IMG/VR virus record: IMGVR_UViG_648276671_000013 | Source of the DNA: a virus | Taxonomy: Duplodnaviria; Heunggongvirae; Uroviricota; Caudoviricetes | Direction: 5' to 3' (one strand) | DNA: 11,964 bases | Shown: positions 1 through 11,964 of the stretch, piece after piece | Position numbering within the stretch: position 1 is the stretch's first letter | Layout of the letters: each line of letters starts with the position of its first letter | The notes under the pieces: model-generated | What the model saw: only the letters and a program-made list of their open reading frames with translations | What the model was told of the DNA's origin: nothing | The model's database searches: none | Program-made: the position numbers and the translations under genes

Positions 1-1266
1 ATGAAGCTCAGCGCCAGACAGGTCGAGACCGCAAAACCAAAAGATAAAACCTACAAAATGGCCGATGGCGGCGGTTTGTACCTTGAGGTTTCGGCCAAAG
101 GATCAAAATATTGGCGTATGAAATACAGACGCCCCTCTGACAAAAAAGAGGATCGCCTCGCTTTTGGTGTTTGGCCTACTGTGACGCTTGCTCAGGCAAG
201 AGCAAAGCGCGATGAAGCCAAAAAGCTATTAGTGCAGGGCATTGATCCAAAAGCCGAACAGAAAGAGGCTCAGGCCGAGAACTCGGGGGCATATACTTTC
301 GAAACCATTGCTCGTGAATGGCATGCCAGCAACAAGCGCTGGAGTGAAGACCATCGATCTCGCGTTCTTCGATATCTTGAGCTTTATATCTTCCCTCATA
401 TTGGTTCGTCCGATATTCGTCTACTCAAAACCAGCCACCTGTTAGCCCCAATTAAAAAAGTTGACGCTAGTGGAAAACACGACGTCGCTCAGCGCCTGCA
501 ACAGCGTGTAACGGCCATTATGCGTTATGCTGTACAGAACGATTACATTGACTCGAATCCGGCCAGTGATATGGCTGGTGCGCTATCTACAACCAAAGTG
601 CGACATTACCCTGCGTTACCTTCCTGCCGGTTACCTGAGTTTCTTGCACGTCTCGCTGCATATCGTGGTCGTGTAATGACACGGATCGCAGTCGAGCTTT
701 CCTTACTGACTTTTGTGCGTTCCAGTGAGTTACGTTTCGCGCGTTGGAATGAGTTCGACTTCGATAAAGCCCTTTGGCGCGTACCTGCAAAGCGGGAGGA
801 AATTAAGGGGGTGCGTTACTCGTATCGTGGTATGAAGATGAAAGAGGAGCATATTGTTCCGCTTAGTCGTCAGGCGATGAATTTGTTAGGCCAGTTGAAG
901 CAGATTAGTGGTGATAAGAAACTGCTTTTCCCGGGCGATCATGACGCAACTAAGGTTATGAGTGAAAACACAGTAAACAGCGCATTACGGGCGATGGGAT
1001 ATGACACTAAAACCGAAGTTTGTGGGCATGGATTTAGAACGATGGCGCGTGGTGCACTGGGGGAGTCGGGGCTATGGAGCGATGATGCGATAGAGCGTCA
1101 GTTAAGCCATACAGAACGAAATAATGTACGCGCGGCTTATATCCATACTTCTGAGCATTTGGACGAACGTCGATTGATGGTACAGTGGTGGGCTGATTAT
1201 TTGGAAGAGAATAAACTAAGAATGATAACACCATTTGATTACGGGAAAATATCTAATATAAAGTGA
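1..1266 (+). CDS. int: Tyrosine recombinase, P4-family integrase (421 aa)
   Basis: ORF starts at window position 1 with an N-terminus typical of P4-like integrases (...TAKPKDKTYKMADGGGLYLEVSAKGSKYWRMKYR...). C-terminal catalytic region has HGFRTMARGAL (His-x-x-Arg box) and VRAAYIH with a candidate catalytic Tyr. Sits next to the cargo hotspot as in P4. Confidence 0.9.
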   Translation: MKLSARQVETAKPKDKTYKMADGGGLYLEVSAKGSKYWRMKYRRPSDKKEDRLAFGVWPTVTLAQARAKRDEAKKLLVQGIDPKAEQKEAQAENSGAYTFETIAREWHASNKRWSEDHRSRVLRYLELYIFPHIGSSDIRLLKTSHLLAPIKKVDASGKHDVAQRLQQRVTAIMRYAVQNDYIDSNPASDMAGALSTTKVRHYPALPSCRLPEFLARLAAYRGRVMTRIAVELSLLTFVRSSELRFARWNEFDFDKALWRVPAKREEIKGVRYSYRGMKMKEEHIVPLSRQAMNLLGQLKQISGDKKLLFPGDHDATKVMSENTVNSALRAMGYDTKTEVCGHGFRTMARGALGESGLWSDDAIERQLSHTERNNVRAAYIHTSEHLDERRLMVQWWADYLEENKLRMITPFDYGKISNIK

Positions 1267-1291
1267 GTTTATAAAAATCAACTTTTGAAGC

Positions 1292-1309
1292 GGGGGGATT
1301 CCCCCCCCC
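1292..1309. terminator. G6-ATT-C9 hairpin between convergent int and cargo genes; probable bidirectional terminator
   Basis: GGGGGGA/TCCCCCC inverted repeat flanked on both sides by ACTTTT and ATAAAAAT direct repeats. Lies between the int stop (1266) and the cargo gene stop (1325). Confidence 0.35.
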
Positions 1310-1324
1310 AAACTTTTATAAAAA

Positions 1325-2217
1325 TTAAACATCTTCTCGACGTTTAGAGTTTGCGCGATATAGCGTTCTGGTTATATGGGATGTGAAATAGTCCTCATCT
1401 AAAAAATGCAATAATCTTTTTACATCTTTTCTTATTTGCGGCATTTTTATTTTTTCTAATTCACCGATTTTTTCAGTTTCTAGAACAACACCAATTTCAG
1501 CCGCTGATATTCTTAACTCAGTCACAGAGTAGTCCTCAAGTATTCTTGATTTATTAATCAAGGAAACTTTCTTTCTAATAACAGAGTCAGCAATTGTTGT
1601 TAAATCAAAACCCGGAGCTACTGAAAATTTTTCATGAGAAGAAAAACTTGTTAATTCTTCATTAGTGGCTTCTCTGAAATAAGCATCTACATCAAATATC
1701 CTGCGGAGCATATGGAAGCTTTTAAACTTTAATTCTGTACCTGCAAGAATAGCTGTTAGCTTATTGTCGATGACTATACCATGCTCAGTAGACTGGCAAA
1801 AGGTATTGCTTGCCTGAAATGGTTTTTGGAAAATTGTTCTTCTGTTATCAATAACTTGCCTTTTATCGAAGCTTTGGATTAAGGCAGTTGCAGGTTTTCC
1901 ATCCTCTTCAGGATAGCCTGAAAACAGAGCGATTATATTGAAGACTGATATTTCTTCCGGCTCCCATGGAGGGATAGTTGTGGGATTATTAATAGCATCT
2001 AATACAGCGATAACATCATCAAAGTCAGGAATGACAAAAAACTCATCTCCACTAGTGATGTAGCCACCTGAAAATTCTACGCCTTCTGTATAGCGTTCTT
2101 CAAAAAAGTTTTTTGTTCATTGAATAGCTGTGTGATTACATTTTGAGTCGGCCTGTCAGTAACAATTTTTACAATGCGTGTGCCAACTGTATTATCTGTT
2201 ATTGCAAACAATTCCAT
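1325..2217 (-). CDS. Cargo protein B, about 297 aa if one nucleotide is restored in the A6/T6 run at 2101-2116; as written it is frameshifted (N-terminal 46 codons from ATG 2217 end at TAG 2077-2079, the rest is in another frame)
   Basis: The frame of the 128-aa ORF (1325..1711) stays open for 135 more codons upstream (to 2116) with no ATG/GTG/TTG. An ATG at 2217, 8 nt after the upstream gene stop, opens a 46-codon ORF in a different frame. The two frames meet in CAAAAAAGTTTTTTG. AT-rich. Product identity unknown. Confidence 0.6.
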
Positions 2218-2225
2218 ATTTATTC

Positions 2226-2741
2226 CTATATTGCTATATATGTGTAATCAGTAAGCTTAATCAAATTAACACGATTGCCTGATGCTTTTAACAGTGGCTT
2301 TTTCGATAATATAACAAAGCTTACGCCTGTATCGTCTTCGGCTTCATAATATTTATATCCCCAAAATGATAATAATGGGTTGAAACTGTAGGAACCTGAA
2401 AAACTGATGTAAAAAAATAAACTCACAGCAAAGAAAGAAGCAATCCTAATATCCATAAATGCATCTGGACCACTGATTAAGGGAAATAAATAGGTTAAGA
2501 AATAATTTGTTATCTCCTTATCTGCTGGAGAAGCGGTAGTTAATTTTTTACTGGTTACAGAATTATATTTAATTGCGTATTTAACAATCAAAACACACAG
2601 TAAAAGTATAATTGCACACAATGATAAGTAAGCAATCATAAATTTATAGTGTTTTGATATACATGAAAGAAAAGCTAAGGTAAAAAATACCGGAGCAACT
2701 GAGCTGGCAGTAAGAAGATATTTGGCAAGCTTATTTAACAT
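2226..2741 (-). CDS. Small integral membrane protein, 171 aa, four predicted transmembrane helices (cargo protein A)
   Basis: Four hydrophobic stretches (LLTASSVAPVFFTLAFLSCI, MIAYLSLCAIILLLCVLIVKYAI, ITNYFLTYLFPLI, IRIASFFAVSLFFYISFSG). Strong SD AGGAGG 5 nt upstream of ATG. Stop is 8 nt from the start of the next gene, so operonic. Confidence 0.8.
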   Translation of the reverse strand: MLNKLAKYLLTASSVAPVFFTLAFLSCISKHYKFMIAYLSLCAIILLLCVLIVKYAIKYNSVTSKKLTTASPADKEITNYFLTYLFPLISGPDAFMDIRIASFFAVSLFFYISFSGSYSFNPLLSFWGYKYYEAEDDTGVSFVILSKKPLLKASGNRVNLIKLTDYTYIAI

Positions 2742-2914
2742 ATTATCCTCCTTATCTGCCCTAGTATCTGTATATAAAAACAGTATAACATCAATTTAAG
2801 CATCAAAGAAGATAATAAAAATCAATTAAATCATAATGATGCCTGCGTTTTTAAAGTGTGGGCTTTTGGAGGCGGGTAATGTACGCGCGTATTCCCTGGA
2901 GATTCCATTTAAAA

Positions 2915-2930
2915 GGCTACGTATGTAGCC
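2915..2930 (-). terminator. Intrinsic terminator candidate downstream of the 103-aa gene
   Basis: GGCTAC-gtat-GTAGCC hairpin; on the minus-strand RNA it is followed by UUUU. Lies 9 nt past the stop at 2939. Confidence 0.4.
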
Positions 2931-2938
2931 TCATGTAT

Positions 2939-3250
2939 TTAAGAGTACTGGCCCCAATCTCTGGCAATAAACCAGTTTGGCGTCCAGCTAACAAACTCTT
3001 GCGGATGAAAGTTTTGAGGGATTACAACTAGAGATACAATCGCTTCAGGTTGCAAACTGAGAACATGACTTTTTTTATCGCTTTCGTAATCCCAAAAATG
3101 GAATCTGTCACTTTTATCATGAGCTCTACGACTAGGACCGAAGTCCATAGGCGCAGTTAATCTTGTGATTGTCGCGTTATCTTCTTTTGAATAAAAAGTT
3201 AGCTGAATTTTTAAACAACTATGAATGGCATCAATGAATTTATCGCGCAT
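2939..3250 (-). CDS. Hypothetical protein, 103 aa, monocistronic cargo gene adjacent to cos
   Basis: ATG preceded by AAGGAG SD. Own terminator hairpin downstream, and about 197 bp of AT-rich spacer before the next gene. No recognisable motif by eye. Confidence 0.7.
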   Translation of the reverse strand: MRDKFIDAIHSCLKIQLTFYSKEDNATITRLTAPMDFGPSRRAHDKSDRFHFWDYESDKKSHVLSLQPEAIVSLVVIPQNFHPQEFVSWTPNWFIARDWGQYS

Positions 3251-3376
3251 ACGTTCTCCTTTGTAGTTACTAAATTAATATCCTCTATTGATAGATTATT
3301 GTGTGTGATCATTGCGGCATTTAATAAAACGTAATGAGTTCATTGTATTTTATTTATGTTATCAGCCTTGCGCGCA

Positions 3377-3395
3377 GTGCTTTCCCCGCCTCGCC
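3377..3395. other. cos cohesive-end site of the P2/P4 family (19 nt)
   Basis: GTGCTTTCCCCGCCTCGCC on the plus strand is the exact reverse complement of GGCGAGGCGGGGAAAGCAC, recalled as the P2/186/P4 cohesive end. Embedded in a GC-rich imperfect palindrome next to psu. Confidence 0.6.
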
Positions 3396-3495
3396 CGCCC
3401 GCTTTGCGGGGCGGTTTTAATGCAGTTGCACTGACACGCTCAGGCCGTGCCGGGAATGGCGCGGTATACAGAAAATGAGGCAGGAAAACGCATGC

Positions 3496-3529
3496 AAAGC
3501 CATGCACCTTATCGATGCATGGCTTTTTT
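3496..3529. terminator. Hairpin with flanking A/T runs; probable bidirectional terminator ending the sid-delta-psu late operon
   Basis: AAAGCCATGCA-(9 nt loop)-TGCATGGCTTT followed by a T run on the plus strand; on the minus strand the stem is followed by GCGUUUU. Lies 30 nt downstream of the psu stop. Confidence 0.5.
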
Positions 3530-3559
3530 CAGTAAAAACAGGCGGATTTTCGGGGAATT

Positions 3560-4132
3560 TTACACAGACTGACGTGATGCCAGTTGCGCACTTTTACGCG
3601 AAAAAATCATGTTCTGCGCAGGAGTGAATTTTTCACGGCTGTCATCCACCGAAGCCGCGTCAGGCCTGAATCCGATGGTCGTTAAAATGTCGCTATCCTG
3701 TGCGGAATAATTAATTTTTTCCCCCTTCGCAAGCCAGGACAGAAGGGCTTCACGCAGGGCATCTGTGGCACGCTGTATGGCACAGTTTCGGGCAATGGCC
3801 GTCAGCTCACTGTAGCCCATCAGCTCCGGTGCCAGTGCCGCCGCCAGTGCTGTGCCGTGCTGCTGCATAAAATCATTCAGCCGGTCGCGGATGCTGATGT
3901 ACTGAACGGCTTCATGCGAACGAATATAACGACCGGCGGCCTGATTCACCTGCCATTTTCTGACTTCGATAATATTGCGTAATTCGTCCAGGCGACTGAC
4001 GTTTCTGCCTTCTCCTGACAGAAGCCGCAGGTATTCCTGTTCGGCCGCTGCCAGCTCATTTTTGCGTTGCAGCCATGCTGCTTTGTTATTCTGACAGGTG
4101 TCAAAGGCCTGCTGTAAGGCTGTGCTTTCCAT
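3560..4132 (-). CDS. psu: Polarity suppression protein Psu (190 aa)
   Basis: Length and sequence (MESTALQQAFDTCQNNKAAWLQRKNELAAAEQEYLRLL...) match recalled P4 Psu. Last gene of the late operon. Confidence 0.92.
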   Translation of the reverse strand: MESTALQQAFDTCQNNKAAWLQRKNELAAAEQEYLRLLSGEGRNVSRLDELRNIIEVRKWQVNQAAGRYIRSHEAVQYISIRDRLNDFMQQHGTALAAALAPELMGYSELTAIARNCAIQRATDALREALLSWLAKGEKINYSAQDSDILTTIGFRPDAASVDDSREKFTPAQNMIFSRKSAQLASRQSV

Positions 4133-4205
4133 CGTTATCTCTTTCTCATCATGCTGAAGAATAAAAATACGGTGTGCGGCGACGGCCGGTGTTAACCGGC
4201 AGCCC

Positions 4206-4706
4206 TCATTCCAGACGCAGCGAATATGATTGTGTTTTTAAGCGTACTGGCGGCAGTTCCTGTTTTTCATGCAGGCTTTCTGCCAGTTCGTCCGGCGTGA
4301 CCGGGCGGACAATGAAACGGTTGATGGTCTGAAGCGTTTTAAACACCAGACCACAGCCCGGATCCGTGCACACATAAAAACGCTCGGTGACTTCCTGAGA
4401 CAGACGCCTCGATGTTCTTGACAGTGCAAGGCCTTTACATCTCCGACAACAATATCCGGTAACAAGCATTCTTTTCGGGCGTTTCATACTGCCGGAGGCT
4501 GACGTCAGTGAATCGCGGTATCTCTGTTTGCCTGAAATGTATTCCATTCCTGAATCTTTACTGTCAGAGAAAAAGCTTTCACTCGCTTCAAATGTCGCAG
4601 AGCAATAAATATTCCGGCACTGTGCAATCATTATCTTGGTGCCATCGTCCATGAAATGTGCGCGGCGGGTGTGAGCAACATGTCCACACGACGGGCAGTA
4701 AATCAT
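4206..4706 (-). CDS. delta: Delta, Ogr-like zinc-finger late-gene transactivator (166 aa, two Ogr-like halves)
   Basis: CPSCGHVAHTRRAHFMDDGTKIMIAQCRNIYCSATFEASESF is an Ogr-type zinc finger, and a second C-x2-C ... C-x4-C half follows. Length matches P4 Delta. The ATG overlaps the sid stop as ATGA. Confidence 0.92.
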   Translation of the reverse strand: MIYCPSCGHVAHTRRAHFMDDGTKIMIAQCRNIYCSATFEASESFFSDSKDSGMEYISGKQRYRDSLTSASGSMKRPKRMLVTGYCCRRCKGLALSRTSRRLSQEVTERFYVCTDPGCGLVFKTLQTINRFIVRPVTPDELAESLHEKQELPPVRLKTQSYSLRLE

Positions 4707-5437
4707 GACAGCAGTCCTCTGGCCTTAAGCTCTGCACCCTGCTGGTCTATTTTGTCCTGCCACACCTTGCGCTGTGCCGGTGTGCCTGCCACCTCATAAT
4801 CCATGTGCGGGAGTGTTGCCGCTGACAGTCCGGTCAGCCGGAGAACCGGCTCGCCGGTGAGGCTGATTTGCATCTGTTTAATTTTCTGTTCCAGCGATGA
4901 TTTCACCTGCTGCATGACAGCTTTATCGGGTGCGACGTAGCCCTGATGGCCGGTGGTGTTGGCGAGCGGATTTTCCTGTACCAGGATACTCAGATGCATT
5001 GCCCGGACAAGCGCCTCACAGGTTTCATTCAGGGCGTGTTCCAGCTCATGCTCTGCATACAGACTCAGAAGGTGATGATGTGCCTTCCGGTAGGCGGTGG
5101 CCGTGCTGTCACACGCCCCTTTCAGGCGTTCACGTTCGAAATTCAGCACCACGGCCAGATTGTCATATTCCTGTACCAGCTCCCGGCGTGCCACGCGCTC
5201 AATATGGCGCTGTTTCAGCTCATCGCTCAGGACACCACCGGCTGCACGAAAGGCCGTGCGCCAGTCGTCAGCGTCGTTTCCGTCGGCCTGCACCAGCGCA
5301 TTTTTTTCCTGCTCTGCCCGTTCAATGGCCGCGACGGTCTCATCCATCAGGCGGGCGTTCTCAAGATGGGCGGCTCTGGCCTTTTCCAGTTGTGCCAGTG
5401 CGGGTTGCAGATATTCAGGGATAGTGTGGTCAGACAT
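4703..5437 (-). CDS. sid: Capsid size determination protein Sid (244 aa from the second ATG)
   Basis: The ORF track starts at 5455, but a GAGGAG SD lies between the two ATGs and the 5437 start gives the 244 aa recalled for P4 Sid (MSDHTIPEYLQPALAQLEK...). Confidence 0.9.
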   Translation of the reverse strand: MSDHTIPEYLQPALAQLEKARAAHLENARLMDETVAAIERAEQEKNALVQADGNDADDWRTAFRAAGGVLSDELKQRHIERVARRELVQEYDNLAVVLNFERERLKGACDSTATAYRKAHHHLLSLYAEHELEHALNETCEALVRAMHLSILVQENPLANTTGHQGYVAPDKAVMQQVKSSLEQKIKQMQISLTGEPVLRLTGLSAATLPHMDYEVAGTPAQRKVWQDKIDQQGAELKARGLLS

Positions 5438-5509
5438 TTTCCGGCTCCTCGTCACTTCAGGTTAAGAAAATTGTGACGTACACCGGACAACAACACGACG
5501 CATTGCAGA

Positions 5510-5527
5510 TGTGCCAGCCCTGACACA
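5510..5527 (-). promoter_or_regulatory. Psid late promoter activator site (TGT-N12-ACA dyad for Delta/Ogr-type activators)
   Basis: TGTGCCAGCCCTGACACA is an exact TGT-N12-ACA, centred about 81 nt upstream of the sid ATG, which fits the usual -55 position in P2/P4 late promoters. Confidence 0.5.
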
Positions 5528-5605
5528 GGAGACTCATCCTCAGACCGGCAAGCCAGGAAAAGGTCGCAGGAAAAACCGGCTTACTGTTTGTTTTTTTATA
5601 TTTTA

Positions 5606-5710
5606 CTGTTCACCTCTGTTCACCATAAGAAAAAAGATAAGTAATACAGTAAGTTAAAGGGTGAACAATCGCAGTAATGACTGTTCACCGTCTGTTCACC
5701 ACTGTTCACC
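5606..5710. repeat. ori-like iteron cluster: six copies of the octamer TGTTCACC (five direct, one inverted)
   Basis: CTGTTCACC at 5606-5614, 5616-5624, 5681-5689, 5692-5700, 5702-5710 and inverted GGTGAACA at 5660-5667. This is the type I iteron recalled as the alpha-protein binding site in P4 ori/crr. Confidence 0.6.
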
Positions 5711-5988
5711 CGTTAATGGGCTTTTTGTGCTGTTCATTACTTTTTATTTTTATTAATTCACTGAAATAAATAAGAAAAAACAATTTGTATTTCACTATAA
5801 TTTTTTCCAGCTCCTTCCAGAGCGTTTTAAAGCTATCTGGCGCTGATGTACAAAAAATACACAGCCATTGTAAGACTGCCGGAACAAATCCCCCCTGTTG
5901 CGTCTGCCGAAAATATTCACAAAATAAAGCGCTACCCGAAGCCGGACGGACTTATCCGGTGCTGTATGGACATTAACGAGGTAGCCCG

Positions 5989-6255
5989 ATGCAAGCTGTT
6001 TTTTCTTCCCCGTCTCCCGCCCCTGTGACGCCACTGATGCCGCTGCCGGACATCACGCAGGAGCGTTTTTTACGTCTGCCGGAAGTGATGCACCTGTGCG
6101 GCCTGTCACGCTCGACCATCTACGAATTCATCCGTAAGGGGGAATTTCCGCCGCAGGTGAGTCTTGGCGGTAAAAATGTGGCCTGGCTGCACTCTGAAGT
6201 CACCGCATGGATGGCCGGGCGCATTGCCGGACGCAAACGGGGGTACGACGCATGA
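5989..6255 (+). CDS. vis: AlpA/Vis-family excisionase-regulator (88 aa)
   Basis: Core [48 protein letters not shown] is an AlpA-type HTH. 88 aa matches P4 orf88 (Vis). GAGG lies 8 nt upstream. An alternative internal start at 6037 cannot be excluded. Confidence 0.7.
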
Positions 6256-6290
6256 TGATGCCTGTTCTGCAAAAAGTCCCTTTTTCTGGC

Positions 6291-6320
6291 TTGCCTTTTT
6301 CCGGCATTTGCGGATATAGT
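6291..6320 (+). promoter_or_regulatory. Candidate sigma70 promoter (PLE-like) for the left operon
   Basis: TTGCCT - 18 nt - TATAGT, downstream of vis and upstream of the structured leader and small genes. Confidence 0.3.
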
Positions 6321-6644
6321 TTTTCCGCTGTCGCAAAATCGGCAGCCGGGCGTAGGAACCCGTGTAACTCGAAGGCGACATATGACGCGCCATGCGTCTT
6401 TTTTTGTGTCGCAATCAACGCCACAGAGCGCCAGATTATGGTGTGGCGTGTGGTTTGCCGTGCAGGTATGATCCTGTTCGCAATCGCATGTTATGCCACT
6501 GAGTCAATGGTAGCTCAGGCGGGGCAGCCTCCGGGCTGGCCGGTATTCTTCGAGGCCGGTATTCCTACCCCCGTCTGGGCTATCGCCATCGAGCGTAGGA
6601 ACTCCGGCGATAGCAGTTATTTGCTACTCGAAGGAGACGGCCTT

Positions 6645-6842
6645 ATGGCTACAACCCTTACCCCCTCACACCCTGAATTTGTCTTTGTGTTTGCGGCTGT
6701 CCGTCGCGCAGACCGTCATCCCCGTATCTGTATGCTTCGCACCGTCGCCGGTGATGAACGCAGTGCCCGCCGTTCCCTTGTCCGTGACTATGTGCTCTCC
6801 CTTGCTGCCCGTCTGCCGGTGGTGGAGGTGTCCCGTGCGTAA
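6645..6842 (+). CDS. Small hypothetical protein (65 aa) in the left operon
   Basis: AAGGAGA SD 7 nt upstream of ATG. Stop TAA overlaps the GTG start of the next gene (GTGCGTAA). The 211-aa ORF in the track is an upstream extension of this frame across the leader. Confidence 0.45.
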
Positions 6843-7122
6843 TAAAAAAGCCCCTCAGACCGTCTCAGCGCGTCATGACGCCCGTGAACACCTCAGCATT
6901 GAGGCTTACCATAAGCTCAACCGCGCCAGCGCCGTATCCCAGTTTGTTGGGGGTGATTTGATTCACCGTGAGCTCTCCGGCCTGCATCAGCTCTACATTC
7001 CGCATATTTTCAGCTACCTGAATGAGGATATTGATTTTGTGCTGAATGAGCTGAAAGCCAAAGGCCTGTGCCGCGATTTTCTCGCCCAGCAGAAAGACCG
7101 GGGAGACAGGACGCATGTTTGA
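6835..7122 (+). CDS. Epsilon-like (derepression) protein candidate, 95 aa, GTG start
   Basis: GGAGG SD 6 nt upstream of GTG. Sits immediately upstream of orf151 as epsilon does in P4. Its stop overlaps the orf151 start (ATGTTTGA). Sequence identity to P4 epsilon not verified. Confidence 0.45.
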
Positions 7123-7570
7123 TTTTCCCCAGCCCGGTGAGATTTACCGTTCTGCCGGTTTTCCCGATGTGGCCGTTGTCGGCATTCTGGAAGACGGTAT
7201 TCCGTGGGAAATGCCGTACCGCTGCCCGGACATTGTCTGGAACCCGTACCGCCGTAAATTCAGTATCCTTGTGCGTATCCTCGCTGACGGGCGCACCACA
7301 GACATCCCGCTGGGGCGTTTTCTGCGGGAATTTACCTGTGACCGTCCTGACCTGTTTAAACGCAGCCCCGTAAACCGGCATGCGGTACTGAAAGAAATGG
7401 CCGGAGACCCGGAATTACAGAAATGGCGGGAGAAATATCTGGATATTTACCCGCAGGACACTGTTCCGGCCAGCCGGGCGGCACCGGTGGCGCGGGAATG
7501 GCGGGAAATTCCCCGCACGGAGCCTGACCCGGAAACCACCCCGGATAACAGTTACCGCAATTATCTGTAA
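7115..7570 (+). CDS. Conserved P4 left-operon protein orf151 (151 aa)
   Basis: Length and position upstream of alpha match P4 orf151. GGAGA SD upstream. Translationally coupled to the preceding gene. Confidence 0.8.
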   Translation: MFDFPQPGEIYRSAGFPDVAVVGILEDGIPWEMPYRCPDIVWNPYRRKFSILVRILADGRTTDIPLGRFLREFTCDRPDLFKRSPVNRHAVLKEMAGDPELQKWREKYLDIYPQDTVPASRAAPVAREWREIPRTEPDPETTPDNSYRNYL

Positions 7571-7705
7571 TTAAAAAACGACACCCGAAAAATTAAATGT
7601 GCGTATTCGCGCAGGGATACGCACGTCTTCAGGAGACGCAGATATGCCTTATCAGTTAATGCAACCGGCACGGAATGCAGTCATCTGTCACAGGGAGGAA
7701 AGCAA

Positions 7706-8026
7706 ATGAAAACACCCTTACCGCCCGTCTTACGCGCAGCCCTTTACCGTCGTGCTGTCGCCTGTGCCTGGCTGACCGTGTGCGAACGTCAGCACCGCTA
7801 CCCGCATCTCACCCTTGAATCACTGGAGGCGGCCATCGCCGCTGAGCTGGAAGGCTTTTATCTGCGCCAGCACGGTGAGGAAAAAGGGCGTCAGATAGCC
7901 TGTGCCCTGCTGGAAGATTTAATGGAATCCGGCCCCCTGAAGGCCGCGCCGTCGCTGTCCTTTCTCGGGCTGGTTGTGATGGATGAACTCTGTGCCCGTC
8001 ACATAAAAGCGCCGGTACTGCACTGA
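7706..8026 (+). CDS. Conserved hypothetical protein (106 aa) immediately upstream of alpha
   Basis: GGGAGG SD upstream. AAGGAG for alpha lies just after its stop. No motif recognised. Confidence 0.7.
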
Positions 8027-8040
8027 AGGAGAACAACACC

Positions 8041-10374
8041 ATGAAAATGAACGTAACCGCCACCGTCAGCCATGCGCTCGGCCACTGGCCGCGTATTCTC
8101 CCGGCGCTGGGGATTCAGGTGCTGAAAAACCGTCATCAGCCCTGTCCGGTCTGTGGCGGGAGTGACCGCTTCCGTTTTGATGACAGGGAGGGGCGCGGCA
8201 CCTGGTACTGCAATCAGTGTGGTGCCGGTGACGGCCTGAAACTGGTTGAAAAGGTGTTTGGTGTCTCCCCGTCCGACGCGGCCGCAAAGGTGGCTGCCGT
8301 GACCGGCAGCCTGCCCCCGGCTGACCCGGCAGTGACGGCTGCCGCCGGTGCTGAAACAGACGCTGCCCGGAAGAACGCCGCCGCACTGGCACAAACCCTG
8401 ATGGCGAAAACCCGTACCGGAACCGGTAACGCCTACCTGACCCGCAAGGGCTTTCCCGGCCGGGAATGCCGGATGCTGACCGGCACACACAGAGCCGGTG
8501 GCGTGAGCTGGCGCGCCGGTGACCTTGTGGTGCCACTGTATGACGACAGCGGCGAACTGGTTAACCTTCAGTTAATCAGCGCTGACGGCCGTAAGCGCAC
8601 CCTGAAAGGCGGGCAGGTCAGGGGCACCTGTCACATCCTTGAAGGACAGAATCAGGCCGGAAAACGTCTGTGGATAGCGGAGGGATACGCGACCGCACTT
8701 ACCGTACATCACCTGACCGGTGAAACGGTGATGGTGGCGCTTTCTTCCGTGAACCTCCTTTCTCTGGCCAGCCTTGCCCGGCAGAAGCATCCGGCCTGTC
8801 AGATTGTCCTTGCCGCAGACCGTGACCTCAGCGGTGACGGCCAGAAAAAAGCCGCCGCAGCCGCAGATGCGTGTGAAGGTGTTGTTGCCCTGCCGCCGGT
8901 CTTCGGTGACTGGAATGATGCCTTCACGCAGTACGGCGGGGAAGCCACCCGTAAGGCCATTTACGATGCCATCCGGCCACCGGCTGAAAGCCCGTTCGAC
9001 ACCATGAGCGAAGCGGAGTTTTCCGCCATGAGTACCAGCGAAAAGGCCATGCGTATCTATGAGCATTACGGCGAGGCGCTCGCGGTCGATGCCAACGGCC
9101 AGCTTCTGTCCCGTTATGAAAATGGTGTCTGGAAGGTGCTGCCACCACAGGACTTTGCCCGGGATGTGGCCGGGCTGTTTCAGCGGCTGCGTGCGCCGTT
9201 CTCCTCCGGGAAGGTGGCCTCCGTGGTGGACACCCTGAAGCTGATTATTCCGCAGCAGGAAGCCCCCTCCCGCCGCCTGATTGGCTTTCGTAACGGCGTG
9301 CTCGACACGCAGAACGGCACGTTCCACCCGCACAGTCCGTCACACTGGATGCGCACCCTGTGCGATGTGGATTTCACCCCGCCGGTGGACGGTGAAACGC
9401 TGGAAACCCACGCTCCCGCGTTCTGGCGCTGGCTTGACCGTGCCGCCGGTGGCCGTGCGGAAAAACGCGACGTGATTCTGGCCGCACTGTTTATGGTGCT
9501 GGCAAACCGCTACGACTGGCAGCTCTTTCTGGAGGTGACCGGTCCCGGCGGCAGCGGCAAAAGTATCATGGCCGAAATAGCCACCCTGCTGGCCGGGGAG
9601 GATAACGCCACGTCGGCCACCATTGAGACGCTGGAATCCCCGCGTGAACGTGCCGCGTTAACTGGCTTCTCACTGATACGCCTGCCGGACCAGGAAAAAT
9701 GGAGCGGCGACGGTGCCGGACTCAAGGCCATCACCGGCGGCGATGCGGTGTCCGTTGACCCGAAATACCGGGATGCATACTCCACGCATATCCCGGCGGT
9801 GATTCTGGCCGTGAACAATAACCCGATGCGCTTCACCGACCGCAGCGGCGGCGTGTCACGCCGGCGGGTGATTATTCACTTCCCGGAACAGATAGCCCCG
9901 CAGGAGCGCGACCCGCAGCTTAAGGACAAAATCACCCACGAGCTGGCGGTCATCGTGCGTCACCTGATGCAGAAGTTCAGCGACCCGATGCTCGCCCGGT
10001 CACTGCTTCAGTCCCAGCAGAACTCAGACGAGGCGCTGAACATCAAACGGGATGCCGACCCGACGTTTGATTTTATCGGCTATCTGGAAACCCTGCCGCA
10101 GACCAGCGGCATGTATATGGGGAACGCCAGTATCATCCCGCGCAATTACCGTAAATACCTCTATCACGCCTATCTGGCCTACATGGAGGCAAACGGCTAC
10201 CGGAATGTACTCAGTCTGAAAATGTTCGGGCTGGGGCTGCCGGTGATGCTGAAGGAATACGGACTGAATTACGAGAAGCGCCATACCAAACAGGGGATAC
10301 AGACCAACCTGACGCTGAAAGAGGAAAGCTACGGCGACTGGCTGCCAAAATGTGAAGACCCTGCAACAACCTGA
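8041..10374 (+). CDS. alpha: Alpha protein: bifunctional DNA primase-helicase (777 aa)
   Basis: N-terminal primase zinc finger (CPVCGGSDRFRFDDREGRGTWYCNQCG), central TOPRIM-like region, C-terminal Walker A (GPGGSGKS) of a D5/SF3-type helicase. Length equals P4 Alpha. Confidence 0.95.
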   Translation: MKMNVTATVSHALGHWPRILPALGIQVLKNRHQPCPVCGGSDRFRFDDREGRGTWYCNQCGAGDGLKLVEKVFGVSPSDAAAKVAAVTGSLPPADPAVTAAAGAETDAARKNAAALAQTLMAKTRTGTGNAYLTRKGFPGRECRMLTGTHRAGGVSWRAGDLVVPLYDDSGELVNLQLISADGRKRTLKGGQVRGTCHILEGQNQAGKRLWIAEGYATALTVHHLTGETVMVALSSVNLLSLASLARQKHPACQIVLAADRDLSGDGQKKAAAAADACEGVVALPPVFGDWNDAFTQYGGEATRKAIYDAIRPPAESPFDTMSEAEFSAMSTSEKAMRIYEHYGEALAVDANGQLLSRYENGVWKVLPPQDFARDVAGLFQRLRAPFSSGKVASVVDTLKLIIPQQEAPSRRLIGFRNGVLDTQNGTFHPHSPSHWMRTLCDVDFTPPVDGETLETHAPAFWRWLDRAAGGRAEKRDVILAALFMVLANRYDWQLFLEVTGPGGSGKSIMAEIATLLAGEDNATSATIETLESPRERAALTGFSLIRLPDQEKWSGDGAGLKAITGGDAVSVDPKYRDAYSTHIPAVILAVNNNPMRFTDRSGGVSRRRVIIHFPEQIAPQERDPQLKDKITHELAVIVRHLMQKFSDPMLARSLLQSQQNSDEALNIKRDADPTFDFIGYLETLPQTSGMYMGNASIIPRNYRKYLYHAYLAYMEANGYRNVLSLKMFGLGLPVMLKEYGLNYEKRHTKQGIQTNLTLKEESYGDWLPKCEDPATT

Positions 10375-10390
10375 CCCTCATGACTCATCT

Positions 10391-10415
10391 GACCGGCATC
10401 TGCCGGTCTTTTTTT
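10391..10415 (+). terminator. Rho-independent terminator after alpha
   Basis: GACCGGCA-tc-TGCCGGTC stem followed by T7, 17 nt after the alpha stop. Confidence 0.7.
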
Positions 10416-10430
10416 ATCCCTGAATTCCCC

Positions 10431-10710
10431 GAAGGTGAACAATCCACTGTTCACCCTTCACCGTATATTCACCTGTTATCACACTGAAATTAAAAGAGAA
10501 AAACGAAAGGTGAACAGTGTGAACAATCAAATCAAAAAAAACTTTTTTTCTCCCTGTGTGATTTTCAGTACGGGGGATTAATCACCGGTATGAGTCACAC
10601 CGGCAGAATGCCGGAGGTGAAGAATCGAATGTTCACCCTTCACCCATTATTCACCACCTATCATACTGAAATAAAAGGAGAAAAAAGAAAGGTGAACAGT
10701 GTGAACAGTT
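10431..10710. repeat. crr-like region: two roughly 100-bp direct repeats each carrying TGTTCACC/GGTGAACA iterons
   Basis: Repeat 1 (about 10431-10530) and repeat 2 (about 10612-10710) share GGTGAA...TGTTCACCCTTCACC...ATTCACC...ACTGAAAT(T/A)AAAAG(A/G)AGAAAAA(C/A)GAAAGGTGAACAGTGTGAACA. Matches the recalled P4 crr organisation. Confidence 0.55.
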
Positions 10711-10920
10711 CTTTCGAAAAAAAAATTTTTATGTGGATAAAAGATGCACTGGTTTGGATCCGGGCTACGGATCCAAACTTACTGATTAAAAATTATTTAA
10801 CTTTCCGATTTATTGATGGGCTGAAAATAGATTGGTCAGAAAAACAGTGGGGGCACAAAAGGGGGCATATTTCATTGTTGTGTTTTATTATTTGTTTTTT
10901 ATCATTAACTTATTTTAATG

Positions 10921-10942
10921 TTTGAGTCCGGCCTTCGCACCA
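10921..10942 (+). other. att core remnant: degenerate copy of a tRNA-Leu (leuX-type) 3' end
   Basis: TTTGAGTCCGGCCTTCGCACCA resembles the recalled tRNA-Leu 3' end TTCGAGTCCGGCCTTCGGCACCA with one substitution and one missing G. No tRNA body upstream (AT-rich), so this is a core repeat, not a tRNA gene. Confidence 0.5.
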
Positions 10943-10955
10943 AAAGTATGTAAAT

Positions 10956-10979
10956 AGACCTCAACTGAGGTCTTTTTTT
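10956..10979 (+). terminator. Rho-independent terminator just downstream of the att core
   Basis: AGACCTC-aact-GAGGTCT followed by T7; positioned like a tRNA gene terminator. Confidence 0.55.
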
Positions 10980-11142
10980 ATGCCTGAAATCCGCACCACG
11001 CAAGGCTTTTCCAGCTTTTCTCCTCAACTGAAGTCAACCTGACTCAACCCACATCAACAGGCTTGTGAGTATACTAATAAGCATATTTGCCGATTCGATA
11101 TTGCTTGTATACTCACGAGATACCAATGGAAGGAAGACCATT

Positions 11143-11964
11143 ATTGCCCTAACGGATACTAAAGTTCGTTCTGTGAAGTCAGAGGAGAAAGAGTATTCAC
11201 TTGTTGACGGCGACGGCATGTCTTTACTTGTAAAACCTGGCGGTTCAAAGTATTGGTGATTTCGTTTCCGTTCTGGTGGTAAACAACATTTGATGGCGTT
11301 CGGCGTTTACCCGGATGTTTCGCTGGCGGATGCGCGGAAGAAAAGGGAAGAGGCCAGAAAGCTGGTAGCTGCTGGTATCGATCCTCGTGAGCATAAACGT
11401 GCTGTGAAAGAAGAGCAGGCGAAAGAGATTATTACTTTCGAGAAGGTTGCCAAATAGTGGCTCGTGACCAACCAAAAATGGTCGGAATATCATGCTAATC
11501 GTCTAAAAAGAGCCTGGAGGAGAATATCTTCCCGGCAATTGGTGCTCGTAATATTGCTGAACTGGGCACCCGCGATCTGTTAATTCCCATTAAAGCTGTG
11601 GAGAAATCCGGACGTCTTGAAGTGGCTCCTTCAACAGCGCACCACGGCCATCATGCGTTATGCAGTGCAAAGCGGGTTAATTGATTACAATCCGGCGCAA
11701 GAGATGGCGGGGGCGGTTGCTTCCAGTAATCGACAACATCGTCCGGCGCTGGAATTAAATCGCATCCCTGAGTTGCTTGAGAAAATAGACAGCTACACCG
11801 GCAGGCCGCTAACCCGCTGGGCAACGGAACTCACTCTACTTATCTTCATCCGCTCCAGTGAACTGCGTTTTGCTCGCTGGTCAGAAATCGATTTTGAAAC
11901 GTCAATGTGGACCATCCCTCTTGATGGGCATTGCAGTAAGCTGAGGGTTGGACTGGTATTGTAA
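11143..11964 (+). pseudogene. Second P4-family integrase, disrupted (start codon lost, two in-frame stops, at least two frameshifts); continues to the window edge
   Basis: Three reading frames together spell an integrase paralogous to int at 1-1266 (IALTDTKVRS...GGSKYW*FRFRSGGKQHLMAFGVYPDVSLADARKKREEARKLVAAGIDP...VAK*WLVTNQKW...TTAIMRYAVQSGLIDYNPAQEMAG...ELRFARWSEIDFETSMWTIP). Confidence 0.8.

Follow-up and report, generated by a model that had tools for sequence, protein, structure and literature searches.

We analysed a window of 11,964 nucleotides (IMG/VR virus record IMGVR_UViG_648276671_000013) and conclude, with a probability that we put at about 85%, that its interval between int and cos (1267-3376) carries cargo gained by horizontal transfer, placed in the defence hotspot (psu/cos-int) of a P4-like satellite that is integrated at tRNA-Leu, and that this cargo consists of a divergent Kiwa system together with a separable gene, orf103. 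The cargo is the already known combination of a WYL protein with Kiwa, real but ordinary, and in the window its kwaB gene is frameshifted. The features discussed below are listed in Table 1.

Table 1. Features of the int-psu region of the window
Feature	Coordinates	Strand	Evidence or remark
int, P4-type tyrosine integrase, left hotspot border	1-1266	+	PHROG integrase 4e-56
Stretch without phage P4 homology, variable hotspot segment replacing P4 gop/beta/cII	1206-3367		blastn vs NC_001609, GC 0.346
G/C hairpin (G8-AAT-C6, minus strand) between convergent int and kwaB	1292-1309		pattern scan, RNA fold z -2.3
Third gene of the earlier note, 128-aa ORF from internal Met170 of kwaB	1325-1711	-	
kwaB, Kiwa effector, DUF4868, frameshifted pseudogene here	1325-2217	-	893 nt vs 894 nt intact
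N-terminal KwaB remnant up to premature stop, 46 aa	2077-2217	-	ORF list, three-frame translation
Frameshift site, coding-strand T6 where intact alleles have T7	2102-2107	-	
kwaA, Kiwa membrane component, 171 aa, intact	2226-2741	-	PADLOC KwaA PDLC00216 1.6e-76, full length
orf103-kwaA intergenic region, 197 nt	2742-2938	-	contains orf103 hairpin and extended -10-like TGTTATACT
Hairpin 3' of orf103	2914-2931		8-bp stem, fold z -2.25
orf103, stand-alone WYL-domain protein, 103 aa, own transcription unit	2939-3250	-	WP_001205027
cos cohesive-end 19-mer GGCGAGGCGGGGAAAGCAC, right hotspot border	3377-3395	-	exact P2/P4 match
psu, conserved backbone gene past cos	3560-4132	-	PHROG Psu 4.5e-100

The cargo lies in the defence hotspot of a P4-like satellite

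An earlier note on this DNA had assigned it to the P4 family of satellites, and the backbone bears this out, as int, psu, delta, sid, alpA, the alpha primase, cos and the C4 and isrK RNAs are all present. Specifically, PHROG matches were obtained for delta (6e-68), sid (1.2e-115) and alpha (6e-241) in addition to those in Table 1, and Rfam identified the immunity RNAs C4 (74.4 bits at 6503-6590) and isrK (69.4 bits at 6327-6404). The int gene has 89% nucleotide identity to P4 int across 1-1205, the region 3396-10942 has 97.2% nucleotide identity to P4, and identity to P4 outside 1206-3367 is 96-97%. In related genomes tRNA-Leu is located 160 nt upstream of int, and an att core repeat is found at about 10923-10942. 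The features of a P4-like satellite, namely a tRNA-flanked integrase, sid-delta-psu together with alpha, cos and a CI-type immunity RNA, are therefore all found.

The interval between int and cos had also been described as AT-rich against a GC-richer backbone, which measurement confirms: the GC content of 1267-3376 is 34.6% (0.346) as compared with 0.530 across the remaining window, and the lowest-GC segment of 2110 bp starts at 1251. A similar picture is given by GC3, which is 0.26-0.33 for the cargo genes and 0.45-0.71 for int, psu and alpha. In a blastn comparison of the window with P4 (NC_001609), homology is present over 1-1205 and 3368-10942 and is missing from the stretch between them. 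The cargo sits precisely between int and the cos 19-mer. The linear P4 record begins with this same 19-mer, and its two ends abut at 3395/3396; P2-family cos regions match 3370-3442. The view of this interval as a variable anti-phage hotspot agrees with the psu-int interval being a published defence hotspot (Rousset et al., 2022; PMC9122126). A second AT-rich region, at 10400-11100, was considered as another cargo slot and was rejected, as it corresponds to P4's own crr repeats, att region and P4p05 ORF.

An identical three-gene cargo is on record

P4 itself carries gop, beta and cII in the same cos-int slot, which are also three genes and are validated as defence. However, P4 cII is located on the opposite strand and gop, beta and cII have no sequence similarity to the cargo (best cargo-protein BLASTP E about 0.3 (0.33)), in agreement with the claim of the earlier note that the gene content differs. 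Two outcomes had been named there beforehand as speaking against its reading, these being a uniform GC content and proteins that match gop/beta/cII or housekeeping genes. The GC content is not uniform, and the cargo genes are neither of these.

The further claim that the cargo is a distinct one did not hold up, since the identical three proteins constitute system #14, 'WYL/DUF4868', in Table S1B of Rousset et al., 2022 (Cell Host Microbe; PMC9122126), where it is recorded 93 times from P4 hotspots of E. coli. System #14 has the same proteins (WP_001205027, WP_000932801 and WP_000418440) in the same order, orientation and psu/cos-int slot, with the T6 frameshift in the kwaB of the window being the sole difference. 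The same three-gene cargo is also cluster 11, 'Kiwa', of the Domainator survey, and WP_000418440, which is the intact kwaB product in 29 of the 30 listed complete genomes, is named 'Kiwa anti-phage protein KwaB-like' in RefSeq in these 29. Thus, with the hotspot, Kiwa and the exact three-gene arrangement already published and annotated in RefSeq, the cargo has little discovery value, and its label should be corrected from "unknown" to "WYL + Kiwa (kwaB frameshifted)".

Two of the cargo genes are kwaA and kwaB of a divergent Kiwa subtype

Whereas the function of the cargo had been regarded as not evident from sequence, HMM searches identify two of its genes as kwaA and kwaB of Kiwa, and the third has a WYL fold. 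KwaA is matched over its full length by the PADLOC profile (Table 1), and the identical protein carries a precomputed Pfam assignment to PF28043 KwaA. Its hydrophobic segments are at residues 8-30, 31-62 and 94-116, and it is labelled '4TM' in Table S1B of Rousset et al., 2022 (PMC9122126). The reconstructed 297-aa KwaB matches PADLOC KwaB PDLC00222 over its full length (7.6e-117) and Pfam PF16162 at 28.2 bits, which is above the 26.3 cut-off. The structure of KwaB was assessed with the AF2 model of a 94%-identical cluster representative (P0103, pLDDT 80.5), for which the significant Foldseek matches are solely solved KwaB or KwaA-KwaB structures (E 6e-7 to 3e-6, full length). As expected for Kiwa, kwaA is upstream of kwaB, with 8 nt from the kwaA stop to the kwaB start, and the KwaB fold and DUF4868 are observed in the reconstructed sequence or in the 94%-identical relative; the two genes are not both intact, as kwaB is frameshifted.

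The characterised Kiwa systems of E. coli O55:H7 RM12579 and ECOR8/12/49 (Doron 2018; Zhang, Todeschini et al. 2025) are likewise two-gene operons in which a small multi-TM KwaA is followed by a KwaB of ~300 aa with a C-terminal DUF4868. There are, however, several differences. The cargo KwaB has only 11-14% identity and a global TM-score of 0.45 to solved KwaB (PDB 9mrx, 9nyu, 9mtn), and the cargo proteins differ in size from the characterised ones (171 vs about 195 aa for KwaA, 297 vs 315 aa for KwaB). No relative of KwaA or KwaB was returned by phmmer against PDB sequences. In addition, KwaA scores 32.9 bits against the NCBIfam KwaA equivalog, for which the cut-off is 100, and this indicates a divergent Kiwa subtype.

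Expression signals within the cargo

The earlier note had described three minus-strand genes with good Shine-Dalgarno sequences and their own terminators, and each part of this description stands only in part. On the minus strand the cargo does contain three ORFs that reach 100 aa or more (2939-3250, 2226-2741 and 1325-1711), but the third is the tail of kwaB and not a separate gene. The start of this ORF has no Shine-Dalgarno sequence (AAAAGCTTCCATATG), and it is the sole ATG/GTG/TTG-initiated ORF 3' of the frameshift. Good Shine-Dalgarno sequences are found for orf103 (AAGGAG) and kwaA (AAGGAGG), whereas that of kwaB (TAGGAA) is weak and overlaps the kwaA stop, 8 nt before the kwaB start, which suggests that translation of kwaB may be coupled to that of kwaA. 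Regarding the terminators, hairpins are present 3' of orf103 and of kwaB but lack a canonical coding-strand T-run, and kwaA, being in one operon with kwaB, has no separate terminator. The pattern scan called both hairpins on the plus strand only. The one at 1292-1309, whose C/G-run length differs between strains, is probably a bidirectional terminator for int and kwaB. Finally, the extended -10-like TGTTATACT upstream of kwaA is a putative kwaAB promoter. A consensus promoter scan did no better than shuffled sequence, with 7 sites vs 9.0 expected and the putative kwaAB promoter not among them, and promoter assignments were therefore made by eye.

A one-base deletion interrupts kwaB

The earlier note had overlooked a one-base deletion in kwaB. 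When positions 1200-3450 (2251 nt) are compared with strain NY1601, the T6/T7 difference is the only one observed. The reading frame breaks at codon 38, within the N-terminal domain, and reaches a stop after 46 codons; no start codon is available for residues 47-169, such that most of the N-terminal domain is lost. Because kwaB is stopped after 46 codons, the T7-to-T6 deletion most likely makes the Kiwa module non-functional in this copy, which is better left out of counts of functional defence systems. Defence by the Kiwa of ECOR8 is reported to need both genes (Zhang, Todeschini et al., bioRxiv 10.1101/2023.02.26.530102). Both kwaA and orf103 are still intact in the window.

We also weighed a programmed or functional split of kwaB but rejected it, as the break at codon 38 is not at a domain boundary and there is no restart codon. 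Naturally split KwaB proteins (70 of 9,797 loci; Zhang et al.) also comprise more than one ORF, but there the break is at the Rossmann-like/DUF4868 boundary and both halves are retained.

T-run lengths were counted in 14 loci, and the exact 46-aa product was also found on 12-15 other contigs. The T6 allele accounts for ~1% of copies (12 contigs vs at least 1000 with the intact protein) and is present in one of the 30 listed complete genomes. One explanation for a change of a single base in a 7-nt homopolymer, in DNA otherwise identical to NY1601 over 2251 nt, is an error of sequencing or assembly, in which case the organism would have an intact three-gene cassette. In its favour, one T6 contig (L012) has several further single-base gaps typical of homopolymer error. 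However, strain A10, whose genome is complete, carries T6 as well, as do two NCBI assemblies and a number of independent assemblies of short reads; these copies represent at least three SNP haplotypes and mostly show no other indels. We thus regard an artefact as the less probable account, although one that retains some weight, and a genuine deletion as the preferred one.

The WYL gene and Kiwa are separable modules

New to this analysis is the observation that the WYL gene and Kiwa are separable modules. Aeromonas, a Photorhabdus prophage and a lambdoid prophage each carry this KwaAB subtype with no WYL gene, and members of the orf103 family have other neighbours in P4-like elements of Yersinia, in Pantoea, in Photobacterium and in 80 further species. 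Neighbour counts were made for 86 orf103-family loci outside Enterobacteriaceae, and none of these has a Kiwa neighbour (0/86). Most often the partner in these loci is an Old-type ATPase-TOPRIM nuclease, which is directly adjacent and on the same strand in 15 of the 86 loci.

These results bear on the alternative that the three genes form a single obligate system, with the WYL protein as the dedicated sensor or regulator of Kiwa, a role that was suggested in Table S1B of Rousset et al. (PMC9122126). Congruent with it, the three proteins co-occur in E. coli P4 hotspots (93 loci, 35 complete genomes) in a single shared orientation, and WYL domains are known to regulate defence operons, as with BrxR and CapW, the two proteins that orf103 matches best in structure. 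Yet orf103 is a single WYL barrel of 103 aa that lacks an HTH or other DNA-binding domain, and 197 nt containing a hairpin part it from kwaA, where in one genome ISKox3 is inserted. Together with the three contexts in which Kiwa of this subtype is a bare two-gene system and with the nuclease rather than Kiwa neighbours outside Enterobacteriaceae, this makes an obligate system unlikely. A literature search for 'WYL' with 'Kiwa' gave nothing relevant, and the Kiwa mechanism paper (bioRxiv 10.1101/2023.02.26.530102) does not mention WYL or satellites.

orf103 belongs to a conserved family of stand-alone WYL proteins

orf103 gave no match at E<=0.01 in Pfam, PADLOC, PHROGs or NCBIfam, and it was resolved solely through structure prediction and fold search. 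The predicted architecture comprises a single helix, a barrel of five strands and a short tail rich in Trp, which corresponds to the WYL fold (an Sm-like five-stranded barrel). Pfam PF13280 does not match the orf103 of the window and matches 5 of 57 relatives weakly (best E 0.021), short of its curated threshold; the family profile retrieved nothing meaningful among PDB sequences, and no HTH was matched by Pfam. Rousset et al. (PMC9122126) report a match at the level of HHpred. Compared with the WYL-domain defence regulators BrxR, CapW and PafBC/DriD, orf103 lacks the N-terminal wHTH and the C-terminal WCX, and it is unusually conserved in sequence across phyla, with 16 invariant residues, among them R30, D36, R49, H51, D54, W89, W93 and R97. 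Full-length identity within the family is 44-87% (best 80 of 147 confirmed loci), and its members are found in Enterobacteria, Cyanobacteria, Saccharibacteria, Actinobacteria, Firmicutes and a few archaeal MAGs.

orf103 has no DNA-binding domain, and we infer that it is most likely a small ligand binder, of ssDNA or a nucleotide, that would modulate neighbouring defence genes and would not act as a classical repressor. A more specific proposal, which we make tentatively and rate as rather doubtful, is that orf103 is no accessory of Kiwa but a member of an uncharacterised and widely transferred family that serves as a portable ligand-sensing partner for nuclease-type defence. If true, orf103 in the P4 hotspot would be either an independent one-gene module or a modulator common to the adjacent cargo. 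Two small leads emerge, namely the separability of WYL and Kiwa and a strikingly conserved WYL family with Old-type nucleases as frequent partners, and each is relevant to the action of stand-alone WYL domains within defence islands.

A defence role is indicated by gene content and location

The cargo is anti-phage in kind, in agreement with its placement by the earlier note in a hotspot for anti-phage systems. If the mechanism of characterised Kiwa (Zhang, Todeschini et al., bioRxiv 10.1101/2023.02.26.530102) applies here, KwaA, a 4-TM protein of the inner membrane, would sense membrane disturbance from phage attachment or DNA injection and would then release or activate KwaB, the DUF4868 of which would bind incoming DNA and block phage replication and late transcription. 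Applying this mechanism to the cargo is an extrapolation because of the low identity and TM-score of KwaB, the lack of phmmer relatives in PDB and the below-cut-off KwaA equivalog score. System #14, for which this is the sole direct test of the exact three-gene cassette, was cloned from E. coli TA280 with its native promoters as pFR79, 'WYL-Kiwa', and is listed in Table S2B of Rousset et al. (PMC9122126) under 'additional tested systems', outside the validated ones, in a study that used an eight-phage panel. As pFR79 is not among the validated systems, it gave no defence against these eight phages, and the anti-phage activity of this Kiwa subtype is therefore unproven.

The pFR79 result, and the presence of nearby IS elements and frameshifts in cargo copies, would also fit a cargo with no defence role in E. 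coli, being either AT-rich passenger DNA or genes that serve the satellite, for instance when it interacts with the helper phage. This is improbable given the strong conservation of all three proteins (16 invariant residues in orf103, 48 invariant columns in KwaB), the intergenic location of the examined IS copies outside the ORFs, the activity of homologous Kiwa systems against phages and conjugation (Zhang, Todeschini et al., bioRxiv 10.1101/2023.02.26.530102) and the proven defence role of the slot. We thus retain the reading of the cargo as a defence cargo. Disruption of the cargo genes by IS elements was considered separately and was rejected, as the elements are intergenic in the three genomes inspected.

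The kwaB T tract as a possible recurrent off-switch

The closest relatives of T6 haplotypes carry T7 (the window vs L001, L014 vs L003). X XXY YYZ is the slippery pattern for ribosomal frameshifting, and the zero-frame site AC-T TTT TTG fits it. A functional switch, either by T7/T6 phase variation or by -1 ribosomal frameshifting on U UUU UUG, which on the T6 allele would restore full-length KwaB with one F-to-L change, is nevertheless very improbable, as T6 is rare, phase variation is unlikely to be efficient on a tract of just 7 nt and the majority T7 allele requires no frameshift. A lesser and rather doubtful proposal is that the T7 tract of kwaB may be a recurrent off-switch.

An AT-rich cargo between int and cos of a P4-like satellite

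The window, a P4-like satellite prophage, matches phage P4 (NC_001609) at 97.2% across 3396-10942 and at 89% across 1-1205, with no match to P4 anywhere in 1206-3367. The first 28 nt of the linear P4 record match positions 3368-3395, and an exact P2/P4 cohesive-end 19-mer is located at 3377-3395. GC content is 0.346 in 1267-3376 versus 0.530 elsewhere in the window, the lowest-GC 2110-bp segment of the entire sequence starts at 1251, and GC3 is 0.26-0.33 in the cargo genes versus 0.45-0.71 in backbone genes. The GC contrast, the P4 homology gap and the cos 19-mer thus indicate that the AT-rich int-cos cargo is real and correctly placed, as the earlier note had proposed. That note was also right in setting the cargo apart from P4 gop, beta and cII, to which the cargo proteins show no relation by BLASTP, and in naming both the hotspot and the kind of cargo: this is the psu-int hotspot defined by Rousset et al. 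2022 (PMC9122126), who name Kiwa among its known systems, and Kiwa genes are present.

Features of the window and insertion sequences at equivalent positions in compared loci
Feature	Position	Strand	Remark
int	1-1266	+	P4-type integrase
kwaB	1325-2217	-	frameshifted
kwaA	2226-2741	-	171 aa
orf103	2939-3250	-	103 aa
psu	3560-4132	-
delta	4206-4706	-
sid	4703-5455	-
alpA	5989-6255	+
isrK and C4 antisense RNA	6327-6404 and 6503-6590	+	Rfam matches
alpha primase	8041-10374	+
crr region, two 120-bp direct repeats	10429-10548 and 10611-10730
P4p05-like ORF	10590-10925
IS421	L024, equivalent to ~1270-1320		between int and kwaB
ISKox3	L026, equivalent to ~2750-2930		between orf103 and kwaA
IS1A	L025, equivalent to ~3260-3370		between orf103 and cos

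The cargo encodes a divergent Kiwa subtype and a WYL domain

The kwaA product matches the PADLOC KwaA model over its full length (1.6e-76), and a protein identical to it carries a precomputed Pfam match to PF28043 (KwaA); its score against the NCBIfam KwaA equivalog is far under the cut-off. The reconstructed 297-aa second protein matches PADLOC KwaB, also full length (7.6e-117), and the Pfam KwaB score (PF16162) exceeds the gathering threshold. Since kwaA ends 8 nt ahead of the kwaB start, the two genes form an operon. No PDB relative of either protein was found by phmmer. A PDB search with the AlphaFold model of P0103, a 94%-identical KwaB relative (pLDDT 80.5), yielded just four significant matches (E 6e-7 to 3e-6). 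Each is a solved KwaB or KwaA-KwaB structure (9mrx, 9nyu, 9mtn) that aligns along the full length with 11-14% identity; all remaining matches have E > 0.4. By sequence and predicted fold, kwaA-kwaB is a divergent Kiwa subtype.

Characterised Kiwa is a membrane supercomplex of KwaA tetramers and KwaB dimers in which KwaA senses phage-induced membrane stress and KwaB then binds ejected DNA via DUF4868, blocking replication and late transcription; the system depends on both genes, and KwaB is inhibited by phage Gam (bioRxiv 10.1101/2023.02.26.530102). Judging from architecture and fold, the present subtype would share this membrane-sensing and DNA-binding mechanism.

In regards to orf103, no match was obtained in Pfam, PADLOC, PHROGs or NCBIfam. 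Its family consists of tightly conserved proteins of ~103 aa with 16 invariant residues, and the predicted structure (pLDDT 94.7) consists of a single helix, a barrel of five strands and a tail rich in Trp. This barrel, together with weak Pfam WYL matches in 5 of 57 relatives (best E 0.021), indicates that orf103 is a stand-alone WYL domain. Known WYL regulators, in contrast, carry HTH and WCX domains, both of which orf103 lacks.

The kwaB allele of the window is frameshifted

Three-frame translation showed that the kwaB frame opens at 2217 (MELFAITDN...), changes frame near 2100 and runs on to 1325, and an intact 894-nt gene (WP_000418440) occupies the same place in related E. coli genomes. 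Strain NY1601 is identical to the window over 1200-3450 except for one base: its coding-strand T7 run is T6 in the window, at 2102-2107, placing a stop after 46 codons. There is no in-frame ATG, GTG or TTG downstream of the frameshift ahead of Met170, which is the start of a 128-aa ORF (1325-1711). The earlier note had counted this ORF among three minus-strand genes with good Shine-Dalgarno sequences; three ORFs of at least 100 aa do exist, but the third is no gene, only the 3' part of frameshifted kwaB, and lacks a Shine-Dalgarno sequence.

The 46-aa product occurs on 12-15 contigs versus at least 1000 for intact KwaB, and T6 makes up ~1% of copies. A sequencing error in the window's own source is possible. 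Nevertheless, the complete genome of strain A10 carries T6, independent assemblies do too, and at least three SNP haplotypes are represented (window 2102-2107; compared loci L009-L014 and L027), so that the allele, though rare, is probably both real and recurrent. Natural KwaB splits differ from it in that the break coincides with the domain boundary and both halves are retained (bioRxiv 10.1101/2023.02.26.530102). Because kwaB is truncated, the Kiwa copy in the window is most likely inactive.

The WYL and Kiwa cargo is already known

The function of the cargo had been judged not evident and its content distinct. HMM searches (PADLOC, Pfam) identify KwaA and KwaB, and the same three accessions constitute system #14, 'WYL/DUF4868', with 93 occurrences (Tables S1A/B, Rousset et al., PMC9122126). 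This system was cloned from E. coli TA280 as pFR79 'WYL-Kiwa', a row found among the 'additional tested systems' of Table S2B and absent from the validated Table S2A (PMC9122126). A Domainator survey places the three-gene cargo in cluster 11, 'Kiwa', and RefSeq names KwaB in 29 of 30 listed complete genomes. Given these records the finding is already known, and the cargo is neither novel nor of unknown function. The original observation is thus partly confirmed, and its interpretation partly supported.

Evidence for two modules

The evidence says that the three genes comprise two modules, orf103 and KwaAB. In Aeromonas, where it lies beside glyQS, the KwaAB subtype has no WYL gene with it, and the same holds near Q in a lambdoid prophage; in a Photorhabdus prophage it stands alone, flanked by lysis and terminase genes. 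In P4-like elements of Yersinia, the corresponding slot holds relatives of orf103 that adjoin a DUF2971 gene. Other relatives lie within a defence island of Pantoea, next to an integrase in Photobacterium and, on metagenomic contigs, upstream of an OLD-family nuclease. Scanning one genome per species gave 147 confirmed loci; identities among the best 80 are 44-87%, and these 80 come from many bacterial phyla and a few archaeal MAGs.

When neighbours were clustered from crude ORF calls at 86 loci, no Kiwa neighbour was found in this sample. The only recurrent neighbour was a ~615-aa protein on the same strand, directly downstream in 12 loci and upstream in 3, with Pfam AAA_15/AAA_21 and OLD-like TOPRIM matches and Old as its best PADLOC model (3.7e-76). 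An Old-type ATPase-TOPRIM nuclease hence adjoins the family in 15 of 86 loci, a pairing of which we found no description in literature searched on other questions.

Flanking regions

Between psu and cos (3396-3560) and on into orf103, the minus strand yielded no terminator-like site, so it is conceivable from the sequence that transcription of the P4 late operon (sid-delta-psu) may run on into the cargo. At the int/kwaB terminator hairpin (1297-1310) the G/C homopolymer varies among strains, with ~5-10 C on the plus strand. An IS element lies under the match in 4 of the 30 listed complete genomes with the cargo; in all three inspected it is intergenic and all three ORFs are intact.

The isrK/C4 stretch, which overlaps an annotated Icd-like ORF, represents the P4 CI-RNA immunity region. 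A second AT-rich stretch, after alpha, was rejected as a further cargo slot, being P4's own crr and att region plus the P4p05-like ORF. An attR core (10923-10942), which repeats the tRNA-Leu 3' end, marks the end of the satellite. Past this core, at 11065-11964, is another P4-type integrase with 41% identity to int; its three in-frame stops (TGA 11257, TAG 11455, TAA 11581) show it to be a pseudogene left over from a tandem island, and the annotation of strain RM8082 calls it a partial pseudogene. In RM8082 the island past this integrase encodes a full-length, regulator-sized 297-aa WYL domain-containing protein (L028, 14933-15826, outside the window).

Follow-up and report, generated by a model that had tools for sequence, protein, structure and literature searches.

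A one-base frameshift in kwaB of a Kiwa anti-phage cassette on a P4-like satellite of Escherichia coli

Introduction

Kiwa is an anti-phage system carried by mobile elements, in which kwaA, a gene for a membrane protein, is followed by kwaB, whose product contains a DUF4868 domain, and both genes are required for activity (Doron et al., 2018; Zhang, Todeschini et al., PMC11785009). Deletion of either kwaA or kwaB abolishes defence, residues R21, R35 and N42 of KwaB lie in its interface with KwaA, and KwaB binds DNA via DUF4868 with no DNA degradation in vitro (PMC11785009). Natural forms exist in which KwaB is split into two genes (70 of 9,797 loci), and these published splits fall between the Rossmann-like and DUF4868 domains, with both halves encoded (Zhang, Todeschini et al., PMC11785009). 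In P4-like satellites the interval from psu to int is a known hotspot for defence genes, and Kiwa is named among its occupants (Rousset et al., 2022, PMC9122126).

The DNA analysed here, hereafter the window, is the 11,964-nt stretch of IMG/VR virus record IMGVR_UViG_648276671_000013. From its gene content it is identified as an integrated P4-like satellite of E. coli that carries Kiwa, kwaA then kwaB, in the hotspot between int and psu. It shares with the described systems the order of a membrane-protein gene and a DUF4868 gene and the location on a mobile element, but differs from published Kiwa (PMC11785009) in that kwaB is disrupted and the system presumably inactive. The disrupted allele, which has six thymines (T6) where intact alleles have seven (T7), is already in public records, and the gene, the system and the kind of locus are all known. 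We discuss below the locus, the lesion and its distribution, and the explanations that may account for it.

A P4-like satellite with Kiwa in its defence hotspot

The P4 backbone is present in full, with int, psu, delta, sid, the alpha primase and the CI/C4 immunity RNA all found in the window. One anchor of the hotspot is a P4-type tyrosine integrase gene (1..1266, plus strand; Pfam Arm-DNA-bind_3, Phage_int_M and Phage_integrase), which adjoins a tRNA-Leu gene in homologous genomes, and the other is psu (3560..4132, minus strand; Pfam Psu, E 7e-88). Further along are delta (4206-4706; Pfam Ogr_Delta), a sid-like gene (4703-5455) assigned by Pfam and PHROG searches, and the gene for the 777-aa alpha primase-helicase (8041-10374; Pfam alpha primase domains). 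Rfam matches on the plus strand to isrK RNA (6327-6404, 69.4 bits) and to the C4 antisense immunity RNA (6503-6590, 74.4 bits) confirm the assignment of a predicted P4-type immunity region. Between the two anchors, with int (1-1266) on one side and psu on the other, kwaB, kwaA and an ORF of 103 codons fill positions 1325-3250. The GC content of kwaAB (1325-2741) is 34%, against 48-61% in the backbone genes. A hairpin of the form G9-AAT-C6 (1292..1309) separates the convergent int and kwaB, and its G/C run varies in length among genomes and is longer, for example, in strain A10.

The 103-aa ORF (2939..3250, minus strand) lies between kwaA and psu and accompanies the kwaAB cassette; it gave no match in Pfam, PADLOC, PHROGs or phage records. 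It is found in 31 complete genomes of E. coli with at least 99% identity, and because this count equals that of the kwaAB allele, also 31 (the numbers, rather than the lists of genomes, being compared), it seems to be linked to Kiwa and looks like hotspot cargo, probably outside the P4 backbone.

The first-pass annotation had described a large cargo gene at this position, which is here identified as kwaB of the Kiwa system. When its frame is repaired, the 297-aa product matches the PADLOC KwaB model PDLC00222 (E 6.5e-117, residues 1-294 aligned to model positions 1-290 of 292), scores 28.2 bits against Pfam KwaB PF16162 (DUF4868; cut-off 26.3), and is identical to WP_000418440.1, annotated as "Kiwa anti-phage protein KwaB-like". 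Upstream, kwaA (2226..2741, minus strand) is intact and ends 8 nt before the kwaB ATG, which is preceded at 8 nt by an AGGA element. Its 171-aa product matches PADLOC PDLC00216 (E 1.6e-76) and has three TM-like hydrophobic windows, as is typical of membrane proteins, and in homologous loci a precomputed Pfam match to PF28043 KwaA is recorded. A KwaB domain and an upstream membrane KwaA are thus both encoded, and only kwaA is intact, so that the locus is classed, on these sequence matches, as Kiwa by descent that is incomplete as a system. This variant is too diverged from the solved Kiwa structures for detection by sequence search: a PDB search with KwaB and KwaA returned nothing usable, which left no solved structure on which to locate the break.

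The kwaB reading frames and the missing base

As it stands in the window, the effector gene kwaB (1325..2217, minus strand) is 893 nt long, against 894 nt when intact, and is spread over two frames of the minus strand. An ORF that starts with the ATG at 2217-2215 and ends with the TAG at 2079-2077 forms a 5' stub (2077..2217) of 46 codons, comprising 38 native KwaB residues and eight out-of-frame residues before the stop. A second frame, shifted by 2, is free of stops from the ACA at 2116-2114 to the TAA at 1325, and the first ATG, GTG or TTG within it is the ATG at 1711, which is Met170 of KwaB and the sole in-frame start codon of a 128-aa ORF (1325..1711, minus strand). Where the frames overlap the window sequence is CAAAAAACTTTTTTGAAG; on the minus strand the junction tract consists of six adenines at 2114-2109, a cytosine at 2108 and six thymines at 2107-2102, which on the plus strand is A6-G-T6. 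The A run (2109..2114) has the same length as in intact alleles; the adjoining T run (2102..2107) is T7 in them, and it is here that a missing base throws kwaB out of frame, as a comparison with four of the fetched loci (L001-L004), where the tract is CAAAAAACTTTTTTTGAAG, illustrates. With one base inserted into either the A or the T run, both frames join as a single ORF of 297 codons. In intact kwaB the T7 run is encoded by the codons for Thr37-Phe38-Phe39 (ACT TTT TTT) and is the longest homopolymer of the gene, all remaining runs being of six bases or fewer.

The cassette is present in 38 complete E. coli genomes, at 99% identity or more in 31 of them, and in the loci fetched from complete genomes kwaB is a continuous gene of 894 nt with the tract A6-C-T7. 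A 101-nt query centred on the tract was run against the 31 genomes: in 30 it aligned with a one-base gap relative to the window (A6-C-T7), and only A10 (NZ_CP028764.1), where the annotation gives a hypothetical protein of 148 aa for the kwaB region, matched the window exactly. The closest intact counterpart, NY1601 (NZ_CM135959.1), shows no mismatch and a single gap relative to the window over positions 1-4300, and across 894 nt the window kwaB is the NY1601 gene minus one T.

These results bear out most of what had been noted on first inspection of the letters. The limits of the stub and of the start-less frame, the latter taken to run from 2116 to 1325 and to lack a start before 1711, are as described there, and so is the proposal of one larger gene that a single extra base in the A or T run would repair, the repaired ORF being full-length KwaB. 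The runs themselves are real, and only the span given for them, 2101-2116, needs an immaterial correction of one or two bases. Alignment with intact homologues, put forward as the check, finds exactly one more T in them. The observation named as fatal to this reading, a stand-alone 128-aa gene among homologues with no protein spanning the junction, was not made, since 30 of the 31 genomes encode a 297-aa protein that spans it. In every fetched locus that contains the 128-aa ORF, kwaB is broken upstream by some lesion, and this ORF is a remnant of the 3' part of kwaB and no independent gene.

Rarity and recurrence of the frameshifted allele

Intact and disrupted forms differ widely in abundance. 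By counts taken from a collection of 15 billion proteins and capped at 1000, intact 297-aa KwaB reaches the cap, with at least 1000 contigs, against 12-15 for the 46-aa stub and 23-27 for the 128-aa ORF. All ten of the fetched stub-bearing loci have T6, and 297-aa KwaB is encoded in all six of the fetched loci that share an identical alpha protein and reach kwaB. The intact satellites of NY1601 and APEC O18 (NZ_CP006830.1) have the same gene in the same kind of satellite and the same position between int and kwaA, but with T7 and a continuous ORF of 297 codons, whereas the window has T6 and a stop after 46 codons. A difference in match length (1521 versus 1522) was tried as a marker of the frameshift and rejected: all four loci fetched on this basis had T7, and the difference arises in the G/C run of the hairpin between int and kwaB.

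A10 and the contigs L006-L015 have the T6 frameshift and the 46-aa stub, as in the window, but on different satellite haplotypes (A10, for instance, is 98.6% identical to the window over 11 kb), and therefore at least some of these alleles stem from separate mutational events. Haplotypes were delimited from SNPs over window positions 1-3380. One of them includes the window and L008, with NY1601 as its T7 counterpart; a second unites A10 with L006, L007, L009, L011, L012 and L015, and is found with T7 in nine complete genomes, among them RM8082 and NWU_1; a third comprises L010 and, roughly, L014, with T7 counterparts in APEC O18 and the RM137xx strains. T6 thus stands on at least three backgrounds, each of which is also seen with T7, and the deletion has therefore arisen several times. 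A Klebsiella-type allele (P0020) has the same T6 stub, and another stub (P0017) has a protein sequence that matches the loss of one A from the A6 run.

Loss of one T from the T7 run is the commonest lesion found in kwaB, and it has company elsewhere in the gene: Q30* (88C>T), E41* (121G>T), delT178 and delC335, and, in the 93% allele of OkiPb01714, the loss of 16 bp at this very A/T tract. Real loss of kwaB must occur in nature, because the nonsense substitutions Q30* and E41* cannot be homopolymer miscalls. By comparison of these sequences, T6 is classed as one of several independent and rare alleles of kwaB that are predicted to be loss-of-function. The kwaB homologues with these other lesions are those of L021, L022, L023, L028 and L018, and kwaA is intact in most of these loci.

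Deletion, assembly error or functional arrangement

We consider it probable, if well short of assured, that the strain has undergone a real and non-programmed deletion of one base at the longest homopolymer of kwaB, by which Kiwa would be inactivated. The most serious competitor, which we regard as a real possibility of distinctly lower probability, is that the strain has T7 and an intact kwaB and that one T was lost by the assembler or in sequencing. None of the loci fetched by way of the exact 46-aa, 128-aa and alpha proteins is identical to the window. Over positions 1-10990 just four differences separate it from L030, its nearest relative, and three of them concern homopolymer length (at 1300, 2101 and 10543), as would be expected of such errors, although the run at 10543 is polymorphic in other lineages too and, at 10972, it is NY1601 that is the outlier while the window agrees with the consensus. 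All of the fetched nearest relatives of the window have T7; yet the window contains 10-11 runs of seven or more bases and no gene other than kwaB is frameshifted. Some of the public T6 contigs are visibly error-prone, with int, herA or adh split as well (L008/L027, L013 and L024), but A10, a complete genome, has the allele too, as do several clean assemblies with intact neighbours (L006, L007 and L009-L012). Recent inactivation and sequencing error, two of the three causes suggested by the first-pass annotation, thus both stay in contention; the third, on/off switching, draws no support, since T7 is not conserved in diverged alleles. The accompanying description of KwaB as a potentially toxic effector is likewise unsupported, the text of the Kiwa paper being without the word "toxic" (PMC11785009).

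The remaining proposals would make the broken frame part of how the gene works, and we reject all three as the main explanation; together they share what the deletion and the assembly error leave. Homopolymer phase variation is known in the restriction-modification systems of Haemophilus, Neisseria and Campylobacter, and by analogy A6-C-T7 might be a slippage hot spot that reversibly turns Kiwa on and off on P4-like satellites, with T6 as the OFF state. The locus resembles phase-variable defence genes in having a homopolymer frameshift inside a defence gene that is reversible in principle, a single T insertion being enough to restore kwaB, and the change from T7 to T6 has occurred independently on at least three haplotypes and once more in the Klebsiella-type allele. 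It differs from them in that the tract is short, OFF alleles are rare and there is no sign of selected mutability. Seven bases are below the typical length of contingency tracts; alleles of 93% identity encode the same Thr-Phe-Phe with ACA TTT TTT, T6 being in frame, and an allele of 91% reads ATA TTT TTC; OFF alleles account for some 1-3% of genomes (1 of 31 complete genomes; about 15 against at least 1000 contigs); runs of A and T are expected from composition in a cassette of 34% GC, and the T7 run exists because of one synonymous choice (ACT) in this AT-rich cassette; and the other lesions of kwaB, nonsense mutations or deletions, are irreversible. A switch is accordingly very improbable. 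Still less credence is due to a rescue by recoding, in which full-length KwaB would be made by -1 frameshifting on U_UUU_UUG or by transcriptional slippage on A6/T6. The zero frame, acU UUU UUG, is formally an X_XXY_YYZ heptamer on which a -1 slip would lead exactly back into the KwaB frame, and a stretch of 96 nt around it is predicted to fold more stably than shuffled versions (z = -2.98), but this fold is mostly pairing of the A run with the U run plus a weak 5-bp hairpin downstream, an SD-like element upstream is absent, and the homologues are in a single frame, so no stimulator could have been selected. Efficient transcriptional slippage requires runs of about nine or more. In E. coli the best heptamers give about 0.3% frameshifting without stimulators, and the list of motifs that exceed 0.1% does not include U_UU.U_UU.G (PMC4066793). 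With a heptamer present and neither a conserved two-frame arrangement nor a stimulator found, a programmed -1 frameshift was rejected. Least credible of all is a functional split like the natural two-gene forms of KwaB. The window shares with them (70 of 9,797, PMC11785009) an annotation of KwaB as two ORFs, and the 128-aa ORF starts at Met170, near the Rossmann/DUF4868 boundary at 185/186 of the solved 315-aa O55:H7 homologue, a numbering that is approximate here; but the published breaks are at the domain boundary with both halves translatable, whereas the window breaks at residue 38, within the N-terminal domain, and is the intact gene minus a single base with no compensating change. A functional split was rejected on the ground that residues 39-169 are untranslatable, their frame having no start codon before 1711.

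Consequences of a one-base deletion in kwaB

If the base is truly missing from the strain, as the favoured deletion would have it, one T was probably lost from the T7 run by strand slippage during replication. Translation would leave the KwaB frame past residue 38 and stop eight codons on, and the remaining 259 codons would be without a start codon before Met170. No full-length KwaB would then be made; kwaA would be left orphaned beside a 46-aa stub and, at most, a poorly initiated C-terminal fragment, and Kiwa protection would be expected to be absent. No protection is expected from the T6 allele because both genes are needed and residues in the N-terminal part of KwaB contact KwaA. The remaining satellite genes in the window are all intact, and therefore the lesion, if real, should be recent.

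The damage is ordinary and recurrent, or possibly a sequencing error, and implies no new mechanism. What it means for annotation is that the locus is best entered as a kwaB pseudogene or flagged for resequencing, rather than recorded as two small hypothetical genes, and that a strain with the T6 allele should not be scored as Kiwa-positive. Surveys of "split KwaB", such as the count in PMC11785009, may include frameshifted alleles like that of the window. This kwaB allele has been struck repeatedly by independent loss-of-function lesions, mostly at its sole T7 run, and repeated loss of kwaB fits the fast turnover by which mobile elements acquire and lose defence genes. Were the tract a switch after all, lineages could discard Kiwa, perhaps so as to take in plasmids or a helper phage, and recover it through re-insertion of a T, and satellite-bearing populations would be mixtures of Kiwa-ON and Kiwa-OFF cells.

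Neighbouring and related elements

Directly beyond the right end of the satellite a second P4-type integrase gene starts in the window (11617-11964, plus strand), and such a gene is found at 11600-12865 in both L031 and L032; its position past the right end indicates what would be a tandem island. Downstream cargo varies among loci with an identical alpha protein, consisting of a kinase and a HerA-like set in L031 and L032, BREX genes in L029, and a helicase-PLD gene in L030. At window positions 10543-10549 an intergenic tract, A8-C-T7, has a layout of an A run, a C and a T run like that of kwaB, and is one T longer than in the closest relatives. In two related satellites (L021, 1340-3671; L023, 1329-3663) the alpha primase-helicase is split into a part of 633 aa and a small N-terminal piece, so that decay in some of these elements extends beyond a single gene.

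Follow-up and report, generated by a model that had tools for sequence, protein, structure and literature searches.

The locus studied here raises the question of what a small gene beside a P2/P4 cos site encodes, and whether this gene belongs to the membrane-protein operon that follows it. The window, i.e. the whole stretch of 11,964 nucleotides that was analysed (IMG/VR record IMGVR_UViG_648276671_000013), is a P4-like satellite (Table 1). The small gene, which we call the WYL gene after the fold of its product, lies in an AT-rich variable region from about 1300 to 3330 with a GC content of 0.30-0.40 (0.50-0.64 elsewhere in the window). Next to this region we find an exact match to the 19-nt P2/P4 cos core (0 matches in 200 shuffles), followed by the P4 backbone gene psu and two ORFs that are delta- or sid-like by position. 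The counterpart of the 166-aa ORF in locus L001 is annotated as an ogr/Delta-like zinc-finger protein. Rousset et al. 2022 (PMC9122126), who cite Ziermann and Calendar 1990, described the stretch from psu/cos to int as a defence hotspot. Two GC-rich hairpins with T-runs on the plus strand, at 3395-3414 flanking cos and at 3500-3535 after psu, may act as bidirectional terminators and limit psu read-through into the WYL gene. At the right end of the window, past the primase-helicase gene, lies a second, partial integrase-like ORF (11617-11964, plus strand), which may mark a tandem or remnant integrative element; an AT-rich stretch between the two (about 10400-11000) holds a 111-aa ORF.

Table 1. 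Features of the 11,964-nt window around the WYL gene.
Feature	Position	Strand	Basis
P4-type integrase, one border of the hotspot	1-1266	+	
kwaB, disrupted	1325-2217	-	PADLOC KwaB on ORF fragments 2077-2217 and 1325-1711
KwaA, Kiwa membrane protein	2226-2741	-	PADLOC KwaA, 1.6e-76
Spacer between WYL gene and kwaA, 197 bp; kwaA ATG at 2741	2742-2938		
Candidate extended -10 element TGTTATACT (TGnTATACT) for kwaAB	2782-2790	-	inferred
Hairpin after the WYL stop, then UUAAAUGG; weak or possible intrinsic terminator	2905-2932	-	
WYL gene, 103-aa free-standing WYL-domain protein, identical to WP_001205027	2939-3250	-	ATG start
Shine-Dalgarno AAGGAG, 5 nt before the WYL ATG	3256-3261	-	read directly
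P2/P4 cos core, 19-nt cohesive end GGCGAGGCGGGGAAAGCAC	3377-3395	-	exact match
psu, P4 backbone gene, across cos from the WYL gene	3560-4132	-	Pfam Psu, 7e-88
166-aa ORF, delta-/sid-like by position	4206-4706	-	
250-aa ORF, delta-/sid-like by position	4703-5455	-	
Primase-helicase gene	8041-10374		

An earlier note on this DNA had described a 103-aa gene with a strong Shine-Dalgarno sequence, adjacent to cos and set apart by a 197-bp spacer from a membrane-protein operon. All of these features are borne out: the ATG (3250-3248) lies 126 bp from the cos core, the AAGGAG is kept in the E. coli S1 allele, and the operon is Kiwa (KwaA/KwaB). The terminator that the note ascribed to the gene stands in part. 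A stable hairpin does start 7-9 nt past the WYL stop codon, with stems at 2932-2925 and 2920-2913 around an AUAC loop; its core, GGCTAC/GTAGCC at 2930-2925 and 2920-2915, is extendable to 8 pairs. As a 51-nt RNA it reaches -13.8 kcal/mol (z = -3.2), none of 200 shuffles folds as well, and the S1 allele keeps the stem with a changed loop. The U-tract behind the hairpin (UUUU, then AAAU), however, is weaker than had been implied, and in a consensus scan the hairpin is terminator-like on the plus strand only, while the minus-strand tail narrowly misses the rule of the tool. We regard a terminator of its own as plausible, not as strong. A consensus scan of the minus strand from cos to the WYL ATG gave no sigma-70 consensus promoter, so that a monocistronic gene is plausible rather than established, and transcription by read-through from the sid-delta-psu operon across cos is possible. 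Of the spacer, the kwaA-proximal ~95 bp are conserved between the alleles, and the distal half has diverged, with indels in S1. The candidate extended -10 element lies 41 nt upstream of the kwaA ATG and reads TGCTATACT in the 93%-identical S1 allele; a two-hexamer promoter scan did not pick it up. The hairpin, the spacer and this conserved, putative promoter element suggest that the WYL gene is a transcription unit separate from kwaAB.

The ORF might have arisen by chance, or be a decaying remnant without function, as the lack of matches in four HMM libraries and the frameshift in the adjoining kwaB could indicate. The conservation data refute this reading and leave it practically no probability. 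A search of 5.8 billion proteins returned 91 homologues of 43-99% identity, nearly all 103-110 aa long. Among 1.84 billion cluster representatives, a profile search matched 401 clusters (defined at 50% identity) at E <= 0.001, 251 of them at E <= 1e-10, with conserved length and motifs. The best 150 of these 401 representatives mostly measure about 100-115 aa (108 aa at the median, 190 aa at most), with one profile-covering matched stretch each, and none of the 150 is fused to another domain. In a scan of one genome per species, 92 loci were found, which belong to Gammaproteobacteria, Bacteroidota, Cyanobacteria, Actinobacteriota, Firmicutes, Acidobacteriota, Armatimonadota, Saccharibacteria, other candidate phyla and two archaeal assemblies. 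Purifying selection acts on the gene, as a comparison of two E. coli alleles gives 17 synonymous and 5 non-synonymous changes (dN/dS ~0.07). The family alignment of 47 sequences contains 17 invariant positions; among 114 representatives, R30, P34, D36, F81, P83, W93, R97 and W99 are conserved in at least 81%, and F5 is also among the best conserved positions. The confident fold model described below likewise speaks against a chance ORF. A role as P4 backbone or packaging gene is ruled out by the occurrence of the family across many phyla in non-P4 contexts.

The claim that the protein has no recognisable motif holds at the level of HMMs, but not at that of the fold. Searches of the Pfam, PADLOC, NCBIfam and PHROGs models gave no match at E <= 1, and a profile search of PDB sequences gave a chance match only (E 1.4). 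The AlphaFold2 model built on the family alignment (mean pLDDT 88, pTM 0.76) consists of one N-terminal helix and five strands. Residues ~1-80 comprise the helix and a five-strand Sm-like barrel, and residues ~81-103 form a conserved Trp-rich tail (F81, P83, W93, R97, W99), of which the last ~20 residues are modelled at low confidence (pLDDT 55-60). Low model confidence together with top conservation is typical of a segment that orders upon binding, as this tail may do. The top structural matches of the model are BrxR, CapW, DriD and PafBC, and within the Sm-like fold it is closest to solved WYL domains. By sequence, the window protein fails the curated threshold of PF13280 and has no Pfam match at E <= 1; in the family, PF13280 is the most frequent weak match (5 of 47 members, best E 0.021, below threshold). 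We are highly confident that the protein is a divergent stand-alone WYL domain and the product of the published WYL-Kiwa gene. R30, P34 and D36 are, judging by their conservation, candidate residues of its ligand pocket.

Hfq/Sm-like proteins and Rof (YaeO) share the N-terminal helix and a five-strand bent barrel with the window protein, which could accordingly be read as an Sm/Hfq-like RNA chaperone, or as a Rof/YaeO-like Rho inhibitor that complements the adjacent psu. We consider this very improbable. The structural scores for these proteins are lower, neither the Sm1/Sm2 motifs nor a match to a Hfq/Sm family HMM were found, and the window protein has an extra conserved C-terminal tail.

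The architecture of the WYL protein sets it apart from known WYL proteins. The HTH-WYL-WCX factors BrxR, CapW, DriD and PafBC carry a winged HTH and a WCX domain, whereas the window protein, about one third of their size, has neither and ends in a 25-residue tail. With 103 aa and a single helix ahead of the barrel, it matches no HTH family. A winged-helix DNA-binding domain is absent, the best 150 representatives being no longer than 190 aa, and the C-terminal WCX dimerisation domain is absent as well, since just ~25 residues follow the barrel. We found no enzymatic domain, and the protein is slightly acidic (pI 6.5). Lacking the winged HTH and WCX domains at one third of the size, it cannot serve as a DNA-bound repressor or activator on its own. 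The option of a regulator, raised in the earlier note, survives in so far as the WYL fold places the protein in a class of sensors and regulators; a classical transcription factor, in contrast, is unlikely in the absence of a DNA-binding domain. In type VI-D CRISPR-Cas13d, the accessory protein WYL1 has a ribbon-helix-helix at its N-terminus as well as a dimerisation region. At 385 residues (PDB 6oaw) it shares 11% identity with the window protein, and its partner is Cas13d, whereas the partners of the present family are OLD, ABC/SMC-type ATPases or Kiwa.

The gene as such had been identified before, both the WYL annotation and the cassette being published. Rousset et al. 2022 list a system 14, 'WYL/DUF4868', with 93 occurrences (PMC9122126, Table S1B), the first protein of which is exactly the 103-aa sequence of the window (WP_001205027) and was assigned the WYL domain PF13280.8. 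The three proteins of system 14 are identical to those of the intact cassette and follow the same order (cos, WYL gene, KwaA, KwaB, int) between cos/psu and int; in the window, the WYL protein and KwaA are identical to theirs, and KwaB is identical bar a 1-bp frameshift. Rousset et al. cloned the cassette from E. coli TA280 under its own promoter (pFR79, 'WYL-Kiwa') and list it in Table S2B, 'additional tested systems'; it is missing from Table S2A, 'validated defense systems'. The WYL gene itself received a one-line domain note and a regulatory guess. The same hotspot type is listed as 'Kiwa', with 3 CDSs, in the Domainator paper (PMC11754643), and our literature searches, which also covered WYL together with OLD nucleases, found no study of this WYL protein. 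What we add is the structural confirmation, the strictly HTH-less architecture, the breadth of the family and the absence of a general link to Kiwa, together with the recurrent pairing of WYL with OLD or other ABC/SMC-type ATPases and the cos-proximal persistence of the gene amid cargo swap.

In the window itself, an alignment to L001 shows that kwaB has lost one A from an A7 run near 2096-2101. Intact copies in other E. coli measure 894 bp (297 aa), and E. coli strain A10 has a kwaB of the same shortened length. The window kwaB is either a pseudogene or a homopolymer sequencing error. Judging from the frameshift, the Kiwa copy of the window is probably inactive, unless the A run was miscalled.

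Is the WYL gene then a component of Kiwa? The full gene is present in 32 of 5426 complete E. coli genomes, and all five cassettes that were inspected (H1, H2, H3, H61 and the window) have the order WYL-KwaA-KwaB, one of them as a 93%-identical allele in a decayed element. Upstream of decayed Kiwa copies in E. coli STEC islands, near subAB, 73 nt of the WYL 3' end are left (L093, ~5520-5592; L092, 5001-5073), which shows that the three-gene block travelled as a unit before eroding. A further 46 E. coli genomes carry more distant Kiwa operons of 60-80% identity. We inspected two of these operons, located in a lambdoid prophage and in an integrative element, and neither has the WYL gene. A phmmer search found neither KwaA nor KwaB near the WYL gene in any of 80 species-level loci, and no Kiwa was found beside family members outside E. 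coli. Published work shows that Kiwa defence needs both KwaA and KwaB and mentions no WYL gene (bioRxiv 10.1101/2023.02.26.530102). The WYL gene does not accompany KwaA and KwaB wherever the system occurs. The suggestion that it might be a third component of the membrane-protein operon consequently fails as a general statement, and the co-occurrence with this operon that had been proposed as a check is not seen across species. The WYL-Kiwa pairing belongs to one cassette lineage, not to Kiwa at large, and the WYL gene should not be counted as a Kiwa component.

The same evidence bears on the guess of Rousset et al. that the WYL gene 'perhaps regulates the system' (PMC9122126). A transcriptional regulator of the BrxR or CapW type could repress or activate kwaAB until a signal arrives. 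Many defence systems are preceded by a WYL regulator, and the best structural matches are BrxR, CapW, DriD and PafBC. In the window, kwaA is the next gene downstream of the WYL gene and has the same orientation, an order that is kept in the 93%-identical allele and still visible in the remnants beside decayed Kiwa copies. Such a regulator, however, would have to act without an HTH or other DNA-binding domain, as the barrel and tail use up all 103 aa and none of the best 150 representatives is fused to one. The unpaired distant Kiwa operons of E. coli, the 80 WYL loci without Kiwa and a published requirement that names KwaA and KwaB but no WYL gene also argue against this role, which we judge improbable.

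The neighbours of the WYL gene in other genomes vary. These neighbourhoods were delimited with a naive ORF finder, and annotation covers part of them. In related P4-like satellites of Enterobacterales, the gene keeps its cos-proximal place and the orientation of psu and delta, and the rest of the hotspot varies. P4-like elements of Yersinia, with a 66%-identical WYL gene that is indexed in 111 blocks of the collection, have a convergent DUF2971 protein after it (L083-L086, 7379-8194; PADLOC candidate PDC-S31, 4e-47). In the P4-like element of L104/L105, a 71%-identical WYL gene is the sole gene between psu and int, and in Serratia ficaria the WYL gene again follows delta. A neighbouring 302-aa protein in Pantoea has no family match. 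The earlier idea of an independent factor riding in the hotspot fits those P4-like elements in which the gene is the only cargo, and homologues were found in mobile, defence-rich contexts rather than in unrelated, non-mobile ones alone.

Beyond the satellites, the partner that recurs most strongly is an OLD-type protein of ~616 aa with an AAA_15 and an OLD-like TOPRIM domain, which matches PADLOC 'Old' down to 5e-56. Of 82 loci, 21 contain its gene, which in 16 cases runs in the same direction as the WYL gene, no more than 54 bp away and on either side of it. These loci span at least seven phyla (Shewanella, Bacteriovoracaceae, Acidobacteriota, Armatimonadota, Actinobacteriota, Firmicutes, Aminicenantes). 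Tight same-strand pairs with gaps of 2-54 bp, in either order, are seen in L021, L026, L032, L034, L036, L042, L051, L062, L064, L069, L071, L072, L078 and L079, in most of these at about 10000-12200. The WYL-OLD pair looks like an undescribed two-gene module. PDC-S06 adjoins the WYL gene in Photobacterium (7e-268) and on an Arcobacter plasmid (4e-265), where it overlaps the WYL gene by 4 bp, and weaker PDC-S06-like proteins do so in Saccharibacteria. Further ATPase neighbours are LmuB-like, Ppl-like or belong to a third ATPase cluster found in three loci. Altogether, these ATPases lie beside the WYL gene in ~28 of 80 species-level loci. Other immediate neighbours include DISARM DrmD, a type I methyltransferase, Mrr nucleases, SLATT_5, an AbiE-family protein and an N6/N4 methyltransferase.

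Neighbours of a different kind also occur. In three unrelated genomes from different phyla, the WYL gene adjoins a class II ribonucleotide reductase (L106, 4352-8961; L041, 9905-13898; L075, 6938-11590), and in L106 and L075 it lies between this gene and a dCTP deaminase-like gene. These contexts hint at dNTP metabolism rather than defence in some lineages. In single cases the neighbour is Hsp70, AraC or a flavodoxin-like protein. Tiny E. coli plasmids encode a 45-50%-identical homologue (L097, 2779 bp; L099, 2885 bp; L098, 4263 bp), followed by an unannotated protein of 237 aa or 172 aa. The 237-aa protein has no Pfam or PADLOC match, and the protein next to the homologue could be a Rep protein or an unknown partner.

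The WYL gene could also be an autonomous single-gene module, carried by P4-like satellites and other mobile elements, that serves defence, anti-defence or the interplay of helper and satellite and has no functional relation to the neighbouring cargo. Consistent with such autonomy, no other gene separates psu/cos from int in the P4-like element of L104/L105, and the neighbours in Yersinia are different and convergent. In the window the WYL gene comes with its own Shine-Dalgarno sequence, hairpin and spacer, and homologues are found on E. coli plasmids of 2.8-4.3 kb. A bare ligand-binding barrel, however, has no obvious effector activity, and the tight same-strand coupling to OLD, PDC-S06 and other ABC/SMC-type ATPases across phyla speaks for a partner. 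We regard full autonomy as rather unlikely. No homologue was found by tblastn in 50,697 phage genomes, which speaks against a phage anti-defence gene. A fold search of viral proteins (BFVD) gave weak matches only: small phage 'WYL domain-containing' proteins of 76-98 aa resemble the window protein in size and in standing alone, with Foldseek E values of at least 0.004 and, for entries named WYL, of at least 0.057, which is not significant. With weak BFVD matches and an empty tblastn search, a phage anti-defence origin was set aside.

The best explanation as a whole, to which we assign a probability of roughly one half, is that this minimal WYL domain is a portable sensing accessory of defence modules. 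It is based on partners that vary, often sit in tight operons with the gene and are for the most part defence ATPases or nucleases. Several observations stand against it: membership in PF13280 fails at the HMM level, a pI of 6.5 is unlike that of generic nucleic-acid binders, the tail proposed as an interface is modelled at a pLDDT of 55-60, and the WYL-Kiwa cassette is listed as tested, not as validated (PMC9122126, Table S2B). Sole cargo, 2.8-kb plasmids and housekeeping-looking neighbours furthermore indicate that a role as defence accessory is not universal in the family.

How such an accessory would work can be proposed tentatively, at less than even odds for the mechanism, in which ligand, contact with a partner and any influence on Kiwa are all conjectural. 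The ligand of the WYL barrel would be a signature of infection or DNA damage, most probably a nucleic acid or nucleotide, for instance ssDNA. The signal would then be handed on by protein-protein contact instead of promoter binding, with the Trp-rich tail as the candidate contact interface. Barrels of this kind are sensors of single-stranded nucleic acid in PafBC, DriD, CapW/BrxR and WYL1. PafBC is responsive to ssDNA; WYL1 binds ssRNA and stimulates Cas13d, not as a transcription factor. The literature and PDB titles report ssDNA binding by the WYL domains of DriD and CapW. Kiwa may offer a further parallel. The biology of P2 Old involves RecBCD and Gam, and by analogy the involvement of both in the published biology of Kiwa might constitute a shared link between the two, which is speculative.

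Going further, the family might constitute an exchangeable sensor subunit that binds ssDNA or nucleotides and docks with its tail on ABC/SMC-type ATPases (OLD, PDC-S06, perhaps KwaB), a proposal we think unlikely as it stands. If true, WYL and OLD would make up a two-gene defence system ('WYL-OLD') that has gone unrecognised in at least seven phyla, and the proposal would explain why a subset of P4-like satellites keeps the cos-proximal gene despite swapped downstream cargo.

Among the predicted sensors of prokaryotic immunity, WYL domains are the most common. To our knowledge, every characterised WYL domain is joined within one polypeptide to an output domain, DNA-binding or other. The bare WYL barrel described here is conserved at 45-65% identity across very distant phyla. 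Repeatedly coupled in operons to OLD-type and other ABC/SMC-type defence ATPases, it would show how such sensors can act in trans. It may thereby provide a handle on the activation of OLD-family nucleases, of PDC-S06 and possibly of Kiwa.

Follow-up and report, generated by a model that had tools for sequence, protein, structure and literature searches.

The attachment site of phage P4 (attP) and the attR of the P4 prophage at leuX (X51522; Pierson and Kahn 1987) are the closest described counterparts of the locus reported here. For CP4So, a prophage inserted at ssrA, it was shown by experiment that excision dependent on Int and AlpA moves a one-base deletion from attR into ssrA, and that, with the deletion, a G.U pair in the acceptor stem is destroyed and tmRNA no longer functions (Zeng et al. 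2016; PMC5148205). Islands at pheV that carry P4-type integrases have an attR ending in ...CCGG-CACCA (Table 1 of PMC11537424). In this study, the right-hand end of a prophage was analysed in a viral DNA stretch of 11,964 nucleotides (IMG/VR record IMGVR_UViG_648276671_000013), referred to as the window. The window is a P4-like satellite prophage, with the order int, cargo ORFs, psu/delta/sid, a vis/alpA-type gene and alpha.

The right-hand junction at leuX

Positions 10381–10942 of the window were 96% identical to positions 4078–4638 of phage P4 (X51522), the match covering the alpha terminator, crr, the left arm of attP and the core. The match ended at 10942, which corresponds to the last base of the annotated 20-bp attP core of P4, at the CCA, and from 10943 onward the sequence was the 3′ flank of leuX as found in Escherichia coli K-12. 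The first-pass annotation had placed the right-hand attachment junction here, which these limits bear out. A tRNA-Leu-like 3′ end with CCA had also been proposed at 10921–10942 (TTTGAGTCCGGCCTTCGCACCA); this sequence aligned to the 3′ end of leuX, the gene for tRNA-Leu(CAA) (TTCGAGTCCGGCCTTCGGCACCA), with one substitution and one 1-nt deletion. ARAGORN found zero tRNA genes in the whole window, as expected for a 3′ fragment.

The full P4/leuX core of 20 bp is GAGTCCGGCCTTCGGCACCA, and 19 of its 20 positions are present in the attR of the window. Compared with P4 attP and leuX, its sole defect is the loss of one G (TTCGGCACCA to TTCGCACCA), at tRNA position 70/71. The core had been described as degenerate, which is correct for the missing G but not for the T in GTTTGAG; this T is normal, is present in P4's own attP and lies outside the 20-bp core. 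Since the allele lacking one G is the majority form of natural P4-like attR sites, it is no argument against membership in the P4 type.

The stretch to the left of the core is AT-rich, as first noticed, with a GC content of 31% at 10711–10920 versus 50% for the whole window. The strong intrinsic terminator predicted 13 nt 3′ of the CCA was likewise found, with a stem at 10956–10973 (7 pairs) followed by T7 and a fold of −15.7 kcal/mol (z = −5.9). This terminator (10956–10979) is part of leuX and its downstream DNA, and not of the element. A search of Rfam with 10300–11200 returned nothing meaningful.

E. coli strains 2D, 100117, EC17CM2 and NY1601 showed the layout of the window (leuX-int...alpha-crr-attR), and all four had an intact leuX with a perfect core approximately 164 nt to the left of int. 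The window begins at the ATG of int, and the direct repeat at attL was compared in these close relatives only. In 682 complete E. coli genomes, leuX was followed by the P4-type int-proximal right (P′) arm. An empty-site comparison, proposed in the first-pass annotation, was provided by strain 702/18, which has the downstream genes of 2D and the same neighbourhood without the element.

As expected for a P4-type site, the attachment site is located directly 3′ of the alpha gene, t-alpha and crr, and the element encodes both the cognate P4-family integrase and a Vis/AlpA excisionase, as identified by Pfam (Table 1). The end of the P4 homology at the core, the leuX flank following it and the same layout in the relatives together indicate an attR of a P4-like satellite at leuX. 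Judged by its sequence, the region 10731–10942 comprises the left (P) arm and the core of a P4-type att site in its integrated form. The best explanation of the whole, which we consider very probable, is the attR of a P4-like satellite in the leuX 3′ end, with a recurrent core lacking one G. An attR of this kind at leuX is an already known and ordinary junction. It sets the right boundary of the satellite at 10942 and aids in delimiting the element and its defence-gene cargo. The element had been read as ending here without gop/beta/cII-like genes on this side; the end stands, and the remark on the genes is moot, because P4-like prophages have such cargo at the opposite end, between int and psu.

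Table 1. Features of the satellite prophage and its right-hand flank in the window
Feature	Position	Strand	Remarks
int, P4-family tyrosine integrase	1–1266	+	Pfam Arm-DNA-bind_3, Phage_int_M, Phage_integrase
psu, delta, sid	3560–5455	−	
vis/AlpA-type excisionase gene, 88 aa	5989–6255	+	Pfam Phage_AlpA, E = 5e-21
alpha primase, 777 aa	8041–10374		
t-alpha, alpha operon terminator	10391–10415	+	Identical to the annotated terminator of P4; called by terminator scan
crr, two direct repeats of ~120 bp with alpha-binding repeats of the TGTTCACC type	10429–10730		Copies at 10429–10548 and 10611–10730; repeat family; P4 annotation under the match
31-bp dyad, TGGTTTGGATCCG-GGCTA-CGGATCCAAACTT, containing the 11-bp palindrome	10750–10780	.	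Conserved in leuX-type left (P) arms
Two tandem 12-bp arm-type integrase repeats, GTGGGGGCACAA and AAGGGGGCATAT	10847–10858, 10859–10870	+	Identical to the two copies of P4's annotated "attP arm sequence repeat"
IHF-like site (putative), TATCATTAACTTA	10900–10912	+	One mismatch to WATCAANNNNTTR; read from sequence
attR core, 19 bp, GAGTCCGGCCTTCGCACCA	10924–10942	+	20-bp P4/leuX core minus one G
leuX 3′ flank with leuX intrinsic terminator	10943–10992	+	Identical to K-12 leuX downstream; stem 10956–10973, T-run to 10979
intB-like P4-family integrase pseudogene, neighbouring leuX island	11146–11964	+	Translation with in-frame stops

The two arm-type repeats, which the first-pass annotation had passed over, carry the motif GGGGGCA. 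They lie approximately 55–75 bp to the left of the core and were kept in all diverged leuX-type arms; in the same arm alignment, the TCA-N-TTA/G block of the IHF-like site was conserved. By analogy with P4- and lambda-type systems, the N-terminal arm-binding domain of the integrase would bind the two repeats and its catalytic domains would bind the core, while IHF would probably bend the AT-rich spacer. Vis/AlpA would direct excision, in which this core would recombine with the identical sequence at the leuX end, left of int.

The integrase pseudogene is outside the element and is part of a neighbouring leuX-associated island; its homologue in strain 2D is a pseudogene labelled "internal stop; incomplete" in RefSeq. 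The stem sequence of the leuX terminator, CCTCAACTGAGGTC (10959–10972), occurs again as CCTCAACTGAAGTC (11022–11035), 63 nt downstream and before this dead integrase, and the CCTCAACTGAAGTC repeat could be an arm-type site that belongs to the neighbouring island. The tail of t-alpha (10405–10428, GGTCTTTTTTTATCCCTGAATTCC) and that of the leuX terminator (10969–10992, GGTCTTTTTTTATGCCTGAAATCC) were identical at 22 of 24 positions, with stems that are similar too. The alpha module may long ago have picked up DNA from the leuX flank, or the likeness may be due to chance.

The cargo region between int and psu (1325–3250, minus strand) contains ORFs of 128, 171 and 103 aa. The 128-aa ORF gave a weak match to KwaB (Kiwa), limited to the C-terminal part of the profile, and in NY1601 a full KwaB-like gene of 297 aa was found with the same two neighbours; the gene in the window may be a truncated Kiwa-like defence gene. 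In relatives, TIR, restriction-modification or ParA cargo takes its place. Another ORF (10590–10925, plus strand, 111 aa) extends across crr and the att arm and is named "integrase" or "hypothetical protein" in some RefSeq genomes. It had no match in a Pfam search and overlaps crr and the arm, and it was rejected as a real gene; these annotations are probably spurious.

Among loci L085 to L164 from IMG/VR, elements with an alpha protein 99% identical to that of the window carried four different int/att modules (leuX, thrW, ssrA and selC), each with its own arm-repeat sequence even at this level of alpha identity. The presence of one alpha type with four modules indicates that the integration module is freely swapped, with a breakpoint just 3′ of crr.

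The one-base deletion and the position of strand exchange

The core was surveyed in 80 alpha-containing loci from other genera and 80 from IMG/VR, with unique sequence contexts being counted. Displaced target copies lacking the nucleotide 7 nt from the terminal A of the 3′ end were found at four targets. At leuX, where CGGCACCA becomes C-GCACCA, 21 copies were deleted and 2 perfect; thrW, with the same change of motif, had 12 deleted and 1 perfect; ssrA (GCTCCACCA to GC-CCACCA) had 21 and 3, respectively, and selC (CTTCCGCCA to C-TCCGCCA) had 3 and 18. The right flanks differed widely, indicating that the junctions are independent. The target gene copies were intact in 47 of 48 contexts and deleted in 1, and a search for the deletion in attL did not find it, attL being always intact. 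The same one-base deletion is present in the attR of CP4-57 in K-12.

At least 34 of the 40 best E. coli matches to the attR of the window had the 131-nt span expected for the deletion, span length being an unreliable proxy for the allele, as NY1601 combines the deletion with one additional T in the T-run of the terminator. The attR was verified to be perfect in 100117 and EC17CM2; the loci with a perfect copy include L167, L168 and L020. The attP of laboratory P4, the only proven free attP obtained, also has a perfect core. No leuX-type attP pattern of the free form was found in IMG/VR or in plasmids, and no tandem or attP-like leuX junctions were found in complete E. coli genomes.

Two P4-free E. 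coli genomes, 702/18 (L165, 3001–3084) and BS-04 (L166, 3001–3084), have a leuX of 84 nt with exactly the deletion of the window. In both, the gene is joined directly to the leuX terminator and annotated as tRNA-Leu, with one G missing from the acceptor stem, and the chromosome has no other leuX match. The 84-nt leuX looks like an excision scar, in agreement with what was published on ssrA prophages, and the two strains may be without functional tRNA-Leu(CAA). Together with the CP4So experiments, these scar genomes are indirect evidence for activity of the site in Int-mediated excision. If strands are exchanged 5′ of the deletion or across it, excision would write the deletion into leuX and produce an 84-nt defective tRNA gene; with the exchange so placed, the element of the window probably leaves a defective leuX behind, and its loss would cost the host tRNA-Leu(CAA).

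The deletion was also observed at junctions that have the int-proximal arm of another element on their right, namely in four metagenome contigs, at L062 and in several ssrA cases. The four contigs, which read alpha-crr-arm-core-arm-int and whose short length leaves circular genomes and tandem arrays indistinguishable, were all deleted, and the deleted ssrA junctions adjoin CP4-57-type int arms. In the right flank of the window itself, an integrase follows 207 nt further on. Because a functional 3′ end is expected where an int-proximal arm lies on the right, the deletion at these junctions suggests that it comes in with the element, and they are hard to explain if the deletion is always on the host side of the crossover. 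The scars and CP4So on one side, and the int-arm junctions on the other, are compatible only if position 70 is inside the exchanged segment or at its edge.

A joint reading of these observations can be offered tentatively, as one possibility. The loss of position 70 would be no damage but a family-wide, element-associated allele (leuX, thrW, ssrA, pheV and some selC), located within the strand-exchange segment or at its border. When a deleted attP integrates, a heteroduplex would result, the segregation of which would leave an intact tRNA gene at attL and a deleted attR. On excision, the deletion could pass into the tRNA or tmRNA gene, which would be a built-in penalty for element loss, and the dyad of the left arm (see below) would be an accessory or secondary core-type Int site.

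Alternatively, the deletion could be part of the left arm of the element, 5′ of the crossover, and be inherited with attP, in which case excision would always restore an intact leuX. The attP-like or tandem junctions (P arm-core-P′ arm-int) are consistent with this, since all four in the metagenome contigs and also L062 are deleted, as are the ssrA junctions beside a CP4-57-type int arm. The attL sites, which are always intact, fit as well. However, the deletion is present in the P4-free leuX of 702/18 and BS-04, excision of CP4So does transfer it (PMC5148205), only 6 bp (GCACCA) are common to attL and attR to the right of it, and the attP of laboratory P4 is perfect. We regard this alternative as unlikely. 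With its crossover 3′ of the deletion, it is contradicted as the sole explanation by the two scar genomes and CP4So, and it was kept as a rival.

The wider pattern could carry more weight than the junction itself. If P4-family elements routinely break a tRNA or tmRNA gene on excision, this would be a general addiction-like mechanism stabilising satellites and islands at tRNA genes. The 84-nt leuX would then serve as a sequence marker of past element loss, and the crossover of the integrase would be placed near tRNA position 70. The deletion pattern is a modest lead and the only one worth following.

The left-arm dyad and other accounts of the core defect

A perfect 11-bp inverted repeat with the spacer ggcta had been reported in the AT-rich arm. 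It was found as GTTTGGATCCG (10752–10762) and CGGATCCAAAC (10768–10778), separated by 5 nt, and by our own estimate approximately 0.02 perfect 11-bp repeats with short loops are expected by chance per 12 kb. Folded as RNA, the palindrome gave −19.9 kcal/mol (z = −6.2), and 0 of 200 shuffles folded as well. The 31-bp dyad that contains it was present in every diverged leuX-type arm, approximately 172 bp to the left of the core, with the consensus CGGTTAGGATCCG-N5-CGGATCCTAACCG. Thirteen distinct versions were found among these arms, and the spacer varied freely. A search of thrW-, selC- and ssrA-type arms showed the dyad to be absent from them.

Across the 13 versions, 89% of positions were paired versus 87% in shuffles; covariation was not above the shuffled control, and no compensatory changes were seen. 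Conservation of the sequence without covariation or a T-run is the pattern of a dimeric protein-binding site and not of a selected hairpin, and the dyad is probably a protein-binding site. Each half-site matches the T arm of leuX (CGGTTCGAGTCCG) at 10 of 13 positions. Our best guess is that the dyad is an accessory or secondary core-type integrase site.

That the palindrome instead acts as an RNA hairpin or terminator, keeping transcription of the alpha operon and crr from running on into the att site, appears improbable. It is placed downstream of alpha and crr, and the hairpin is stable on both strands (−19.9 and −18.3 kcal/mol); however, a T-run is lacking on either strand and the terminator scan did not call it. 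An immediate T-run after the GC-rich hairpin, as in an intrinsic terminator, was looked for at 10752–10778 and was absent. In addition, the arms were kept as sequence in the 13 diverged versions with their mismatches uncompensated, and the dyad travels with the leuX-type int/att module, not with the alpha/crr module.

A rearranged end was observed in Klebsiella sp. WOUb02 (L043, 12690–12720). Here the left half of the dyad is the last part of the element and is fused to GGTTTCGCACCA and host flank. The fusion sequence, ...GGTTTCG joined to CACCA plus flank, is without the arm repeats and the normal core, as if the DNA from the centre of the dyad to the core had been deleted.

Ordinary random decay of a displaced tRNA fragment, with the prophage locked in the chromosome, is a very improbable cause of the core defect: although displaced fragments are free of selection for tRNA function, and the perfect attR of L167, L168 and L020 would be expected if the deletion arose after integration, the same nucleotide was lost at four target genes, in many genera and beside many right flanks, and at pheV too (PMC11537424), the T lost at ssrA is outside any repeat, so that slippage is no explanation, and CP4So excises despite its deletion (PMC5148205). 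The core deletion is a recurrent allele of P4-family junctions rather than random decay.

Comparison with known systems

The window and P4 share the order alpha, t-alpha, crr, dyad, two arm repeats and core. Three differences were noted. The attP core of P4 matches the leuX 3′ end perfectly over 20 bp, whereas that of the window is one G short; one base of the dyad loop differs (GGCTA in the window, AGCTA in P4); and the window has the integrated form, with the leuX flank on the right side instead of the int-proximal arm of attP.

CP4-57 of E. coli K-12 and CP4So of Shewanella, prophages with P4-type integrases at ssrA, have a target fragment without the nucleotide 7 nt from the end, like the window, and share with it an AlpA/Vis-type excisionase. 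They are different in target gene and arm-repeat sequence, and they are large cryptic prophages rather than satellites. Transfer of the deletion was shown for CP4So by experiment (PMC5148205), and for leuX it is suggested by two natural scar genomes. The right flank of the CP4-57 attR (L084, 22573–22600; ATCATGATTGG) resembles the int-proximal arm of ssrA-type P4-like satellites (AATCATGATCCG), and K-12 may keep a remnant of such a satellite downstream of CP4-57.

GI-pheV and, at leuX, PAI II of strain 536 and KpLE2 also have P4-type integrases and, as in the window, are integrated at tRNA 3′ ends with imperfect right-hand repeats; the attR of GI-pheV lacks 1 nt at the corresponding position (PMC11537424, Table 1). 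The dead integrase from 11146 onward belongs to a tRNA-linked island of this kind. These islands are different from the satellite in being much larger, in having no alpha/crr replication module and in often having lost their right ends. The att sites of lambda-type heterobivalent integrases follow the same logic: they combine a core with arm-type repeats, their AT-rich spacers hold an IHF-like site, and an excisionase gives the reaction its direction. They are without sequence relationship to the site in the window, the target of which is a tRNA 3′ end.

Follow-up and report, generated by a model that had tools for sequence, protein, structure and literature searches.

A decayed P4-family integrase behind a P4-like satellite at leuX, probably the relic of an older island

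The second integrase gene and its lesions

The window, that is, the whole stretch of 11,964 nucleotides analysed here, starts at the ATG of one integrase gene, int1 (1–1266), and ends just beyond the remains of another, int2. The first-pass annotation had described this second integrase as a P4-family gene that follows an att core and a terminator in the same orientation as int1 and has been inactivated by several lesions. The int2 frame can be followed from 11143 in the orientation of int1, to which it shows clear similarity, and both the placement and the decay are borne out. The features of the region are listed in Table 1.

Table 1. Features at the right end of the window and lesions of int2 (window positions; L004 is the intact homologue used as reference)
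Feature	Position or change	Strand	Basis
Two tandem 12-nt arm-type repeats of the satellite attP (GTGGGGGCACAA, AAGGGGGCATAT)	10847..10870	+	identity to P4
Satellite attR core, the old attL of the relic island	10924..10942	+	core search across loci; attL/attR/empty-site alignment
Orphaned leuX intrinsic terminator	10956..10980	+	terminator scan; 7-bp stem, 4-nt loop, T7 run
Presumed int2 arm-type binding sites	11063..11116	+	inverted repeat; alignment with P4-type arm repeats
int2, P4-family tyrosine integrase pseudogene	11143..11918	+	codons 1-260 of 422 covered
int2 codon 1	ATG>ATT, G>T at 11145	+	alignment vs L004
int2 codon 39	CGA>TGA at 11257	+	alignment vs L004
int2 codon 105	GAG>TAG at 11455	+	alignment vs L004
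int2 -1 shift	A6>A5 at 11505-11509	+	alignment vs L004
int2 5-bp deletion (TCCCG)	between 11627 and 11628; placement ambiguous by 1-2 nt	+	alignment vs L004
int2 3' truncation	homology stops after 11918/11919, codon 260/261 of 422	+	alignment vs L004
41-bp joint between the int2 break and the IS end	11919..11959	.	present with this truncation
Left end of a degraded IS3-family element, first bases	11960..11964	+	match to L010; boundary +/-2 nt

Intact homologues of int2 adjoin leuX in complete Escherichia coli genomes: two of our loci (L004 and L005) carry the 422-aa protein WP_001531241.1, and a third (L007) carries a version of 423 aa. The int2 DNA is about 95% identical to the intact 422-aa leuX-adjacent genes. 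One of these (L004:2544-3812) served as the reference, and every difference between it and the window was listed. This alignment, which the first-pass annotation had called for, verified each lesion that it had claimed. The start codon at 11143 reads ATT, the in-frame stops at 11257-11259 and 11455-11457 are sense codons in the intact homologue, the A5 run is one A short, and the small deletion suspected near 11625-11632 is a loss of five bases. Only the end of homology had to be moved. The loss is real and removes most of the catalytic domain, but it lies about 11 nt before the claimed position of ~11930. The two indels add up to -6, and frame 1 is therefore restored after 11628.

With ATT as its first codon, two stops and two indels, int2 has no uninterrupted frame with a start codon. 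The copy in an O169 genome is described in RefSeq as 'frameshifted; internal stop; incomplete', and 11143-11964 of the window should likewise carry the label of a pseudogene rather than a set of short ORFs. Three minus-strand ORFs across int2 (11037-11219, 11248-11493 and 11654-11824) gave no Pfam match at E<=0.1 and were for this reason treated as spurious. The same applies to a 111-aa ORF (10590-10922/10925), equally unmatched at this threshold; it overlaps a 120-nt repeat of the satellite and is called 'integrase' in one RefSeq genome, probably spuriously. The Rfam scan of 10900-11964 returned no matches, and the only candidate from the promoter scan, a weak site within the int2 pseudogene, did not rise above shuffled sequences.

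After repair of the lesions, the translation of 11143-11918 matches Arm-DNA-bind_3 (PF13356, E=1.6e-28, residues 3-87) and Phage_int_M (PF22022, E=1e-27, residues 99-193). Together with the ~95% DNA identity to intact genes, these matches go far beyond what chance would give. The Pfam search found no match to the catalytic domain PF00589 (Phage_integrase) in the repaired stub. This domain spans residues 206-384 in the intact homologues, and only its first ~55 codons are kept in int2. Because PF00589 is missing and homology ends at codon 260/261, the window copy is a gene remnant and not a functional member of the family. Aligned over 97% of its length, the intact homologue shows 57.2% identity with P4 Int (E=5e-154), and its identity to int1 is 57%; in agreement with the Pfam domains, this justifies the P4-family label.

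The sequence behind the break indicates how the 3' part of the gene was lost. The 41-bp joint is common to all alleles with this truncation (it is present in L001, L002, L006 and L009), and a search of the intact loci (L004 and L007) did not find it. In L010, an IS3-family element is complete and matches from the equivalent of window position 11960, and an OrfA remnant just past the window end matches HTH_Tnp_1 (E=1.3e-7). Since the 41 bp are missing from the intact loci, the truncation is a deletion joint beside a degraded IS element. A simple insertion of the IS into int2 is ruled out by the same 41 bp. Among 5426 complete E. coli genomes, at least 351 have the truncation junction.

The att core, the arm sites and the satellite

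The core in front of int2 is a partial repeat of the tRNA 3' end that lies between the two elements. It reproduces the leuX 3' end (GAGTCCGGCCTTCG-CACCA) but is one G short of the tRNA. In this form, CCTTCG-CACCA, it also differs by that G from P4 attP (CCTTCGGCACCA). The same short core occurs at the attR of every satellite-bearing locus (the window, L002, L008, L009 and L024) and at the distal repeat of an intact int2-type island (L027:26690), and attL always has GG. It follows that strand exchange takes place 3' of that G, inside GCACCA. The terminator behind the core is identical to the sequence that follows leuX in satellite-free genomes.

No tRNA gene was found in the window, because the window starts at the int1 ATG and leuX lies just upstream of position 1. 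A full copy of the core is found in the upstream leuX of the satellite-bearing relatives L002, L008, L009 and L024. For the window, attL would lie upstream of position 1 and the cargo of the older island would continue past 11964, as is suggested by relatives that are nearly identical over 10920-11964. In our model the intact leuX, with GAGTCCGGCCTTCGGCACCA as its core, would be expected ~165 nt upstream of int1.

Arm-type repeats are found on both sides of the core. The tandem pair at 10847-10870 is identical to the pair annotated as 'attP arm sequence repeat' in phage P4, whose core and arm repeats are both annotated in X51522, and it belongs to the newer satellite and not to the relic. A second set lies in the ~160-nt leader of int2. 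There, GAGTATA stands at 11067-11073 and, inverted, at 11108-11114; between them, at 11079-11085, a further copy has decayed to AAGCATA. This middle copy still reads GAGTATA in the intact alleles, and the window has substitutions at 11079 and 11082. The leader also holds a 13-nt inverted repeat (I2), 92% complementary, at 11062-11074 and 11107-11119. The int2 leader has the layout of the P' arm of P4 attP, in which the core is followed by ~120 bp, two tandem arm repeats, an inverted one and the start of int. We infer from this alignment that the GAGTATA repeats may have been the arm sites of Int2. Because the int2 motif differs from the GGGGGCA of P4 and of the satellite, the arm sites of the old island are presumably no target for Int1.

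The cargo of the satellite is a Kiwa-like KwaA/KwaB pair (PF28043; PF16162 weak) on the minus strand between int1 and psu, at 1325-2741. The same slot holds a RexA-like gene in L024 and a TIR-domain protein in strain 2D, a variation in keeping with the defence hotspot known from P4-like satellites. The Rfam scan gave only two matches above the gathering score, isrK (69 bits) and C4 antisense RNA (74 bits), at 6327-6404 and 6503-6590 on the plus strand; both are inside the satellite, and 6327-6590 is its P4-type immunity RNA region. A 120-nt direct repeat (10429-10548 and 10611-10730; 82% identical, spacing 182) carries GGTGAACAGTGTGAACA motifs. Its layout is like that of P4 crr, the cis-required replication region, with 120-bp repeats 180 nt apart. 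The int2 feature shows where the P4-like satellite truly ends on the right, at ~10942.

The relic, the satellite and the older island in other genomes

The int2 relic occurs without the satellite. In three loci (L021, L025 and L026) the pseudogene directly follows an intact leuX, and over window 10920-11964 these loci differ from the window in only two places, the positions that distinguish attR from the tRNA. Over 10937-11964 the sequence is 100% identical in independent NCBI, ENA and Logan assemblies. The same satellite-free arrangement, at 99.3-99.4% identity, is found in the complete genomes O169:H41 Res13-Lact-PER13-34 and MEI003. In L024, a 100% identical pseudogene stands behind a different P4-like satellite, the one with RexA-like cargo. 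The exact 103-aa product of the region (11653-11964, ATG start) is indexed in 46 blocks of an assembly collection; among the matches listed for it, the window's combination of Kiwa satellite and int2 allele was not seen.

Conversely, the satellite occurs without the relic. Its copies elsewhere have an identical primase and are 99.8-99.96% identical over 11 kb, and they precede at least six different downstream contexts, two of which contain an intact second integrase. The contexts include BREX, a helicase/PLD gene, an intact integrase with a kinase/HerA island, IS elements and NleB/NleE effectors. The relic alone follows leuX in six loci (L001, L021-L023, L025 and L026), and the satellite lacks this relic in five (L013, L014, L017, L018 and L019). 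Each element is thus found at leuX without the other, as in a tandem array. Because the two are seen apart, they are independent of each other, the satellite being recently mobile and the relic a chromosomal resident. The satellite-free genomes, L024 and the other contexts support the earlier suggestion that a newer satellite integrated upstream of an older, decaying island.

A related arrangement is seen in O157:H7 EDL933, in which the truncated int2 stands behind an attR-type core with GG (L006:2300-2345) and a different element that is not P4-like. Tandem insertion in front of the relic has therefore also happened independently with another type of element.

The first-pass annotation had proposed looking to the right of the window for remnants of the older island and for a second att repeat. 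In the relatives the remnants are present, but no second repeat was found. In the closest relatives (O169, L021-L026 and 2D), a BrxR/WYL regulator, a four-gene Wadjet system (JetABCD, with JetD recognised by name) and a phosphorothioate-sensing HNH endonuclease lie behind the pseudogene and IS remnant. The island of strain 2D has a type II Zorya system, after which core genes resume. In O169 the HNH endonuclease is followed by a truncated nanS, at the far end of the island, and by nanM, nanC and fimB. A distal att core (<=4 edits in 20 nt) was not found within 49 kb downstream in O169, nor was a distal repeat of the old island found in L002 and L021. Since no second core was found in O169, the relic island no longer has a distal boundary.

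An intact counterpart is available in L027, in which an int2-type island has leuX on one side and a distal 17-nt core repeat ~22.9 kb away. This locus repeats the same stratigraphy, with the youngest element nearest the tRNA. Beyond its distal repeat there is a third integrase stub with heavy deletions (MALSDVKVRSAKPEAKAY* followed by a C-terminal fragment; L027:26150-26700, NZ_OZ040192.1). Arrays at leuX can thus hold at least three generations of integrases.

Proposed order of events at leuX

The attP of P4-type elements carries the 3' end of the tRNA, and upon integration leuX is made whole again at attL, with the old fragment staying behind at attR. Each integration thereby regenerates leuX as a usable, tRNA-proximal attB. 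Since leuX is regenerated, every newcomer inserts next to the tRNA, ahead of the element already there.

We propose, with a probability of about 93%, that int2 is the non-functional relic of an older leuX island that was displaced by a later P4-like satellite inserted in front of it. The relic would be the 5' two-thirds of the integrase gene of that island, the cargo of which in close relatives consists of BrxR/WYL, Wadjet JetABCD and further defence genes. The resident int2 would already have lost its catalytic domain by the deletion linked to the IS3-family element. The satellite (window 1 to ~10942, with its Kiwa-like cargo) would then have inserted between leuX and the resident island. In this step the old tRNA 3' fragment and terminator would have been left as the attR of the satellite (10924-10980), and the resident integrase would have been moved 11 kb downstream. 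Without selection for mobility, int2 could have gained the loss of its start, two nonsense mutations, two indels and the mutated arm site. It can no longer be translated into a recombinase, and the old island, for which no distal att repeat was found in close relatives, would not be excisable and is presumably immobile. We infer this order of events from the comparison of the loci described above.

The int2 alleles form a mosaic, and it bears on how the satellite arrived. The EDL933 stub is truncated and has no other lesion. Strain 2D has the truncation together with ATT and TGA; the window, O169 and MEI003 additionally have TAG, the -1 shift and the 5-bp deletion, the last being present in only two complete genomes (RefSeq) of 5426. 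A full-length int2 pseudogene in L012 (L012:13017-14945, GCA_014055045.1) has ATT, TGA, TAG and the -1 shift without the 5-bp deletion and without the truncation, and it adjoins a BREX system, that is, a different cargo. It is identical to the window over 10920-11513 and 10% divergent afterwards. All four combinations of truncation and point lesions thus exist among the genomes, which requires homologous recombination inside int2; the crossover site lies between 11509 and 11544. A linear decay, with the truncation first and the point lesions later, was rejected since L012 has the point lesions and is untruncated.

It is therefore conceivable that the tandem is real but that the satellite came by homologous recombination of a segment comprising the leuX flank, the satellite and the 5' part of int2, and not by Int1 integration. 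The breakpoint inside int2, the segment shared with L012 that includes four lesions and gives way to a divergent, full-length gene, and the recombination demanded by the four lesion combinations all speak for such an import. However, the same 5' haplotype of int2 is also found in satellite-free genomes (L021 and O169), so that its sharing with L012 needs no co-transfer with the satellite. In addition, the satellite, with its intact integrase and canonical attR, occurs in many different backgrounds. We consider this import rather improbable.

Two further observations concern the divergence of the alleles. Alleles with the same junction (L002, L006 and L009 against window 11143-11918) differ by ~5-7% in DNA, more than the typical divergence of the E. 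coli core. Other genomes have a different truncation near window 11760, with matches to 1-660/663 of the query only. Both the high divergence and the other truncation might stem from gene conversion by incoming integrase alleles. The crossover inside int2 (L012) and the existence of all four lesion combinations also lead to the tentative idea that the int2 stub may persist as a conserved homology anchor, together with the ahr-leuX flank, for swaps of satellites and defence cargo; we regard this as unlikely on balance.

The order could also be the reverse, with the satellite ancestral at leuX and lost by excision from the satellite-free relatives. The presence or absence of the satellite among int2 alleles that are 100% identical cannot by itself separate gain from loss. 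Nevertheless, an island whose integrase is dead and carries a truncation that at least 351 genomes have in common at this locus cannot be a later arrival than the satellite. Copies of the satellite vary by at most 0.2% across backgrounds in which the int2 region differs by 5-10%, and a second, different satellite stands on the same allele in L024. These comparisons support the satellite as probably the newer element, and the reverse order appears very unlikely.

Still less can be said for int2 as a part of the satellite, either in an element with two integrases or in one whose right end lies beyond 11964. The two genes share their orientation and lie close together, and L012 equals the window from the satellite through 11513. 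Against this, the satellite ends at the att core, which is preceded by P4-type arm repeats and the crr-like 120-bp repeat. Unrelated sequence lies behind the same satellite in other genomes, the pseudogene adjoins leuX where there is no satellite, and the putative arm motif of int2, GAGTATA, differs from the GGGGGCA of the satellite. We give this possibility almost no weight.

That the lesions are sequencing or assembly errors in a gene that is really intact, the outcome which the first-pass annotation had named as its refutation, has a negligible chance: indels in homopolymers such as A6>A5 are in general typical sequencing errors, but substitutions that create stops are not, and the identical lesions recur in many independent assemblies (100% identity over 10937-11964, the 103-aa product in 46 blocks, the 5-bp deletion in two complete RefSeq genomes and the junction in at least 351).

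The reading of int2 as a displaced relic is in line with known occupants of the site. The intB gene of K-12 (b4271; KpLE2 / cryptic prophage PR-Y) lies at the same site after leuX and its terminator, in the same orientation, and belongs to the same integrase family, with ~81% amino-acid identity to the intact int2 homologue. It is likewise annotated as a pseudogene and has an IS element behind it. In contrast to the window, however, the K-12 DNA diverges ~50 nt after the tRNA, which makes it another allele or lineage. Furthermore, intB is nearly full length and has no satellite in front, whereas int2 is cut at codon 260 and has five further lesions. The P4 integrase (X51522 / NC_001609) has the three-domain architecture of the intact int2 homologue and targets the leuX 3' end. 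Unlike P4, a P2-dependent satellite, the window int2 is dead and comes from an island with defence cargo.

The leuX locus has been described as defence hotspot #37 of E. coli, with an arm-type integrase as its anchor and the highest occupancy among 41 hotspots (PMC12707154), and frequent integration of P4-like satellites there has been reported (PMC10121019). Tandem tRNA island arrays have the same serial occupation, partial tRNA repeats between elements, tRNA-proximal integrases and defence cargo. The window does not differ in kind from such arrays at leuX / hotspot #37; its local detail is the loss of the distal repeat and of most of the integrase. The feature itself is already known as a RefSeq-annotated pseudogene at a documented hotspot of integration and defence, and its import beyond correct annotation is small. 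The breakpoint in int2 adds a small data point on the exchange of defence cargo at hotspot #37, and the locus offers a clean example of stratified leuX occupation, with the youngest element nearest the tRNA.
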